Origin: an uncultured Endomicrobiia bacterium
Lineage (GTDB): Bacteria > Elusimicrobiota > Endomicrobiia > DTEH01
DNA length: 64,000 bases
NCBI GenBank assembly: GCA_937928765.1
Contig: CALFVX010000003.1
Span: 128,081-192,080, forward strand
Direction: 5' to 3'
Positions 1 through 64,000 of the stretch are shown here, in pieces. How positions within the stretch are numbered: position 1 is the stretch's first letter; the number at the start of each line of letters is the position of its first letter. Under the pieces are notes generated by a model, which had not been told where the DNA came from, searched no databases, and saw only the letters and a program-made list of their open reading frames with translations. The translations under genes and the position numbers were made by a program.

Positions 1-90
1 TAGCTCTTGAAATATCACCATTTTTGTCTACAAAGTACAAATAGCCATCTTCTTTTTTTATACCTACTTTTGCAACTTTTTGTGCCATAT
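1..90 (-). CDS. hypothetical small protein, 5' part only; the gene continues beyond the left edge of the window
   Basis: The reverse complement of 1-90 begins ATG and reads MAQKVAKVGIKKEDGYLYFVDKNGDISRA with no stop before the window edge. It is not in the ORF track because it is truncated. Confidence 0.3.
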
Positions 91-123
91 TTTTTTACCC
101 CCTGTTTATAAATTTTTTAAAAA

Positions 124-372
124 TTATTTTTTTAATAATTTTTCTAATGAATATTGTAAATTTTCTCTTGTAATTAAATTTTCTTTAAGCCAACTTTCAA
201 TCACTGATTTTGAAAACCTATATTGACGGCCAATTTTTGATGCAGGAATTTTCTTTTGTTTTATTAATTGATAAATTTTTGATTTACCAATACCTAAATA
301 TTGGGAGAGCTCTTTAACATCCATTATTTCTTTAACAAGGTGAGAGCTGTTTTGTTTTTGTTTAGCTTCCAT
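124..372 (-). CDS. helix-turn-helix DNA-binding protein, excisionase (Xis/MerR-like HTH_17) family
   Basis: 82 aa. The motif ELSQYLGIGKSKIYQLIKQKKIPASKIGRQYRFSKSVIESWL is the classic excisionase-family HTH pattern. Confidence 0.65.
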   Translation of the reverse strand: MEAKQKQNSSHLVKEIMDVKELSQYLGIGKSKIYQLIKQKKIPASKIGRQYRFSKSVIESWLKENLITRENLQYSLEKLLKK

Positions 373-471
373 TTTGTAGTTTTAATTATTATTTATTATT
401 TTTAATTACCAAATTTTTTCATTTATTTTTTACAAAAAAAATTTTTTTTTGTCAAGAGGGGTAAAAAAAAT

Positions 472-1146
472 TTAGTAATATGTTTTTCGTATATATAATG
501 GATATAAGTTTTGTGGTTTTATTATTTTGAAAATGTTTTTATATTTATTTTCAAGAAATAACCTTATAATATTTTTAGATGATAAATTTATTTTTTTAAT
601 TTTTAAATAATCTTCAAAATTTACAAAATTCGCAACTATTATAAAACTTTTTTTATAGTTTTTTATTAAATCTTTTATCTTTTTTATTTCAAAACATTTA
701 GGATAAATTTTTTGTTCTAATTTTTTATTTTTTAATACAAATTTACAAACATAAAATTCATTTTTTACTGATGGGACCAAAGTTATTGCTTGAAAATCTT
801 GAAATTTAGAAGAATTCTCTAAAAATTCATTTATTAGCATTCCAAAAGATGTTGTAGTTATAATTTTTAGATTTAAATTTAATGCTAAAGTTTTAACAAA
901 ACTTAATCCTATTCTTAGACCAGTAAAGCTTCCTGGGCCAATATTTACTGCAAGATGTGTTATTTGGATAAGTTTTGTTTTTGTTTTTTTTAATATTTTA
1001 TTTAAAATTTTTATTAAACTCTCAGAATGATCTTCAGAAAAAATATTTTCTTCATAAAAAATTCCGTTTTTATATAAGCACATTGACAGATTTTGTGTTG
1101 AAGTATCTAAAGAAAGAACTACAGAATTTATATTTTTTTTATACAT
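472..1146 (-). CDS. tsaB: tRNA threonylcarbamoyladenosine (t6A) biosynthesis protein TsaB (YeaZ)
   Basis: N-terminus VLSLDTST followed by the GPGSFTGLRIG motif typical of the TsaB/Kae1 fold. It overlaps tsaE by 19 nt. Confidence 0.8.
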   Translation of the reverse strand: MYKKNINSVVLSLDTSTQNLSMCLYKNGIFYEENIFSEDHSESLIKILNKILKKTKTKLIQITHLAVNIGPGSFTGLRIGLSFVKTLALNLNLKIITTTSFGMLINEFLENSSKFQDFQAITLVPSVKNEFYVCKFVLKNKKLEQKIYPKCFEIKKIKDLIKNYKKSFIIVANFVNFEDYLKIKKINLSSKNIIRLFLENKYKNIFKIIKPQNLYPLYIRKTYY

Positions 1147-1589
1147 ATTTTTCTTTTTTTATAGTTTAAAAAATTAATCTTAACTTTTACAACTTTAGAA
1201 TTTTTTAAATTTTTAAATAATTTATAAATTTTTTTATTTAATTTTTCAGCCCATTCAATACAAAAGATTATTTTTTTAAATTTAGGGAGTTCTTCTATTA
1301 AATCGTTTAAAACTCTGTTTGCAAATTTTTTTTCTATTCTATATAAATCTATATGGTATAAAATTAGATTTTTTTTAAAGTATTCATTGATAATATTAAA
1401 ACTTGGACTTTTTATTTTTTCAGATTTTATTTTTAATTTTCTTATAATACCTTTTACAAATTCTGTTTTTCCGCTACCTAAGTTTCCTTGTAATAAAATG
1501 AAAATAATGTCATATCTGTGATAAATTTTTTCTATAAGTTTTGATGAAATAGAATATGTAGTTTCTAATGATGAGGAAATATAATACAT
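1128..1589 (-). CDS. tsaE: tRNA t6A biosynthesis ATPase TsaE (YjeE)
   Basis: P-loop GNLGSGKT in a protein of about 150 aa. Adjacent to and overlapping tsaB, the conserved pairing. Confidence 0.8.
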   Translation of the reverse strand: MYYISSSLETTYSISSKLIEKIYHRYDIIFILLQGNLGSGKTEFVKGIIRKLKIKSEKIKSPSFNIINEYFKKNLILYHIDLYRIEKKFANRVLNDLIEELPKFKKIIFCIEWAEKLNKKIYKLFKNLKNSKVVKVKINFLNYKKRKICIKKI

Positions 1590-1674
1590 AATAAATACAA
1601 CAAGATCATTTTAGTTGGAACTAAACTAAAAGAAGAGAATAAATTATAATAATTTTTATTTTAAATTTTATATT

Positions 1675-1899
1675 TTATTTTTGTTCAGATGAAGAAGATT
1701 GTTGTTGTGATTCCTGTTCTAATTTTTTTGCCTCAATACTATCTTTAATAGAAGTTATTCCAGCAATAACTGCTAGAAGTCCTGCTCCTAATAATATTAT
1801 CGGTAAAATTCCTTGAATTACAATTGCTTGTCCTGGCCAGACCACCCATAGATATATGCTTATTATAACTGTTATTATGCCACCTATTAATGCTCCCAT
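1675..1899 (-). CDS. small membrane protein with two predicted TM helices and a Q/S/E-rich tail
   Basis: 74 aa with two hydrophobic segments (GALIGGIITVIISIYLWVV and ILPIILLGAGLLAVIAGI) and a polar C-terminus. Confidence 0.4.
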   Translation of the reverse strand: MGALIGGIITVIISIYLWVVWPGQAIVIQGILPIILLGAGLLAVIAGITSIKDSIEAKKLEQESQQQSSSSEQK

Positions 1900-2133
1900 A
1901 ATTTGACCCTCCTTGTAATTTTAAAATTATGATAGATATTTTTTTATAAAATATATATCAAAATGTCAATACATTTAAAATAAAAATTTTTAGAAGTTGA
2001 AAAAAGCATATAAAAAACATAAAAAATAAGAAACAAAAATTTTAATTATGCATCTAAACAATATGAAAAATATAGATAACTTTTAATAAATAAGTATTTG
2101 TAATAATTTTTTTATTTAAAAGAGGTAAAATTT

Positions 2134-4773
2134 ATGAATCCGGAAAAATTTACTATAAAATCACAGGAAGTTTTGTATAATGCACAAAGGTTAGCTGAAA
2201 AAAGAAAAAATCCAGAGCTTACTCCTGAACATATTTTATATTCCTTACTTACAACTGATAACTCATTTGTTTTAGATATAGTAAAAAAGATAGGTGTAGA
2301 TGTTAAAAAAATATTAAGTGATATAGAATTACAACTTAATGCTTTACCTCAATCAACATCTTTTACAAATAAAACAGATTCTTCTATTTATATTTCTGGC
2401 CGCAGCAGAAAAGTTTTAGATTATACTTTAGATATAGTTGAAGAATTTAAAGACGAATATATTTCAGTAGAACATTTATTTTTAGGTATTATAAAAGAAG
2501 GTGGAATATCAGCAAAGATTTTAGAAAAGTATGAAATAAATTATAATCGTGTTTTAGAAGCAATAAAACTTTTACGAGGAGACCAACGAATAACAGACCA
2601 AAATCCTGAAGAAATAAAAAAACCTTTAGAGAAATTCGGTCGTGATTTAACTCATCTTGCACGTATGGGAAAACTCGATCCTGTAATTGGTAGAGATCAG
2701 GAGATAAGAAGAACTATACAGGTTTTATCTCGTAGGACAAAGAATAATCCTGTTTTAATAGGAGATCCTGGGGTTGGTAAAACAGCTATTGTTGAAGGTT
2801 TAGCACAAAGAATTGTTTTAGGTGATGTTCCTGAAGGATTAAAAGAAAAGGTTGTATTTCAGTTAGATTTAGGTGCTTTAGTTGCAGGAACAAAATTTCG
2901 CGGCGAGTTTGAAGAAAGGTTGAAATCTGTCCTTAAGGCAATAACCGAATCAAAAGGTCAGATTATCCTTTTTATTGATGAAATTCATACATTAGTTGGA
3001 GCTGGTGCTGCAGAAGGTGCAATTGATGCATCAAATATGTTAAAGCCTATGTTGGCAAGAGGTGAACTAAGATGTATTGGTGCAACAACTGTTGAGGAGT
3101 ACAGAAAATATATTGAAAAAGATCGTGCTTTGGAAAGAAGGTTTCAGCCAATTTTAGTTTCAGAACCATCAGTAGAAGATACTATTGCAATTCTTCGTGG
3201 GTTAAAAGAAAGATACGAAGTTCATCATGGTATAAAGATTAAAGATGAGGCAATAGTTGCAGCTGCTGTTTTATCTAACAGGTATATAACAGAAAGGTTT
3301 TTGCCAGACAAAGCAATAGATTTGATAGACGAAGCTGCAAGTAAGTTAAGAATAGAGATAGACTCAATGCCGTCAGAAATTGATGATATCCAAAGAAAGA
3401 TTAAGCAACTTGAAATTGAGAAACAAGCGGTAAAAACTGGTATAGGTTTAGAACCTACAGATGAAAAAGAGTTAAATAAAAAACTTAAAGAAATAGATGA
3501 TCAAATTAAAGAATTAAGACAAAAATATGAAGTTTTGTATAACCAGTGGAATAAAGAAAAAGAGTTGATCACAAAAATTAAAGAAATAAAACAAGAAATA
3601 GAAAAGCTTAAATATGAAAAACAACAAGCAGAACTAGAAGGCAATCTTTCTTTAGCAGCAGAGATACAATATGGTCATCTGCCATCAAAAGAGAAAGAAT
3701 TAGACAAGTTGTATTCCCAACTTCAAGAAGTGCAAAAAGATACAAGGATGTTAAAAGAAGAAGTTGATGAAGAAGATATAGCAGAAGTTATCTCAAAATG
3801 GACCTCTATACCAGTAAAAAAACTTGTCCAAACAGAAAAAGAAAAGTTAATCCATATGGAAGAATATTTAAAACAATATATAGTAGGACAAGCTCATGCA
3901 ATAGAAAAAATTTCTGATTGTATACGAAGAGCAAGATCTGGACTTTCAGATCCGCAAAAACCGCTTGGAGTGTTTTTATTTTTAGGACCAACAGGTGTTG
4001 GAAAAACAGAGCTTGCAAAACGTTTAGCTGAGTTTTTGTTTAATGACCAAAAATATCTAGTAAGAATAGATATGTCAGAGTATATGGAAAAACATTCAGT
4101 TGCGCGACTTATTGGTGCACCACCTGGATATGTTGGCTATGAAGAAGGTGGCCAACTTACTGAACAAGTTAGACGAAAACCTTACTGTGTGATTTTGTTT
4201 GACGAAGTTGAAAAAGCCCATCCTGAAGTGTTTAACATTTTGTTGCAAGTATTTGACGATGGCAGGCTTACAGATTCTAAAGGTAGAACAGTTGATTTTA
4301 AAAATACTGTGATAATTATGACATCTAATATAGCAACAGAATTTATAACAAATCTTTCAAAGAAAGAAAAAATTTCTTATGAACAGATAAACCAATATGT
4401 TTTAGAAGAACTAAAAAAATTTTTTAAGATAGAGTTTTTAAATAGAATAGATGAAATTGTAGTATTTAATCCTCTTGGGCTTAAAGAAATTATAAAAATT
4501 GTAGAACTACAGCTTAAAGATTTACAGAATCGTCTTAAAGACAAAAATATAGAAGTAGAATTTACTGAGGAAGTTAAAGAGCTTCTTGCAAGACAAGGTT
4601 TTGATATAACTTTTGGTGCAAGACCACTTAAAAGAGTTATACAACAAAAAGTTTATAATTTAATAGCTAAAAAAATTCTTGAAGGAGAAGTTAAAGAAAA
4701 CAATAAAATTTTAATTGATATTGATGAAAAAAATAATATTTTCGTGAGAAAGGTTCTTAATTATAAAAATTAA
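2134..4773 (+). CDS. clpB: ATP-dependent chaperone ClpB
   Basis: 879 aa with two AAA+ modules (GDPGVGKT and GPTGVGKT Walker A motifs), a long coiled-coil middle domain and the Clp N-terminal repeat domain. Confidence 0.95.
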
Positions 4774-5029
4774 ACGAAATGAGATTAAATTTGTATTTAT
4801 ATCTTTTTATATTACTTTAATTTTTCTTACGGCTTTATTAAAATAAATAGTTTTTAAACATTAACAATTCGTATTATTGTTTAAAAAATTTGTTAATAAA
4901 AATATTTGTGTTTCTATTTTAGATTTGAAATAATAAACTAAACCTTAAGTAGAATCTTAAACTATGAAAAAAATTTATATAATAAATATGATAATTTTTT
5001 CATTGTTTATTTTTTAATTACTTTCAGAT

Positions 5030-5314
5030 TTGGTGTTTATAATTTCATACGCAAAAGAATTTTTTGGTGTAAATTTGGGTGGTAATATAAAGTATATTTC
5101 AAGCAAATTATTAAATACAGCAACTGCGATATGTATAGATTTAGGTATTATAAAGAATTATATAGATAACAAACTTTCATTAGGTATAATCGTTTACAAT
5201 TTAGGTACAAAAATAAAATATTATGCTGAAGAAGAAAATTTACCTACGGGTATAAAATTAGGTTTTGGATATAAAAATTTTATTTTTGACTATAGATTTG
5301 TTTCTTATGGTTAA
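5030..5314 (+). CDS. hypothetical protein, possibly a C-terminal fragment of a beta-barrel outer-membrane protein
   Basis: 94 aa ending in an aromatic terminus (FDYRFVSYG). It is in frame with an upstream 17-codon signal-peptide-like mini-ORF (4964-5017) and separated from it by a TAA. Confidence 0.3.
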   Translation: MVFIISYAKEFFGVNLGGNIKYISSKLLNTATAICIDLGIIKNYIDNKLSLGIIVYNLGTKIKYYAEEENLPTGIKLGFGYKNFIFDYRFVSYG

Positions 5315-5416
5315 TTAGGACAAATATATAGAGAATTTCATTTTCTGTAAAATTTTAGTTATTATAGGAAGTTATACTAAGTTTTTATTATACAACCTTG
5401 TTTTTTATATTGAAAT

Positions 5417-5857
5417 TTGATATTTACCCAAAATATGGGTGGGATATTTTTGGTTAAAAAATTACAGGAAATTTTAGAATTTGAATATACAGATATTTTT
5501 ACCTACAACAATGAAGCAAATCTTTTTAAAGAAAAAATCAAAGATAGAGAACAACTCTTCCAAATTTATAAAAACTTTGCATTAGAAGAGCTAACCCATG
5601 CAGATATTATATCAAAACAAATTTCTTCTTTAGGAGAAATTCCTTTTTGGGAGTACAAAAATATTTTTGTTTCAAATTCAATACGTGAGTCTTTAAAATT
5701 ACATTTAGATAGAGAAATAACAGTATATAAAACATATATAGACCTAATTAAACAAGTTGAAGATAGAGAGCTTAAAATACTTCTTAAAGGTATAAGAGAT
5801 AACGAAAAAGGACATATTGAACAAATTAGTAAATTTTTAAAAAAAATAGCAAGATAA
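5417..5857 (+). CDS. ferritin-like diiron protein, bacterioferritin-related
   Basis: Four-helix pattern with E-x-x-H pairs (EELTHADIISKQISSLGEIP resembles the bacterioferritin EEMKHADKLIERILFLEGIP region; NEKGHIEQ is a second E-x-x-H). The ORF starts at TTG; ATG at 5435 is an alternative start. Confidence 0.5.
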   Translation: MIFTQNMGGIFLVKKLQEILEFEYTDIFTYNNEANLFKEKIKDREQLFQIYKNFALEELTHADIISKQISSLGEIPFWEYKNIFVSNSIRESLKLHLDREITVYKTYIDLIKQVEDRELKILLKGIRDNEKGHIEQISKFLKKIAR

Positions 5858-5890
5858 TTAGGTTTTTATATATAGTTGTAAAATATGTTC

Positions 5891-7267
5891 TTATATTCTT
5901 AGCATTAACCATATATAAGCTAACAACATTGTTGAAAGGCCTACTAAAAAACCTATCTTAATCCATTCAAAAAAATTTATTTTTGTCTTAAATTTCTTAT
6001 CTAACATACCCAATGCTATAATGTTTGCAGTAGAACCTATTAGTGTAATATTTCCGCCAAAACATCCTCCGAATAAGATTGACCACCAAAATAATGAGTT
6101 TGTTGTGGTTAAATTTTTCAAATTAACTACAATAGGAATATAAGAAGCCACAACTACTACATTGTCTAATACACTTGACAAAAATCCAGAAGAAAAAAGT
6201 AAGCCTAAAGATAGAATTTTATCATTATTTTTTGAAAAATTCGTTATAATTTCTGCAAATTTTTTTGCAATACCTGAAGATTGTAAAACACCTGCTTGGG
6301 CGAATAAAAATAAAAAAAATAATAGTGAGTTCCATTCTATTTCATGTTCAATATACTTTGTAGCTTTTTTGTAGTTTACTATTAAAACTAAACCTGCAAT
6401 TATTATTGGAATTATTACTAAAATTGTATTTTCTTCTAAAAATAAAATTTTTTCAAAACGTCTATGTAAAGCAATAAGTATTACAGTGAGAATAAATATT
6501 CCACTACTAATTTTTGTTTTTTTATCCATTGGTGTTGAAATTAGATATAAAAAAGAAAAGTTTTCAGTATGAGGTTTAAGTTTTAGTGAAAGTTCCTCTA
6601 TGTATTTTTTATAGAAAATTTTTAAAATTACTGATGTTATAAAAAGACAAATGATTGTCAGCGGTAGAGAGTGAACAATAAAATCTTCAAAAGAAAGTTT
6701 GCCTCTTATTGCAATAAGCACACCTATAGGATTGCCTAAAACAGTTGATGCAGAACCTATGTTTGTAGTGATTATACAAGAAATCAAAAATGGTATAGGA
6801 GAAATTTCTAAAAATTCGCATATAGAAAAAATTATTGTTGCAACAAGAATTATAGATGTAACTTCGTCCATTAAACCTGACAGAAACCAAGAAATTGTAG
6901 TTAAAGCAAAAAATAATTTATCACCATTAAGATTTTTTATTCTTAATATTCTTGTGGTGATATAATAAAAAACTCCTTTTTCTTTTAACATTGCTAAAAT
7001 TATCATCATTCCTATAAGAAACCAAATAACATCCAATGAAGCATATCTTACAAATTCTTCAAGATTTGTTGCATGAATCAATAACATTATTCCACTACCT
7101 ATAAAAACAAATCCTACTCTGAATTCCCAAAAAAATAGTGTGCCTAAAATTGATGTTGAGAATACTGCTAAAATAAAAGATTGTTGTAGGGTAAAATCTA
7201 GAAAAATATAACTAAAAATACTTACTAGAATTGAAAAAGCTAATAATATTAAAAATTTTTGTTTCAT
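5891..7267 (-). CDS. ion-transporter superfamily permease (ArsB/NhaD/SLC13-like anion transporter)
   Basis: 458 aa, polytopic membrane protein with repeated G-S-(A/T)-x-N/x-V-L-G-N-P loop motifs (IGSASTVLGNPIG, IGSTANIIALG). Confidence 0.65.
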   Translation of the reverse strand: MKQKFLILLAFSILVSIFSYIFLDFTLQQSFILAVFSTSILGTLFFWEFRVGFVFIGSGIMLLIHATNLEEFVRYASLDVIWFLIGMMIILAMLKEKGVFYYITTRILRIKNLNGDKLFFALTTISWFLSGLMDEVTSIILVATIIFSICEFLEISPIPFLISCIITTNIGSASTVLGNPIGVLIAIRGKLSFEDFIVHSLPLTIICLFITSVILKIFYKKYIEELSLKLKPHTENFSFLYLISTPMDKKTKISSGIFILTVILIALHRRFEKILFLEENTILVIIPIIIAGLVLIVNYKKATKYIEHEIEWNSLLFFLFLFAQAGVLQSSGIAKKFAEIITNFSKNNDKILSLGLLFSSGFLSSVLDNVVVVASYIPIVVNLKNLTTTNSLFWWSILFGGCFGGNITLIGSTANIIALGMLDKKFKTKINFFEWIKIGFLVGLSTMLLAYIWLMLRI

Positions 7268-7330
7268 AAAATTGAAAGTTATATAATAAAATTTATAGTA
7301 AAAATCAACAAAATAAGTATAAAGATAACT

Positions 7331-7711
7331 ATGAAAAAATTTTTTTATTGGTTAGAAGTGATTTTATGGTGCGGATTAATTTTTTTCTTCTCTAGCATTC
7401 CAGATTTAAAAATTGAAAGATTAGGTTTTTGGGATTTTATTTTGCGTAAAATTGTGCATATAACAGAATACTGTATACTTGTGATACTTTTTTTTAGAGC
7501 ATTTAAAACTTCTTTAATTTATGAAGATTACATAAAAAAAGGTTATTTTTTAAGTATATTTTTATCTTTTCTTTATGCAATATCTGATGAGATTCATCAA
7601 TATTTTGTCCCAGCAAGACACTTCGCTTTAACAGATATATTTATTGATACAATAGGTATAATTTTAGGAATTTTTTTGTGGAATAAAATTTTTAATAAAC
7701 CAAAAACTTGA
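7331..7711 (+). CDS. VanZ-family membrane protein
   Basis: RKIVHITEYCILVILF ... SDEIHQYFVPARHFALTDIFIDTIG matches the VanZ-like signature. Start trimmed to the internal ATG at 7331 (MKKFFYW). Confidence 0.7.
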   Translation: MKKFFYWLEVILWCGLIFFFSSIPDLKIERLGFWDFILRKIVHITEYCILVILFFRAFKTSLIYEDYIKKGYFLSIFLSFLYAISDEIHQYFVPARHFALTDIFIDTIGIILGIFLWNKIFNKPKT

Positions 7712-7880
7712 AATTTAAAATTTGATTTGATATATAATAACATTTGAACAAAATTGATGGTTCTGTTAACTTTTGATGTTATCTTTTGAGTAGAAATTTA
7801 TAAATATTTCAAGAGTTAGATTACATATTACAGCAGTTAGGTTAATGGTGAATAGCGAAAGATTAAAAAAGTGATAGAGT

Positions 7881-8046
7881 GAGAAATTAAAAAAGATTTC
7901 CATATCTGACCATTAATTGTCGGCTAAGAAATTTTTGTGTTAAAAATTTGTTGTGTTGTTGCGAGTATAAGGTCACATTTATCATTTTTTTAATTTTACC
8001 GTTAATAAAACATAAAAAAACTCATAAATAAAGTTAATAGAACTAA
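7881..8046 (+). repeat. repeated intergenic leader element, copy 1 (upstream of rpsF)
   Basis: About 85% identical to 24111-24235 over roughly 110 nt (TTTTTGTGTTAAAA..TTTGTTGTGTT..ATTTATCATTTTTTTAAT.TTACCGT.AATAA.ACATAAAAAA..ATAAATAAAGTTAA), with weaker similarity further 5' (GTGATAGAGTGAGAAATTAAAAAAG). Confidence 0.6.
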
Positions 8047-8074
8047 CTTGATAAGGAGGCGATATAGAAATAAA

Positions 8075-8437
8075 ATGAAAAATTTTTATGAGATAGTAAC
8101 AATTTTTTCACCTAACACTGATGAACAAAAGCTACAAGAATATATAAAAAAAATCAAATCAATAATTTCTTTATGTGAGGGTAATATAATAAAGGAAGAA
8201 AATTGGGGTAATAAAAAACTTGCTTATGAAATAAAGAAGTTTAGCAGTGGGATTTATCATTTTATATTTTGTGAAGCAAATAAATCATCTTTACCTTCAG
8301 AATTAAAAAAATTTTTTTCTATGACAGAAAATGTAATAAGATATGGTATTAAAAAAATCGTACAGAAAAAACAGAAAATAGCAAGTTCTATTGATGATAC
8401 AAGAGTAGATCCTTTAGAATATACACATAAACAATAA
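8075..8437 (+). CDS. rpsF: 30S ribosomal protein S6
   Basis: YEIVTIFSP...WGNKKLAYEI is the S6 signature. AGGAGG lies 16 nt upstream of the ATG at 8075; the track ORF starts earlier at 8048. Confidence 0.9.
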   Translation: MKNFYEIVTIFSPNTDEQKLQEYIKKIKSIISLCEGNIIKEENWGNKKLAYEIKKFSSGIYHFIFCEANKSSLPSELKKFFSMTENVIRYGIKKIVQKKQKIASSIDDTRVDPLEYTHKQ

Positions 8438-8454
8438 AAAATTATAAACTATTT

Positions 8455-8796
8455 TTGATGAATAATAAAGATTTTTACGATGAAAATCATGTTATCTTTT
8501 CTGGGAGGTTAACTCAGGATCCAATCATAAGATATACAAAATCAAAGACACCTGTTGTAAGATTCACTTTAGCTGTAAATTATTTTATAAAAGAACAAAA
8601 AGAAACTTTATTTATCCCAATAGTGGCTTTTGGAGATTTAGCCTTAGAGATATCTTCATTATTAAAAAAAGGTATGCCAGTAAAAGTTGAAGGTAAACTT
8701 ATAAGTAGGAAATTTGAAACATCTGAAGAAGAAAAAAAATTTTTTGAAGTTTATGTAAACAAAGTGGAAATTTTTACTAAAAAAAAGGAGGAATGA
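8455..8796 (+). CDS. ssb: single-stranded DNA-binding protein-like OB-fold protein (short, no acidic C-terminal tip)
   Basis: 113 aa with the SSB-like core [30 protein letters not shown]. It sits at the canonical rpsF-ssb position but ends in KKKEE rather than DDDIPF, and no rpsR follows. Confidence 0.6.
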
Positions 8797-8800
8797 TTTT

Positions 8801-9790
8801 ATGGTAAAAATTTATTATGATAAAGATGCGGACTTAGATATTTTGAAGGATAAAGTTGTGGGTATTATAGGTTATGGTATCCAAGGCAGAGGACAGAGTT
8901 TGTGTATTCGTGAATCATCAGTAAAAGTAATTGTTTCAGAATTAGAAGGTACAAAAAATTATGAACAAGCAAAGCAGGACGGATTTGAAGTTTATCAAGC
9001 AGATGAGGTTGCAAAACAAGCTGATATAATTCAAATTTTGACACAGGATCATGTTCAAGCAGAGGTTTATAAAAAATCAATTAAAAGACATTTAAGAAAA
9101 GGAAAAGCTTTATGTTTTTCTCACGGCTTTAACATACATTTTAGACAAATTAAACCACCAAAAGATATAGATGTTTTTATGGTAGCACCAAAAGGTCCAG
9201 GAGCACTAGTGTTGGAGATGTACAAACAAGGCAAAGGGGTACCTGCATTAGTTGCAGTATATCAAGATGCAACAGGAAGTGCACTGAAGTTAGCTTTAGC
9301 ATATGCAAAAGCTATTGGTGCTACGAGAGCAGGTGTGATTGAAACAACGTTTAAAGAAGAAACAGAGACAGATCTTTTTGGAGAACAAGCAGTTTTGTGT
9401 GGTGGTGCAACTGCGTTGATTCAGGCAGGGTTTGATATTTTAGTAGAAGCAGGATATCAACCAGAAATTGCTTATTTTGAGGTTTTGCACGAATTAAAAC
9501 TTATCACTGATTTAATTCAACAAAAAGGTATTTCTGGTATGAGAAGGAATGTTTCTAACACAGCATGTTATGGAGATTTAACTCGTGGCCCAAGAATTAT
9601 AAATGATAAAGTTAAAAAAGTTATGAGAAAAATTTTAAAAGAGATACAGACAGGAAAATTTGCTCGTGAATGGATAAAAGAAAATAAAACTGGCAGACAA
9701 AAATTTAATGAATTGTTAAAAAAAGGTGATGAGCATCCAATTGAAGATGTAGGTAAAAAATTAAGAGAGATGATGCCATGGATGAAGTAA
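8801..9790 (+). CDS. ilvC: ketol-acid reductoisomerase (class I)
   Basis: 329 aa with Rossmann motif GIIGYGIQG and the conserved KARI C-terminal domain. Confidence 0.95.
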
Positions 9791-9826
9791 AATATTACTG
9801 AGATTTTACTAAATTTAAAAGGTATT

Positions 9827-10456
9827 ATGATAGATGAAGGGAAAAAAGTTGTATTTTTGTTTGCTTTTATTACAATATTTATTTGGATTTTAAGTTTTAT
9901 ATATAACTCTTTTTTACTCTTACCATTTATAATATTTTTTTGTATTTTAACTCTGTTATTAGTTAATTTTTTTCGTGATCCTCAAAGGAAGATTAACAAA
10001 GAGGATTCTTTTCTATTTTCTCCTGCAGACGGAAAAATTTTTGATATTATAGAGACGAAAGAAAACTATTGTATAAAAATTTTTATGTCAATATTTGATG
10101 TTCACATACAACGTGCACCCAAAGATTGTATTGTAAAAGATATATCTTACACTCCTGGAAAATTTTTTCCTGCAGGTAGAATTTTCTCTGAAAATTTTAA
10201 TGAAAAAAACATTATTGAATTAGAGACAAAAGATAAGGATAAACTTATAATAACACAAATTGCTGGAGTTTTAGCACGAAGGATTGTTTGTTGGGTTAAA
10301 AAAGAATCTTTTTTGTTTCAAGGAGATAAAATTGGTGCTATACTTTTGGGTTCGCAGGTAAATTTTGAATTTCCAAAAGATAAATATAGAATTTTGATAA
10401 AAAGTAAACAGAAAGTGTATGCTGGAATTACTGCTGTTGCTGTAAAAATAAAATAA
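9827..10456 (+). CDS. psd: phosphatidylserine decarboxylase proenzyme (short, archaeal-type)
   Basis: FSPADGKI...FMSIFDVHIQRAP...LLGSQV, with the LGS self-cleavage site. N-terminal TM anchor. Adjacent to pssA. Confidence 0.75.
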   Translation: MIDEGKKVVFLFAFITIFIWILSFIYNSFLLLPFIIFFCILTLLLVNFFRDPQRKINKEDSFLFSPADGKIFDIIETKENYCIKIFMSIFDVHIQRAPKDCIVKDISYTPGKFFPAGRIFSENFNEKNIIELETKDKDKLIITQIAGVLARRIVCWVKKESFLFQGDKIGAILLGSQVNFEFPKDKYRILIKSKQKVYAGITAVAVKIK

Positions 10457-10481
10457 ATTTTTTGCAAAAAAGTAAAAATTT

Positions 10482-11255
10482 ATGAATTTATTTATATATA
10501 TTTTTCCTACAATTTTTACTGCTGGAAATATGTTTTGCGGATTTTGGTCCATCGTTTTAAGTGTAAAAGGTGAGTTTATAAAATCTTCATGGCTTATAAT
10601 TTTAGGTATCTTATTTGATGGATTAGATGGTGTTTTTGCAAGAGCAAAAAAAATTATAAATTTTTTAGGTATAGAATTAGATTCTCTTTCTGATTTTATA
10701 ACTTTTTGTATTTCACCGATAGTTTTGTTATGGCAGTTAGTAATGTATAAGTATGGTTTTGGTGGTGTTATGTTGTGTTTTTTATATATTTTTTTTGGTG
10801 CGATAAGACTTGCAAGATTTAATGTTATTTTCTATAGTAAAGAGGATAAAAGTAAACCGCTTAAGTATATAGAGGGATTGCCTACACCTGCTGCTGCAGG
10901 CGTTATTGTATCAATTGTTTTGTTGATAAGTTTATCAACAAAAGAGGCTTTAACAAGACGGCATTTAACATTATTTATATCTTTTGTGCCAGTTATATTA
11001 AACTTTATTCCTGCAATAATCTTGCTACTTTCTATACTTATGGTTACAAAATTGAGGTATTTAAAATTTAATAATATAAGATTGACACAAAAAGTTTCTT
11101 TTAAATTATTTTCATTAATATTAACTATAATTCTTTTGCTTTTTGCTTATCCAGAAAGTTCTATATTTATAATTTTTTCAATTTATGTATTATCAGGTTT
11201 AGTGGATTATCTTTTAAAGATGTATAAAATTTCAAAGACAAAATATAAAAGTTGA
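10482..11255 (+). CDS. pssA: CDP-diacylglycerol--serine O-phosphatidyltransferase
   Basis: CDP-alcohol phosphatidyltransferase motif (FDGLDGVFAR...G...D...D) in a polytopic membrane protein. Confidence 0.8.
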   Translation: MNLFIYIFPTIFTAGNMFCGFWSIVLSVKGEFIKSSWLIILGILFDGLDGVFARAKKIINFLGIELDSLSDFITFCISPIVLLWQLVMYKYGFGGVMLCFLYIFFGAIRLARFNVIFYSKEDKSKPLKYIEGLPTPAAAGVIVSIVLLISLSTKEALTRRHLTLFISFVPVILNFIPAIILLLSILMVTKLRYLKFNNIRLTQKVSFKLFSLILTIILLLFAYPESSIFIIFSIYVLSGLVDYLLKMYKISKTKYKS

Positions 11256-11268
11256 TGTTATATTTTTA

Positions 11269-11901
11269 ATGAAAAATGTAAAAGAGGAAATAATAAATCT
11301 CTGTAAGTATCTTGCTGAAAAAGAGTTTATGTTAGCAACAGATGGTAATATATCTTACAGAGTTTCATCTAACAGAATAATTATTACTCCGAGACAAAAA
11401 AATAAGTCAGAATTAACTGTTAGAGATTTAGTTGTTTTAAATCTTTACGGTGAAAAAGTTAGTGGTAAAAATTTTCCTTCTGGAGAATATAAATTACATC
11501 TTATGATTTATAAATATCGTAAAGATATTAAAGCAATAATACATACACATCCTTTATTTTCAACAATATTATCTGTAGCAGATATAAAACTTGACAAACC
11601 AATTTTACCTGAGATGGTTTTGTTAGTAAAAGAAAAGATTCCTACTGTTGAATATGCAACATTTTACACAGAAGATTTGGTAAACAAAGTTAAAAAACAC
11701 ATTTTTACTTCTAATGCATTTTTGTTAAAAAATCATGGGTTGTTAATTTTAGCAGAAGATTTGCAAACAGCATTGTTTAGAACTTTAAAGGTAGAACATT
11801 TAGCAAAAGTTGTATATTTTGCAAAACTTTTAGATAAAACAAAAGCACTTTCTAAAAAACAAGTTGAAGATTTATTAAAATTAAGAAAAACTATAGTTTG
11901 A
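11269..11901 (+). CDS. class II aldolase/adducin-family protein (fuculose-phosphate aldolase / MtnB-like)
   Basis: ATDGNISYR...SGE...IIHTHPLFS zinc-binding His pattern of class II aldolases. Confidence 0.7.
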   Translation: MKNVKEEIINLCKYLAEKEFMLATDGNISYRVSSNRIIITPRQKNKSELTVRDLVVLNLYGEKVSGKNFPSGEYKLHLMIYKYRKDIKAIIHTHPLFSTILSVADIKLDKPILPEMVLLVKEKIPTVEYATFYTEDLVNKVKKHIFTSNAFLLKNHGLLILAEDLQTALFRTLKVEHLAKVVYFAKLLDKTKALSKKQVEDLLKLRKTIV

Positions 11902-11929
11902 TAAAGTTTGTATAAATTGGAGAAATTAT

Positions 11930-13447
11930 ATGAACAAAAAACGAGAATCTTGGGGAACAAAGCTTGGTATAATTTTAGCAGTAGCAGGTTCTGCAGTAGG
12001 ACTTGGAAATTTTTTAAGGTTTCCAGTGCAAGCAGTAAAAAATGGTGGTGGTGTTTTTATGATTCCGTATATAATTTCTTTTCTTTTATTAGGTCTTCCT
12101 CTTATGTGGATAGAATGGACTGCAGGACGGTTTGGTGGAGGTTTTGGTCATGGAACAGCGCCTGGAATTTTTCATACTATGTGGCAAAAAAATAGATTTA
12201 TAAAGTATTTTGGTGTTATAGGTATTTTTGGTCCTTTGGTAATATTTATGTATTATACATATATAGAATCTTGGCTTTTAGGATATACAGTTTTTTCTTT
12301 AACATCAAAATTTTCTTTAATTACTACAGCAGAACAAATGAAAGAATTTTTAGTATGGTATAGAGGAAGTTATTTCTCATATTTATTTTTTATATTTACA
12401 TTTGTAATTAACATTACTGTTGTATTTTTTGGCATAAAAAAAGGAATAGAAAAATTTTGTAATTGGGCTATGCCATTGTTGTTTATATTAGCAATATTTT
12501 TAGTAATAAGAGTATTATCCTTAGGAAGTATAAATCCTGAATTTCCAGAAAATAATCCTATAAAAGGATTAGAATTTTTATGGAAACCAGATTTTAGTAA
12601 ACTTTTAGATACTAAAGTATGGCTTGCTGCTTGTGGACAGGTATTTTTTACACTTTCGGTAGGTATTGGTGTAATACTTACATATGCAAGTTATCTCAAC
12701 AAGAATGATGATGTGATACTTTCAGGTCTTACTTCTGCTGTTACAAACGAATTTGTAGAAGTTGTTTTGGGAGCAACTATAGTGATTCCAGCAGCGTTTA
12801 GTTTTTTAGGTCCGCAGAGAGCTGTTGAAATAGCATCTTCAAGCGCGTTTGATTTAGGTTTTGTAACAATACCACTTATTTTTAAACAAATATCTCTTGG
12901 AACATTTTTTGCATTTTGTTGGTTTTTATTATTATTTTTAGCAGGAATAACTTCTTCAGTTTCGTTAGCACAACCTGCAATAACATTTCTTGAAGATGAG
13001 TTTGATATACCTAAAAAAGACGCGGTTTTGTCTTATGCTGTGATAACTTTTATTTTATGCCAACCATCAATATTTTTGTTAAAATATGGTGTAGTAGATG
13101 AACTTGATTTTTGGGGAGGAACTTTTTGTTTAGTTTTGTTTGGTTGTTTAGAAGCGATATTATTTTCTTGGATTTTTGGAATAGATAAAGCTTGGGATGA
13201 GATGCATTCTGGTGCAGATATTAAATTGCCAAAAATTTATAAATTTATAATAAAATACATAACTCCTTTAATATTGATAATAATTTTAGTTACTTATTTG
13301 TTTCAGGAAGGATTTAATGTGATATTTTTGAAAAATGTTAACCAACAATATTTGCCAATAATAATTTTCACAAGAATATATCTATTAACAATTTTTGTTT
13401 TACTTGTAGTTATGGTTAAAGAAGCCTGGAGAAGAAAAATAAGTTAA
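11930..13447 (+). CDS. neurotransmitter:sodium symporter (NSS) family amino-acid transporter, LeuT-like
   Basis: RESWGTKLGIILAVAGSAVGLGNFLRFPVQAVKNGGGVFMIPYII...PLMWIEW; 505 aa with 12 TM helices. From memory the N-terminal 110 aa are very close to Aquifex aeolicus LeuT. Confidence 0.9.
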   Translation: MNKKRESWGTKLGIILAVAGSAVGLGNFLRFPVQAVKNGGGVFMIPYIISFLLLGLPLMWIEWTAGRFGGGFGHGTAPGIFHTMWQKNRFIKYFGVIGIFGPLVIFMYYTYIESWLLGYTVFSLTSKFSLITTAEQMKEFLVWYRGSYFSYLFFIFTFVINITVVFFGIKKGIEKFCNWAMPLLFILAIFLVIRVLSLGSINPEFPENNPIKGLEFLWKPDFSKLLDTKVWLAACGQVFFTLSVGIGVILTYASYLNKNDDVILSGLTSAVTNEFVEVVLGATIVIPAAFSFLGPQRAVEIASSSAFDLGFVTIPLIFKQISLGTFFAFCWFLLLFLAGITSSVSLAQPAITFLEDEFDIPKKDAVLSYAVITFILCQPSIFLLKYGVVDELDFWGGTFCLVLFGCLEAILFSWIFGIDKAWDEMHSGADIKLPKIYKFIIKYITPLILIIILVTYLFQEGFNVIFLKNVNQQYLPIIIFTRIYLLTIFVLLVVMVKEAWRRKIS

Positions 13448-13454
13448 AATTTTT

Positions 13455-14138
13455 TTATAGATCTTTTATATATATTTTTAGTTTCAAATTATTATTTATT
13501 TGTTTATACCATTCTTCAAGAACAGCAATTTGTTTCTCTTGCAAAAGTTGAGTATATAATTTTTGTTTTTCTTCATCATTTTTTGGTTTATAAACTTTAA
13601 AATAATCATCAACCTCTTGTTTAGAAAGCTTCACTGAAGAAATAATAAAATCACGTAGTTTAAACATTGCAATACGTTTTCTTCGTGACTCTTCAAAATC
13701 CTTTGGTGTAGTTTTTAACCTTAAAGCAAGTGTTCTATAATATGTTTCTCTATCAAAATGGCCATCTTTTTGGAAAGCAGGTATACTCATAATGTCGAAA
13801 TAAACTTCCTTGTCTGTTACAAAAATACCATATTTTTTTGCTTCTTGCCAAAAAACTTCTTCTTGAATTAAATCTCTTAAGACCTGTTGTTTAATTTGTT
13901 TTATTACTTGTTCTGTGATTTCGTTACCTTGGTTACGATAATTTTCAATATATTGGTTTACAAGATTGTTAAATTTTGTAATTGTGATTTTTATACCATT
14001 TACTGTTGCAGCAGTGTTTGTAGTAGTTGAATATCTTATATATCCGCCAAAACCTAAAAATATTCCTGCAAAAAATCCAATAATTGTTATTATAAAAATA
14101 TCTCTTCTGTGAATTCTTAAATATTCAAAAATGTTCAT
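13455..14138 (-). CDS. SurA N-terminal-domain protein (periplasmic chaperone-like, PpiD/SurA family)
   Basis: N-terminal TM anchor, then a TVNGxxI...L..L.....L..EA pattern typical of the SurA/PpiD N-domain. No PPIase domain. Confidence 0.5.
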   Translation of the reverse strand: MNIFEYLRIHRRDIFIITIIGFFAGIFLGFGGYIRYSTTTNTAATVNGIKITITKFNNLVNQYIENYRNQGNEITEQVIKQIKQQVLRDLIQEEVFWQEAKKYGIFVTDKEVYFDIMSIPAFQKDGHFDRETYYRTLALRLKTTPKDFEESRRKRIAMFKLRDFIISSVKLSKQEVDDYFKVYKPKNDEEKQKLYTQLLQEKQIAVLEEWYKQINNNLKLKIYIKDL

Positions 14139-14201
14139 ACATATAACCCTTTTTTAAAAGATCATTTTAAAAAATACTAAATAATAAGTTGTCAGTCAAG
14201 G

Positions 14202-14230
14202 TTGACTTAAAAAAATTTTTTTTGTATAAT
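14202..14230 (+). promoter_or_regulatory. near-consensus sigma70 promoter (TTGACT-17 nt-TATAAT) whose -35 overlaps the palindrome AGTCAAGGTTGACT
   Basis: TTGACT at 14202-14207, a 17-nt spacer and TATAAT at 14225-14230, 38 nt upstream of the 14268 ORF. The inverted repeat AGTCAA-GG-TTGACT is at 14194-14207. Confidence 0.5.
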
Positions 14231-14267
14231 AATATGTTATATTTTCCTAATAATTTATATTTTAAAA

Positions 14268-15101
14268 ATGAAGATAAAAAAATATTTCATAATTTTTTTA
14301 GTATCGATGATAGTAAATTGTAGCAATCCTAAAAGTTTGATTGAGAATGCTTTAAAAGACGAAAAAAATGAGAGATATGACTCTGCACAGCAGAAATATT
14401 TGACAATTATAGTAAAATACCCTAAAAGCGATTTTGTTTTGGAAGCAAAATACAGGTTGGGTTTAATTTATAAAGATGTAAAAAAAGATTATTTTCAAGC
14501 AAGAATGTGGTTTTCACAAGTTGTAAACTATCATCAAGAAAGCGAATTTGTAAAATTTGCAAAAGTAGGAATTTTAGAATCACCTGATTATGTTGGTGCT
14601 ATAGATGGAAATGTTATTATTTTAGGAGATATAGAATCTCGTGGGAAAAATATGAAAAGTGTTTTTGAATTTAAAAAGTTAGATTTTGATCTTTACAGAT
14701 GCGGTTGTAAACTTTATGCTGGAGAAAAACTTGTTCGTGAAGAAGAAAGGTTTTATCTAAAAACAGAGGATGAAATCCGAGAATATTTTGAGAATCCAAA
14801 AAATTCTACAAAGAAAGATTTAAAGTATACTATAATATATAAAACTCCGTCGGAAATAGGTAATAGTTGGTCAACCATTAAAGAAAATAAAGAGGTTTCT
14901 TACAAAATTGTAGATACATCTTTGAGATTAAAATTTGCAAAAAAAGAATTTGAAAATTGTATAAAAGTTTTAGAAAGATATAAAAATGAAACAGGGATAA
15001 GATATCTATACTACGCACCAAATAAAGGTTGTGTAAGAATCACAACTTCATCAACAAAAAATCCTGACAAAGAGTTTACAGTTTTAGAATTGGTAGAGTA
15101 A
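14268..15101 (+). CDS. secreted/lipoprotein-like protein with TPR-like N-terminal region
   Basis: Signal peptide ending in IVNCS. The motif KYPKSDFVLEAKYRLGLIYKD is TPR-like (YbgF/outer-membrane lipoprotein style). Confidence 0.45.
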   Translation: MKIKKYFIIFLVSMIVNCSNPKSLIENALKDEKNERYDSAQQKYLTIIVKYPKSDFVLEAKYRLGLIYKDVKKDYFQARMWFSQVVNYHQESEFVKFAKVGILESPDYVGAIDGNVIILGDIESRGKNMKSVFEFKKLDFDLYRCGCKLYAGEKLVREEERFYLKTEDEIREYFENPKNSTKKDLKYTIIYKTPSEIGNSWSTIKENKEVSYKIVDTSLRLKFAKKEFENCIKVLERYKNETGIRYLYYAPNKGCVRITTSSTKNPDKEFTVLELVE

Positions 15102-15241
15102 AAATGTGAAAGAAAATAAAAAAACAGGTAAAATTAAAGAAAATTTGCCTAAATTACATAAAGTTGTAAATTTTTTATATTAGTTGCTAAGATTAAAAAA
15201 TTTTTTAATAGTTAACATAAAGAAAGGAGAAATAAATATTT

Positions 15242-16300
15242 ATGAAAACATACAAAATTGCTTTAATACCTGGTGATGGAACAGGTCCGGAAGTTGTTAA
15301 CGAAGGGGTAAAAGTTTTGCAATCAGCAGGGCAGAAATATAATGTAAAATTTGAGTTTGTAAAATTTGATTTTGGTGCAGAGAGATACTTGAGAACTGCT
15401 GAAACATTACCAGATTCTGCAATTGAAGAATTAAAAAATTTTGATGCAATTTATCTTGGGGCGATTGGTCATCCAGATGTAAAACCTGGTATTTTAGAAG
15501 TTGGTATTTTGTTAAAATTGAGATTCGCTTTTGATCAATATATAAACTTAAGGCCAGTAAAACTTTATCGTGCTGAAGATTGTCCTATAAAAGATAAAAC
15601 TCCTAAAGATATAGATTTTGTAGTGATAAGAGAAAATACTGGTGGTCTTTATACTTCAATAGGTGGAATACAACAAAAAAATACAAAATATGAAATATCA
15701 ACACAGCTTATGATTTATTCATACCATCAAATTGAACGGTGTATAAGGTATTCATATGAATATACAAGAAAAAGAAATAAAAAAAAGCAACTTACTTTGG
15801 TACACAAAACTAATGTTTTAACATACTGTGGAGATTTATGGTGGAGAGTATTTCAAGAAGTTGGTAAAGAATATCCTGACATAAAACAAGATTACAACCA
15901 TGTAGATGCTTGTTGTATGTGGTTTGTAAAATCGCCAGAATATTATGATGTAGTTGTAACTGAAAATATGTTTGGAGATATTATAACAGACCTTGCAGCA
16001 ATAATTCAGGGTGGGTTAGGTATTGCTGCTGGTGGAAATATTAATCCTGAAGGTGTTTCTATGTTTGAACCTATGGGTGGGTCTGCACCAAAATATGCTG
16101 GTAAAAATGTTATAAATCCGCTTGCTGCAATATACGCAGCTTCTATGATGATGGATTTTTTAGGTGAAGAAAGAATTGCTGACTCTATTGATAAGGCAAT
16201 ACAAAAAGCTTTGTTAAGTGGAAAAATAAAAAGTTTATCAGCAGGAAAAATGGGACTTACAACTTCAGAAGTTGGAGATTTAGTTGCAGAATTAGTTTGA
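15242..16300 (+). CDS. isocitrate/isopropylmalate dehydrogenase family enzyme (3-isopropylmalate/tartrate/homoisocitrate dehydrogenase-like)
   Basis: IALIPGDGTGPEV, NLRP and IRENTGGLY motifs in a 352-aa protein. Confidence 0.85.
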   Translation: MKTYKIALIPGDGTGPEVVNEGVKVLQSAGQKYNVKFEFVKFDFGAERYLRTAETLPDSAIEELKNFDAIYLGAIGHPDVKPGILEVGILLKLRFAFDQYINLRPVKLYRAEDCPIKDKTPKDIDFVVIRENTGGLYTSIGGIQQKNTKYEISTQLMIYSYHQIERCIRYSYEYTRKRNKKKQLTLVHKTNVLTYCGDLWWRVFQEVGKEYPDIKQDYNHVDACCMWFVKSPEYYDVVVTENMFGDIITDLAAIIQGGLGIAAGGNINPEGVSMFEPMGGSAPKYAGKNVINPLAAIYAASMMMDFLGEERIADSIDKAIQKALLSGKIKSLSAGKMGLTTSEVGDLVAELV

Positions 16301-16361
16301 AAACAGTGAGGAAATTCTTAATTTTTAAGCAACTACAAAAAAAGAAAGGAGAAAAATTTTT

Positions 16362-17444
16362 ATGTATAATATATCAGTAGTGGGAGCAACAGGTGCTGTA
16401 GGACAAGAGATGTTACATATGCTTGAATTAAGAAATTTTCCTGTTAACAAAATTTATCCTTTTGCATCAAGCAGGTCAAAAGGTAAAAAAGTTTTGTTTA
16501 AAGACAAAGAGTACGAAATTATAGAACTTACAAAAGAAAATGTTAAGAAATATTCAAAAGATATACATCTTGTATTATTTTCAGCAGGAGCATCTGTATC
16601 AAAAGAGTTTGCGCCAATTTTTGCAGAAGAAAATATCTTTGTAGTTGACAATTCTTCTGCTTGGAGGATGCAACCAGAGATTCCTTTAGTTGTTCCAGAG
16701 GTTAATCCGCATACTTTATCAAAAGACAAAAAAATTATTGCAAATCCGAACTGTTCTACAATACAGATGGTTGTAGTTTTAGCACCAATACATAAAGTTG
16801 CAAAGATTAAAAGAATAGTTGTTTCAACATATCAATCAGTTTCAGGTGCTGGTGGAAAAGCTATGATTGAACTCTTTGAAGAAACAAAAAAAGTTTTGTC
16901 TCAGCTTGAAAAAGAAAAAACGCTAATGTCTCATAATATAAAATCTTTTGTAATAGAAAAAACACAACCTTTTGTTTTACCAAAACAGATTGCTTTTAAC
17001 TTAATTCCACAGATTGATATTTTCTTACAAAATTTGTATACAAAAGAAGAGATGAAGATGGTTAACGAAACAAGAAAGATTCTAGAAGATGAAAATATAA
17101 AAATTTCTGCACAATGTGTAAGAGTTCCGGTATTTAGATCACATTCAGAATCTGTTTGGATAGAAACAGAAAAAAAAATATCTGTTGATGAAACAAAAGA
17201 TATCTTGTCTTCTTTAAAAAGTGTAAAGATTATAGATGATCCTTTTAATACAGACCCAAATCTTAGGTATCCAACACCGATAGATGCTTCTCAACAACAA
17301 ATAACTTATGTTGGAAGAATAAGAGAAGATTTATCTTGTGATAACGGATTAGTTTTTTGGATTGTTTCTGACAATCTCCTTAAAGGTGCAGCACTTAACG
17401 CAGTAGAAATTTTGGAAGAAATGCTAAAAAGAGATATAATTTAG
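16362..17444 (+). CDS. asd: aspartate-semialdehyde dehydrogenase
   Basis: VVGATGAVGQ NAD(P)-binding motif and the active-site ANPNCSTI. Confidence 0.9.
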   Translation: MYNISVVGATGAVGQEMLHMLELRNFPVNKIYPFASSRSKGKKVLFKDKEYEIIELTKENVKKYSKDIHLVLFSAGASVSKEFAPIFAEENIFVVDNSSAWRMQPEIPLVVPEVNPHTLSKDKKIIANPNCSTIQMVVVLAPIHKVAKIKRIVVSTYQSVSGAGGKAMIELFEETKKVLSQLEKEKTLMSHNIKSFVIEKTQPFVLPKQIAFNLIPQIDIFLQNLYTKEEMKMVNETRKILEDENIKISAQCVRVPVFRSHSESVWIETEKKISVDETKDILSSLKSVKIIDDPFNTDPNLRYPTPIDASQQQITYVGRIREDLSCDNGLVFWIVSDNLLKGAALNAVEILEEMLKRDII

Positions 17445-17502
17445 TGTTGAATTATTAGGTTTAAAAAATAGAAGAATTTTAATAAAACAGAGGAAATTTT
17501 TT

Positions 17503-18213
17503 ATGAAAAAACTTATAGTTAATGCAGACGATTTTGGTTTTAATGAAAAGATAAATCAAGGTATTATCCATTCATATAAAAACGGAGTAGTTACATCTAC
17601 GAGTCTTATAGCTACAAAAGAAGGGTTTGAAGATGCTATCAATTTAGCAAAAGAAAATCCAAAACTTTCAATTGGTTTACATCTAGACTTAGACCAATTT
17701 TTTGAGGTAAACCATAGTCGTGGTATAATTACTGCTCCCAAGCAGACTCCTTTAGAATTAGATGTTATAAATGGAGAAATTAAAAGACAAATTGATTTAG
17801 TTTTATCCAAAGGAATAACAATAGATCATCTTACAGGACATCATCATATACATTTGATAGACGAAATTTTTCCAATTGTGGTTGACATAATGAAAGAATA
17901 TAAAATTCTTGCAATAAGGTTTAATAGAAAAATTTTGTATAATCAAAATAGATATGATGAATTTAAATCTATTTTAGACAGCAATGGTATAGTTTATCCA
18001 CCGCATTTTATTGAAGGTTGGTATTGGGGAAATATTGACGAAGTGTTTACAATTGCTGAACTTATGACACATCCTGGTTATGGCGAACTTTGGCGAGAAT
18101 ACGAACTTTCTTCAAGTTGTGATATAAAACTTAAAATGTATTTAAGAGAAAAAAATGTTGAGTTAATCACTTATAGTGATCTCATAGATGAGTTTAAGAC
18201 AAAAAATAATTAA
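17503..18213 (+). CDS. YdjC/ChbG-family carbohydrate deacetylase
   Basis: N-terminal VNADDFGFN..IN.GI motif and HLDL metal-site region characteristic of YdjC. Confidence 0.7.
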   Translation: MKKLIVNADDFGFNEKINQGIIHSYKNGVVTSTSLIATKEGFEDAINLAKENPKLSIGLHLDLDQFFEVNHSRGIITAPKQTPLELDVINGEIKRQIDLVLSKGITIDHLTGHHHIHLIDEIFPIVVDIMKEYKILAIRFNRKILYNQNRYDEFKSILDSNGIVYPPHFIEGWYWGNIDEVFTIAELMTHPGYGELWREYELSSSCDIKLKMYLREKNVELITYSDLIDEFKTKNN

Positions 18214-18236
18214 TAAATTTTTCAGGTTTTACTTCT

Positions 18237-18986
18237 GTGCAGATTTATAATTTAGTTGTTGAATATAATGGAAAAAATTTCTATGGGAGTCAGATTCAGA
18301 GTTCTTTAAGAACCGTTGAAGGTGTTTTAAAAAATGTTCTTTCAAAGTTGTTAAAGAAAAAATTTGAATTATATTTTGTTTCTAGAACAGATACAGGTGT
18401 GCATTGTTTATATAATATTGCAAAATTGTATTATGAAGATGAAATTAAGAATTTAAAAAATTTTTTAGAAAAATTAAACTTTGTTTTACCAGAAGATTTG
18501 CAGGTAAAGAAAATTTTTAAATTAAAAAAAGATTTTAATACAAGAAAAGTTAAATATAAAATTTATCAGTATAATATTTATAACTCCATAAATAAGCCGA
18601 CTTTGTATAAAGAATACCTCTGGTGGATAAAAGAGAAGTTGTCATTGACACTGTTAAAAAAAGCTGCCAAGATTGTTTCATCACAAAAAAATTTTCGTTT
18701 TGCAACAACAAGCGATTTTATAAAAACAAAAAAGAGTACAAAATGTAAAATTGAAATAAAATTTTCTAAAACACAAGAATTTATAAAAATTATTTTTAAA
18801 GGTAAAAAATTTTTGCATAGAATGTTGCGAAATTTAGTTTCTTTACTTGTAAATGTAGCTATTGGAAAAATTTCAATTGATGAGCTTAAGAATATAATTA
18901 GTAGTTGGGGATATTTTAAGTTAACCCCAGCACCTGCTAAAGGACTTATCCTTTTAAAAATAGTATTTGATAAAATAAAGAAATGA
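18237..18986 (+). CDS. truA: tRNA pseudouridine(38-40) synthase TruA
   Basis: VEYNGKNFYGSQIQ...SRTDTGVHC catalytic Asp motif. GTG start. Confidence 0.8.
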   Translation: MQIYNLVVEYNGKNFYGSQIQSSLRTVEGVLKNVLSKLLKKKFELYFVSRTDTGVHCLYNIAKLYYEDEIKNLKNFLEKLNFVLPEDLQVKKIFKLKKDFNTRKVKYKIYQYNIYNSINKPTLYKEYLWWIKEKLSLTLLKKAAKIVSSQKNFRFATTSDFIKTKKSTKCKIEIKFSKTQEFIKIIFKGKKFLHRMLRNLVSLLVNVAIGKISIDELKNIISSWGYFKLTPAPAKGLILLKIVFDKIKK

Positions 18987-19001
18987 AAAAGGAAGATTTT
19001 T

Positions 19002-19313
19002 ATGAAAGAAAATATTATAAAAAATTTTGCTAAAAAAATTTCGTTGGTTTTAAAAGAAACAACAAAACTTTTAAAACAAGATGCAATATATGGTATAAGA
19101 TTGGGTAGGTCAAAGTTAAAAGAGCTAAAATTAGAACAAAAAAAATTAGAAAAACTGATAGAAATAGGAAGAAAAACATATTTTCTTTATAAAAAAGGAA
19201 TAATTAAAGATCAAGAATTACAAAAACTTTGTGGTCAACTTTCAATCCTTGAGCAAACAGCAAAACAATATCATACCGTTTCTGAAGAATACAAAAGGAA
19301 TATAAAAATATGA
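19002..19313 (+). CDS. hypothetical coiled-coil protein, translationally coupled to glmU
   Basis: 103 aa, K/E-rich helical protein. Its stop overlaps the glmU start (ATGA). Confidence 0.4.
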   Translation: MKENIIKNFAKKISLVLKETTKLLKQDAIYGIRLGRSKLKELKLEQKKLEKLIEIGRKTYFLYKKGIIKDQELQKLCGQLSILEQTAKQYHTVSEEYKRNIKI

Positions 19314-20716
19314 AAAAAGCAAAACTTAGCTGTGCAATTCTTGCTGCAGGCGAAGGTACGCGAATGAAATCAGACTATCCTAAAGTGTTGTTTTCTATTT
19401 GTGGCAAAAGTATAATAGATTTTGTTATAGATACAGTAAAAAGATTAAATATAGAAAAGATTTATGTAGTTGTTGGCTATAGAAGTGATTTAGTTAAGCA
19501 ACATATTTTAAATTCTGAATTTATAGATGATAAAACAAAAGAAAAAATTATTTTTGTAGAACAAAAACACCAGCTAGGTTCAGCCGATGCTTTAGCAAAA
19601 GTTAAAAAATTCATAGATAAAAACATAAGCCACTTATTGGTTCTTTCAGGTGATGTACCATTAGTTTCTTTTGACACATTAAAAAACTTGCTTGACACAC
19701 ATATAAATTCAGATGTTGAATGTAGTGTTTTAAGTGTAATGATGGAAAATCCTTATGGATATGGTAGAATTATAAGAGATATTTCAAAAAAATTTATTGA
19801 TATTGTTGAAGAGACAGAATCTACTCAAGAACAAAAAACTATAAAAGAAGTTAATTCTGGTATTTATGTTTTTAAATTGCCAATTTTATGGTCTAAATTA
19901 AAAAAAGTTAATCCAAATAATAAAAAAAATGAATATTTTCTTACAGATGTAGTAAGATTCTTATCTTCAAAACAAACGGTCTTGTGTAAAAATTCTTTTG
20001 AAGTTAAGGGTATAAACACAAGAAAGGATTTATCAGAAATAGAAGGAATTGTAAGAAAGCAAATTTTAGAAATGTTAATGTTAGAAGGTGTAACAATAAG
20101 AATGCCGGAAAGTGTATATATAGATTTTAAATCAAAGATTGAAAGTTGTGTAGAAATTTTGCCAGGAAGTATTATTTTAAATTCTTATATTTCTAAAGGA
20201 TGTATTATAGGACCTTATAGTGTGATAGTGAATAGTTTTATTAAAGAAAATACAGAAGTTGTTTATTCTCACATTTCAGATTCAAAGATAGGCAAGGGAT
20301 GTAAAATAGGTCCTTTTAGCAGAATTCGTCCTAAGACAAATATAGAAGATAATGTAAGGATAGGAAATTTTGTAGAAATAAAAAATAGCGTTATAAAAAC
20401 CAATACTAAGGTAAACCATCTTTCGTACATTGGCGATACAACTTTGTCTGAAAATGTCAACATTGGTGCAGGAACTATTACCTGTAATTTTGACGGAATA
20501 AAAAAACATAAGACTTTTGTAGGTAGAAATGTTTTTGTAGGTTCAAATGTGAATTTAGTAGCGCCAATAGAGATAGCTGATAATGTTGTGATAGCGGCTG
20601 GATCTACTATAACTAAAAATATTCCTTCTAACACATTTGTTATTGCAAGAGCTCAGGAAATACAAAAAAAAAATCACAGAATTGTAAAAAAATTGTTTGG
20701 AGGAAAAAATGAGTAG
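19310..20716 (+). CDS. glmU: bifunctional UDP-GlcNAc pyrophosphorylase / glucosamine-1-phosphate N-acetyltransferase
   Basis: N-terminal LAAGEGTRMKS nucleotidyltransferase motif and C-terminal left-handed beta-helix hexapeptide repeats; 468 aa. Confidence 0.9.
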   Translation: MKKAKLSCAILAAGEGTRMKSDYPKVLFSICGKSIIDFVIDTVKRLNIEKIYVVVGYRSDLVKQHILNSEFIDDKTKEKIIFVEQKHQLGSADALAKVKKFIDKNISHLLVLSGDVPLVSFDTLKNLLDTHINSDVECSVLSVMMENPYGYGRIIRDISKKFIDIVEETESTQEQKTIKEVNSGIYVFKLPILWSKLKKVNPNNKKNEYFLTDVVRFLSSKQTVLCKNSFEVKGINTRKDLSEIEGIVRKQILEMLMLEGVTIRMPESVYIDFKSKIESCVEILPGSIILNSYISKGCIIGPYSVIVNSFIKENTEVVYSHISDSKIGKGCKIGPFSRIRPKTNIEDNVRIGNFVEIKNSVIKTNTKVNHLSYIGDTTLSENVNIGAGTITCNFDGIKKHKTFVGRNVFVGSNVNLVAPIEIADNVVIAAGSTITKNIPSNTFVIARAQEIQKKNHRIVKKLFGGKNE

Positions 20717-21656
20717 TGAGATAAAAGTTTTTTGTGGTAATGCGAACAAAGAATTATACCAAGAAATAATTTCGTATTTAAATTTACCTACAGGGAAAAT
20801 TCATGTAGGAAATTTTGCAGATGGAGAAATTGAAGTTAAAATTGAAGAAAATGTTAGAGGTGTTGATTGTTTTATAGTGCAACCAACCTGTCCTCCGGTA
20901 AACGAAAATTTGATGGAGTTGTTAGTGATAATAGATGCGTTAAGACGTGCTTCGGCAGCAAGGATTACTGCTGTAGTTCCGTATTTTGGTTATGCAAGAC
21001 AAGATAGAAAATCAGAACCAAGAGTTCCTATTACATCAAAACTTGTTGCAAATTTAATTGTAGCAGCAGGTGCAAACAGAGTTTTGTCGATGGATTTGCA
21101 TGCAGGACAAATACAAGGATTTTTTGATATTCCGGTTGATCATTTATTTGCCACACCAGTATTTTTAGAATATTTTAATAATATAGAAGATACAAAAAAT
21201 AAAGAAAATGTGGTTGTAGTAGCACCTGATGCTGGTGGAGTAGAGCGTGCACGTGCATTTGCAAAACGGCTTGATAAATCTTTAGCAATAGTGGACAAAA
21301 GAAGACCTTCAGCTAATCAAGCTGAGATTATGAATATAATTGGTGAGGTAAAAGATAAAATAGCCATAGTATTTGACGATATTATAGATACAGCTGGAAC
21401 AATGATAAAAGTTGTAGAACGGCTTAAAAATGAAGGTGCAAAAAAAGTCTATGCTGCTTGCACACATGCGGTGTTGAGTCGTGATGCCGATAAAAAGATA
21501 CTAAATTCTTATTTAGAAAAACTTGTTGTTACAAACACAATACCAATAAAAGATAAAAAAAATGAAAAAATAGAAGTTTTGTCAGTAGCAAAACTTTTAG
21601 CAGAAGCAATTAAAAGAATTCACTATAATACTTCTATAAGTGAATTATTTGTTTAG
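20697..21656 (+). CDS. prs: ribose-phosphate pyrophosphokinase
   Basis: FADGEIEVKIEENVRGVDCFIVQ, then the PRPP-binding loop DDIIDTAGT. Confidence 0.95.
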   Translation: MEEKMSSEIKVFCGNANKELYQEIISYLNLPTGKIHVGNFADGEIEVKIEENVRGVDCFIVQPTCPPVNENLMELLVIIDALRRASAARITAVVPYFGYARQDRKSEPRVPITSKLVANLIVAAGANRVLSMDLHAGQIQGFFDIPVDHLFATPVFLEYFNNIEDTKNKENVVVVAPDAGGVERARAFAKRLDKSLAIVDKRRPSANQAEIMNIIGEVKDKIAIVFDDIIDTAGTMIKVVERLKNEGAKKVYAACTHAVLSRDADKKILNSYLEKLVVTNTIPIKDKKNEKIEVLSVAKLLAEAIKRIHYNTSISELFV

Positions 21657-21682
21657 AAAAGATTTTAAGAAAGGAGAAAGTT

Positions 21683-22327
21683 ATGGCTGAAGAACTAGAA
21701 ATTATAGCAGAAACAAGAGAAATATCTACAAAAGGAAAACTTAAAGAATTTAGAAAAAAAGGATATATTCCAGCAATATCTTATGGTACTGAAAATAAAA
21801 ATATTAATCTATGGATAAGATATAAAAATATAATAGATTTGATGAAAAAAGGTTCCATAGAAGGTACTGTTTTTGATTTAAAAATTGAAGATAAAAAATA
21901 TCCTGTGATTATAAAAGAAATACAAAAAGACCCTATAACTGATAAACCAACTCATATTGATTTCCAAATTATCTCACTTAAAGAAAAAGTTGAAGTTAAA
22001 GTTCCGATACATCTTGTTGGTGAAGAAACAGCGTTAAAACTTACCGGTGGGATGATAGATTTTCCTGTAAGAGAAGTAAAAATTAGATGTTTACCTAAAG
22101 ACATACCTAAATATATTGAATTAGATGTTTCAAATTTAAAAATCGGCCAGTCTATAACAGTAAAAGATATCCCACAAGAAAAATTTATAATTTTAGAACC
22201 ACAGGAGACTTTAATTGTTCATATAATTTCAAAGAAAGTTGAAGAAGTTGTTACCACAACAGAAACCACAACCACACCACAAGAACCTGAAGTAATTTCA
22301 AAAGGCAAAAAAGAAGAACAATCTTAA
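21683..22327 (+). CDS. rplY: 50S ribosomal protein L25 / general stress protein Ctc
   Basis: Ctc-type two-domain L25 (214 aa) in the conserved glmU-prs-rplY-pth order. Confidence 0.9.
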   Translation: MAEELEIIAETREISTKGKLKEFRKKGYIPAISYGTENKNINLWIRYKNIIDLMKKGSIEGTVFDLKIEDKKYPVIIKEIQKDPITDKPTHIDFQIISLKEKVEVKVPIHLVGEETALKLTGGMIDFPVREVKIRCLPKDIPKYIELDVSNLKIGQSITVKDIPQEKFIILEPQETLIVHIISKKVEEVVTTTETTTTPQEPEVISKGKKEEQS

Positions 22328-22518
22328 TATTTAGATATGAAGTAAGATAATCAAATAGTGAAAAAGAAAAAAAGTAAGAAATATAAATCAGGTAGCGATT
22401 AATTACTGCTTTGTTTTTCTATATATTAATAAGTTAAAAGTTGTGATATGTATTGAACATAAAACTCGAAATTATTTATAAACAAAGTTAAAAGAATTTT
22501 AAACTTAGTATAAATAAA

Positions 22519-23280
22519 ATGTCTAAAAAATTTTTAATATTTTTTATTTTTACAATTTTTGCAGTTAACATCTACGCTGATAAAGATAAAAAAAATCAGC
22601 TATTAGATATAAAATTTTTAGGTGGTATATCACAAAGTGATGATTTTACAAGTAACAAATCAGTTGGTTTTTGGGGCTTCGTAGATTACAGTGTTGAAGA
22701 AGAAATTCCCGGTGGATATTTTGGCGGTATATCTTTAACATATAGGTTATCTAGGTTTTTTTCTCTATTTGGTGATATAGCAATTTCAAAAACAGTTCTT
22801 TTGATGGGGAAAAAGGGGAGTTACTTAAAAGGAGGGGCAATATGGGCTGCTGACCCTTCTCACAGGTCATCTACTTCTCCAACCCTTCCTAATGACATTT
22901 ATTATATTTCTAAAGCCACTATGGGAAGAATAGGGTTAAAACTTATTTATCCATCAGAAATTTTGGAACCTTACACTGGGATAGCTTTTGGTATTGTACC
23001 TTATGAGATAGGGTTTGGCAATAAAGATGGTTCTCGTGCATATAGTGACATTTTGTATGATGTATCTTCAATTAGTAGTTTGATTTTTGGTACTGATTTT
23101 AATATAAATTTTAACAAAAAAAATTTTATGACATTAGGCTTGTTTTTTGAGATAGGAGCTTCTGTTACAGAAGTGTCTACAGAAATTACTAATTGGATAT
23201 GGACAGGTTGGACTTATACTGCACAGTTTCCGATTATACCTCGATATAGGTTTGGTTTAAATTTAGGATTTTATTTTTAA
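22519..23280 (+). CDS. putative outer-membrane beta-barrel protein
   Basis: Signal peptide, alternating amphipathic beta-strand pattern and an aromatic C-terminus (NLGFYF). Confidence 0.45.
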   Translation: MSKKFLIFFIFTIFAVNIYADKDKKNQLLDIKFLGGISQSDDFTSNKSVGFWGFVDYSVEEEIPGGYFGGISLTYRLSRFFSLFGDIAISKTVLLMGKKGSYLKGGAIWAADPSHRSSTSPTLPNDIYYISKATMGRIGLKLIYPSEILEPYTGIAFGIVPYEIGFGNKDGSRAYSDILYDVSSISSLIFGTDFNINFNKKNFMTLGLFFEIGASVTEVSTEITNWIWTGWTYTAQFPIIPRYRFGLNLGFYF

Positions 23281-23319
23281 ATTTTTAATGATCTTTTTGT
23301 CAGGAGGGATATAATAGCT

Positions 23320-23883
23320 ATGAAGATAAAGCTTATTGTTGGGTTAGGCAATCCTGGTAGAGCGCATATTTATGATAGACACAACATAGGTTTTATGATA
23401 ATAGACTATATGGCAAACAAATTTAAATTCAAACTTTTCAACCACAGAGATTTTTCTATAGGAAGAAAAAAAATTTGTGGCAAAGACATACATTTTTTAA
23501 AACCTTTAACATATATGAACTTAAGTGGTTTAGCAGTAAAACAGTATGTTGAAAAAAAGGAAATTTCGCCACAAGAAGTTTTAGTAATAACAGATGATTT
23601 TGCAATAAATTTAGGTACAATAAGATTAAGACAAAGAGGTTCTTCTGGTGGGCACAATGGGTTAGCTTCTGTGATAGAATGGCTTAAGACAGAATATATT
23701 CCTAGGTTAAGAATAGGCATAGGTCCTGTGCTTGGAGGTGTGGACCCAAAAGATTTTGTATTGCAAAAGTTTTCTCGTGAAGAATTGCCATTGGTTTTTA
23801 AAGTTAAAGAAGAAGTTGTAGATTTAATAAAAAAAATAATTAAAGAAGGTGTTGAAAATTTAACTATTGAAGTTAATAGATAA
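23320..23883 (+). CDS. pth: peptidyl-tRNA hydrolase
   Basis: LIVGLGNPG...RHNIGF...H..GHNG motifs. Confidence 0.9.
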   Translation: MKIKLIVGLGNPGRAHIYDRHNIGFMIIDYMANKFKFKLFNHRDFSIGRKKICGKDIHFLKPLTYMNLSGLAVKQYVEKKEISPQEVLVITDDFAINLGTIRLRQRGSSGGHNGLASVIEWLKTEYIPRLRIGIGPVLGGVDPKDFVLQKFSREELPLVFKVKEEVVDLIKKIIKEGVENLTIEVNR

Positions 23884-23916
23884 AATTTGTAATTTTAAAA
23901 AAATTATTTTAACATT

Positions 23917-23990
23917 GGGTGCGTAGCTCAGTTGGTTAGAGTGCCGCTTTGACATGGCGGAGGTCACAGGTTCGAGTCCTGTCGCACCCA
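23917..23990 (+). tRNA. tRNA-Val (anticodon GAC)
   Basis: Folded by hand into a cloverleaf: acceptor GGGTGCG/CGCACCC, T-arm ACAGG-TTCGAGT-CCTGT, anticodon loop TTGACAT. No encoded CCA. Confidence 0.8.
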
Positions 23991-24008
23991 GTAATTAAAA
24001 TAATGAAA

Positions 24009-24240
24009 AGTGAAAGAGTAAGAAAGATTATTTAGGTGATATAGGGTAGGTGATGGTGAATAATAAAAAAAGTTGAAAAAGAGTTCTGTAGTTTACCCTT
24101 AAGAGTCGAATATAAGATTTTTGTGTTAAAATTTGTTGTGTTTTTGGTAGCAGTAGATCAAATTTATCATTTTTTTAATGTTACCGTCAATAAGACATAA
24201 AAAATTTATAAATAAAGTTAACAAAACTTTTAAAAGAAGG
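24009..24240 (+). repeat. repeated intergenic leader element, copy 2 (between tRNA-Val and the 24251 gene)
   Basis: See copy 1. Its 3' module ATTTATAAATAAAGTTAACAAAACTTTTAAAAGAAGGAG runs straight into the RBS. Confidence 0.6.
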
Positions 24241-24250
24241 AGTTTAAAAA

Positions 24251-24931
24251 ATGAAAAAGTTTTTAATAATTTTTTTGTTATTATTTCCTTGTTTAGTTTT
24301 TTCAATTAATGGTGGTGGAGGATATTTTATATTTGGTCACAATGTTTTGGATATAAAGAATTTTAATGATACATTAAAAAATAATGGATATTCAACAATG
24401 TCTGACAGTTTTGTATCATTTGGTGGTGGTGGCCATGCTATAATTGATAACTTAGTAATTGGTGGAGAAGGACACGGTCTTTCTGGCAGAGAAGAAGATA
24501 TAGGTAATGATTATAAAGCTTCAATAAAGGCTGGTTATGGATTTTTTAATATAGGGTATGTTATATTTAATGTAGAGAATTTAAGCATTTATCCTTTGTT
24601 AGGTATAGGAGGTGGTGGAATCGATGTTAAAATTTCAGAAATTTCATCTCCATCATTTAACGATATTTTAAACAATCCAGAACGTTCTGTAGAACTAACC
24701 ACTGGTGGAATATTGATTAGTTTAAGTTTATGCACCGAGTATTTATTAAGTTTAGGTGAAGGTTATGGTGGTACTAAAGGAGGAATAATTGTAGGGTTAA
24801 GAATAGGATATACTTGGTCACCGAGTTATAATTGGACATTAGATGGTAGTAATATTCCTGGATCACCAAATGTCGGTATCAACGGATATTTTATTAGGTT
24901 AAGTATAGGTTTTGGAGGGTTTAGCTATTAA
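24251..24931 (+). CDS. glycine-rich secreted protein, probable outer-membrane beta-barrel
   Basis: Signal peptide, repeated GGGG/GxGxG stretches alternating with amphipathic strands, and an aromatic C-terminus (GGFSY). Confidence 0.45.
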   Translation: MKKFLIIFLLLFPCLVFSINGGGGYFIFGHNVLDIKNFNDTLKNNGYSTMSDSFVSFGGGGHAIIDNLVIGGEGHGLSGREEDIGNDYKASIKAGYGFFNIGYVIFNVENLSIYPLLGIGGGGIDVKISEISSPSFNDILNNPERSVELTTGGILISLSLCTEYLLSLGEGYGGTKGGIIVGLRIGYTWSPSYNWTLDGSNIPGSPNVGINGYFIRLSIGFGGFSY

Positions 24932-24942
24932 TTTTTTTCATT

Positions 24943-26670
24943 ATGAACAATTTTGAGAATAAAGAGTTCGATCTTCAAACACTTCGCCATTCTGCAAGTC
25001 ATATAATGGCATCTGCAGTTCTAGAACTCTTTCCAGGAACAAAATTAGGAATAGGTCCTGCTATAGAAAACGGGTTTTATTATGATTTTGACTTACCAGT
25101 AAAAATTTCAGAAGATGACTTACCAAAAATTGAACAAAAAATGTATGAGATTATACAAAAGGATTATAAATTTATCCGGCAAGAGTTGTCAAAAGAAGAA
25201 GCAAAAAAAGTTTTTTTAGAAAAAAATGAGATTTATAAGTTAGAAATTTTAAATGAAATTCCAGATGAAAAAGTTTCTGTTTATATTCATAACAATTTTA
25301 TAGACCTTTGTCGTGGACCACATATTGAATCTACAGGAAAACTTAAATATTTTAAGTTGTTATCAGTTTCAGGAGCATATTGGCGTGGAGATGAAAAAAA
25401 TCCACAACTTACCCGTATTTACGCAACAGCATTTTTTACAAAAGAAGAACTTGATAGATATCTTTATATACTACAAGAAGCAAAAAAAAGAGATCATAGA
25501 AAGCTTGGTAGTGAACTTGAACTATTTGAAATTTTTGAAGAAGAGTTTGGAAGCGGATTAGTATTTTGGCTTCCTAAAGGTGCTATAGTAAGAAAAATTA
25601 TTGAAGATTTTTTAAGAGAGTTTCATATAAAAAATGGATATAATCTAGTATATACACCACATATTGCAAAAACATCTTTATGGGAAACATCAGGACATTT
25701 AGGTTTTTATTCTGAATATATGTTTCCTTCGATGGATGTTGAAGGACAGAAATATATCATAAAACCTATGAATTGTCCAGGCCATGTTTTGATATATAAA
25801 TCAAAGCTACATTCTTATAAAGAACTACCTTTAAGATTTTTTGAACTTGGCAATGTCTACAGATATGAAAGGTCTGGTGTATTACATGGACTTATGCGTG
25901 TTCGTGGATTTACTCAAGACGATGCACATATTTTTTGTACACCGGAAAATGTTGAAGAAGAGATTTTGTCTTTGTTAGATGCTGTAGTAAAAATTTTATC
26001 AAAATTTGGATTTAAACAATACGATATTAAACTTTCTACAAGACCACAAAAATATATCGGTGATTTAGAACATTGGACTTTAGCAGAAAATGCTTTAAAG
26101 TTAGCTTTAGAAAAGAAACATTTAAAGTATGATATAGATCCTGGTGAAGGAGTTTTTTACGGGCCTAAAATAGATTTAAAAATCAAAGATGCGATAGGAA
26201 GACTATGGCAGTGTTCCACAATACAAGTTGATTTTAATTTACCACAGAGATTTGAAGTAAAATATAGAGATAAAGATGGGAAAGATAAATATGTTATTAT
26301 GATCCACAGAGCATTGTTAGGTTCTCTTGAAAGATTTTTTGCTGTTTTAGTAGAAAGTTATGCAGGAGTATTTCCGTTTTGGCTTTCACCTTTACAGATA
26401 AAAGTTTTACCTGTAAGTGATAAATTTCTTTCTTATGCTGAAGAAGTTAAAGAAAAAATTTTAGAAAATAATTTTAGGATAGAAATCGATACTTCTTCAT
26501 CAACATTACAGTATAAAATTCGTGACGCAATAAAACAAAAAGTGCCATATGTTATCATTGTAGGACAGAAAGAACAACAAAATAATAAGGTATCTGTTCG
26601 TAAATATGGATGTGAAAAAACAGAAATTTTAAGTATAGAGGAATTTATCAAAGAATTAAAAAATAACTAA
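24943..26670 (+). CDS. thrS: threonine--tRNA ligase (no N-terminal TGS domain)
   Basis: Begins directly with the editing-domain motif RHSASHIMASAV...GPAIENGFYYDF. CRGPH editing motif, class II catalytic core and C-terminal anticodon-binding domain are present; 575 aa. Confidence 0.95.
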   Translation: MNNFENKEFDLQTLRHSASHIMASAVLELFPGTKLGIGPAIENGFYYDFDLPVKISEDDLPKIEQKMYEIIQKDYKFIRQELSKEEAKKVFLEKNEIYKLEILNEIPDEKVSVYIHNNFIDLCRGPHIESTGKLKYFKLLSVSGAYWRGDEKNPQLTRIYATAFFTKEELDRYLYILQEAKKRDHRKLGSELELFEIFEEEFGSGLVFWLPKGAIVRKIIEDFLREFHIKNGYNLVYTPHIAKTSLWETSGHLGFYSEYMFPSMDVEGQKYIIKPMNCPGHVLIYKSKLHSYKELPLRFFELGNVYRYERSGVLHGLMRVRGFTQDDAHIFCTPENVEEEILSLLDAVVKILSKFGFKQYDIKLSTRPQKYIGDLEHWTLAENALKLALEKKHLKYDIDPGEGVFYGPKIDLKIKDAIGRLWQCSTIQVDFNLPQRFEVKYRDKDGKDKYVIMIHRALLGSLERFFAVLVESYAGVFPFWLSPLQIKVLPVSDKFLSYAEEVKEKILENNFRIEIDTSSSTLQYKIRDAIKQKVPYVIIVGQKEQQNNKVSVRKYGCEKTEILSIEEFIKELKNN

Positions 26671-26702
26671 AAGATTTTGATGATTTTTTTTAATACAACT
26701 TA

Positions 26703-26910
26703 GAGTGAATGAGAAATTAAAAAAGTGAGCGATTAAAAAATTAAAAAAGATTGTTAATAAACATCTCTTATCTAACAAGAGAGGCCAGGTGGTGTGTATA
26801 ATAAACAACTGTATTAATTTTTCCTTAATAGGAGAGAGTTTAAAAAATAATCTCCTTAATAAGAAAAAAATTGGTTAATAAAGTTAACAAAACTTTTTTA
26901 AATAGGAGGA
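26703..26910 (+). repeat. repeated intergenic leader element, copy 3 (thrS-infC spacer), with extra hairpin-forming inserts
   Basis: Shares the 5' module GAGTGAATGAGAAATTAAAAAAG and the 3' module AATAAAGTTAACAAAACTTTTTTAAATAGGAGG with copies 1 and 2. Unique middle contains TCTCTTatctaacAAGAGA and GGAGAgagtttaaaaaataaTCTCC. Confidence 0.5.
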
Positions 26911-26924
26911 ATTAAAAACAAAGT

Positions 26925-27443
26925 ATGGATTTAAGAAAATATAGGATAAATCAATATATCCGTGCAAAAGAAGTAAGAGTAATCGATGAAAATGGTCAAC
27001 AGATAGGTATTATGCCACTTCAGCAAGCGCTACAAAAAGCGCAACAAGTAGGGCTTGATTTAGTAGAAGTTGCTCCTCAGGCAAATCCTCCTGTATGCAA
27101 AATCATTGATTTTTCAAAATTCAAGTATCAACAAGAAAAAAAAGAAAAAGAGTTAAGAAAAGCACAAAGAGTTTCTGAGATAAAAGAAATGTATATAAAA
27201 CCTACAATATCACAGCACGATTTAAAAATAAAACTTGAGCATATAAAGGAATTTTTGCAACATTCACATCCAACAAAAATTACTATAACTTATTTAGGAA
27301 GAATTGCAGAATTTTTTGATCAGACATCACAACAGTTAGTTGATAAAATTACTAATGAACTGAAAGAATTTGGTGTTGTATCAAATATTAAAAAAGATAA
27401 AAATAAAATTTTATTAGTTGTAGAACCAAAGAAGAAAAAATAA
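26925..27443 (+). CDS. infC: translation initiation factor IF-3
   Basis: 172 aa; INQYIRAKEVRVIDENGQQIG N-domain and the conserved C-domain. ATG start. Confidence 0.9.
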   Translation: MDLRKYRINQYIRAKEVRVIDENGQQIGIMPLQQALQKAQQVGLDLVEVAPQANPPVCKIIDFSKFKYQQEKKEKELRKAQRVSEIKEMYIKPTISQHDLKIKLEHIKEFLQHSHPTKITITYLGRIAEFFDQTSQQLVDKITNELKEFGVVSNIKKDKNKILLVVEPKKKK

Positions 27444-27465
27444 CTAAACTATATAGGAGAAATTT

Positions 27466-27675
27466 ATGAAAGGAAAATACAAAATTAAATCACACAGTGG
27501 TGCTAAAAAAAGGTTCAAATTTACAAAAACAGGAAAAGTAAAATATAAAAAAGCTGGATTAAGACATCTTTTAACTGGAATGTCTTCTACTCGTGCAAGG
27601 AAATTAAGAAAAATTGCTGTGTTAAATGATATTAATAAAGAGGTTGTGAAACAAAAACTTCCTTATGGAAGATAA
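27466..27675 (+). CDS. rpmI: 50S ribosomal protein L35
   Basis: KIKSHSGAKKRFKFTKTGKVKYKKAGLRHLL is the L35 signature. Confidence 0.9.
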   Translation: MKGKYKIKSHSGAKKRFKFTKTGKVKYKKAGLRHLLTGMSSTRARKLRKIAVLNDINKEVVKQKLPYGR

Positions 27676-27716
27676 CAAGAAATTTTCAATATATATAATT
27701 TATACGGAGGTGAGAA

Positions 27717-30341
27717 ATGATTAATGGCAAAATAAGAGAGGATGTTTATAAAGTTAACAATCCAAAAGCATATATTGTAGTTCCAAAATTACCTCAAAAA
27801 TTACAAAATCTTCTTGAAATAGCATATAATCTTTGGTGGGAATGGAATAGCGATGCTTTTGAGCTTTTTAGAAGAATAGATAGAGATCTTTGGGAAGAAG
27901 TTAATCATAATCCAATACGACTTCTTGAAAAAATTTCTAAAGAAAAACTTATTGAATTAGAACAAGATGAAAGTTTTGTTGCGCATTTGCAGGAAGTATA
28001 TTCACAACTACAAAAATATCTTTCTTCAAAAACATGGTTTTTTAAAGAATTTAACCAAGAGCATCATAATTGTGTAATTGCATATTTTTCAATGGAATAC
28101 GGACTTGCAGAATGTATCCCAATGTATGCTGGCGGATTAGGAGTTCTTGCTGGAGATTTGTTTAAATCAGCTTCTGATATGGGCTTACCAATGGTAGGTG
28201 TGGGGCTAGCTTATAGATACGGATATTTTAGACAACATCTTACAGATGATGGTTGGCAAAAAGAAGAATATGATGAGCTACATTTTTTTCGTCTTCCAAT
28301 GAAAAGAATGGCAGATTCTTCAGGTAAACCATTGAGGTTTTTTATAACTGTTCCAAAAATAATTCATGAAGGGCATAAAACAACTTTAGTTGAAGAGAAA
28401 GTTTTTTATGAAGTATGGGAGGTAAAGATAGGAAGAAATACTTTATTTCTAATGAGTACAGATATACCTGAAAATAATTCTGATAGTAGAGCAATAACTT
28501 ATCATTTATATGGCGGAGATCAAGATACAAGGATTAAACAAGAAATTCTTTTAGGCATAGGAGGCGTTAGGTTGTTAAAAAAATTAAATATAAACCCTAC
28601 TGTATGGCATATGAACGAAGGACATTGTGCTTTTGTTGTGCTTGAAAGAATAAGAAATTTGATGAAAGAAAAAGGTTTAGGTTTTAATGAAGCAAAAGAA
28701 TTTGTTTCAAAAACATCAGTATTTACAACACATACACCTGTTTCTGCAGGAATAGATGTTTTTAGTAGTGATATGATAAAAAAATATTTTATAAAATATT
28801 GTGAAGAGTTAGGTATAAGTGTAGAGCAATTATTAAGTTTGGGTAGAGAAAACCATAGAGATCAAAACAGTGGTTTTTCAATGGCTGTGTTTGCTATAAG
28901 AAACAGTGATTTTATAAATGCTGTAAGCAAACTTCACGGAAAAATTTCGCGTAATATGTGGAAAAATTTATTTCCAGAATTACCGTTGTTTGAGATCCCT
29001 ATAACACATATCACAAATGGTATACATACAAACACATGGATATCAAACGAATTTGCAGCATTGTTTGACAGATACATTGGTCCTCAATGGAAAGATGAAC
29101 CAGAGGATCAGAGCATATGGCAAAGGGTAAAAGAAATTCCAGACGCAGAATTATGGCGTTCTCATGAAAGGCGTAGAGAGCGATTAGTAGCTTTTGTAAG
29201 AAAAAGGTTAAAAGAACAGCTTATACACAGCGGTGTTACAAGAACAGAGATAGAAAAAGCAGAAGAAGTTTTAGATCCAGAAGCGTTAACTATAGGATTT
29301 GCAAGAAGGTTTGCAGAATATAAACGAGGAACTTTGATCTTTAGAGATCTGCAACGGCTTAAAAAAATTTTGCTTAATAAAGACTATCCTGTACAAATTA
29401 TTATTTCTGGTAAAGCACATCCTTTTGATAGTATTGGTAAAGAATTAATAAAATATATAGTACAACTTACCAGAGATCCTGAACTAAAAGGTAAAATTGT
29501 TTTTGTAGAAGATTATGACATGAGAGTAGCACATTATCTTGTTCAAGGATGTGATGTATGGTTAAACTTGCCAAGAAGGCCTCTCGAGGCTTCAGGTACA
29601 AGCGGGATGAAAGCAGCAGTAAACGGTGTTATAAATATTTCTATACTTGATGGTTGGTGGGATGAAGCATATGATGGTGAAAATGGTTGGGCAGTAGGTG
29701 GAGGAGAAGAATATACTGATTATAATCTACAAGATGAAATAGAAAGCAGAATTTTGTACGATTTATTGGAAAAAGAAGTGGCACCATTGTTTTATAAACG
29801 TAGCAGTGATGGTCTTCCACGAGGATGGATCAAAAAAATGAAAGCTTCTATGATGAGTATAGGTCCAAAATTTAATTCTCACAGGTTAATAGAAGATTAT
29901 ACAAGAAAATTTTATCTTCAAGCAGATAGAAATTATCTAAACTACGAAAAAGATAATTTCCAACTTACAAAAATATTTTCTTTATGGTTAGAGAAGATAA
30001 ATTCTTGTTGGGAAAAAATAAAAGTTGTAAGTATAAAAGATAGTATTCAAGAATATGCTTATAATATAGGCGATAAAATAGAAATCACAGCTAACATATT
30101 GCTTGATAAACTTTCTTTGGAAGATGTTTCAGTACAGATATACTGGGGATATTTAGATTCTAAAAGTCGTATTTACGAACCAAAAATAAAAGAAATGGAG
30201 ATGATAACACAAGAAGGACAGAATTTTGTATATAAAACAGAAATAGAAGTTGACCGTGTAGGTCATTGTGGATATGTTATTAGAATACTGCCTAAGTTTC
30301 AAAACAATACAATATATAAACCAAATTTAATAAAGTGGTAA
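27717..30341 (+). CDS. glgP: alpha-glucan (glycogen/maltodextrin) phosphorylase, GT35 family
   Basis: 874 aa. N-terminal DUF3417-type region (WWEWNSDAFELFRRID) and the pyridoxal-phosphate site EASGTSGMKAAVNG. Confidence 0.9.
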   Translation: MINGKIREDVYKVNNPKAYIVVPKLPQKLQNLLEIAYNLWWEWNSDAFELFRRIDRDLWEEVNHNPIRLLEKISKEKLIELEQDESFVAHLQEVYSQLQKYLSSKTWFFKEFNQEHHNCVIAYFSMEYGLAECIPMYAGGLGVLAGDLFKSASDMGLPMVGVGLAYRYGYFRQHLTDDGWQKEEYDELHFFRLPMKRMADSSGKPLRFFITVPKIIHEGHKTTLVEEKVFYEVWEVKIGRNTLFLMSTDIPENNSDSRAITYHLYGGDQDTRIKQEILLGIGGVRLLKKLNINPTVWHMNEGHCAFVVLERIRNLMKEKGLGFNEAKEFVSKTSVFTTHTPVSAGIDVFSSDMIKKYFIKYCEELGISVEQLLSLGRENHRDQNSGFSMAVFAIRNSDFINAVSKLHGKISRNMWKNLFPELPLFEIPITHITNGIHTNTWISNEFAALFDRYIGPQWKDEPEDQSIWQRVKEIPDAELWRSHERRRERLVAFVRKRLKEQLIHSGVTRTEIEKAEEVLDPEALTIGFARRFAEYKRGTLIFRDLQRLKKILLNKDYPVQIIISGKAHPFDSIGKELIKYIVQLTRDPELKGKIVFVEDYDMRVAHYLVQGCDVWLNLPRRPLEASGTSGMKAAVNGVINISILDGWWDEAYDGENGWAVGGGEEYTDYNLQDEIESRILYDLLEKEVAPLFYKRSSDGLPRGWIKKMKASMMSIGPKFNSHRLIEDYTRKFYLQADRNYLNYEKDNFQLTKIFSLWLEKINSCWEKIKVVSIKDSIQEYAYNIGDKIEITANILLDKLSLEDVSVQIYWGYLDSKSRIYEPKIKEMEMITQEGQNFVYKTEIEVDRVGHCGYVIRILPKFQNNTIYKPNLIKW

Positions 30342-30618
30342 AAAATTTTTTGAATTATTGACTTAAAGTTAATCTTTTTATATTAAATTTATTCTGTTCT
30401 ATAATTATTTTTTAAGTACATTGTTTTTTTAGGACTCGCATTTCATATTATTTAAAAAAGATTTGATATTTTTAAAAGTTAGAAGTAAATAATTTTTTAT
30501 TTTCCTTATCAAGGAAGACTAACAGATATGTTTTTTAAACACTTAATTATACTATTGCTTAATAGGAGATTATTTATAAAAAAGTTTAAAATAAATTTTT
30601 AAAAGGAGGTGGATTTTT

Positions 30619-31545
30619 ATGGATAACAAAGAATTGACAACAATACCTGCAAGTGGAACTGTAAGCTCAAAAGTTGAACGAAAAGTGGAATTTATACAAC
30701 AAATAACTGATTTGCCACAAAGTTATGCAGATACAAAAATTTTTTTACTACCTAGAGATCCGTGGTGGTGTTTTGCTTATTGGGAAGTAGAAGAAAAGAC
30801 AATGCAGGAAATAAGAAATCTCTATGGAGAAAACTTACAGTATTTTATTCGTGTGTATGATGTTACAAACATTGATAATTTTGATGGTAATAATGCAAAC
30901 AAATATTTTGATATACACATAAATTTAGATGCAAAAAATTGGTATATTAATCTTCCTGAAACAAATCGTAGTTGGTGTGTAGATTTGGGTGTAAAGAATT
31001 CCAATGGAGAATTTGTTACTATTGTGAGATCAAATATTGTTATAATGCCTAGATTTGGAGTATCTCTTATTACAGATGCACAATGGGCTGTTTTACAGCG
31101 AGAATTTGAACGATTGCTTGAACTTTCTGGTGTTTCAATGATAGGCAAAGGATCTTTTGATATTGCAAAATTGATGAAAGAAAGATGGGAAGAAATAATG
31201 GCTATATCACAGCTACCAAAATTTATTAGTTCTGCTGCAGTTCCACATCAACAGTTTATAAGTTCTGGTTTTATATCATCTTTTGCAAAGAAAGAACAAG
31301 TTGAAAAAAAAGAATTTTATCTTAAAGCAGACACAGAACTTATTGTGTATGGTGAAACAATGCCTGACGCAAAGTTATATATAGGAGATAGAGAATTTAA
31401 ACTTACATCTGATGGAAAATTTTCTTTAAGGATGTATCTTTCAGATGGGGAAAAATTTATTCCTATTAAAGCAGTTTCCTCAGATGGAACTATGCAGAAA
31501 GAAATAATTTTTGTAGTTCAAAGAAAAACTGACTACAAAGAATAA
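30619..31545 (+). CDS. DUF4912-domain protein (unknown function; in other genomes found next to GH57 branching-enzyme genes)
   Basis: LLPRDPWWCFAYWEV motif region. Sits immediately upstream of the GH57 gene. Confidence 0.55.
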   Translation: MDNKELTTIPASGTVSSKVERKVEFIQQITDLPQSYADTKIFLLPRDPWWCFAYWEVEEKTMQEIRNLYGENLQYFIRVYDVTNIDNFDGNNANKYFDIHINLDAKNWYINLPETNRSWCVDLGVKNSNGEFVTIVRSNIVIMPRFGVSLITDAQWAVLQREFERLLELSGVSMIGKGSFDIAKLMKERWEEIMAISQLPKFISSAAVPHQQFISSGFISSFAKKEQVEKKEFYLKADTELIVYGETMPDAKLYIGDREFKLTSDGKFSLRMYLSDGEKFIPIKAVSSDGTMQKEIIFVVQRKTDYKE

Positions 31546-31646
31546 TTGTGCTAAAGTTAAAATCCTTATATTCTTTCCTTATAAATTTACAAATAGATTA
31601 AATTTTTGTCTAGAAATAAATATTTTCTTTTAGAAAGGAGTAGTTT

Positions 31647-33239
31647 ATGGTTGAAGGTTATTGGTGTCTTGTTTTACATAATCATTTACCTTTTGTTAAA
31701 CATCCAGAATATGAAGATTTTCTTGAAGAAGATTGGTTTTATGAAGCAATTACTGAAACATATATACCAATAATTTCTATTCTAGAAGGCTTGCTAAATG
31801 ATAATGTTGATTTTCGTATTACAATGTCTCTTACTCCACCTTTGTGCAATATGATGGAAGATAAACTTCTTCAGGATAGATATTATAAAAAACTTTCTAA
31901 ACTTATAGAACTTGCTGAAAAAGAAGTTTGGCGTCTTCAAGGTCAAGAACCGTTTTTTTCTACTGCAAAAATGTATGAATATAAATTCAAAAATGTAATG
32001 CAGGTATATGAAAGATATAATCGCAATCTGTTGAATGCTTATAAAAATTTATTAAATACAGCTAAAGTTGAAATTATTACTTGTAATGCAACACACGGAT
32101 TTTTGCCATTAATGAGTTCTGATAGAATTAGAAAAGCTCAAATAAAAACTGCTGTTAAAGATTATGAAATAAAATTTGGCAGAAAACCTAAAGGAATCTG
32201 GCTTGCAGAATGTGCGTATAGTTATGGTATAGATAAGATTTTGAAAGAATGTGGATTACAGTATTTTTTTGTTGAAGCACATGGAATTTTATATGGTGAG
32301 CCAAGACCAAAATACGGAGTTTTTGCACCTGTTTATACTCCAAATGGTGTAGCTGTCTTTGCTAGAGATATAGAGACAGCACATCAAGTATGGTCTGCTG
32401 ATGTTGGTTACCCTGGAGATCCTGACTACAGAGAATTTTATCGTGATGTAGGATATGATTTAGAATATGAATATATAAAGCCATATTTGCATATTGATGG
32501 AATAAGAAGAAATATTGGAATAAAATATTATCGTGTTACAGGAAGAGTTGGTCTTGATAAAAAAGAGCCTTATGTTCCACAATGGGCGCTAAATAAAGCT
32601 GCACAACATGCAGGAAATTTTATGTTTAACAGAGAACATCAAATAAGATATTTAAAAAATATTTTTGACAGAGAACCGATTGTTGTATCTATGTATGATG
32701 CGGAACTTTTTGGCCATTGGTGGTTCGAAGGACCAGATTTTATTAATTTTTTGTTTAGGAAAATTCATTATGACCAAAACATCTTTAAAGCAATACTTCC
32801 TACTGAGTATTTAGATAAATATCCTAAAAACCAAATATTACAACCAACATCTTCTTCTTGGGGAGATAAAGGATATTTTGAAGTATGGCTTAATGGTTGT
32901 AATGATTGGATCTATAAACATTTGCATAAATGTGAAGAATTAATGTGCCAAGCAGTAGATGTTTATCATCAGGATGTTTTATCTGGAGATGAGTTTAAAA
33001 AGAGGGTTCTTAATCAACTTACAAGAGAATTATTTCTAGCACAATCATCAGATTGGGCTTTTATTATGACTACCCAGACAATGGTTGAGTATGCTCATAG
33101 AAGAACTAAAGAACACATATCAAATTTTTTACGACTATTTTATCAATTGAAAGAAAACAGAGTTGATACAAATTTTTTGAGTTGGCTTGAATTTAAAAAT
33201 AGTATTTTTAAAGATATTGACTATACAGTATTTATATGA
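31647..33239 (+). CDS. glycoside hydrolase family 57 1,4-alpha-glucan branching enzyme
   Basis: N-terminal CLVLHNHLPF (GH57 HxHLP motif); 530 aa, the typical GH57 branching-enzyme size. Confidence 0.8.
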   Translation: MVEGYWCLVLHNHLPFVKHPEYEDFLEEDWFYEAITETYIPIISILEGLLNDNVDFRITMSLTPPLCNMMEDKLLQDRYYKKLSKLIELAEKEVWRLQGQEPFFSTAKMYEYKFKNVMQVYERYNRNLLNAYKNLLNTAKVEIITCNATHGFLPLMSSDRIRKAQIKTAVKDYEIKFGRKPKGIWLAECAYSYGIDKILKECGLQYFFVEAHGILYGEPRPKYGVFAPVYTPNGVAVFARDIETAHQVWSADVGYPGDPDYREFYRDVGYDLEYEYIKPYLHIDGIRRNIGIKYYRVTGRVGLDKKEPYVPQWALNKAAQHAGNFMFNREHQIRYLKNIFDREPIVVSMYDAELFGHWWFEGPDFINFLFRKIHYDQNIFKAILPTEYLDKYPKNQILQPTSSSWGDKGYFEVWLNGCNDWIYKHLHKCEELMCQAVDVYHQDVLSGDEFKKRVLNQLTRELFLAQSSDWAFIMTTQTMVEYAHRRTKEHISNFLRLFYQLKENRVDTNFLSWLEFKNSIFKDIDYTVFI

Positions 33240-33420
33240 TTGTTATTAAAAGGCTATACATTATAATTTTTTTAATTATTCTTTTAATTATAGCATTAAT
33301 TACTCAATTTTATAAAGAAGAGATACATCAATTGATTATAGTAATAAAAGGATTGTTGTAAGATCTTAAAAATAAAAATTAAACAAGTTTTAGTATTTTA
33401 TAAATTTTTTAAAATTTTTG

Positions 33421-33449
33421 TTGACAAATTAACATTTTGTGTATATAAT
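33421..33449 (+). promoter_or_regulatory. perfect-consensus sigma70 promoter (TTGACA-17 nt-TATAAT) upstream of the HIT-rpsU-nif3-dnaG-rpoD gene string
   Basis: TTGACA at 33421-33426, 17-nt spacer aattaacattttgtgta, TATAAT at 33444-33449; about 95 nt upstream of the 33544 start. Confidence 0.6.
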
Positions 33450-33543
33450 ATATATTTATATATCTTTTCATTATACAAGTTTTTTTAAATATTTTAAGAA
33501 ACAATCTTCCCATTAAAAAATTAAAATAATTTAGGATAAAACT

Positions 33544-33888
33544 ATGAATGAATGTATTTTTTGCAAAATTATAAATAAAGAGATAAAAAGTGAAATAGTA
33601 TATGAAGATGAAAAATTTGTTGTTTTTAAAGATATTAATCCAAAAGCACCAATCCATCTTTTGTTAGTTCCTAAACAACATATAAGTTCTATAAACGATA
33701 TAGATGAAAAAAACGAAAATTTTCTAGAAGGTGTTTTTAATGTGATTAAAAATGTTGCAAAAAGATTAGATTTTTTTGAAACCGGCTACAGAATAGTTTT
33801 AAACACAGGAAAAGATTCTGGCCAAGAGGTTTTACATATTCATTTTCATATTCTTGCAAAAAGGAAATTTTCCTGGCCTCCAGGATAA
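33544..33888 (+). CDS. HIT-family (histidine triad) nucleotide hydrolase
   Basis: CIFCKII N-terminus and the histidine triad HIHFHIL. Confidence 0.85.
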   Translation: MNECIFCKIINKEIKSEIVYEDEKFVVFKDINPKAPIHLLLVPKQHISSINDIDEKNENFLEGVFNVIKNVAKRLDFFETGYRIVLNTGKDSGQEVLHIHFHILAKRKFSWPPG

Positions 33889-33941
33889 TTTAAATTTGGT
33901 TAATTAATTTTTTGTAGAAGTGTAGAAAGGAGGTGAGTTAA

Positions 33942-34139
33942 ATGGTGGAAGTTAAAGTTCGTGAAGGAGAAAATTTGGAAAATGCTCTAAGAAGGTTTAA
34001 AAAAGAAGTTGAAAGAGAGGGTATATTAAAACTTGCACGAGAAAAAATGTATTACAAATCTCCGAGTGTTTTGAAAAAAGAAAAAAATGCTTATTTAAGA
34101 CGTAAATCTGAATTAAGAAAGAAAAGATTAAGCAAATAA
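33942..34139 (+). CDS. rpsU: 30S ribosomal protein S21
   Basis: MVEVKVREGENLENALRRFKK...RRKSELRKKR is the S21 signature. Confidence 0.9.
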   Translation: MVEVKVREGENLENALRRFKKEVEREGILKLAREKMYYKSPSVLKKEKNAYLRRKSELRKKRLSK

Positions 34140-34173
34140 ATCAATTTTAAAATATATAAGAGGTTAAAATAAG

Positions 34174-35136
34174 ATGAGATTAAAAGAATTTTACAACTTT
34201 ATAATTCAACATGGAATAAAAAATGATCCGCGAGGAGAACAAGAAGTTAAAGAATTGTTAAAAAAAGAAAAACAAAAATATGATAAACTATCAGATAAAG
34301 AAAAAAAACATTATGATGTAGAAAAACTTTCAAATCCATATAATGATACAAGAATCCTTTATGCAGAAGAAAATATTGAAATAAATAATATCCTTGTTGG
34401 TATAGATATGGAGATGGCAGAAATAATTTTGTGTTGGATATTGAATCAACAAGGAAAAAAGATAGATTTGGTTTTATCACACCATCCTGAAGGTAAAGGA
34501 TATAAGAACTTTTATGAAGTTATGGGCATGCAGGCAGACATATTAAACAAATTTGGTGTTCCTATAAACATAGCAGAAAGTATAATGGAACCAAGGATGA
34601 AAGAAGTCAATAGAAAGATGATGCCTTTGAACCATAACCGTTCTGTAGATATTGCTGAAGTTTTAAAGATACCGTTTATGTGTTGTCATACTCCAGCAGA
34701 TAATTGTGTTGCTACATATTTGCAAAGATTGTTTGATAAAAATAAACCTAAATATTTACAAGATATTGTAGATTTATTGTTGGAAATTCCTGAATATGAT
34801 TATGCAGCGGATCTCGGTAGTGGACCAAATATTCTTATAGGTAGTAAAGATAAAAAAGCAGGTAAAATTTTTGTTGATATGACTGGCGGAACAGAAGGTT
34901 CTACTGAGATGTTTGAAAAACTCGCAATAGCAGGAGTGAGCACTATTGTTGCTATGCATTTAAGTGAAGAACATTATAAAAATGCACAAAAGTATTATAT
35001 TAATGTTATAATTGCAGGACACATTGCATCTGATAACTTAGGATTAAATTTGATGTTGGATGCTGTAGAACAAAAGTTGGGTAAAATAAATACAATTTGT
35101 GTATCAGGATTTAGAAGGTTTAAACATAATAAATAA
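34174..35136 (+). CDS. Nif3-family dinuclear-metal-centre protein (GTP cyclohydrolase 1 type 2 homologue)
   Basis: DLVLSHHPEG (Nif3 HHP motif) and the C-terminal IIAGHIASD (AGHYxxE-type motif). Confidence 0.65.
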   Translation: MRLKEFYNFIIQHGIKNDPRGEQEVKELLKKEKQKYDKLSDKEKKHYDVEKLSNPYNDTRILYAEENIEINNILVGIDMEMAEIILCWILNQQGKKIDLVLSHHPEGKGYKNFYEVMGMQADILNKFGVPINIAESIMEPRMKEVNRKMMPLNHNRSVDIAEVLKIPFMCCHTPADNCVATYLQRLFDKNKPKYLQDIVDLLLEIPEYDYAADLGSGPNILIGSKDKKAGKIFVDMTGGTEGSTEMFEKLAIAGVSTIVAMHLSEEHYKNAQKYYINVIIAGHIASDNLGLNLMLDAVEQKLGKINTICVSGFRRFKHNK

Positions 35137-35152
35137 TTTAATATATTTTTTT

Positions 35153-37018
35153 ATGATAAAACAGGAAAGTATTAAGAAACTTAAAGAATCGATTGATATT
35201 TTAAGAATTGTTCAAGATTATTTACCAAATTTAAGACACAGTGGGAAAAATTATTTTGCATTATGTCCGTTTCATAGCGAAAAAACGCCATCATTTTCTG
35301 TTGCACCAGATAAAGGTATAATACACTGTTTTGGTTGTGGATATACTGCAGACATTATAAAATTTGTTCAAGATATTGAACACATAAGTTATCAAGAAGC
35401 GGTTGAAAAAATTGCTAGAAAATTTAATTTTGTTTTAGAATATGTTAATCCTGAACAACAAAAAATTTTAAAAGAGAAATATGATGAACAAAAAATTTTG
35501 TTAGATTTACTTACAAACCTTGCTGAAGTTTATCATAATATTTTGTTAAAAGAAAATGTTGCTTCTGAAGCAAGAAATTATCTTGTTTCAAGAGGGCTTA
35601 AAGTTGAAACAATTGAAAAATTTAAAATAGGATTTGCTCCTGAAGGAAATTTTATAGTAAATAATTATAAAAATATAAAAGAATTAAAATATTTTGATCT
35701 TTCAACATTTTATAAAGCAGGGGTTATAAATTTTAAATCACAAGAAAATCTGCAGAAAACAAATATATTAAATAAATATGAACATCCATATGATTACTTT
35801 AGAAATAGAATAATATTTCCAATATTTAACCTTTCTGGTAAAGTTGTAAGTTTTGGTGGAAGGATTGTAGGAATAAAAAAATCGTCAGAATATTTAGATG
35901 ATGTACCAACATACTTAAATGGTCCTCAGAGTGTTGTGTTTAACAAAAGTAGTGTTTTGTATGGATTATATCAAGTAAAAGATTATATTGTTAAAGAAAA
36001 AAAGATAATTTTTGTTGAAGGATATATGGATGTAATTGTTCTTTTTCAAGAAGGCATAAAGAATGTTGTTGCACCGTTAGGTACTGCATTGACAGAACAG
36101 CATATTAAAGTATGTAAAAGATTATTAGATATTTCAAACAGTGAAATATTTTTGATGTTTGATCCTGATGAAGCAGGTGTTGACGCAGTACTAAAAGCTT
36201 CAAATGTAATATTTGCAAATGGTGGATATCCGCAGGTTATAACTTTAGATGAAAATATAGACCCAGACGAATATATTTTAAAACATGGTGTAGAAAAGTT
36301 AAGAAATTTGATTTCTGAAAAGTCTTCAGTTGTAAAGTTTTTGGTAAGAAATTATTTAAGAAATAAAAAAATTAATAATGTTTTAAGTCTTTCTATAAAC
36401 GAAAAACTAAATTTGTTAAAAAAATTTTTATATATGGCAGAGAACATATCACAACCAATAATTAAATCAGAAGTTATAAAAGAAATTGCAGAAGAACTAA
36501 AAATTGATGAAAAAGTTGTTCGTAGTGAGCAATTAAAATTTTATAAAAAACAAACAACAAAAGATATACAAAGTATTTTAAAAAACAAGCCATATAGTTG
36601 TGAAGAAGAGTTGTTATGGATATGTGTTCATTATCCTGAAATAATAAATGAAATAGACAAAGAAATTTTTTCTCATAATAAAGAATGTTTTGAAATTTTT
36701 AAAAAATTAAAACAAAATTATTCTAACAGTATTAAAGATATTTCTTTGATTATAGAAGAACTAACTTCCTCATCAAAAGAGTTGCTTTTAAGAATTATAT
36801 ATGACGAGAAACAAATAACTACCTCTTTGGAAGAGAAAATTAAACTTTTATATGATGAAATATACAGGATTAAATATATGATAAGATATAAAGAATTAAA
36901 ACCTTTAATAAACGATATGTTGAACGAAAAAATAAGTTTTGATCCTTTAATATTTAATGAATTTAAACAAATATTAGAGATATTAAAACTTGGTAAAAAA
37001 AGTAAATTTCTTAATTAA
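35153..37018 (+). CDS. dnaG: DNA primase
   Basis: Zinc ribbon CPFHSEKTPSFSV...CFGCG and the TOPRIM motif FVEGYMDVI. Start trimmed to ATG 35153 to avoid overlapping the Nif3 gene (track ORF starts at 35099). Confidence 0.9.
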   Translation: MIKQESIKKLKESIDILRIVQDYLPNLRHSGKNYFALCPFHSEKTPSFSVAPDKGIIHCFGCGYTADIIKFVQDIEHISYQEAVEKIARKFNFVLEYVNPEQQKILKEKYDEQKILLDLLTNLAEVYHNILLKENVASEARNYLVSRGLKVETIEKFKIGFAPEGNFIVNNYKNIKELKYFDLSTFYKAGVINFKSQENLQKTNILNKYEHPYDYFRNRIIFPIFNLSGKVVSFGGRIVGIKKSSEYLDDVPTYLNGPQSVVFNKSSVLYGLYQVKDYIVKEKKIIFVEGYMDVIVLFQEGIKNVVAPLGTALTEQHIKVCKRLLDISNSEIFLMFDPDEAGVDAVLKASNVIFANGGYPQVITLDENIDPDEYILKHGVEKLRNLISEKSSVVKFLVRNYLRNKKINNVLSLSINEKLNLLKKFLYMAENISQPIIKSEVIKEIAEELKIDEKVVRSEQLKFYKKQTTKDIQSILKNKPYSCEEELLWICVHYPEIINEIDKEIFSHNKECFEIFKKLKQNYSNSIKDISLIIEELTSSSKELLLRIIYDEKQITTSLEEKIKLLYDEIYRIKYMIRYKELKPLINDMLNEKISFDPLIFNEFKQILEILKLGKKSKFLN

Positions 37019-37052
37019 CATAATTGTTTTTTCTAACAGGAGGTTATAAAAA

Positions 37053-38750
37053 GTGAACAAACAGCATATTGTTAAAAAATTGATAGAACAATCAAAAAAA
37101 TATGGATACTTAACATACGATGATTTAAATAAAACATTTAATGAACATGATATTGATAAAGAAGAAGTGGATAGTTTTATAGAATTATTAAATGAATTTG
37201 GAGTAAAAGTTATAGAATTAGAAAAGCAAAAAAGTTTATTTAAAGAAGAATCTATTTTTAGTGAAGATATCATTCAAGAAGAGCCGATTAGATTATTTCT
37301 AAATGAAATAAACAAAATAGAATCTATAGACAGAAAAATAGAGCTTAACATTGCAAAAAATATTCGTATGAACGAAGCCAAACTTCTTTTTATTGTGTTA
37401 AGCTCTCCAATTGCATTAAGAGAGATTAATAATTGGATATTATTGCTTAAGCGTAATGAAATGACACCTAAAGAATTAATGAAACGTGGAAGAAAATCAA
37501 AACGTTCTTTAAGAAAAATGCGAAGAAAACTTTCTACAATGGTTAAATCTGTCAATAAGTTGTGGAGGGAAATTAAGAAAATTCAAAAAAAACTTGATGA
37601 TTTAGATCTAAAAGAGAGATTGAAATATCAAAAGTTGATAGACAATCTAAAGTCAAAAGTTGTAGATAAAATTATTTCTTTAAATCTTAATAGTGAAAAA
37701 ATTAAAAGGTTAATAAAAAGAACACAAAATATTTTAGAAAAGTTTATTAAGTTTAACGATGAAGTTAAAAAATATGAAAGATTATTTTCAGTTGATTATG
37801 ATACATTTGTAAAGTTGTACAAAAAAGCCAAGAAAGGGAAAATTTCTTCTACAGAGTTTAAAAGTACCGTAGGATATAACATTTCTGCTGCAGAAACAAT
37901 GATAGAAAATTTTAGTCGTGTAATTGAAAAGCTTAGAGAATACGAGAAGGAATTTGAAATAAAGGCAGAAGAAGCTTTATTGCTTTATAATCAAATTAAT
38001 CAACTTGAAAATATAATTGAAGAAGATAAGATGAAATTGATAAAATCAAATTTAAATTTAGTTGTTACATTTGCAAAAAAATTTTCAGTGCTTACAGGTG
38101 TAGATGTTAATGATTTAATTCAAGAAGGTGCAACAGGTTTAGCTAAAGCAGTTGAAAAATTTGAGTGGAAAAAAGGATATAAATTTTCAACCTATGCTCA
38201 TTGGTGGATAAGACAAGCTATAAGCAGATATATGGCAGATTATACTAAAACTATTCGTCTTCCTGTCCATATAAGAGAACTTGTTTCAAAAATGATAAAA
38301 ATATATAAAAAATTTCAAAATAAATTCGAACGAGATATATCTATTGAAGATTATACAAAAATATTAAAAATATCTCCTAAAAAAATTATTGATACATTAA
38401 CAGTAATTATGGAACCAATATCTTCGTATACACCAAAAGGACAAGATGAAGAGACAACTTTACAAGATTTTATTCCTTCAACAGAAAAAGAGATTCCTTT
38501 AAATTCTCTTTTACAAAACTACAAAAGAGAAGTATTAGAAGAAGCAATGCAAATCTTAGATGAACGAGAACGAAAAATTTTAAAGTTAAGATATGGATTT
38601 GATGGTAAAGAGTATACATTGGAAGAGGTTGGAAATATGTTTAATATAACAAGAGAAAGAGTAAGACAAATAGAAGCAAAAGCTATTCGTAGGCTAAGAG
38701 ATCCACAAATCTTGGGAATGTTAAAAGAAGTATATCCTGTAAAGGATTAA
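37053..38750 (+). CDS. rpoD: RNA polymerase primary sigma factor (sigma-70)
   Basis: Region 2 (DLIQEGATGLAKAVEKFEWKKGYKFSTYAHWWIRQAI) and region 4.2 (TLEEVGNMFNITRERVRQIEAKAIRRLR). GTG start. Confidence 0.95.
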   Translation: MNKQHIVKKLIEQSKKYGYLTYDDLNKTFNEHDIDKEEVDSFIELLNEFGVKVIELEKQKSLFKEESIFSEDIIQEEPIRLFLNEINKIESIDRKIELNIAKNIRMNEAKLLFIVLSSPIALREINNWILLLKRNEMTPKELMKRGRKSKRSLRKMRRKLSTMVKSVNKLWREIKKIQKKLDDLDLKERLKYQKLIDNLKSKVVDKIISLNLNSEKIKRLIKRTQNILEKFIKFNDEVKKYERLFSVDYDTFVKLYKKAKKGKISSTEFKSTVGYNISAAETMIENFSRVIEKLREYEKEFEIKAEEALLLYNQINQLENIIEEDKMKLIKSNLNLVVTFAKKFSVLTGVDVNDLIQEGATGLAKAVEKFEWKKGYKFSTYAHWWIRQAISRYMADYTKTIRLPVHIRELVSKMIKIYKKFQNKFERDISIEDYTKILKISPKKIIDTLTVIMEPISSYTPKGQDEETTLQDFIPSTEKEIPLNSLLQNYKREVLEEAMQILDERERKILKLRYGFDGKEYTLEEVGNMFNITRERVRQIEAKAIRRLRDPQILGMLKEVYPVKD

Positions 38751-38909
38751 ATATTGAAAAAATTTAGTAAAATTTATATTGTATTTATATAGTGCTAATA
38801 AGGAAGTAATAGTGTTTTAATAATTCTTTTACTATTTAAAGAGGAAAGTGTAAGTTTGATTATATATAAAAGGTTAAAAGAACTTATTCTTTTAGGAGGA
38901 GAATATTAA

Positions 38910-39278
38910 ATGAGAACAAAAAGTGGTGCTTATACAAGGAAAAGAAAAAAAGATTATTTTAAATTAGCAAAAGGATATTATGCAAAACTTAGTTCTGCTT
39001 ATAGACAGGTTAAACAACAACTTCCAAGATCGTTAAAATTCCAATATCGTGATAGGAAAGATAAAAAAGGTGTGTTTAGAAGGCTATGGATTACTCGTAT
39101 CAATGCTGCAGTAAGAGAGTTAGGTTTAACTTATAGTAAATTTATTCATCTATTAAAGAGAGCAAATATAAAGCTAGACCGTAAGATTCTAGCATATATT
39201 GCTATAGAAGATCCTCAGACATTTAAATATATAGTTAAATATGTTAAAAAATTTAATGAAGATAGAAAGCCTATCTAG
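38910..39278 (+). CDS. rplT: 50S ribosomal protein L20
   Basis: LAKGYY...[34 protein letters not shown] is the L20 signature. Preceded by a roughly 160-nt leader. Confidence 0.9.
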
Positions 39279-39317
39279 CAGGATTTATCTTCTTAATTTA
39301 TCTTTCCTTAATTTATT

Positions 39318-40637
39318 ATGAAATTGTATTCATATAAAGTTATAATTTTATTTTTTATTATTTTAATTTTTTTAGGAACCTTACTTCTTATGCTGCCAAT
39401 TTCAACAAAAAATAATATATCTTTGATAGATAAAATTTTTACGGCATCATCTGCAGTTTGTGTTACAGGACTTACAAGCGTAGATATAAACACAAATTAT
39501 ACTTTTTTAGGGAAAATTTTTATTTTATTTTTGATACAAATTGGTGGGTTAGGATATATGTTGTTAGGAAGTATAATTATAATTTTATTTGGCAGAATGA
39601 ATCTTATACAAAAAAAAGTTATAGGTGAATCACTAAATGTTAATGATATTGCGGATATGAAGCAGATAAATGTTTTGATGAAAAATGTTATATTTTTTAC
39701 TTTTTTGTTTGAATTTTTTGGGTTTATAATTTTATTTTTAAAATTTTATGTTAAAGAAAATTTTGGGTTATTTAAAAGTTTGTGGTATGGATTTTTTCAT
39801 GCAGTTAGTGCTTTTTGTAATGCTGGGTTTAGTTTGTTTAGTAATAATTTTGAAAATTATTCTTCTGATTTAGTAATAAATTTAGTTTTACCTATATTAA
39901 TTATCTGTGGTGGTTTAGGATTTATAGTTTGGATGGATATTTTACAAAAATTTCGTCATAAAAAAGAGAATTTTTTACTTCATTCAAAAGTAGTTTTTCT
40001 TATGAGTATAATTTTAAGTTTTGGTGGAAGCATTTTAATTTTTTTATTAAATCAAAAGATTTTTAGTTTACAAAATTTACCTTTAAAGACACAGATTTTT
40101 GTTAGTTGGTTTCAATCAATAACATCAAGAACTGCAGGATTTAATACCTTTCCAATAAATCAAATGTCAACTTTAACAATTATACTTGTTATGTTTTTAA
40201 TGTTTATAGGAGGCTCACCAGGAGGCACTGCTGGGGGAATCAAAACAACTACTTTTTTTGTTATTATATCAAGTATTTATAATTATATAATAGGTGAAAA
40301 AGAAGTTTCTTTTTTTAAAAGAAGAATAAACATAACTATTGTATTAAAAAGTTTTTCAATATTTTTTATTTGCTTTTTCTTTATAATTTTAATATCATCA
40401 ATAATTTTTTTATTAAACAAATTTTCGTTTAAAGAATGTTTATTTGAAACAGTATCTGCTTTTGGTACGGTAGGATTATCTTTGGGTATAACACAATATG
40501 TTGATAATATTAGTAAAATTTTGTTAATAATAACTATGTTAGTAGGAAGAGTTGGGAGTTTAACTTTAGTTTCGCTCATATTGACTAAAGAACCAAAAGA
40601 AATAAAATATTTAGAAGAACAAATTGCAGTTGGTTAA
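39318..40637 (+). CDS. ktrB: TrkH/KtrB-family potassium-uptake membrane subunit
   Basis: 439 aa polytopic protein with repeated pore-loop glycine motifs (GLTSVD, GGLGF, GFNT, GGSPGGTAGGIKTTT, GLSLG). Confidence 0.85.
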   Translation: MKLYSYKVIILFFIILIFLGTLLLMLPISTKNNISLIDKIFTASSAVCVTGLTSVDINTNYTFLGKIFILFLIQIGGLGYMLLGSIIIILFGRMNLIQKKVIGESLNVNDIADMKQINVLMKNVIFFTFLFEFFGFIILFLKFYVKENFGLFKSLWYGFFHAVSAFCNAGFSLFSNNFENYSSDLVINLVLPILIICGGLGFIVWMDILQKFRHKKENFLLHSKVVFLMSIILSFGGSILIFLLNQKIFSLQNLPLKTQIFVSWFQSITSRTAGFNTFPINQMSTLTIILVMFLMFIGGSPGGTAGGIKTTTFFVIISSIYNYIIGEKEVSFFKRRINITIVLKSFSIFFICFFFIILISSIIFLLNKFSFKECLFETVSAFGTVGLSLGITQYVDNISKILLIITMLVGRVGSLTLVSLILTKEPKEIKYLEEQIAVG

Positions 40638-40665
40638 AATAAGATTTTTAAAAGAGGTGAAAAAT

Positions 40666-41376
40666 ATGGTTGAAGAAAGATTGAATACATTTGTAGTTAT
40701 AGGGTTGGGAGTTTTTGGCCAATATGTAGTAAAGTTTTTATCTGAATTTAAAAATGTAAATATTATAGGTATTGATAAAGATGAAAATAAAGTTGAAGAT
40801 GTAAAAGAATATTTAAAAATTCCTGTTGTTTGTGATGCTTCTGATATGAAACAATTAACAGAAGCTGGGATAGATGCAAAAGGAATAGATGTTGCAATAG
40901 TCGCGATTGGTGAAAGTGTTGAGTCAAGTATTTATGTAACTTTGTTGTTGAAAGAGCTTGGAATAAAAAAAATTGTTGCTCGTGCGTTAAATAACCAGCA
41001 CGCAAAAATTTTAGGTAAAATAGGTGTAGATAAAATTGTTTATCCTGAAGCAATTTCTGCAGAACAATTAGTTAAAAGTTTACTTTCACCACAGATTATT
41101 GACGAATTTAATCTTTCAGAAGATCATAGTATAGCAGAGGTTGTCTCTCCAAAAGAATTTTATAACAAGTCATTACAAAGTTTAGCTGTAAGAACAAAAT
41201 ATAGAGTTACAGTTTTAGGAATAAAAAGAAAAATGCCAGAAATTTCCGATACAGGTGAGACAGATTTAAAAGAAGAAATAATTTTACTTCCCTCCCCAGA
41301 AGAAAAAATTTCAGAAGGAGATATTTTAATAGTTGCAGGTAGAAATGTTGATATAGAGAGGTTAAGGAGAGTATGA
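40666..41376 (+). CDS. ktrA: TrkA/KtrA potassium-uptake regulatory subunit (RCK domain)
   Basis: VVIGLGVFG Rossmann motif (TrkA-N) plus TrkA-C. Start trimmed to ATG 40666, which has a GAGGTG RBS; the track ORF begins at TTG 40624 inside ktrB. Confidence 0.85.
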   Translation: MVEERLNTFVVIGLGVFGQYVVKFLSEFKNVNIIGIDKDENKVEDVKEYLKIPVVCDASDMKQLTEAGIDAKGIDVAIVAIGESVESSIYVTLLLKELGIKKIVARALNNQHAKILGKIGVDKIVYPEAISAEQLVKSLLSPQIIDEFNLSEDHSIAEVVSPKEFYNKSLQSLAVRTKYRVTVLGIKRKMPEISDTGETDLKEEIILLPSPEEKISEGDILIVAGRNVDIERLRRV

Positions 41377-41669
41377 AAAAAGAAGAAAGTTTAAAAAATA
41401 ACCAGGGAGATATTCTTGAACCAGGAAAGTTTTATCTTATAAACAACAGGTATGATGAAGCATTGAAGTTTTTCTTAGATATGCAAAAAAAGATGCCTAA
41501 TAATGCTGAAGTTTATTATCATTTAGGTTTGATTTACGAAGCCAAAAACGAAGTTTCTAAAGCTAAAGAAATGTTTTTAAAAGCAATAGAACTTTCTGCT
41601 GAGCATAAACTTGCAAAAAAACATTTAGATAAAATTTTAGGTATCAATGGCAATGAAAAAATTAAGTGA
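41373..41669 (+). CDS. small TPR-repeat protein
   Basis: AEVYYHLGLIYEAKNEVSKAKEMFLKAIEL fits a TPR repeat. It overlaps ktrA (ATGA) and pheS. Confidence 0.55.
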   Translation: MKKEESLKNNQGDILEPGKFYLINNRYDEALKFFLDMQKKMPNNAEVYYHLGLIYEAKNEVSKAKEMFLKAIELSAEHKLAKKHLDKILGINGNEKIK

Positions 41670-42699
41670 AGACTTAATAAGACAACTTAAAGAAAAGTTT
41701 TTTATTGATTTAAAGAAAGTAGATTCTTTTGAAAGTTTAGAAGCGTTAAAAATTTTGTATTTAGGAAGGAAAGGAGAAATAAGAAAGTTATTTCATCAAT
41801 TAAAAGATATAGATGATATAGATGAAAGAAAGAGATATGGTGAAATATTGAATAGTATAGTAGTAGAAATTGAAGAAATTTTAGAAAAAGAATTTAAAAG
41901 ATTTAAAAAAGATAAAGAAGAATACTCTTTTTCACTTTTAGAAATGTCTCTTCCTTCGGCAAATTTTCAAATTGGCAAAATTCATCCTTTACAAAAAGTT
42001 TATAATGAAATAATAGAAATTTTTTCATATTTAGGTTTTGATATTCAAGAAGGACCTGAGATAGAGTTTGAAGATTATAATTTTACTATGCTTAATATTC
42101 CTGATGACCATCCTGCACGTGATATGCAAGACACTTTGTATTTGAATTTACCAAAGACAGATAAAGGCAAGATTTTGTTAAGAACACATACCTCGCCTGT
42201 ACAGATAAGGTTGATGTTGTCTAAAAAACCGCCAATAAAGTCAATAATGCCTGGAAGAGTTTTTAGAAATGAAAATCTTGATGCAACGCATTCGTTTAAT
42301 TTTCATCAAGTTGAAGGGTTAGTTGTAGATAAAAATATAAAACTTTCAGATTTAAAAGGTACTTTGATATATTTTGTAAGGTTAATGTTTTATGAAGATA
42401 TTGTTTGTAAATTTAGACAATCATATTTTCCTTTTACAGAACCATCTTTAGAGTTAGACATTCAGTGTTTAGTTTGCAAAGGCAGTGGGTGTAGTGTTTG
42501 TAAATATAGCGGTTTTGTAGAAATACTTGGTTGTGGAATGGTTCATCCGCAAGTGTTATATAATGTAGGTTTAGGATATGAAGAATATACTGGTTTTGCA
42601 TTTGGATTAGGTGTGGAACGTGTTACAATGTTGAAATATAGAATTGATAATATGAGATTATTTTATGAAAACGATTTGAGATTTATTAAACAATTTTAA
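41647..42699 (+). CDS. pheS: phenylalanine--tRNA ligase alpha subunit
   Basis: Class II motifs (FRNE, GFAFGLGVERV) and the pheS N-terminal coiled coil. Confidence 0.9.
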   Translation: MAMKKLSEDLIRQLKEKFFIDLKKVDSFESLEALKILYLGRKGEIRKLFHQLKDIDDIDERKRYGEILNSIVVEIEEILEKEFKRFKKDKEEYSFSLLEMSLPSANFQIGKIHPLQKVYNEIIEIFSYLGFDIQEGPEIEFEDYNFTMLNIPDDHPARDMQDTLYLNLPKTDKGKILLRTHTSPVQIRLMLSKKPPIKSIMPGRVFRNENLDATHSFNFHQVEGLVVDKNIKLSDLKGTLIYFVRLMFYEDIVCKFRQSYFPFTEPSLELDIQCLVCKGSGCSVCKYSGFVEILGCGMVHPQVLYNVGLGYEEYTGFAFGLGVERVTMLKYRIDNMRLFYENDLRFIKQF

Positions 42700-42714
42700 G
42701 TTTTTTATAAACTT

Positions 42715-45168
42715 ATGAAAATATCATTAAATTGGATTAAAGAAATTTTAAATTCTCAAGTTAATATTTCTGATGAAAAAATAATTTCTGTGTTAGAAGA
42801 TTTAGGATACGAAGTAGAATCTGTTCAAAAGCAAAGGATTGATATTTTGTCAAATGTTAAAGTTGTCAAAATTTTAGATGTGCAAAAACATCCTAATGCA
42901 GATAAACTTACTCTATGTAGAGTTTCTGATGGCAGTAAAGAATACAATGTTGTTTGTGGAGCACCAAATGTGTATAAAGGTATGATTACAGCGTATATTC
43001 CTGAAGGTTATATTCTTGCTGATGGAACAAGAATAGAAGTTCGTAAAATTCGAGGAGTAGAATCAAATGGTATGTTGTGTTCAGAAAAAGAATTAGGGAT
43101 TTCAGAAGATCACTCAGGTATTTTAGAATTAGATGAAAACTTTAAAATTGGTAATACTCTTGAAAAATATTTTGATGATAAAATTTTAGATATTTCCACT
43201 CCAGCAAATAGATTTGATTGTTTAGGACATTTAGGTATTGCAAAAGAAGTAGCAATTAAGTTAGGAATTGAGTTTATATATAAAAATGATTTAATTTCAT
43301 TTTTAGAGTCCAAACAACTACCATTTTTTGATGTAAAAGTTGCTTCTAATGAATTATGTAGAAGATACATTGCTATTAACCTCCAAGATGTAGACAATAA
43401 ATCTAAATTGCCATTTTATATAAAACAAAGGTTATCTTGTTGTGGAATAAGAAGTATAAATCCTTTAGTAGATATTTCTAACTATGTAATGCTTGAGACA
43501 GGTCATTCTGTGCATATTTTTGATTATGACAAACTTTCTAATGGAAAAATAATTGTTCGTTTGGCAGAAAATGGAGAATCTATTGTTGCATTGGACTCTA
43601 AAAAATATGAATTAGATAAAAGTATTATAATTATTGCTGATGAAAAAAAACCTGTTGCAATAGCTGGTATTATAGGAGGACAAGAAAGTAGTGTAAGCAG
43701 TGAAACAAAAAATATAGTTATAGAATCAGCTGTTTTTAATCGTAGTATGGTTAGGCTAGCAAGGAAAAAATTGTCTATTAACACAGAAGCAAGCTATAGA
43801 TTTGAACGAGGTAGCAGCTGGCAATTATGCGAGTTAGCTGCAATGAGAACATACCATATGATCTTGACTTATTGTAAAGGTAAGATAGTAAGATTTACAG
43901 ATTATAAAGATTTAGAATATTATAAAAAAATTACATCGCATCTCACAAATGGTATAAATGTAAACTTAAATTTTATATCTTCACTTTTAGGAATAGAAGT
44001 AGAAATAAAAGATTTTATAGAACTGATGAGAAGAATTGAATCTGAGGTTATTTTAGGCAAATCAGCAGAGGAAACAAAAAGGTTAATAGTTTTACCTCCG
44101 TTAAATAGGCCTGATATAAAATTTCAGGCAGATATAGTAGAAGAAGTTGCAAGATTTTATGGATATGAAAAAATTCCTGCTACAATGCCTAATATTGTAT
44201 CTTTTACAAAAAAAACAGACACTTATAGTAAAATAAAGAATAAGATTATAAACTTAATGAGTTGTTATGGTATAAACCAAGCTATAAATTATAGTTTATG
44301 TTCTTATAAAGAAAATGAGATTGTAAAAAATCATAATACAAAAAAAATAATTGTTTTAAACTCCGTATCTAATGAGTTTAATGAGTTAAGATTGTCATTG
44401 CTTAGTGGATTGTTGAGAAATTTAATCACTAATTATAATAATCAAAATGAAAATGTCGCCTTATTTGAAGTTGGGAAAATTTATTATATAGAAAATGATA
44501 ATATAATTGAAAAAGAGAGTTTAGGTATTATTTTGTGTGGACAAAAAAATTTTTTATCATGGAATAAGAAAATTTTAAATTATGATTTTTATTTTCTAAA
44601 TGGAATTATAGAGAATTTGTTATCTGAGTTAAAAATAAAATATAAAAAAAATTATGGTAGTGCTAAAAAGAATACTTCTAGACCTTTGTTAGATGAAAGT
44701 TTGGTTAAAAATTATTTAGAATATTTATATAAAGACAATGAAATTATAGGATTTAGTTGCGAACTTAAAAAAGATGAGTTTAAACTTACAAAAATTCCCT
44801 CTGCTGTGTTTTATGCTGAGATCTATTTAGATATAGTTTCAGATTTATGTAAAAAAGAATATATTTTTGAAAATTTACCAAAATATCCTTTTGTGTTAAG
44901 AGATTTATGTTTAGTATTACCAGATGAAAATATTAGTTACGATTTAATAATTGAAACTATTGAAGAGTTTGTGAAGAATAATTTCAAAACTATTAATATA
45001 GAGATTGAAGCTAGTGATTACTATAAGAAAGATAATTTTTTGTCTTTAACTCTATCTTTTAAACTACGAGATAAAACTAAAACATTAACCGATGAAGAAG
45101 CAAATAAAATTATAAATCTTATCCTTTATGAACTTAAAAAATATAAGATAGAACTTAGAAGGGGGTGA
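42715..45168 (+). CDS. pheT: phenylalanine--tRNA ligase beta subunit
   Basis: MKISLNWIKE start; B3/4 and B5 domains, FDV/tRNA-binding domain; 817 aa. Confidence 0.9.
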   Translation: MKISLNWIKEILNSQVNISDEKIISVLEDLGYEVESVQKQRIDILSNVKVVKILDVQKHPNADKLTLCRVSDGSKEYNVVCGAPNVYKGMITAYIPEGYILADGTRIEVRKIRGVESNGMLCSEKELGISEDHSGILELDENFKIGNTLEKYFDDKILDISTPANRFDCLGHLGIAKEVAIKLGIEFIYKNDLISFLESKQLPFFDVKVASNELCRRYIAINLQDVDNKSKLPFYIKQRLSCCGIRSINPLVDISNYVMLETGHSVHIFDYDKLSNGKIIVRLAENGESIVALDSKKYELDKSIIIIADEKKPVAIAGIIGGQESSVSSETKNIVIESAVFNRSMVRLARKKLSINTEASYRFERGSSWQLCELAAMRTYHMILTYCKGKIVRFTDYKDLEYYKKITSHLTNGINVNLNFISSLLGIEVEIKDFIELMRRIESEVILGKSAEETKRLIVLPPLNRPDIKFQADIVEEVARFYGYEKIPATMPNIVSFTKKTDTYSKIKNKIINLMSCYGINQAINYSLCSYKENEIVKNHNTKKIIVLNSVSNEFNELRLSLLSGLLRNLITNYNNQNENVALFEVGKIYYIENDNIIEKESLGIILCGQKNFLSWNKKILNYDFYFLNGIIENLLSELKIKYKKNYGSAKKNTSRPLLDESLVKNYLEYLYKDNEIIGFSCELKKDEFKLTKIPSAVFYAEIYLDIVSDLCKKEYIFENLPKYPFVLRDLCLVLPDENISYDLIIETIEEFVKNNFKTINIEIEASDYYKKDNFLSLTLSFKLRDKTKTLTDEEANKIINLILYELKKYKIELRRG

Positions 45169-45177
45169 TATTTTTTT

Positions 45178-45411
45178 ATGACTACAGCATTAGTATTAGT
45201 AAAGATTTCATCAGGACAAGAGAAACAAGTATTAGAAAAGCTTAAGCTAATAGAAGGTGTAACACATATAACAGCTGTATTTGGCAGATGGGATTTAGTT
45301 TTAGATATTGAAGCAAAAGATTTAGCAGAATTAAGTTGGCTTGTAATATCTAAAATAAGAAAAATTAAAGGTATAGAAAATACTGAAACATTAATCACAA
45401 CCTCTATTTAA
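45178..45411 (+). CDS. stand-alone Lrp/AsnC-type ligand-binding (RAM) domain protein
   Basis: 77 aa. ALVLVKISSGQEKQVLEKLKLIEGVTHITAVFGRWDLVLDIEAKDLAEL...KIRKIKGIENTETLI fits the RAM fold. No HTH. RBS GGGGGTG. Confidence 0.65.
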   Translation: MTTALVLVKISSGQEKQVLEKLKLIEGVTHITAVFGRWDLVLDIEAKDLAELSWLVISKIRKIKGIENTETLITTSI

Positions 45412-45494
45412 GTTTTTAAATTATTTAAGTTGAATTTTAAACATATATTTTATGCTAAATTTTTTGTTTAAATGATAAGTGTTAAATTTTTTAT

Positions 45495-48400
45495 ATGTCA
45501 AAATTTTATCTGAAGATTAGTTTAGTATTTTTTATTATATTTTTTTTGGTAGTTTTATTATTTTCAGACCCACCAGATCCTATAACCGACCTTAAAGTTA
45601 TTCAAAGTGGTTTTAAATATGTAAATCTTCAATGGACAGTACCAAATTCTACACAACCAATACAGTATTATGAAATAAAATTTGCTACATATCAAATTAC
45701 TGAATCAAATTGGAATGATGTTGGAAATAAACTAGAAATTTTTTCTACACAGCCACCTCCTCTTAAAGGAGATACTACTTCATATATAGTTTATAATTTA
45801 GAAAATTCAAGGTTATATTTTTTTGCAATAAAATCTTCAACTTCAGCTGATAAAAATCCTCTTTCTGAAATAAGTATAAATACTAACGAGTCTTTTGGTT
45901 TCCCATATAACACATCACCTAGCCAATTTAGTTTATCTACACCAACATATGCTGTTGTTATTTCTTCAGAATTTGTAGAACTTGATTGGAACGATGCATA
46001 TGATCCAGATTTAGAATATGGAGATTATTTAGTATATGAAGTTGGACTATCAACTTTTTCCTTAAATTTGTTTTCTTCAACACCATCTTTTAATGGGGCT
46101 GTTGTTATATATAGCATTACCACTAGTTATTATCTTTTAAATGCTAAAGAAAAGCTCATGGATAATACAACATATTATTGGCGTGTAAAAACAATAGATT
46201 CTGAAGGAAAAACAAGTTGGTCTTTAGCAAATATTGAAGAAAGTAGATTTGTAATAGATCATACTCCACAAGCTCCAATAAGTTTTTCTCTACAGATGCC
46301 TATAAACAAATCAACAGTTACTACAACATCAGGAATATTTTTTGATTGGGAAGATTCTTACGATTTTGACCCACAAGATACTTTAAAATATCGTGTTTAT
46401 ATTTCCTCTATTTCAGAAACACAAGGATTTACTAATATAGTTTCAAATTTAAGTTTCTCTTCTTATACTTTAAATTCTTATTCATTCGTTGAAAATACAA
46501 CATATTGGTGGTATGTTATGGCTGAAGATAAATCTGAAAATCTAACAAAATCAAGTCAAACTTTTTATTTTATAGTTAATGACATAAAAGATCCGCCAAT
46601 ACAAAATTTATTGATCTCTCCAGGAACTACTATATATCAAACGATAGAACTTGTGTTTACTCTAAATCCGACATTCTATTGGACAGAATCATATGATTAT
46701 GACCCTTATAGTAAAATTTATTATCAATTATATATTTCTTCCTTTTCAGACAACCCTGATGTTCTAAATTCTATACACACATCACAGGCAATATACAATA
46801 CTTATTATTTTTTGACAGATAATTTACAGGATGAGACTACATATTTTTGGAGATTACGAATATGGGATGAAGTATATCAAGAAAGCGTGTTTTCATCCAC
46901 AGTAGCATGGTTTTATACTTGTGTATATTTAAATTCAGCAGAACTTAAATCTCCACCAGAGAACTCTACAACATCATATTTTTATCCAAATTTTGAATGG
47001 GAAACAAAAATTTCAGGATATAAACTTAACCTTTCTTCACAAACATTAATTTATTGGACTGATAATTCTACAAAAACAGTTTCAGGCCTATCTTCTTATA
47101 CAACTTTTTATATTGTCCAAGAAAAATTACAAAATAACGCAACATATTTTTGGCAAGTTATAACTTATAGTAATTCTCAAGAGATTCCTTTAGTTTCAAC
47201 TTCATCTTATGTTTTTAAATTTTTCTTACATAATTCATCACCTACAGAATTTGATCTTTCCACACCGTCATCAACAATAATAGTTTCTACTTATGTAACA
47301 CTTATATGGAATGCTTCTACTGAACCAGATAATGAAGAGATAACTTATAGTATTTTTTATTCAACTGATAATTTCTTAACTTATTTTTCTTCTGTAGGAA
47401 TAAAAACAACAAGTTTTGTTTTAGAAAACCTGCAAGATAACACAACATATTTTTGGTATGTTTCAGCGGTTGATGTTTGGCAACAAAAAACTTTTTCTAA
47501 CTCTACTTTTTATTTTGTTGTAAACCATACTCAACAAGATCCTACAGCATTTAATCTTTTGTTTCCATCTAATAACCAAATATTAATAAACACATATACA
47601 ACATTTTATTGGCAAGAATCTTATGATATGGACCCTTTTGAAAGTGTGATTTATGAACTTAAAATTTCTACTGATATAAATTTTTATTCTTTAATATTTT
47701 CAACACAAACAACTCAAACACAATTTTTTTTACCTAAAGGATATCTTTTAGTAAATTCAACCTATTATTGGATAGTTGTAGCATCTTCTTCACAAAGCGG
47801 ATTTACTATTTGTAATTCTACATTTAATTTTAAAGTAATAAACACACCACCTTTGAAATTAAACTTAATTTCACCAAAAAATTATGAAATTTTAAAATCC
47901 TCACCGATACAGATAATATGGAGTCCTGCAGAAGATCCACAAGAAGATGAGTTTCACTATGAACTATATTACACAACTTCTGTAGAAAATAATATCTGGC
48001 TTTCAACTATTACAGTGATTTTGCCATCCACAGAATATTCATATACAATATTAGACCCTATAGATGATACAACTTATTACTTTTATATTGTTGCAGTAGA
48101 TATTTATAATAATAAAAACTCAATAGGACCATATACTTTTTGGACATCATTTTTAAACCAACCACCAACAAAACCAAACATTTTATCTCCACAACAGTCT
48201 GAAATTGTTTATCTTCCTTATATAATAAAATGGATGGCTTCTTCTGACTTTGACCTTTTTGACGAAGTGAAATATAAAATACAAATTTCTACTGATGAAA
48301 ATTTTAGTTTTTTTACTACAGTTGTTAGTTCTATTCAAGAAACAGAGTTTAAAATTTCAAATTTTTTTCTTGAGCCCAATACTTATTATTTAAAAATAAT

Positions 48401-49646
48401 TGCTTTTGATAATAATAACGAAATATCTTTCTCAAGCACTTCTTTTGTAATAAACAGATATTATATTTCTATTTATTCACCACAAAATGGTGAAATTATA
48501 AAAAATTTACCCTTAGAATTTTATTTTTCTAAAGTTTCAGCAAAATACTATTCTGATAAAGTAGATTATAAGATATTTTATTCCTCATTTTCAAACTTCA
48601 GTTATAAAACAGAAAAATATTTACAAAATAATTATTATTCTATAAACCAACCACCATTATATCCTAATACCTACTATTTTTATGTTGAAGTTTACTATAA
48701 CAACTTTTATGCAGGAGAAAGTTCTATATTTAGTTTTATAATTCCTAATACTCCTCCAGCAGCACCACAAAATGTTTATTTATCAACTTCAAATTACGCA
48801 GTAGAACTTCTGTGGGATAGTGTAAGTGTTGAAAACTTATGGGGATATAAAGTTTATAGTGGATATGATATTTATAACTTAACTCAGGTAGGATTTACTA
48901 CTAATACTTATTATATAGATTATGATGGGTTTAATAAAAATTTATTTTATATGATATCTTGTGTTAACAATTTTGCTGTAGAAAGTATAAATAATATGTA
49001 TGTGAGATTATATTTACAGCAACAATCAGATATTTATATAAGCCAGGATAAGATTTTAATCTTTTCAGTTCCTAAAAAAGAAAATCTTACTAGTTTAAAA
49101 ATTGAAAGATTAAAAGAAGAAGAAAATGAAAATTATATTTATGTTTATCTCATTAAAGCAAATAAAGCAAAGCTTGATAATTTTTCAGAGATATCAGTTT
49201 TAAAACCTCAAAATATAAAAAATTATGTTATACAATACTATGATGGACATAATTGGATAAATTTTCCGTCAGAAGAGGTTTATGGAAGAGTTATAATAAA
49301 AACACAATATTTAGGCAAATATAGATTAGTTTCGGCTATAGAAGAGATATCTCATGGTCTTACAATAATAGGATGTTCGCCAAAGAAACGTATCATAACG
49401 CCCAATAATGATTCAATAAATGATTATATAGAATTTCATTATAAAGTTGGCAGTTTCATAGATGGCAATATTTATAATATATATGCTAGAAAAGTATGTG
49501 CATTAAAAAGAAAAGACAATAATATTTTATATTTTGATGGTAAAGATGACAATAATAAATACTTACCAGCAGGGATTTATATTTATGTTATAGATTCAAA
49601 ATCAGATGGAAAAAATTTTAAAGGGACAATAGTGATAAAATACTAA
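45495..49646 (+). CDS. large secreted cell-surface protein with about nine FN3-like repeats and a type-B T9SS (CHU_C/gliding-motility) C-terminal sorting domain
   Basis: Signal peptide. Repeated motifs W-x-x-S-Y-D-x-D-P and N-T-T-Y-[YF]-W-x-V recur about every 130 aa. C-terminus IITPNNDSINDYIEF...YFDGKDDNNKYLPAGIYIYVIDSKSDGKNFKGTIVIKY matches the TIGR04131/CHU_C pattern. Confidence 0.75.
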   Translation: MSKFYLKISLVFFIIFFLVVLLFSDPPDPITDLKVIQSGFKYVNLQWTVPNSTQPIQYYEIKFATYQITESNWNDVGNKLEIFSTQPPPLKGDTTSYIVYNLENSRLYFFAIKSSTSADKNPLSEISINTNESFGFPYNTSPSQFSLSTPTYAVVISSEFVELDWNDAYDPDLEYGDYLVYEVGLSTFSLNLFSSTPSFNGAVVIYSITTSYYLLNAKEKLMDNTTYYWRVKTIDSEGKTSWSLANIEESRFVIDHTPQAPISFSLQMPINKSTVTTTSGIFFDWEDSYDFDPQDTLKYRVYISSISETQGFTNIVSNLSFSSYTLNSYSFVENTTYWWYVMAEDKSENLTKSSQTFYFIVNDIKDPPIQNLLISPGTTIYQTIELVFTLNPTFYWTESYDYDPYSKIYYQLYISSFSDNPDVLNSIHTSQAIYNTYYFLTDNLQDETTYFWRLRIWDEVYQESVFSSTVAWFYTCVYLNSAELKSPPENSTTSYFYPNFEWETKISGYKLNLSSQTLIYWTDNSTKTVSGLSSYTTFYIVQEKLQNNATYFWQVITYSNSQEIPLVSTSSYVFKFFLHNSSPTEFDLSTPSSTIIVSTYVTLIWNASTEPDNEEITYSIFYSTDNFLTYFSSVGIKTTSFVLENLQDNTTYFWYVSAVDVWQQKTFSNSTFYFVVNHTQQDPTAFNLLFPSNNQILINTYTTFYWQESYDMDPFESVIYELKISTDINFYSLIFSTQTTQTQFFLPKGYLLVNSTYYWIVVASSSQSGFTICNSTFNFKVINTPPLKLNLISPKNYEILKSSPIQIIWSPAEDPQEDEFHYELYYTTSVENNIWLSTITVILPSTEYSYTILDPIDDTTYYFYIVAVDIYNNKNSIGPYTFWTSFLNQPPTKPNILSPQQSEIVYLPYIIKWMASSDFDLFDEVKYKIQISTDENFSFFTTVVSSIQETEFKISNFFLEPNTYYLKIIAFDNNNEISFSSTSFVINRYYISIYSPQNGEIIKNLPLEFYFSKVSAKYYSDKVDYKIFYSSFSNFSYKTEKYLQNNYYSINQPPLYPNTYYFYVEVYYNNFYAGESSIFSFIIPNTPPAAPQNVYLSTSNYAVELLWDSVSVENLWGYKVYSGYDIYNLTQVGFTTNTYYIDYDGFNKNLFYMISCVNNFAVESINNMYVRLYLQQQSDIYISQDKILIFSVPKKENLTSLKIERLKEEENENYIYVYLIKANKAKLDNFSEISVLKPQNIKNYVIQYYDGHNWINFPSEEVYGRVIIKTQYLGKYRLVSAIEEISHGLTIIGCSPKKRIITPNNDSINDYIEFHYKVGSFIDGNIYNIYARKVCALKRKDNNILYFDGKDDNNKYLPAGIYIYVIDSKSDGKNFKGTIVIKY

Positions 49647-51040
49647 TGATTAAAAAAATTTTTATAATATTTTGTGTTATAATTTTAAAAACAAGCATAA
49701 TTTTTGGGATTTATGTTTCAGAATATTCGTTTGTAGGTTATCCTCAGGAAAGTAGTGTTGTTTTTTTAAATCCAGCGACAGCAGGAAACTTAGTCAATAT
49801 TAATTTAGATATGAGTTATGGTATGATTTTTAAAGGTTTAATTGAAGAAAATTTGTACAATACAGAGTTTTCTTTAAGCTATAATATAAAAAATAATTTT
49901 TTTGGTAGCTTAGGATTTAGAGAACTTGTCTTGCAAGATATTTTTTCTGAAAATTTGTTGCTAGGAAGTTTTGGGATTAAATTACTTAATGAAAAAATTT
50001 TTGTTGCTTTTAGTTTTAAATATTATATTTTTAAATATTTTTATGATGAATATTATTTAGAAGATGTTTTAGCGGAAAATAATTTAGTAGTTAATAATAT
50101 AGATTTTGGATTTTTATGGAAAATTAAAGAAGATATTTTTTTCTCTTTCGGTGTGCTGAACTTAATTAATAATTCTTTAGGTAAAGATATAAAATATTCT
50201 CTACCGCAAAACTATGTTTTAGGTTTAGGATATAGATATTATACAACAATATTTAATTTTGAATATCATATTGTAAAAAATATTATAGATCAAAAAATTT
50301 TAAATGATAATAATTTAAAAATATGTCTAAAACAAGAAATGTTTTATACAAACAAGATATCGATGTATTTAGTTTTTGAAGTAAACAAACAACAAAATTT
50401 TGACAGTTTTGTTTTAGCTGCAGAATTAAGATTTTTACAAAATAATTTAGGATTAAGATACTTTTGTGTATATCCTTTAAGTCTTGTTTCACAAAAAGAG
50501 TTTTTTGGTAATCATTATATAAATTTTAATATAAGTTTAGCTAAAAAATCTATAAGAGAACATAGATTAGAAAAAGAAAAAGTTAATATTTTAGAAAAGC
50601 CAATAGTTAAAAAAGATGAAGAAATTGTTGTTGTAGAACCCAAAAAGGAAGTTTATTTTGATAGTGAACTACAAAAAATAGAAGTGTCTGTTGATAATAA
50701 GACAGAAATTTTTGAAGAAAAACAAAAAAAAGAAGAAGTTAAAAAGAAAGATTTAGAATTAGAAGAAAATATACAGGTTATTAAACCAGAGGTTAAAATT
50801 GCAACAAAAACAGTACATATAGAAGTTATTAAAAAAGAGCAACAACTATACAAACAACAAAAAGAAAGATATAAGTTTCCTTTAGCTCATAAAGTTTCAA
50901 AGGGTGAAACCTTGATTTCTATATCAAAAAAGTATTATAATAATGAAAAAGGGTGGAAAAAAATTTACGAAACAAATAAAGAGAAAATTATCAAAGGGGT
51001 TCCTATAGTTGGAGAAATATTGATTATACCAGAACCATAG
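49646..51040 (+). CDS. PorP/SprF-like membrane protein fused to a C-terminal LysM peptidoglycan-binding domain
   Basis: N-terminal signal/TM then FLNPATAGN (PorP/SprF NPAxAG motif) and a beta-strand-rich segment of about 300 aa, a K/E-rich linker, and the C-terminal LysM (HKVSKGETLISISKKYYNNEKGWKKIYETNKEKI...GEILIIP). The start overlaps the preceding stop (TAATG). Confidence 0.55.
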   Translation: MIKKIFIIFCVIILKTSIIFGIYVSEYSFVGYPQESSVVFLNPATAGNLVNINLDMSYGMIFKGLIEENLYNTEFSLSYNIKNNFFGSLGFRELVLQDIFSENLLLGSFGIKLLNEKIFVAFSFKYYIFKYFYDEYYLEDVLAENNLVVNNIDFGFLWKIKEDIFFSFGVLNLINNSLGKDIKYSLPQNYVLGLGYRYYTTIFNFEYHIVKNIIDQKILNDNNLKICLKQEMFYTNKISMYLVFEVNKQQNFDSFVLAAELRFLQNNLGLRYFCVYPLSLVSQKEFFGNHYINFNISLAKKSIREHRLEKEKVNILEKPIVKKDEEIVVVEPKKEVYFDSELQKIEVSVDNKTEIFEEKQKKEEVKKKDLELEENIQVIKPEVKIATKTVHIEVIKKEQQLYKQQKERYKFPLAHKVSKGETLISISKKYYNNEKGWKKIYETNKEKIIKGVPIVGEILIIPEP

Positions 51041-51247
51041 TTTTATTTTAGAAATAGGTATTAAGTATTTTAAACCATTTGAAATTTTCATAAAAGAATA
51101 TTGAAAGAAAAAATAATTTGTTATTTTTCTCTACTTAAGAGAAGATAAAGAAGCGTTTATAATTTCACATCTAATTTTAATTTTTTTTCTTAATAGTAGA
51201 AATCTATAAAAAAGTTGAAGCAATTTTAAACTTAAGGAGCAAACTTT

Positions 51248-52204
51248 ATGTTTGATGATGAAGAAAAATTTTATACTTGGGATGAAATAGAAAAAGAACT
51301 TTCAGAACTTGAACTTCAGTATGGTGATAAGGATGATGTGATGCAAAGTCTTATTACACCGTCTGTATCAGCATACTGGAGAAGAAAACTTGAAGAAGAA
51401 AAAATTCTGTACGAAAAGATATTGCAAACAAAAGAAGAAGAAAAAAAACAAATAATTTTAAAATTACAACAGCAAGAACAGATAATAGAAGAACTAAAAA
51501 AACAGATTGAAAAAATAGAGCGTGGCGAATATGAAAAACTTAAGGATAAGTTTGAAGAATTGCGCAGCAAAGAGTTAGAACTTGAAAAAGAGAAAGAAAA
51601 ATTGGTTTGGCAACAACAGATACAAGGACTAGAATATGATAAAAAGATTATTGAAAAAGAAGTTGAACGTGCAAAACAAGAATTTGAACAACAAAAACAA
51701 GAACTTCTTGTATATTATAATAGACAATTTAATTCTTTACTTGAAGTACAAAATCAACTTTTAGAAGAGACAAGTAGGCTTGAACAAGAATTAGACAAAG
51801 TTCTTTTTACAGCAAAAAAAGAAGTTGAAAAATTTGGTTCAGAAAAAGATTTGATATTAAAAGAATTAGAAGATTTAAAAGTTGTAGTTGATAATTTAAA
51901 AAGAGAGAAAGAAATTTTGATAAATGAAAAAAATTTGTTGTTAAGAAATATTGAAGATATTAAAAAACAGAATATTGTAGATAAGAAAAAGATTGTATCA
52001 GATATTTCTTATAACATAAAGAATTATATTAACGAAATTAGAAGTTTATGTGGTTTAATTATTGGGGCAATAAATTTTGTGTCTAGACATCATAAATATA
52101 AAAATTCAGTAAAATTTCATTATGAACTAATACTTAATTCTATCCAACGAATATTAAGTATTCTAGATGAGATTGCAAAGTTTGTTGTAGAATACCAGGT
52201 TTAA
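51248..52204 (+). CDS. coiled-coil protein with a possible DHp-like C-terminal helix pair
   Basis: 318 aa. E/K/Q-rich heptad repeats throughout. The C-terminal NEIRSLCGLIIGAINFVSRHHKYKNSVKFHYELILNSIQRIL is weakly HisKA-like; no ATPase domain. Confidence 0.45.
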   Translation: MFDDEEKFYTWDEIEKELSELELQYGDKDDVMQSLITPSVSAYWRRKLEEEKILYEKILQTKEEEKKQIILKLQQQEQIIEELKKQIEKIERGEYEKLKDKFEELRSKELELEKEKEKLVWQQQIQGLEYDKKIIEKEVERAKQEFEQQKQELLVYYNRQFNSLLEVQNQLLEETSRLEQELDKVLFTAKKEVEKFGSEKDLILKELEDLKVVVDNLKREKEILINEKNLLLRNIEDIKKQNIVDKKKIVSDISYNIKNYINEIRSLCGLIIGAINFVSRHHKYKNSVKFHYELILNSIQRILSILDEIAKFVVEYQV

Positions 52205-52208
52205 TTTT

Positions 52209-53375
52209 ATGCAGAAAATATTGATAATCAGTTTCAAAGAAGAACCACAATCTTTCCTGCCACAAAAATTTATCTCAGAATTTCAAATAAAAATTGTCCA
52301 TGAAAATTATTCTTTTAAACAGTTGATTGAAGAAATTATAAAATTTAAACCGCAGTTGATAATTGTAAATGAATTTATTCCTATAAAATCTTTAGAAAAA
52401 ATTTGTAAAATATATAATTTTATACCTATATGTTGTATAGGGAAAATTGAGGAAGAAAATAAGTTAGAAAAATTTTTAGAATTAGGTATTACTTTGATTA
52501 AGATTCCAAAAAGTGAAGATGAAATTGTTTCAACAATAAAAAATGTTTTATGGTTTTCTTTAGCTAAAGAAGAATTGTGGTCTAAAGAGTACGAATTGGC
52601 AAGATATGAAAAAAAGAAAGATAAAATTTTTTCAATTTTAAAATATTCTTCTATTTTTTTTGTTTTAATTTTTTTATTTTTTATATCATCAAAAGTATAT
52701 AATTATGTTTTAAAACCTAAAGAATTGTTTAATCTTGTAGAATTCAAATATATTAAACCATCAGATATAACTATTGTTGGAGATAAGTATATAATAAATG
52801 ATTGGACAGTAAGAAATTTTTTTGAATATTTACAAAACAATGACAATATGGTAGGAATGTTAATTGCAGAAAAACAATTTAATAATATTGCTTTTGATAG
52901 CAGAAATCAAGTTCTGTTTGCTTCCTCTGCTTTTGATGATAAAGTTTATCTTTATAAATATCCAGATTTAAGTATTATAGTTTCTTCTTTTACAATAAGT
53001 AATGGTGTAATTTTGTCATTATATGTAGATAATGATATGAATTTATATATTTTAAATAACGAAAAAATTTTATTTGAATTCAAAATTAATGATTTAAACA
53101 AATTAGTTTTTATCTCTTCTTTTACTATACCAAATTTTTTTCCTATAGATATAAATATTTTTGAAGACAAATTTTATTTTCTTGATAACAATAACAATAT
53201 CTGGGTGATGAAAAAAAATGATAATGAGTTTGAAATAGAGAAAGTTATTGTTTTATCATTATATTTCGCAGGTGAAGTTCAACAGTTCAATTCGTTTGCA
53301 ATAGGAGAAAAATTTTTTTATTTGTTAAGTGAAAAAGAAAATAAATTATACAAATTACCAAAAGAAATCTTATAA
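52209..53375 (+). CDS. membrane protein with an N-terminal pseudo-receiver (CheY-like fold, Asp replaced), one TM helix and a C-terminal beta-propeller-like repeat region
   Basis: KILIISFKEE...PQLIIVNEF...IPICCIGK...LGITLIKIPKSEDEIV parallels the CheY beta-alpha pattern with N in place of the phospho-Asp. TM at ILKYSSIFFVLIFLFFISS. Four repeats follow of the type hydrophobic-D-x-x-x-x-hydrophobic-Y-hydrophobic-L. Confidence 0.4.
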   Translation: MQKILIISFKEEPQSFLPQKFISEFQIKIVHENYSFKQLIEEIIKFKPQLIIVNEFIPIKSLEKICKIYNFIPICCIGKIEEENKLEKFLELGITLIKIPKSEDEIVSTIKNVLWFSLAKEELWSKEYELARYEKKKDKIFSILKYSSIFFVLIFLFFISSKVYNYVLKPKELFNLVEFKYIKPSDITIVGDKYIINDWTVRNFFEYLQNNDNMVGMLIAEKQFNNIAFDSRNQVLFASSAFDDKVYLYKYPDLSIIVSSFTISNGVILSLYVDNDMNLYILNNEKILFEFKINDLNKLVFISSFTIPNFFPIDINIFEDKFYFLDNNNNIWVMKKNDNEFEIEKVIVLSLYFAGEVQQFNSFAIGEKFFYLLSEKENKLYKLPKEIL

Positions 53376-53420
53376 CTAAAACTTACCATATCCATCCTTT
53401 AAAGAAAGGAGAAAAATTTT

Positions 53421-54665
53421 ATGTATCTTAAAAAAACAGACATTGAGATTTATGAAGCTATAAAACAGGAATTAGAAAGACAAAGAAATTGTTTAGAATT
53501 AATAGCATCAGAAAATTTTCCTTCGTTAGCAGTGTTAGAAGCCCAGGGTTCTATAATGGGTAACAAATATGCTGAAGGATATCCTTCAAAAAGATATTAT
53601 GGTGGCTGTCAGTACATGGATGTTGTTGAAACAATTGCAGTTGAAAGAGCAAAACTTTTGTTCAATTCAGAACATGCAAATGTTCAACCACATTCTGGCA
53701 CACAGGCAAATATGGCAGTATATTTTGCAGTTTTGAATCCGCAAGATACAATAATGGGTATGCATCTATCCCATGGAGGGCATCTTTCTCATGGTCATCC
53801 GTTAAGTTTTTCAGGTAAATATTATAAAGTTGTTCCTATTAATGTAAAAAAATCTGACCAGTTGATAGATTATAAAGAGTTAAAAGAACTTGCAAGAAAA
53901 CATAAACCAAAATTAATAGTAGCAGGATCATCTTCATACTCAAGAATTATTGAATGGAAAAGATTTAGAGAAATATGTGATGAAATCAATGCATATCTTT
54001 TAGCAGATGTTGCACATTATGCAGGACTTATTGCCGCTGGACTTTATCCTTCGCCAGTTCCTTATGCAGATTTTGTAACTTTCACTACACATAAAACAAT
54101 GCGTGGTCCAAGAGGTGCTATAATTTTGTGTAAGAAAAAGTATGCTACTTTAATTGATAAGATAGTTTTTCCAGGAATTCAGGGCGGGCCTATGATGCAT
54201 ACAATTGCTGCAAAAGCAGTTGCATTAAAAGAAGCAATGTCAGAGGAGTTTAGATTATATCAAGCAATGGTTTTATCAAACGCAAGAAAGTTAGCAGAAA
54301 CACTTGCTAAGAAAGGATATAGAATTGTCTGTGGTGGGACTGATTGTCATATGTTTTTAGTTGATTTAACACCATTAAAGATTACTGGTATCGAAGCGCA
54401 AAATTTTTTAGAATCTGCAGGTATTACTGTGAACAAAAATTCTATACCTTATGACAAAAGACCCCCAGCAGAAACATCAGGAATTAGAATAGGAACACCT
54501 GCAGTTACTTCTCGTGGAATGAAAGAAGAAGAGATGGTAATTATAGGAGAGTTAATTGATAAAGTTTTAAGATCAAAAGGTGAAAAAAAGATAATTTCTT
54601 ATGTAAAAAATAAAATAAAAACATTATTAGAAAGATTTCCTTTATATCCAGATTTGAAATACTAA
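53421..54665 (+). CDS. glyA: serine hydroxymethyltransferase
   Basis: LIASENF...YAEGYP...HGGHLSHG...TTHKT PLP-enzyme motifs. Confidence 0.95.
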
Positions 54666-54677
54666 AATATAATTTTT

Positions 54678-55715
54678 ATGACAAAAGTATATTTATTTAG
54701 TTTTCTATTTGCATTTATTTTATCAATTTTTTTAGTACCTTTTTCTAATTTTCTTGCAAAGAAATTTTCTATATATGATAAACCTTCAAAAAGAAAAATA
54801 AATTTTAGAAAACTCACACGTTGGGGTGGATTTGGAATGTTTTTAAGCTTTTTTATTGTAGTTTTTGTTATTTCAAAAATTTTTCCAGAAGTAAAAAATA
54901 TTTTGCAGTATAAGTATAATTTAATAAGTGGGGAGTATCAAGAGACAATTTTTTTATTAAAACAACTTTTAGGCATATTTTTTGCATCTTTACTTGTTGT
55001 CATTGTTGGTACAATAGATGATAAATTTGGGATTTCTCCATTACCAAAATTTTTACTTCAGGTAATTATAGCGTATTGTGCTATAGATTATGGTGTAAGA
55101 ATTTTTGGTATTAATTTTCCTTTTCAAAATAAATTTGTATCATTTCCAAGAATATTAAGTCAAATTATAACAGTTTTATGGTTATGTGGGTTTATGAATA
55201 TGATAAATTTGGTTGATGGTATAGACGGCCTGGCAGCGGGGATTGTTTTTGTTTCTTCATTAACTTTTTTTATAATTTCTATTTTGCAAAAACAAGAAGG
55301 TATTTTAGCTCAACAGATGGTTTTATCTTCAATATTATCATTGATTCTTGCAGGAGTTGTCTTTGGATTTTTAATATACAATTTTTATCCAGCAAAACTT
55401 TTTATGGGTGATACTGGGGCATTATGGTTAGGATTTATTATAGGATGCATAACAACTGTTGGTGTTTTGAAAACAGGTGCTATTGTATCTTTTGTTTTGC
55501 CGATAATCGTTGCAGGTGTACCATTTTTAGATGTAATCTTAGCAATTATAAGAAGAATAAAAAAAGGTGTAAATTTAGGTTTAGCTGATAGACATCATAT
55601 TCATCATATATTACTATCTTCTGGATGGACAGAAAGAGAAGTTGTTTTGTTTTTTTATGTTGTATCACTTGTTTTATCAATAGTTGTTATAACAATAGTA
55701 TCTTTTAGGAGATAA
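54678..55715 (+). CDS. MraY/WecA-family polyprenyl-phosphate N-acetylhexosamine-1-phosphate transferase (WecA/TagO-like)
   Basis: NMINLVDGIDGLAAG and the DDxxG-type motifs; 345 aa, the WecA size rather than MraY. Confidence 0.8.
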   Translation: MTKVYLFSFLFAFILSIFLVPFSNFLAKKFSIYDKPSKRKINFRKLTRWGGFGMFLSFFIVVFVISKIFPEVKNILQYKYNLISGEYQETIFLLKQLLGIFFASLLVVIVGTIDDKFGISPLPKFLLQVIIAYCAIDYGVRIFGINFPFQNKFVSFPRILSQIITVLWLCGFMNMINLVDGIDGLAAGIVFVSSLTFFIISILQKQEGILAQQMVLSSILSLILAGVVFGFLIYNFYPAKLFMGDTGALWLGFIIGCITTVGVLKTGAIVSFVLPIIVAGVPFLDVILAIIRRIKKGVNLGLADRHHIHHILLSSGWTEREVVLFFYVVSLVLSIVVITIVSFRR

Positions 55716-55718
55716 ACT

Positions 55719-57017
55719 ATGAAAAATTTTTCTTTTTGGGAAAAAAAGATTCAAAAAGTTAAAAAAGCATCATATAAGTTTTCTTCTATAGATGAAAGTA
55801 TAAAAAATGAAATATTGAAAGAAATAAAAAAACAGATAACCACATCAAAAGAAAAAATTTTTTCTGCGAATAATAAAGATGTAATTTTAGCAGGAAGAAG
55901 TGGGATTTCTAAAGCTGTTATAGATAGATTGATATTAAACGATAAAAGAATAGAAGAGATGATTAATGCAATAGATACAATTTTATCATTGGAATCTCCT
56001 GTTAATAAAGTTATAAAAATGTGGCAAAGAAATTTAAAAGAAAACAATAATTTTTTAGTAAAAAAAATAACAGTACCTATTGGTGTGATTTTAATGATAT
56101 ACGAATCAAGACCTAATGTTACTGTAGATTCTGTTGCTTTATGTATAAAATCAAACAATTGTGTAATTCTTCGTGGGGGAAAAGAGACAATAAATACAAA
56201 TAAAGTTTTAGTAGAGATTGTAAATAATAGTATAAACAAAATTTTAAAAAAGTCTAATTTTGAGTTTAGTAAAGATATTGTTTTATTTATTGATAACCCT
56301 TCATATGATCTTTTGTATAAAATTTTGTCATTAAAGCATTATATAGATTTAGTCATTCCTCGTGGAAGTGAAAAAATGGTTAATATAATTGAAGAAAAAT
56401 CTTTGATACCTATTTTGTCTCATGGTAGTGGAGTTTGTCATACATATGTGGATAAAGAAGCAGATATAGATGTTGCTTTAAAAGTGTGTTTAAATGCGAA
56501 AGTACAAAGGCCTGCTGTATGTAATGCAATGGAGAAACTTTTGGTACACAAAGATATAGCAGAAAAATTTTTACCCAAAATGGCTAAGATATATATTGAG
56601 CACAATGTAGAAATTCGCGGATGTAAAAAAACAAAAAAGTTGTTAAATAAATATGGTATAAAGATAAATTTAGCAGAAGAAAACGATTGGTACAAAGAAT
56701 ATTTAGACTATATTTTGGCAATAAAAATTGTTGATGATGTAGATGAAGCAATAAATCACATAAATTATTATGGTTCACATCATTCTGATGCTATTATTAC
56801 AAAAAATGTTTCTTTACAAAAAAAGTTTGAGCAAGAAGTAGATTCTTCTGCTATATTTATTAATTCATCTACACGTCTTCATGACGGGGGTGTATTTGGT
56901 TTTGGTACAGAAATAGGTATTTCAACTTCTAAACTTCATGCAAGAGGTACCATGGGGTTAAACGAACTTGTAACAACAAAATATATTGTTGAAGGCAATG
57001 GTGCTATAAGAGTTTAA
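55719..57017 (+). CDS. proA: gamma-glutamyl phosphate reductase
   Basis: IYESRPNVTVDSVALCIKSNNCVILRGGKE aldehyde-dehydrogenase-type ProA motif. Confidence 0.9.
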   Translation: MKNFSFWEKKIQKVKKASYKFSSIDESIKNEILKEIKKQITTSKEKIFSANNKDVILAGRSGISKAVIDRLILNDKRIEEMINAIDTILSLESPVNKVIKMWQRNLKENNNFLVKKITVPIGVILMIYESRPNVTVDSVALCIKSNNCVILRGGKETINTNKVLVEIVNNSINKILKKSNFEFSKDIVLFIDNPSYDLLYKILSLKHYIDLVIPRGSEKMVNIIEEKSLIPILSHGSGVCHTYVDKEADIDVALKVCLNAKVQRPAVCNAMEKLLVHKDIAEKFLPKMAKIYIEHNVEIRGCKKTKKLLNKYGIKINLAEENDWYKEYLDYILAIKIVDDVDEAINHINYYGSHHSDAIITKNVSLQKKFEQEVDSSAIFINSSTRLHDGGVFGFGTEIGISTSKLHARGTMGLNELVTTKYIVEGNGAIRV

Positions 57018-57032
57018 TATATTAAAAATTTT

Positions 57033-57632
57033 ATGAATAGAAATCTAAACAATAAAATAATTCTTTTCGGAGGAACTTTTGATCCACCACATTATGGACA
57101 TTTAATTTTAGCGCAATATGCAAAAGATTTTTTAAATGCAGAAAAAGTTATTTTTATTCCATGTTATAAACCACCACATAAAATTAATTATAAACTCACT
57201 CATTACAAACATAGGTTGAATATGTTAATTTTAGCTACAAAAGATAATAAATATTTTGAAGTAAGTAGATACGAGATAGAAAAAAAAGGTACTTCTTATA
57301 CTTACCGTACTGTTAATTGGTTTTACAAAAAATATAAAAAAAGACAAATTTATTTTTTAATAGGACTTGATTTGTTGATAAATTTAAATACATGGCAGAG
57401 ATGGCAACAAATAATTAAAAAAGTAATTTTTTTAGTAGGACAAAGAATTATTGATAAAAATTATAAAAAATTACCTGAAGAAATTTATGAAAGGATTTTG
57501 TGTTTTGATTCACCAGTTATTGAAATCTCTTCTACAGAGATAAGAAACAGAGTAAAAAAATCCTTATCAATAAAATATTTTGTTCCCGAAAGTGTAGAAA
57601 AATATATAATAAGTAATAAATTGTATAAATAA
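57033..57632 (+). CDS. nadD: nicotinate-nucleotide adenylyltransferase
   Basis: LFGGTFDPPHYGHL (H/T-x-G-H nucleotidyltransferase motif), directly after proA. Confidence 0.9.
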   Translation: MNRNLNNKIILFGGTFDPPHYGHLILAQYAKDFLNAEKVIFIPCYKPPHKINYKLTHYKHRLNMLILATKDNKYFEVSRYEIEKKGTSYTYRTVNWFYKKYKKRQIYFLIGLDLLINLNTWQRWQQIIKKVIFLVGQRIIDKNYKKLPEEIYERILCFDSPVIEISSTEIRNRVKKSLSIKYFVPESVEKYIISNKLYK

Positions 57633-57656
57633 AACTTTCTAAAAAATTGGCAGAAA

Positions 57657-58856
57657 ATGAAGTTGAAGCATATAATTTTATTATTTTTAATTTTTGTAAT
57701 TTTATTTTTTTCCTATATTAGTCAAAAAAGTGTATTTATTTTAAATAATGTTAATCAAAAAAGAACAAATTTTCTTTTGCTAGGAGTAGATTTTGTAGAT
57801 AATGCTGTTCATTCTGACGCTATAATATTATTAAGTTATGATCATAAATCAAGATTGTTAGATATAATTTCTATTCCTCGGGATAGTTATGTTGATATTC
57901 CTGAGTTAAAATACAAAAAAATAACTGAAGTTTATGCTTATTTTTATAAAAAAACAAAAGATAAACTTTATTCAGCAAAAATGTTAAAAGAAGTTTTAGA
58001 ATCAAAAATTTTTTCTTATGGAGAAAAAAAAATAAGTATTCCATATTATATAGTTATTGATTATGATAGATTTAAAAAGATGATTGATACAATAGGAAAA
58101 ATAAAAATTTTTGTTACAGAACCAATGCATTATGACGATTATGCTGGGAATCTTCATATCCATTTTGATCGTGGAACATATTATATGGATGGTGAAGAAG
58201 TATTAAAATATGTAAGATACAGAGATATAAAAGGAGATATTGGAAGGATTAACAGACAACAGCATTTTATTAAAAGTTTATTAGAAAAATTATTTTTACC
58301 TATTAACTGGATAAAATTGCCAATTCTAATAGCAAATTTTAAAAATTTTTTTATTACTAACATAAGTTATTGGGAAATGTTGAATATGATTTTAGAATTT
58401 AAAAATTTAAGATTTACAAATTTTCGTTTTTCCTTTCTTTCAGGTAAACCAGTGGGTAGATATTTAGAACTTAATAATGAAGAAATAATTGGTTTAATAA
58501 ATTATTTTACACAATATTATGGTGATTATCAAAATATAAAAGAAGATAAAAGAGTACTTATAAAAGTATATAATGCTTCAAAAAATCAAAAAATTGCAAA
58601 ACAAGTTGCAATGTTGTTAAGACAAAAAGGATATGATGTTTTAGACTGGGGGAATTGGTATTCCTTATTACCAAAGAGTAAAATTATAGATTATGGCTAC
58701 AATGTAAAAATTTTAAACGATTTATGCAATTTCTTAAACATATACGAAATTTCAACAATTTATTCGCAAAAATTTAATTCTGAAGACAAAAATTTAAAAA
58801 CAGATATAATAATTATTTTAGGAGAAGATTTTCAAATTAGTAAATTATCACTTTAG
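57657..58856 (+). CDS. LytR-CpsA-Psr (LCP) family cell-envelope phosphotransferase
   Basis: TM anchor, then LLGVDFVDNAVHSDAIILLSYD...ISIPRDSYVDIP LCP core, and a C-terminal LytR_C-like domain. Confidence 0.8.
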   Translation: MKLKHIILLFLIFVILFFSYISQKSVFILNNVNQKRTNFLLLGVDFVDNAVHSDAIILLSYDHKSRLLDIISIPRDSYVDIPELKYKKITEVYAYFYKKTKDKLYSAKMLKEVLESKIFSYGEKKISIPYYIVIDYDRFKKMIDTIGKIKIFVTEPMHYDDYAGNLHIHFDRGTYYMDGEEVLKYVRYRDIKGDIGRINRQQHFIKSLLEKLFLPINWIKLPILIANFKNFFITNISYWEMLNMILEFKNLRFTNFRFSFLSGKPVGRYLELNNEEIIGLINYFTQYYGDYQNIKEDKRVLIKVYNASKNQKIAKQVAMLLRQKGYDVLDWGNWYSLLPKSKIIDYGYNVKILNDLCNFLNIYEISTIYSQKFNSEDKNLKTDIIIILGEDFQISKLSL

Positions 58857-58896
58857 AAAATTTAAAAAAATTTCTAAAAAGGAGAAAAAAATTTTT

Positions 58897-59955
58897 ATGG
58901 AGATGATAAATATACTAACCACAGCTGTACAACATGGTGCTTCTGATATACACATTGTTATTGGTAAACCTCCGATGGCGAGAATAAGAGGTGAAGTTGA
59001 AGAATTAGATTTTCCAGCAATTACAGCAGAAGAAAGCAAAAAGTTGATTTATTCTGTTTTATATGATGAACAAAAAAAACGCTTTGAAGAAGAACATGAA
59101 CTTGATTGTTCTATTCAGATAACAAAAGTTGCACGGTTTAGAGTTAATGTTTTGCTACATAAATATGGAGTAGAGGCCGTATTGCGGGTAATTCCGTCTG
59201 TTATACCCACGCCTGAAGAAATAGGTTTAACTAACGAAATTGTGAAACTTACAGATTTACCTCGAGGATTAGTTTTAGTTACAGGAGCTACAGGGTCTGG
59301 TAAATCTACTACATTAGCTTGTTTAATTGAGTTAATAAATCAAAAATATAAAAAACATATCTTAACTATTGAAGATCCTATAGAATTTATTTATGAAAAT
59401 AAAAGATCTATTATAAGACAAAGAGAAATAGGTGTACATACAAAAACTTTTCACACTGCATTAAAATATGCTTTAAGACAAGATCCGGATGTAATTTTGG
59501 TAGGCGAGATGCGCGATTTAGAGACAATTTCAGCAGCATTAACTGTTGCAGAAACAGGACATTTAGTTTTTGCGACATTGCATACTCAAGATGCAGCACA
59601 GACAATTGATCGCATAATAGATGTTTTTCCATCCCATCAGCAACAACAAGTACGAATTCAGTTAGCATCTACACTTAAAGCAGTAATTTCTCAAGTTTTA
59701 CTACCAAAAAAATCTTTCCCAGGAAGAGTTGCTATAAGAGAGATAATGATTGTAACAGCTGCGATTTCAAATCTTATTCGTGAAGGGAAAACACACCAGA
59801 TTTATACTGCAATAGAAACAGGTGGAAAGTTTGGTATGATAAGTTTAGATAAAGCTTTAGTAGATGCTGTAAAAAAGGGTTTAATAACGCAGGAAGATGC
59901 TATTTCTAAAGCACAAAATCCTGAAAATGTTCGTAATCTATTAAATTATTTATAA
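58897..59955 (+). CDS. pilT: type IV pilus retraction ATPase PilT
   Basis: ASDIHI...LVTGATGSGKSTTLA Walker A, the DPIEF Asp box, GEMRD and His box (ATLHT). Confidence 0.9.
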   Translation: MEMINILTTAVQHGASDIHIVIGKPPMARIRGEVEELDFPAITAEESKKLIYSVLYDEQKKRFEEEHELDCSIQITKVARFRVNVLLHKYGVEAVLRVIPSVIPTPEEIGLTNEIVKLTDLPRGLVLVTGATGSGKSTTLACLIELINQKYKKHILTIEDPIEFIYENKRSIIRQREIGVHTKTFHTALKYALRQDPDVILVGEMRDLETISAALTVAETGHLVFATLHTQDAAQTIDRIIDVFPSHQQQQVRIQLASTLKAVISQVLLPKKSFPGRVAIREIMIVTAAISNLIREGKTHQIYTAIETGGKFGMISLDKALVDAVKKGLITQEDAISKAQNPENVRNLLNYL

Positions 59956-59968
59956 AAGAGGAGAACTT

Positions 59969-60904
59969 ATGGATAAAATTTTATTTTTAAAAAATCTATC
60001 AGTTTTTTATAATGTTTCTGATGAAACAATACACAGAATAAGCTTATCTTTGGAAGAAAAATTTTTTTCTGATAAAGAAATTATTTTTTACGAAGGCTCT
60101 TTAGCTAAAAGTATTTTTATAATTTTTTCAGGACAAGTAGAAATTATAAAAAATTATCAAAAACAAAATCAAAAACTTTTAAGAATACTAAATTCAAAAG
60201 AGATATTTGGTGAGATAGGATTATATTCTAAATTTTTTAGGTCAGCAACAGCTATTGCAAAAGGTAAATGTGTGATTTTTGAAATAAAGTCAGATGTTTT
60301 GATAAAAATATGTGATGATTTGCCTAAGGACGGAATTGAAATTTTTAAAGTTTTGTTGCTAAATACTATGAACAGAATGGAACAAACTTCAAGAGAATTA
60401 GCGTCAATATATTCAGTTTCTCAGATTATGCTAGAAGCGTTCAAAAATATCTCAGAGCTACAGAAATTTTTAAAAAATATAGGAAATGAGATTGCAAATG
60501 TATTAGACTATGATTTTGGAATTTACTTATATAACAAATTTAATGAAGAATATAGACTTGTATTTTGTAATAATACTAACTTATCTTTTTGGCAGACAAA
60601 CAATGTTTTGGATAAAAATAATATTTTGTTTAATATAACAGAAGATATAATAAAAAAAGATTTAAAAGAGGAGTTTATAGAAAATAAAAAAATTTATATT
60701 TTTCCACTGATAGATGGGAAAAACATTCTTGGTTTGATTATGTTATTAGTTTTTGATAATAAACAGTCATTAGACCAAGAATATAAAGATTTGTTGATGT
60801 CAATTGCTAATTTGGTTTCTGTTTCCATCTCAGGATTGATGTTTTTGCAAGAAGAAAAAGAAAAGATAAAATTACAAAATATTAAAACAAAATATAATTT
60901 TTAA
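59969..60904 (+). CDS. cyclic-nucleotide-binding domain protein with a C-terminal GAF-like domain
   Basis: cNMP-binding fold (FSDKEIIFYEGSLAKSIFIIFSGQVEI...FGEIGL). No HTH. Confidence 0.6.
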   Translation: MDKILFLKNLSVFYNVSDETIHRISLSLEEKFFSDKEIIFYEGSLAKSIFIIFSGQVEIIKNYQKQNQKLLRILNSKEIFGEIGLYSKFFRSATAIAKGKCVIFEIKSDVLIKICDDLPKDGIEIFKVLLLNTMNRMEQTSRELASIYSVSQIMLEAFKNISELQKFLKNIGNEIANVLDYDFGIYLYNKFNEEYRLVFCNNTNLSFWQTNNVLDKNNILFNITEDIIKKDLKEEFIENKKIYIFPLIDGKNILGLIMLLVFDNKQSLDQEYKDLLMSIANLVSVSISGLMFLQEEKEKIKLQNIKTKYNF

Positions 60905-60912
60905 AAATTGCT

Positions 60913-61521
60913 ATGGAAAAAAATGCTTTAATAATAATAGATCTTCAAAACGATTTTTGTCCTAAAGGAGCATTACCTGTACCACATGGAGACGAAATAA
61001 TATCATACATTAACGAGATTATGCCAAGTTTTCATAAAGTTGTAGCAACACAAGATTGGCATCCTGAAAATCATATTTCTTTTGCTGAAACACATAAAAA
61101 AAATATAGGTGAAGAAATTGAAATTAATGGTATAAAACAAATTCTCTGGCCTAAACATTGCATACAAGGAAGCTATGGTGCTGAATTACATAAAGATTTG
61201 AATAAAAATGGAATAGATTTGATCTTAAGAAAAGGAACATCTCAAAACATAGATTCCTATTCTGCATTCTTAGAAAATGACAAAAAGACAGAAACAGGAC
61301 TACACTATTGGTTAAAAGGGTTAGAAATACAAAAGATTTATCTTTGTGGTTTAGCTCTAGATTATTGTGTTTACTATTCTGCATATGATGCTGTAAAATT
61401 TGGATTTGAGGTTTATGTAATATTATCTGCTACAAAAGGTGTTGATGTCCCAAAAGGAAATATAAATAAAGTTTTAAGCCATATGAAATCTTTAGGCGTA
61501 AAGATTATAGAAAAATTATGA
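60913..61521 (+). CDS. pncA: nicotinamidase / isochorismatase-family hydrolase
   Basis: ALIIIDLQNDFC...K...C (catalytic D-K-C pattern); adjacent to pncB. Confidence 0.8.
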   Translation: MEKNALIIIDLQNDFCPKGALPVPHGDEIISYINEIMPSFHKVVATQDWHPENHISFAETHKKNIGEEIEINGIKQILWPKHCIQGSYGAELHKDLNKNGIDLILRKGTSQNIDSYSAFLENDKKTETGLHYWLKGLEIQKIYLCGLALDYCVYYSAYDAVKFGFEVYVILSATKGVDVPKGNINKVLSHMKSLGVKIIEKL

Positions 61522-62948
61522 ATAATTTGTTTCTTTTAACAGATTTATATGAATTAACAATGGCTCAGGGATATTTTTTATATAAAAAAGATTTTGATGT
61601 TGTATTTGATTTAAATTTTAGAAAATCTCCATTTAATTCTGGATTTATAATTTTTGCAGGATTACAAACTTTTGTTGAAGAAATTTTGAATTTAAAGATT
61701 TCAAAGGAAGATATAGAATACTTAGATTCTTTAAAATTATTCAGAAAAGAATTTTTAGAATATTTAAAAAATTTTAGATTCAAAGGTAGCATATATTCAG
61801 TTGAAGAAGGGGAAGTTGTTTTTCCTAAAGAGCCTATTTTAAGAATAAATGCTTCGTTAATACAAGCACAGATAATAGAAAGTATTTTGTTAAACATTAT
61901 AAATTTTCAATCTTTGATTGCGACAAAAACAGCAAGAATAGTAGAGGTTGCAGAAGGAAAAAGTGTTTTTGAATTTGGTTTAAGAAGAGCACAAGGAATA
62001 AACGGTGCAATTTCTGCAAGTCGTGCTGCTTATATTGGTGGTGCAGATGCAACTTCAAATATTTTAGCAGGAAAATTTTTTGGTATACCAGTTAGAGGAA
62101 CAATGGCACATTCATGGGTAATGAGTTTTGACAATGAATATACAGCATTCAAAAAATTTGCTGATATTTATCCTAATAATACAATTTTGTTAATAGACAC
62201 ATATGACACACTTAAAAGTGGAATAAAAAATGCAATAAAAATTTTTAAAAAATTAAAAAATAAAGGGATAAAAAATTTTGGAATAAGGTTAGATAGTGGA
62301 GATTTAGAAGTTTTAAGTAAAAAAGTAAGAAAAATTCTTGACAAAAATGGACTTAAAGAAGCAAAAATTGTTGTTTCAAATGAACTTGATGAATATATTA
62401 TTGAACAACTTTTAAGTAGAAAATCGCCAATAGATATTTTTGGTGTAGGCACAAAGCTTGTAACTGGATATCCTGATGCTTCTTTAAGTGGAGTGTATAA
62501 AATAGTAGCAAAAAAGAAAAATAAAAATTATATTCCTTTGCTAAAAATTTCTAATACACCAGAAAAGATTTCTCTACCTAATATTAAAAATATTACAAGA
62601 TTTTTTACTGAAGAAAAATTTTTATTTGATATTATTCATCTTGAAGGCGAAAAATTAAGAAGTGATGTTATGTTATATCATCCAGATTTTCATTATGAAA
62701 TAAGAGTTGAGAATATAAATCATTGCCATAGTAAGAAATTGTTAAAACAAATTGTCAAAAATGGTAATTTAATTTATAAATTTCCTTCAATACAAGAAAT
62801 AAGAAATAGAACTAAAAGAAATTTGCAGTTATTAACTACAGAATATAAAAGGTTAATAAATCCACATATGTATCCTGTAGGAATAAGTAAGAATTTAAAA
62901 AAATTAAAAGAAAGTTTATGTGCAAAACTAGCTAGAATTACAACTTAA
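61518..62948 (+). CDS. pncB: nicotinate phosphoribosyltransferase
   Basis: LLTDLYELTMAQGYF N-terminus and NAPRTase core; 476 aa. Confidence 0.9.
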   Translation: MNNLFLLTDLYELTMAQGYFLYKKDFDVVFDLNFRKSPFNSGFIIFAGLQTFVEEILNLKISKEDIEYLDSLKLFRKEFLEYLKNFRFKGSIYSVEEGEVVFPKEPILRINASLIQAQIIESILLNIINFQSLIATKTARIVEVAEGKSVFEFGLRRAQGINGAISASRAAYIGGADATSNILAGKFFGIPVRGTMAHSWVMSFDNEYTAFKKFADIYPNNTILLIDTYDTLKSGIKNAIKIFKKLKNKGIKNFGIRLDSGDLEVLSKKVRKILDKNGLKEAKIVVSNELDEYIIEQLLSRKSPIDIFGVGTKLVTGYPDASLSGVYKIVAKKKNKNYIPLLKISNTPEKISLPNIKNITRFFTEEKFLFDIIHLEGEKLRSDVMLYHPDFHYEIRVENINHCHSKKLLKQIVKNGNLIYKFPSIQEIRNRTKRNLQLLTTEYKRLINPHMYPVGISKNLKKLKESLCAKLARITT

Positions 62949-63037
62949 TATTTTTTATTTAAGATAAATATAGATTACCTAAATAACTTTTATTGTGCCA
63001 AGTTTAAATAATATCAAAAATTACGGAGGATAAAATT

Positions 63038-63571
63038 ATGAAAAATTTTTTATTAATTTTTTTATTATTTTTTTTAGGATGTCAAACATACTATTCTTCA
63101 GTACAAGTTTTACCTCCACACATAAAAGTTTTGTCTGTAAAACCTTTTGAGAATAAAACAAATATTTATGGATTAGAAGAAATGTTGAGATTAGAAATAA
63201 ATAATGAATTATTAAAAGATGGCAGATTTTCTATTTCCGGTGACATAGAAAGTTCAGATGGTTATATTTATGGAGAAATATTGTATTATATTCTTCAACC
63301 AATTTCCTATGGTGAAAATTTTGAACCACAACAGTATAAATTAAGATTAATCGCAAACATATATTTTGTAGATAGAAAAGACAACATCACTTTATGGCAA
63401 GAACCTAATCTCGAAGAAGTTTTATTTTTTTCAGCACCAACTTTACCTGGTGGATTAACCGAAGAAGAAGCAAAAAAAAATATTGTTTCAAATTTAGCAA
63501 GAAAAATTTATATAAGAACAATAGAAGGTTTTGGTTCTGTTTCTGGCAGGTCTTACAAAAAGGTCCCTTAA
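63038..63571 (+). CDS. outer-membrane lipoprotein, LptE-like (LPS-assembly lipoprotein)
   Basis: Lipobox-like FFLGC, about 175 aa, positioned immediately upstream of holA as in the conserved lptE-holA arrangement. Confidence 0.45.
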   Translation: MKNFLLIFLLFFLGCQTYYSSVQVLPPHIKVLSVKPFENKTNIYGLEEMLRLEINNELLKDGRFSISGDIESSDGYIYGEILYYILQPISYGENFEPQQYKLRLIANIYFVDRKDNITLWQEPNLEEVLFFSAPTLPGGLTEEEAKKNIVSNLARKIYIRTIEGFGSVSGRSYKKVP

Positions 63572-63592
63572 CTTTATTATTAAAGAAAAATT

Positions 63593-64000
63593 ATGATAAT
63601 AAATTATAAAGAATTTTATAAAAATTTAGATAAATTTTTAAATTATCAAAAAGTATATTTTTTCTTTGGAGAAAACAATTATTATATGATTGAGATATTA
63701 AACATAATTTATGAAAAGCTTGGGAATATTTTTAAAGAGACAGTTTATCTATGGGATGCGGAAATTAATGATTTTTCAAAAAAACTCACTACTTCAAACT
63801 TATTTTATCAAAAAACTTTAACATTATTAAGATTTTTTAATCTTAACGAAAAGAAAAATTTTAAAAAAGATTTAGTAGATTTTATAAAAACCTATCAAAT
63901 TGACAATTATTTAATTATTATGTATGAACAAACATTAAAAGAGAAAGAATCTAAGCAAGAAGTAATAAATTATTTTTTAAAAAATTGTTTGTGTATAAGA
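63593..64000 (+). CDS. holA: DNA polymerase III delta subunit, N-terminal part (continues past the window)
   Basis: The hand translation from ATG 63593 is open to the window end. VYFFFGENNYYMIE parallels the HolA YLLYGEE..L motif. Confidence 0.55.
   Translation, partial: MIINYKEFYKNLDKFLNYQKVYFFFGENNYYMIEILNIIYEKLGNIFKETVYLWDAEINDFSKKLTTSNLFYQKTLTLLRFFNLNEKKNFKKDLVDFIKTYQIDNYLIIMYEQTLKEKESKQEVINYFLKNCLCIR

Follow-up and report, generated by a model that had tools for sequence, protein, structure and literature searches.

A Diverged Type IX Secretion-Like Cargo and Barrel Gene Pair with a Putative Cell-Wall Anchor in Endomicrobiia

Introduction

Can the parts that sort and hold cargo in type IX secretion (T9SS) be found in the genome of a bacterium from another phylum? 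T9SS is confined by reviews to Bacteroidota/FCB (PMC10994853, PMC11205867), and little is understood as yet of how PorP-like barrels receive and hold type B cargo. Two overlapping genes in the 64-kb stretch of DNA analyzed here, which we call the window, raise this question. ORF1 (45495–49646, plus strand; 1383 aa) encodes a giant putative surface protein that is the predicted cargo, and ORF2 (49646–51040, plus strand; 464 aa) encodes a predicted outer-membrane barrel protein. A preliminary description of this DNA had placed both genes at these coordinates, correctly, and had noted the TAATG stop/start overlap that joins them (49644–49648, plus strand), which can be read directly from the sequence: in AAA TAC TAA TGA TTA AAA, the last A of the ORF1 stop codon TAA (49644–49646) is the first base of the ORF2 ATG. 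It took the pair for a type B cargo gene coupled to a PorP/SprF-like gene. We conclude that the module is a real, diverged T9SS-like surface-anchoring module and a variant of a known cargo/anchor type, and we estimate a probability of roughly 0.7 that it serves surface display and is homologous to the type B branch of T9SS.

The Predicted Cargo Ends in a Type-B-Like Domain

ORF1 appears to begin with a Sec-type signal peptide, a call that rests on the protein itself and on orthologs, in which the N-terminal hydrophobic segment is kept, rather than on a dedicated predictor. There follow roughly 10–12 Ig/fn3-like repeats of ~105 aa each, which are rich in S, Y, T, and N and each end in a TYYW-type motif, then a conserved region and, finally, the C-terminal domain (CTD). 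Pfam matches are to fn3, Ig_Rha78A_N, and CHU_C. Orthologs are 45–53% identical, and homologs at locus L013 are matched at E 1e-72.

The candidate sorting/anchoring domain spans aa 1292–1383 (49368–49643, plus strand) and ends in GTIVIKY at the extreme C-terminus. Residues 1300–1381 match Pfam CHU_C (PF13585) over profile positions 6–86 of 86 with 31.1 bits (E 2.7e-7), above the gathering cut-off of 27 bits. This match is not due to chance, because the same tail scores 21.6–27.3 bits in all five partner proteins scanned from other loci. When the tail alone is compared with NCBIfam, the best match is TIGR04131, the T9SS type B sorting domain (27.3 bits, E 3e-6), under the NCBI curated cut-off of 35 bits; full-length ORF1 has no TIGR04131 match in NCBIfam. 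Thus, the assignment to type B made in the preliminary description stands with respect to CHU_C and falls short with respect to TIGR04131. TIGR04131 is nonetheless the sole T9SS sorting-domain model matched by the ORF1 tail, and it is the best NCBIfam match for four related tails as well. The three related tails that match both models score 26.9–34.2 bits for type B versus ~19.5 bits for type A, and their type B score also exceeds that for FlgD. A related Elusimicrobiota protein, from locus L012, passes TIGR04131 outright (36.4 bits).

Our own CTD HMM, which gives 125.9 bits on the ORF1 tail, places the end of the CTD at the last residue of the protein in 13 of 13 loci. The number of CTD relatives recovered is 305; among the 120 that were listed, nearly all have a precomputed PF13585 match, and those bearing names come from Elusimicrobiota. 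Taken together, the sequence comparisons support the presence of a type-B-like CTD in ORF1.

The Partner Is a Predicted FadL-Fold Barrel Fused to LysM

ORF2 is predicted to start with a signal peptide and an N-terminal hatch, followed by a 14-stranded outer-membrane barrel of the FadL/PorV fold that extends to about aa 304; some 100 aa of K/E-rich linker then lead to a LysM domain. An NPA motif is also present in the N-terminal hatch of FadL. In ORF2, the NPAxxG segment reads NPATAG (aa 42–47; 49769–49786, plus strand) and lies in the predicted hatch before the first strand. This motif had already been picked out as NPAxAG; P43 and G47 do not vary among 15 orthologs, and the consensus of a wider set of 108 relatives retains NPAG.

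The proposed kinship of ORF2 with PorP/SprF is borne out only at the level of the superfamily. Searches of Pfam and NCBIfam with ORF2 give no PorP_SprF, PorV, or PorQ match (none for PF11751 or TIGR03519 at E <= 1), so that, unlike PorP/SprF barrels, ORF2 is too diverged to be recognized by these models, and two of its 15 orthologs match PorP/SprF weakly (best E 0.003). There is also no direct sequence match to PF03349 (Toluene_X, FadL/TodX), although the match of the predicted fold to the FadL type is strong. A search of 1.84 billion representatives with the family profile recovers 362 relatives (E <= 1e-3). When 108 relatives were scanned, 100 matched PorV_fam (E < 0.01), 52 T9SS_PorP_fam, 36 Pfam PorP_SprF, and 18 PF03349; one relative is labelled "PorP/SprF" in its NCBI record. 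A profile built from the relatives matches the solved PorV at E 3.5e-10; the A2 family profile has no match among PDB sequences. PorV/PorQ models give the relatives higher scores than PorP/SprF models do, and none of the relatives reach the NCBIfam curated cut-offs: scores are 52–78 bits for PorV_fam (NF033709), under whose cut-off of 90 ORF2 itself also falls, and 31–40 bits for the PorP family (cut-off 90.55), the latter from P0021 (40.3) and P0030 (31.1), both of which have precomputed Pfam PorP_SprF matches. The family profile and the predicted fold thus support, by a transitive link, membership of ORF2 in the PorV/PorQ/PorP (FadL-fold) superfamily.

The putative C-terminal LysM domain (PF01476; aa 409–464; 50870–51037, plus strand), predicted to be periplasmic, had been missed in the preliminary description, which recognized the part containing NPATAG. 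In ORF2 it scores 18.0 bits against a Pfam gathering cut-off of 20.9, and the AF2 model of the tail is of low confidence. LysM is, however, matched in 15 of 15 orthologs (best E 1.7e-5) and with 25.8 bits in the relative P0016, and mean pairwise identity among orthologs is 89% in LysM versus 41% in the barrel. LysM also occurs in 54 of the 108 scanned relatives, and OmpA in four. Because of its putative C-terminal LysM domain, we regard ORF2 as a barrel fused to a putative peptidoglycan anchor.

A Vertically Inherited Four-Gene Unit in Elusimicrobiota

The suspicion that this genome lies outside Bacteroidota proved well founded. The host belongs to Endomicrobiia (Elusimicrobiota): named homologs come from Endomicrobiia/Elusimicrobiota MAGs, and every large window ORF that was scanned is a housekeeping gene. 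The further suggestion that the module may have been imported is not supported, and we rejected a recent horizontal transfer because synteny is conserved and composition is host-like. In the Endomicrobiia loci inspected, the pheST/glyA synteny is kept and the pair precedes glyA; pairs of this type recur in other Elusimicrobiota; and the GC content of ORF1 and ORF2 matches that of the rest of the window. The pair is inherited vertically in Elusimicrobiota. The genome-contig search relied on one stringent peptide pattern and yielded only four Endomicrobiia loci, and it is therefore not a phylum-wide census. Looking up window genes to extend the view of the genome gave short Logan contigs or no match, and promoter and terminator scans were uninformative at 26% GC.

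In 13 of 13 loci, across barrel identities of 23–100%, the barrel gene is directly preceded by a CTD-bearing gene. Stop/start overlaps of 1 or 4 bases, equivalent to TAATG, are also present in L004, L010, L011, and L013, and in L013 the pair has been duplicated together, in tandem. The FadL fold is also common to lipid/hydrocarbon channels and to Bacteroidota BAM-associated barrels, which counts against the surface-display reading, as do the barrel and CTD scores below the NCBIfam cut-offs, the lack of T9SS translocon or motor genes among the annotated window ORFs, and the TXSScan result given below. One could also read ORF2 as mainly a tether between outer membrane and peptidoglycan or as an uptake channel of the FadL kind, the adjacency of ORF1 as envelope co-regulation, and the ORF1 tail as a generic FlgD-Ig/β-sandwich. 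We consider this very unlikely, given that adjacency is retained even where barrel identity has fallen to about 23%, with overlapping starts and stops, that the pairs in L013 were duplicated together, and that the tail in every case closes the protein and favors type B over type A or FlgD in the three related tails matching both. FadL/TodX channels (PF03349), unlike ORF2, have neither a LysM tail nor a cognate CTD-bearing partner gene.

The unit is larger than the two genes originally described, as four genes travel together: ORF1, ORF2, and the genes for a coiled-coil protein and for a protein with pseudo-receiver, transmembrane, and β-propeller parts. ORF3 (51248–52204, plus strand; 318 aa) is a predicted cytoplasmic coiled-coil protein that is 67–69% identical among Endomicrobiia and has only weak coiled-coil matches in Pfam/NCBIfam; in L013 (E 2e-17) and in L011 (E 2e-20), homologs come after the barrel gene. 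We rejected a histidine kinase identity for ORF3: HATPase_c occurs only in an unrelated neighbor in L013 and in none of the ORF3 homologs. ORF4 (52209–53375, plus strand; 388 aa; homolog in L013 at E 3e-20) has no Pfam match and is predicted to be a bitopic inner-membrane protein, with a CheY-like pseudo-receiver (aa 1–118), a long helix with one transmembrane segment (aa 121–168), and a 6-bladed β-propeller (aa 175–388). Its AF2 model has a pLDDT of 84, and its Foldseek matches are generic NHL/WD40/Pizza6 propellers. ORF4 is not a true response regulator, because the position of the phospho-acceptor Asp is not conserved in the alignment and is occupied by N in ORF4.

Comparison with Known Cargo and Barrel Systems

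The closest parallels are PorP–PorE–PG1035 of Porphyromonas gingivalis and SprF–SprB of Flavobacterium johnsoniae, in the latter of which SprB binds SprF; in both, PorP-like barrels anchor T9SS cargo that carries a type B CTD (PMC9143113). Common to these systems and ours are a large surface protein that ends in a domain of the CHU_C/TIGR04131 type, a cognate FadL-family barrel of 14 strands whose gene directly follows that of the cargo, NPAxxG near the barrel N-terminus, and a peptidoglycan-binding element, putative in ORF2, joined to the barrel. They differ in that our host belongs to Elusimicrobiota and not to FCB, and in that our pair is accompanied by the conserved ORF3 and ORF4. Furthermore, peptidoglycan binding is here predicted to be fused to the barrel (through LysM in ORF2 and OmpA in some relatives) rather than residing in a separate PorE lipoprotein (TPR/β-propeller/OmpA_C); in F. 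johnsoniae, six porP-like genes adjoin porE-like genes (PMC9143113). PorV (PDB 6H3I chain F) lacks a peptidoglycan-binding tail and acts as a shuttle for cargo with a type A CTD, whereas the partner of ORF2 has a type-B-like tail.

Based on these likenesses, we favor a model in which ORF1 would be exported by Sec as an Ig-repeat giant surface protein and its C-terminal β-sandwich would serve as the handle that the cognate ORF2 barrel captures by direct binding and holds at the cell surface. ORF2 would in turn be pinned to the cell wall through its own periplasmic LysM, so that a single polypeptide would do the job of Porphyromonas PorP plus PorE. Translational coupling of the two genes may favor co-production of the partners, and ORF3 and ORF4 may connect the module to the inner membrane.

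How Might the Cargo Cross the Outer Membrane?

Two routes can be envisaged for ORF1. In the first, ORF1 and ORF2 are an ordinary type B cargo/carrier pair served by a complete, divergent T9SS, with an SprA translocon and a GldKLMN-like motor/ring, encoded elsewhere in the genome, such that T9SS extends to Elusimicrobiota. In Bacteroidota, type B cargo still requires SprA (PMC9143113), and both kinds of T9SS sorting parts are found in Elusimicrobiota loci: L012 encodes a type A sorting-domain protein (27.3 > 23 bits) directly upstream of a PorV/PorQ-family barrel (149.6 > 90 bits), and another protein passes the type B cut-off. Nevertheless, no translocon or motor gene was seen among the annotated ORFs of the window, nor any T9SS core gene in the Pfam/NCBIfam gene annotations of related loci, and the restriction of T9SS to Bacteroidota/FCB in reviews also speaks against this route. 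The TXSScan survey of 2016 recorded a T9SS in neither Elusimicrobium minutum nor TG1 Rs-D17 (PMC4793230 Table S3); it scored zero for every system in both genomes, and its sensitivity in this phylum is therefore doubtful. Our literature search on T9SS in Elusimicrobia/Endomicrobia returned no relevant paper, and matches to "PorV2" were text artefacts. We hold this first route to be possible but on balance improbable.

In the second route, the system is self-contained and needs no T9SS: export and anchoring of a single cognate cargo would both fall to the PorP-like barrel, perhaps assisted by BAM and ORF3/ORF4, in a manner analogous to Slam/T11SS or type V secretion. Cargo and barrel pair strictly one to one and are coupled in translation, the module is compact and conserved, even to its tandem duplicate, our CTD HMM finds a single CTD protein within the window, and the phylum has no reported T9SS. 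Like Slam/type XI secretion (TPR plus 14-stranded barrel), the module has a dedicated 14-stranded barrel next to its cargo, and Slam-type TPR domains occur in some ORF2 relatives. However, the Slam barrel belongs to the DUF560 family and its cargo signal is a C-terminal 8-stranded barrel, unlike the situation in ORF2, and the likeness is one of analogy, with no homology shown. To our knowledge, there is no example of a 14-stranded FadL-type barrel that moves a 150-kDa folded multi-Ig protein, which also counts against this route. The homologous Bacteroidota barrels are carriers and anchors, not pores (PMC9143113), and the case depends on the translocon not having been seen in window ORFs and related-locus annotations. 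We hold this second route, like the first, to be possible but on balance improbable. The same guarded standing, well short of our confidence in the surface-display reading itself, applies to the bolder proposal that Elusimicrobiota lack SprA/GldKLMN and that the CTD protein, the LysM barrel, and ORF3/ORF4-type proteins form an autonomous trans-envelope export/anchoring system.

Implications

T9SS has been described as a Bacteroidota/FCB system, and here a related module is part of the core genome of a different phylum. The module is compact, with one cargo, one barrel, a fused putative cell-wall anchor, and vertical inheritance, and its partners are unambiguous; it is therefore a natural minimal system in which to study CTD–barrel recognition. 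The fusion of a predicted peptidoglycan-binding domain to the barrel provides independent support for the PorP–PorE–peptidoglycan bridge proposed in Porphyromonas. If these genomes are without an SprA-type translocon, the module would point to an unrecognized outer-membrane route and would suggest that T9SS sorting parts arose outside Bacteroidota. Should the system be autonomous, the "carrier plus CTD" logic of T9SS would be older than the Bacteroidota translocon and separable from it.

The cargo protein and its sorting domain

ORF1 (45495-49646, + strand; 1383 aa) and ORF2 (49646-51040, + strand; 464 aa) meet at AAA TAC TAA TGA TTA, in which one A is common to the stop codon of ORF1 and the start codon of ORF2, in agreement with the coordinates and the TAATG coupling given in the preliminary description. 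The ORF1 product has a signal-peptide-like N-terminus followed by Ig-like modules, each of ~105 aa, in an array rich in S, Y, T, and N, with fn3 and Ig_Rha78A_N matches in Pfam. Conservation is highest in the tail, which extends to the last residue (...GTIVIKY) and in which orthologs keep the core motifs ITPNNDGxNDY, LYFDGKD, and PGVYIY. Residues 1300-1381 score 31.1 bits (gathering score 27) against CHU_C, described in Pfam as a 'type IX secretion signal domain'. Full-length ORF1 matched no T9SS model in NCBIfam; for the tail alone the best match was the T9SS type B sorting domain TIGR04131 (27.3 bits, E 3e-6). Thus, the proposed type B C-terminal sorting domain (CTD) holds by the CHU_C gathering score, although the TIGR04131 match falls under its 35-bit cut-off. 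The type A model, TIGR04183, reached ~19.5 bits in three related tails, below their type B scores.

GC skew is -0.156 at 46001-48000, inside ORF1, and positive in all other 2-kb bins from 2 kb on. Because GC content is unchanged (~26% across the entire window), this dip is probably an effect of the S/T/Y/N-rich repeat composition rather than a sign of foreign origin. In the window (1-64000), + strand genes make up nearly all of the ORFs of at least 150 aa, and the cumulative skew climbs steadily, as would fit a long segment of leading strand.

Placement of the barrel-LysM protein

The preliminary description called ORF2 PorP/SprF-like. Searched against Pfam and NCBIfam, ORF2 matched no PorP_SprF, PorV, or PorQ model, and its only match was LysM, at 18.0 bits (cut-off 20.9). 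In an alignment of 15 sequences (ORF2 and 14 homologs, 35-75% identical, those named being all from Endomicrobiia), every sequence has P43 and G47 of the NPATAG motif, and weak matches to PorP_SprF and TraF_2 occur in two and three sequences, respectively. In the AlphaFold2 model based on this alignment, a 14-stranded barrel (pLDDT ~80-94) is followed by a K/E-rich linker, which is disordered, and by a LysM tail modeled at low confidence. The FadL-family barrels of PorV and PorP-like proteins have 14 strands (PMC9143113).

Searched against 1.84 billion representatives, a profile restricted to the barrel region gave 362 matches at E <= 1e-3. Among the 108 matches taken for a family scan, NCBIfam models for the PorV/PorQ family, 'PorV2', and the PorP/SprF family were matched by 100, 91, and 52, and Pfam models LysM, TraF_2, PorP_SprF, Toluene_X, and OmpA by 54, 50, 36, 18, and 4. 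A profile built from these relatives matches solved PorV (E 3.5e-10). The named relatives are from Elusimicrobiota, and one of them is recorded at NCBI as 'type IX secretion system membrane protein PorP/SprF'. Checked one by one, relatives score 52-78 bits for PorV_fam and 31-40 bits for the PorP family, under the curated cut-offs of 90 and 90.55. Given these profile matches, sub-cut-off scores, and names, we place ORF2 as a very diverged member of the PorV/PorQ/PorP FadL-fold superfamily, in a distinct Elusimicrobiota clade. The label 'PorP/SprF-like' therefore stands at the level of superfamily and fold, but there is no direct PorP_SprF HMM match and membership in the PorP/SprF family itself is not demonstrable.

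The LysM tail (50870-51037, + strand; ORF2 aa 409-464) is almost frozen while the barrel and linker diverge, with mean pairwise identities of 89%, 41%, and 24%, respectively, among the 15 orthologs. This constraint would seem to exceed the need of peptidoglycan binding alone, and hints at a second conserved partner.

Conservation and inheritance of the module

Gene tables of four Endomicrobiia loci, the window's own contig among them, show one order: pheS, pheT, a gene for a ~1400-aa protein, the barrel-LysM gene, genes for 318-aa and ~385-aa proteins, glyA, and an mraY-like gene. With an in-house HMM of the ORF1 tail, which finds just a single CTD in the 64-kb window, the gene immediately before the barrel gene was seen to encode a CTD protein in 13 of 13 loci (the window, L003-L009 from Endomicrobiia, and L010-L013, whose named members are Elusimicrobiota, both L013 pairs counted), bearing out the pairing first proposed. 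In L013, a distant Elusimicrobiota MAG, all four genes of the module have homologs (BLASTP E 1e-72, 1e-22, 2e-17, and 3e-20); the upstream protein there has a confident CHU_C match, the barrel has a confident Pfam PorP_SprF match, their genes share 4 bases, and another pair of cargo and barrel genes lies downstream. An import of the module had been suggested earlier. The conserved gene order within Endomicrobiia, the pairing, and the homologs of all four genes in L013 show that the four genes are a vertically inherited core module and were not recently imported.

The tandem cargo-barrel-LysM pairs span L013:2866-17019; the first is followed by ORF3 and ORF4 homologs, the second by a coiled-coil protein in which a genuine HATPase_c domain is present. 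In the window, a 77-aa ORF between pheT and ORF1 (45178-45411, + strand), whose sole domain is AsnC-type ligand-binding, is present in L001 and L005 and absent from L003 and L004. At 58897-60904, a T2SSE/PilT-type ATPase gene precedes a cNMP-binding protein gene, with a LytR_cpsA_psr gene upstream, an order kept in some related loci (L002/L003, L005) and not in L004.

ORF3 (51248-52204, + strand) encodes a coiled-coil protein that could be assigned to no family in Pfam or NCBIfam, and at 67-69% identity among Endomicrobiia is the best-conserved gene of the module. ORF4 (52209-53375, + strand), also without a family match, is well modeled (pLDDT 84): a CheY-like domain that lacks conservation at its acceptor position is followed by a long helix containing a single TM segment and by a 6-bladed β-propeller whose structural neighbours are only generic. 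Both have been inherited along with the cargo-barrel pair, out to L013; speculatively, they might act at the inner membrane as a partner of the LysM/barrel protein.

Related systems and the export route

In L012, another Elusimicrobiota MAG, a 924-aa protein scores above the type A CTD cut-off (27.3 > 23) and the barrel directly downstream is a bona fide PorV/PorQ family member (149.6 > 90), the two lying at L012:15894-19683; a type-A-like cargo/barrel pairing therefore also exists in the phylum. The same MAG encodes a 1938-aa protein that clears the cut-off for type B (36.4 > 35) and, downstream of another CTD protein, a fusion of a barrel with OmpA. A CTD profile search recovered 305 proteins. 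Of the 120 listed, nearly all carry a precomputed CHU_C match, and the names given read 'gliding motility-associated C-terminal domain-containing protein [Elusimicrobiota]'. Many are only 120-140 aa and have nothing but a CHU_C-type CTD behind a signal peptide. Such mini-proteins include P0210, P0238, P0255, P0184, and L016:10001-10423, at least one being from Elusimicrobiota; the L016 gene is downstream of one for a 945-aa CHU_C protein, and genes near it gave no PorP/PorV-type Pfam match.

In Bacteroidota, type B CTD proteins are carried off the translocon by carriers that then anchor them at the surface (PMC10994853). PorP binds PG1035 and in turn the peptidoglycan-binding PorE, SprF is the binding partner of SprB, and in F. 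johnsoniae six porP-like genes adjoin porE-like genes (PMC9143113). By analogy, the ORF1-ORF2 module may follow a like logic, except that here the predicted peptidoglycan binder is fused to the barrel. Reviews restrict the T9SS to Bacteroidota/FCB (PMC10994853, PMC11205867), and our literature searches found no paper on a T9SS in Elusimicrobia. TXSScan detected none in Elusimicrobium minutum or the Endomicrobia endosymbiont Rs-D17 (Abby et al. 2016; PMC4793230), its sensitivity in Elusimicrobia being uncertain because every system scored zero in both genomes. The large ORFs scanned in the window were all housekeeping genes. The best description of the module is a putative, diverged T9SS-type-B-like cargo-anchor unit, anchored by LysM and native to Elusimicrobiota, and the main question of interest that it raises is the route by which ORF1 is exported.

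Follow-up and report, generated by a model that had tools for sequence, protein, structure and literature searches.

The locus described here raises the question of whether a single polypeptide can serve both as an outer-membrane carrier for a large surface protein and as the anchor that fixes this protein to the cell wall. The original prediction was that of a PorP/SprF-like β-barrel fused through a charged linker to a LysM domain, encoded within a 64,000-nucleotide stretch of DNA (hereafter the window) from an uncultured Endomicrobiia bacterium (GCA_937928765.1, CALFVX010000003.1:128081-192080). By linking domain anatomy, family relationships, and gene neighbourhood, we evaluate this prediction and the functions that the fusion may serve.

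Domain anatomy of the barrel-LysM protein

The open reading frame has the limits first assigned to it and encodes a protein in which four parts can be distinguished:

49646-51040, + strand: barrel-LysM gene, 464-aa ORF (signal peptide, barrel, linker, and C-terminal LysM)
49646-49714, + strand: signal peptide, aa 1-23, hydrophobic N-terminus MIKKIFIIFCVIILKTSIIFG
49715-50554, + strand: N-terminal hatch with NPA motif and predicted 14-stranded outer-membrane β-barrel, aa 24-303 (AlphaFold2, Foldseek, motif, and profiles)
50555-50869, + strand: disordered, K/E-rich, predicted periplasmic linker, aa 304-408 (AlphaFold2 pLDDT 24-40)
50870-51040, + strand: Kbp/YgaU-type LysM, aa 409-464 and stop codon (Pfam, PRK11198, and PDB Kbp matches)

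The N-terminus, MIKKIFIIFCVIILKTSIIFG, was modelled as a helix of low pLDDT and reads as a secretory signal peptide, in keeping with an N-terminal region that is not cytoplasmic. AlphaFold2, run with an input alignment of 15 sequences, returned the expected β-barrel, with 14 strands within residues 52-298 and pLDDT values mostly between 80 and 94. Foldseek matched this region to 14-stranded outer-membrane barrels (OmpG, TMt 0.58-0.69), and further to FadL/TodX, CymD, and PorV of the T9SS, or type IX secretion system (6h3i_F, TMt 0.51). The hatch motif, N42-P43-A44, contains a proline (P43) that is invariant among orthologues, and NPA is present in every cassette type described below. All 15 of 15 orthologues retain the fusion. 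Neither outcome that would have spoken against the original prediction, a model lacking a β-barrel or a cytoplasmic N-terminal region, was observed.

The linker is indeed charged and rich in lysine and glutamate (K+E 42%, charged residues 49%), but is longer than first thought, at approximately 105 rather than 70 aa; in orthologues its length varies from 77 to 126 aa, with a mean pairwise identity of 25%. As for the LysM, the window protein alone matches Pfam LysM (PF01476) over residues 415-462 with only 18 bits, below the gathering cutoff of 20.9, and the claim is borne out at the level of the family. LysM is matched in 50/94 relatives (Pfam, best E 1.1e-11), the C-terminal domain matches PRK11198 (NCBIfam, E 1.3e-4), and the LysM of Kbp in the PDB is found with an E of 1.3e-3 from the single sequence and 2.2e-10 from a broader profile (A4) built from the window protein and its 93 best relatives. 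Two orthologues are named "LysM peptidoglycan-binding domain-containing protein" by NCBI, and orthologue P0011 carries a precomputed PF01476 match. The modelled order of secondary structure (strand 421-424, a short helix, helix 434-447, strand 460-462) is compatible with a βααβ fold, at pLDDT values below 60. Judged by these matches, the LysM assignment appears solid at the family level.

Relationship of the barrel to known families

Assignment to the PorP/SprF family held only in part. The window protein itself gave no match at E<=1 to the PorP_SprF, PorV, PorQ, or FadL models of Pfam and NCBIfam, whereas a relationship emerged through the family profile (A2), which reaches 356 proteins. At E<0.01, the PorV/PorQ family NF033709 is matched by 87 of the 94 best relatives (best 1.9e-28), TIGR03519 (PorP/SprF) by 43 (best 6.2e-15), and Pfam PorP_SprF (PF11751) by 36 (best 5.6e-13); Toluene_X (Pfam) is matched in 15 of the same 94. 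The A4 profile matches the solved F. johnsoniae PorV (6h3i_F, E 3.3e-9) and, at the hatch region, the FadL-family protein TodX (E 2.7e-5). The nearest relatives fall under the curated cutoffs, with 45-78 bits against 90 for PorV_fam and 23-45 bits against 90.55 for PorP. The protein has the 14-stranded barrel and NPA hatch that define FadL/OMPP1/TodX (PF03349), which places it in the superfamily; together with the profile matches, this indicates that the barrel is a member of the PorV/PorQ/PorP-FadL superfamily.

Barrel, linker, and LysM in succession form the commonest architecture of the family (69/144 proteins), and all named members belong to the Elusimicrobiota. We found no paper that describes the fusion, in agreement with its presumed novelty, but it is widespread in this phylum, and some family members have already been named PorP/SprF automatically by NCBI. 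In 6/144 relatives OmpA_C takes the place of LysM, and elsewhere OmpA or LysM is encoded by a separate gene adjoining an unfused barrel gene. Two unrelated wall-binding modules, fused or adjacent, thus occur in one position. Matches of relatives to the PorE model (NF052230) arise only through their OmpA/TPR parts.

The upstream giant and the conserved cassette

The genes on either side of the barrel-LysM gene, with which it forms a cassette, have the following features:

45495-49646, + strand: giant of 1383 aa, presumed cognate cargo (fn3, Ig_Rha78A_N-type repeats, C-terminal CTD)
45495-45566, + strand: Sec signal peptide of the giant, aa 1-24, hydrophobic N-terminus MSKFYLKISLVFFIIFFLVVLLFS
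49392-49637, + strand: CHU_C/type-B-like CTD of the giant, aa 1300-1381 (Pfam CHU_C)
51248-52204, + strand: cassette gene 3, 318 aa, predicted cytoplasmic coiled-coil protein (weak coiled-coil-type matches)
52209-53375, + strand: cassette gene 4, 388 aa (AlphaFold2: receiver-like α/β domain, TM helix, β-propeller)
gene 4, aa 1-118, + strand: receiver-like α/β domain, predicted cytoplasmic (profile weakly matches PhoB/CheY, E 0.012)
52626-52691, + strand: TM helix of gene 4, aa 140-161 (AlphaFold2 model)
gene 4, aa 175-388, + strand: six-bladed β-propeller, predicted periplasmic (AlphaFold2, Foldseek)

The start of the barrel gene overlaps the stop codon of the giant (TAATG, read from the sequence), the two genes being translationally coupled. 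In the giant, the first fn3 domain comes after MSKFYLKISLVFFIIFFLVVLLFS, a layout that by inspection is conserved across giants. CHU_C (PF13585) is matched by the full-length protein with 31.1 bits (cutoff 27), alongside fn3 and Ig_Rha78A_N (Pfam), and by the isolated CTD, at the extreme C-terminus, with 38.1 bits (E 1.7e-9, profile positions 5-86 of 86); the CTDs of 7/10 giants tested pass this cutoff. Among NCBIfam models, most giants tested match TIGR04131 (type B) best; the window giant reaches 28.2 bits, which is below the cutoff of 35, and one paralogue 35.3 bits, which passes it. Eighteen giants share the conserved CTD motif (I/F)TPNNDG.ND...DG...G..P.GVYIY...F.GT(I/V)V.

This pairing is not peculiar to the window. 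A CTD-bearing giant lies directly upstream of 17/18 barrel genes examined in Elusimicrobia loci, usually with overlapping stop and start, a count that includes paralogues elsewhere in the genome. The order is CTD giant, barrel, and usually then a cytoplasmic coiled-coil/kinase-like protein and an inner-membrane β-propeller protein. CTDs and barrels show identities of approximately 64% and 40%, respectively, within a cassette type, and of 38% and 17% when the two types of a single genome are compared; across cassettes the identities of the two are correlated (Spearman 0.71). The cassettes duplicate as units and diverge together. Genes of the porP/sprF type are found immediately downstream of those for type-B CTD proteins (PMC12618676), and the giant-barrel arrangement corresponds, by analogy, to the gene logic of SprB-SprF. 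The reading of the barrel as a PorP-like shuttle is independently supported by the overlapping CTD giant upstream and by the 17/18 barrel genes that follow such a giant. The cassette neighbourhood comprises conserved housekeeping genes (pheST ... glyA), an MraY-like glycosyltransferase, and a LytR-family gene.

Proposed function and alternative readings

We consider it probable that the barrel-LysM protein is a dedicated carrier and anchor of the upstream giant, stapling the cargo complex to peptidoglycan. The giant would be exported by Sec and would then cross the outer membrane, and its type-B-like CTD would dock on the barrel, a step for which the co-divergence of CTD and barrel gives the only, indirect, support. 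Docking would hold the giant on the cell surface, as SprF holds SprB and PorP holds PG1035. Both barrel termini would be periplasmic, and the C-terminal tail would form a disordered, charged tether of approximately 105 residues ending in the LysM. Binding of the LysM to peptidoglycan would fix the complex of cargo and carrier, and with it the outer membrane locally, to the cell wall, such that one polypeptide would combine the roles that in Bacteroidota are divided between the PorP barrel and PorE with its OmpA_C. Retention of type-B cargo and the real role of PorE are current questions (PMC9143113, PMC12204202, PMC12773672), and a wall module that is fused, swapped (LysM/OmpA_C), or split offers natural "Rosetta-stone" evidence that the link between carrier and wall is a selected function.

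What the LysM binds is less straightforward. It is nearly invariant among orthologues, with a mean pairwise identity of 89% against 41% for the barrel, and is conserved in a type-specific manner (84-90% among cassettes of one type, 51% across the types of one genome) although the cassette types of one cell share the same peptidoglycan. Such hyper-conservation hints at a protein partner besides or instead of peptidoglycan. Kbp, a BON-LysM protein of the cytoplasm, carries the name potassium-binding protein in the PDB and is not known to bind the wall. The LysM may thus act mainly in protein docking, joining the barrel to the propeller of gene 4 and, with gene 3, forming a trans-envelope assembly that signals on the state of the giant, although we judge this unlikely. 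Gene 4 is modelled (mean pLDDT 84) as anchored in the inner membrane, with a six-bladed propeller on the periplasmic side, for which Foldseek finds NHL, Pizza6, and WD40 propellers (TMt up to 0.64), and a receiver-like domain, replaced by TPR in paralogous cassettes. Gene 3 has neither signal peptide nor TM segment (maximal 19-residue Kyte-Doolittle hydropathy 1.26) and is conserved in all orthologous cassettes; its counterparts in paralogous cassettes are coiled-coil proteins with HATPase_c (E 2.9e-16), to which it is linked through intermediates, the common homologue L014 providing an indirect linkage only. Both genes are conserved in both cassette types. Against docking, some relatives carry OmpA_C, a bona fide peptidoglycan-binding domain, in place of the LysM, and unfused barrels are flanked by separate genes for OmpA or LysM, which points to wall binding as the function under selection. 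An old duplication, with purifying selection acting afterwards, could also account for the type-specific conservation, and the contact between LysM and propeller is hypothetical.

If the LysM does bind the wall, the protein might still be a general staple between outer membrane and wall, comparable to OmpA or Pal, its adjacency to the giant reflecting co-expression of envelope genes. A barrel followed by a periplasmic wall-binding domain is the architecture of OmpA, the neighbourhood is one of conserved housekeeping genes, and PorE, too, has come to be read as a general tether between outer membrane and peptidoglycan (PMC12204202). However, such a role, to which we assign a low probability, does not account for the position of 17/18 barrel copies examined, paralogues included, right after a CTD-bearing giant, usually with stop and start in overlap, or for the co-divergence of CTD and barrel by cassette type, and the barrel belongs to the superfamily of CTD carriers rather than to the 8-stranded OmpA family. 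A FadL-type uptake channel for hydrophobic compounds with an incidental wall anchor, as might be read from the fold matches to FadL, TodX, and CymD, the conserved NPA hatch, and the Toluene_X and TodX matches, is highly improbable, given that PorV and PorP-like carriers share these features and are described as 14-stranded FadL-family barrels (PMC9143113), that no lipid or aromatic catabolism genes occur in the cassette, and that the strict linkage to CTD giants would be left unexplained.

Comparison with known carriers and wall tethers

Among the systems closest to the barrel-LysM protein are the SprF/PorP-like carriers (F. johnsoniae SprB-SprF, Fjoh_3952-Fjoh_3951; TIGR03519, PF11751), with which it shares a 14-stranded FadL-type outer-membrane barrel, a gene directly downstream of that for a large repetitive CHU_C/TIGR04131-type CTD protein, one barrel per cargo with paralogous pairs in one genome, and, by analogy, a periplasmic C-terminal tail that would be functional. 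In contrast to these carriers, it does not pass the curated PorP/SprF cutoff, and its barrel is at least as close to the PorV/PorQ models. The tail also differs, given that SprF is attached through a periplasmic C-tail consisting of a short Cys-X-Cys peptide, disulfide-bonded to GldK (PMC12635249), while here a disordered linker leads to a LysM.

PorP-PorE is the known two-protein precedent for wall tethering, in which a type-B CTD protein on a PorP barrel is bridged to peptidoglycan in a static, wall-anchored surface complex (PMC9143113). Unlike PorP-PorE, the wall module is here fused to the barrel itself and is a LysM rather than the OmpA_C of PorE; the TPR and β-propeller of PorE have no counterpart in the barrel-LysM protein, a propeller being found in gene 4 and TPR in paralogues and relatives. 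Neither the barrel protein nor gene 4 fits the PorE family (NF052230; lipoprotein with TPR, β-propeller, CRD, and OmpA_C), and the relation to PorE would be one of functional analogy only.

The PorV/PorQ families (NF033709/NF033710/NF033711) have the barrel superfamily in common with the barrel-LysM protein. PorV (T9SS type-A carrier) and PorQ (PorQ-PorZ attachment complex) are barrel-only proteins that serve type-A CTDs, whereas the barrel-LysM gene follows a type-B-like CTD gene and its product bears a wall anchor. In OmpA-type tethers, too, one polypeptide runs from an outer-membrane barrel through a linker in the periplasm to a domain that binds the wall, but with an 8-stranded barrel instead of a 14-stranded FadL/PorV-type barrel, OmpA_C instead of LysM, and no dedicated pairing with CTD cargo. 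For the C-terminal domain, the closest solved relative is the LysM of E. coli Kbp/YgaU (PDB 7pvc; PRK11198), with which it shares the signature G(D/E)TL..IS...Y....W.KI(F/Y)EANK....PG..L.IP; unlike that of Kbp, this LysM is the C-terminal end of a protein secreted to the outer membrane, which would place it in the periplasm.

Implications for type IX secretion

Published accounts restrict T9SS to Bacteroidota or to the FCB superphylum (PMC12618676, PMC12421860). Elusimicrobiota, the hosts of the cassette, fall outside the FCB group, and inspection of the window, the flanking loci, and approximately 450 kb of Elusimicrobia loci revealed no T9SS translocon or motor genes, which counts against the carrier reading and further sets the cassette apart from SprF/PorP. 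Elsewhere in Elusimicrobiota, PorQ-like barrels that exceed the curated cutoff are encoded directly after PorZ-like or type-A-like CTD proteins. Modules of CTD cargo and carrier homologous to SprB-SprF and PorZ-PorQ are common in a phylum outside the accepted superphylum of T9SS, which makes it directly testable how type IX secretion arose and what it minimally consists of. One speculative scenario, rather doubtful at present, is that Elusimicrobiota possess a self-contained or ancestral type-IX-like display system, with CTD-tagged giants passed to cognate FadL-type carrier barrels that are stapled to the wall, in four-gene trans-envelope cassettes (giant, barrel-LysM, coiled-coil/kinase-like protein, and receiver/TPR-propeller protein), operating either without canonical SprA/GldKLMN or with an unrecognised equivalent. 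If so, the CTD-carrier pair would be the ancient core behind the T9SS of Bacteroidota, or T9SS would extend well beyond FCB. The conserved cassette, beside pheST and glyA, points to a candidate structure at the core of the envelope in this little-studied phylum.

Domain architecture and predicted fold

The protein of interest is encoded within a four-gene cassette of the very AT-rich window (GC ~25%), with the following features:

45495-49646 (+), giant protein of 1383 aa with a C-terminal domain (CTD)
49646-51040 (+), barrel-LysM protein of 464 aa
50870-51037 (+), LysM domain of the barrel-LysM protein
51248-52204 (+), gene 3, 318 aa
52209-53375 (+), gene 4, 388 aa

Structure elements of the barrel-LysM protein predicted by AlphaFold2 from a 15-sequence alignment.
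Element; position; pLDDT or confidence
Signal helix; N-terminus; -
Short helices; residues 24-48; -
14 β-strands; residues 52 to 298; mostly 80-94
Unstructured stretch; residues 305 to ~410; 24-40
Small β-α-α-β unit; C-terminus; low confidence

Structure prediction had been set as the check on the original prediction of an N-terminal β-barrel, and the 14 predicted strands bear that prediction out. When compared with the PDB using Foldseek, the barrel resembles 14-stranded outer-membrane barrels, among them OmpG (TMt 0.58-0.69), FadL/TodX/CymD, and PorV, a type-9 carrier (6h3i_F, TMt 0.51). The proposed K/E-rich linker is present (K+E = 42%), but at ~105 aa (residues 304-408) it is longer than the ~70 aa first estimated; the linkers of orthologues are 77 to 126 aa long and share just 25% identity. 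The C-terminal LysM, which had also been read from the sequence, falls just below the Pfam gathering score as a single sequence (18 bits against 20.9) and is secure at the family level, being present in 50 of the 94 best relatives (Pfam, best E 1.1e-11). Among solved structures, E. coli Kbp/YgaU has the LysM closest to it (E 1.3e-3 for the single sequence, 2.2e-10 for A4, a profile of the window protein and its 93 best relatives). In the window's cassette and all others the LysM is hyper-conserved, with a mean identity of 89% versus 41% for the barrel, a constraint that would seem to exceed the apparent need of generic glycan binding.

The Kbp-like LysM signature (W.KIYEANK...PG..L.IP) also ends many small non-barrel proteins (80-390 aa, loci L017-L083) of Planctomycetota, Omnitrophota, Gemmatimonadota, Bacteroidales, and others, and this LysM subtype is therefore a widely reused C-terminal module, not one specific to the barrel family. 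A locus search with the orthologue alignment returned 80 loci, mostly such small LysM-only proteins of other phyla, which were judged irrelevant.

Family placement of the barrel

Direct scanning of the window protein (Pfam, NCBIfam) gave no match to the PorP_SprF, PorV, PorQ, or FadL models, and a weak LysM match alone. Its 15 close homologues are 35-77% identical, the named ones coming from Endomicrobiia/Elusimicrobiota MAGs, and all 15 are full-length and keep the fusion. A barrel-only profile searched against 1.84 billion representative proteins reached 356 proteins at E<=1e-3, 71 of them at E<=1e-10, and the 94 best of the 356 were each scanned individually.

Family models matched by the 94 best of 356 barrel relatives.
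Model; database; relatives matched; best E
PorV/PorQ family NF033709; NCBIfam; 87/94; 1.9e-28
PorV2; NCBIfam; 78/94; 1.9e-17
PorP/SprF TIGR03519; NCBIfam; 43/94; 6.2e-15
PorV; NCBIfam; 37/94; 1.9e-10
PorQ; NCBIfam; 36/94; 6.4e-08
TraF_2; Pfam; 40/94; 5.5e-10
PorP_SprF; Pfam; 36/94; 5.6e-13
Toluene_X (FadL); Pfam; 15/94; 1.3e-05

None of 10 relatives checked singly passed the curated cutoffs (~90 bits), scores being 45-78 bits for the PorV family and 23-45 bits for PorP. The barrel profile found no match among PDB sequences; the solved F. johnsoniae PorV was reached only by the broader 94-member A4 profile (E 3.3e-9), which also matches the FadL-family TodX at its N-terminal hatch. Residues N42-P43-A44 form the FadL-type NPA motif, kept across all cassette types. 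The window barrel is best placed as a distinct family within the PorV/PorQ/PorP-FadL superfamily, because models of the superfamily match its relatives yet curated cutoffs are not passed. Of the original label, "PorP/SprF-like", the superfamily assignment stands, but curated PorP/SprF membership is not demonstrable, and "PorV/PorQ/PorP-superfamily carrier barrel" is the better description. All named members of the family are from Elusimicrobiota, and two already bear the NCBI auto-name "type IX secretion system membrane protein PorP/SprF".

At 4964-5314 (+) lies what looks like the vestige of another barrel gene of the PorV/PorQ-like kind. It opens with a sequence resembling a signal peptide (MKKIYIINMIIFSLFIF), has an in-frame TAA at 5015-5017, and then continues for ~94 aa that correspond to the barrel family's middle strands (local HMM E 1.6e-7). 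Its length does not suffice for a complete barrel, and it is probably a pseudogene.

The upstream giant and its C-terminal domain

The stop codon of the giant gene overlaps the start codon of the barrel gene (TAATG). The giant comprises a signal peptide, fn3/Ig repeats, and, at its end, a CHU_C "type IX secretion signal", which scores 31 bits in the full protein and 38.1 bits (E 1.7e-9, whole profile covered) in the isolated CTD. The best NCBIfam match of the CTD is the type-B sorting domain TIGR04131 (28 bits, cutoff 35). The CHU_C cutoff was passed by 7 of the 10 giants tested, and the C-terminal motif (I/F)TPNNDG.ND...DG...G..P.GVYIY...F.GT(I/V)V is common to 18/18. A homology search with the isolated CTD returned 2 matches, the word-index search limiting its reach. 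In Bacteroidota, a porP/sprF-like gene stands as a rule directly 3' of a type-B CTD gene, the pairs being cognate (PMC12618676), and PorP-like barrels hold type-B cargo at the surface (PMC9143113).

That the giant is instead an inner-membrane-anchored, periplasm-spanning protein was rejected, its N-terminus resembling a cleavable signal peptide that leads straight into an fn3 domain. Between pheT and the giant gene, a 77-aa gene at 45178-45411 (+) encodes a Lrp/AsnC ligand-binding domain only (E 3.4e-14), without a DNA-binding domain; it is missing from the otherwise identical synteny of two related loci (L001, L003).

Conservation and duplication of the cassette

The barrel-LysM fusion is widespread in Elusimicrobiota and not unique to the window. 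In a scan of reference genomes, full barrel+LysM matches were restricted to Elusimicrobia, where orthologues and ~25%-identical paralogues co-occur in the same genomes. A CTD-bearing giant ORF (1077-1958 aa) precedes 17 of the 18 barrel genes examined in Elusimicrobia loci, the sole exception being L069, where a 143-aa CHU_C-only protein lies 5' of a barrel-TPR-LysM gene. Two further ORFs (~320-390 aa and ~380 aa) follow 3' of the barrel in the window's cassette type and in the Endomicrobiia paralogues. The orthologous cassette is always flanked by pheST and glyA, and at one locus (L014) two cassettes occur in tandem.

Sequence identity of cassette components.
Component; within cassette type; between the two types
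CTD; ~64%; 38%
Barrel; ~40%; 17%
LysM; 84-90%; 51%

CTD and barrel identities correlate across cassettes (Spearman 0.71), and the cassettes co-diverge as units. The LysM, too, is specific to the cassette type, with 51% identity between the two types of one genome, which have a single peptidoglycan in common.

Gene 3 encodes a coiled-coil protein without a TM segment; in paralogous cassettes the coiled-coil protein carries HATPase_c. The confident model of gene 4 (pLDDT 84) comprises a receiver-like domain (weak PhoB/CheY match; replaced by TPR in paralogous cassettes), a TM helix, and, on the periplasmic side, a β-propeller of six blades. The paralogous cassette, seen in the same genomes in Endomicrobiia MAGs (L010, L011, L012, L016, L022, L024), encodes in order a LMW phosphotyrosine phosphatase, a giant (1916-1958 aa), a barrel-LysM protein, a coiled-coil + HATPase_c protein, a TPR-TM-propeller protein, and a TPR + SpoIID/LytB peptidoglycan-remodelling protein; at L024 both cassette types lie side by side.

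Interchangeable putative wall-binding modules

Among 144 proteins surveyed for architecture (the window protein and 143 remote relatives), LysM occupies the extreme C-terminus in 69, 31 consist of the barrel alone, and the terminal module is OmpA_C in 6 and TPR in others. Arrangements differ at three loci of other Elusimicrobiota. At L086, a barrel+OmpA protein follows an fn3 giant that ends in the same CTD; at L087, a giant is followed by a PorP_SprF-positive barrel+TPR protein and two separate OmpA/MotB-like genes, and a separate LysM protein comes after a second pair at that locus; at L069, the barrel carries TPR + LysM. That two peptidoglycan-binding folds with no relation to each other take the same position, whether fused to the barrel or encoded beside it, argues that wall attachment is the function under selection.

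Proposed mechanism and comparison with PorP, PorE, and SprF

The original observation is confirmed, and the interpretation of the window protein as carrier and anchor is supported in substance. Giant and barrel protein, which both have signal peptides, would be exported by Sec. The barrel would then insert in the outer membrane, as the predicted fold supports, with both termini periplasmic, the topology of even-stranded outer-membrane barrels. Docking of the giant's CTD on the barrel would display the giant at the surface, and the ~105-aa charged tether would give the LysM access to peptidoglycan, where its binding would hold the complex in place.

This arrangement mirrors the PorP-PorE wall linkage of Bacteroidota, where PorE (TPR, propeller, CRD, OmpA_C) links PorP to peptidoglycan; non-mobile type-B cargo has been proposed to be wall-anchored via PorP-PorE, unlike the mobile SprB-SprF (PMC9143113). 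There the link is made by two proteins, whereas in the window protein barrel and wall-binding domain are fused, and by analogy we infer that one polypeptide may act like PorP plus the wall-binding end of PorE. The periplasmic C-tail of SprF, by contrast, disulfide-bonds to GldK (PMC12635249), the C-tail of the window protein being linker and LysM.

Type IX-like modules outside the FCB superphylum

The secretion system of type IX (T9SS) is said to occur in Bacteroidota alone (PMC12618676) or solely in the FCB superphylum (PMC12421860, PMC12398890); Elusimicrobiota falls outside FCB. The flanks of the window and related loci contained housekeeping, pilus ATPase, and SpoIID genes only, and no T9SS core genes were seen there. 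The literature searched yielded no paper on T9SS in Elusimicrobia(ota) or on a PorP/PorV-LysM fusion, which agrees with the expectation that the fusion was undescribed. The value of the finding lies in fusion evidence for carrier-to-wall anchoring and in type-IX-like modules beyond FCB.

Loci L086 (11002-17683) and L087 (8841-12004) additionally encode proteins with a C-terminal YPNP...GLYIY CTD, nearest to the PorZ CTD and the type-A sorting domain of T9SS (TIGR04183, at most 33.9 bits, cutoff 23). Directly 3' of each, a gene for a barrel alone exceeds the PorV/PorQ family cutoff (150-156 bits vs 90), and of the specific models PorQ fits it best. The pairs resemble PorZ-PorQ, here in a phylum that is not part of FCB. 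With type-B-like and PorZ/type-A-like CTDs each paired with a carrier barrel, both kinds of pair are therefore at home in Elusimicrobiota.

In two Elusimicrobiota (L069 3303-4934; L087 6281-7557 and 12786-14165), CTD/barrel cassettes have as neighbours MotB-like OmpA proteins and FliG-like proteins with FliG_M + FliG_C (E as low as 3e-23), which hints that a rotor/stator-type cytoplasmic-membrane component may accompany these systems. A HisKA+HATPase_c kinase is likewise encoded at L069.
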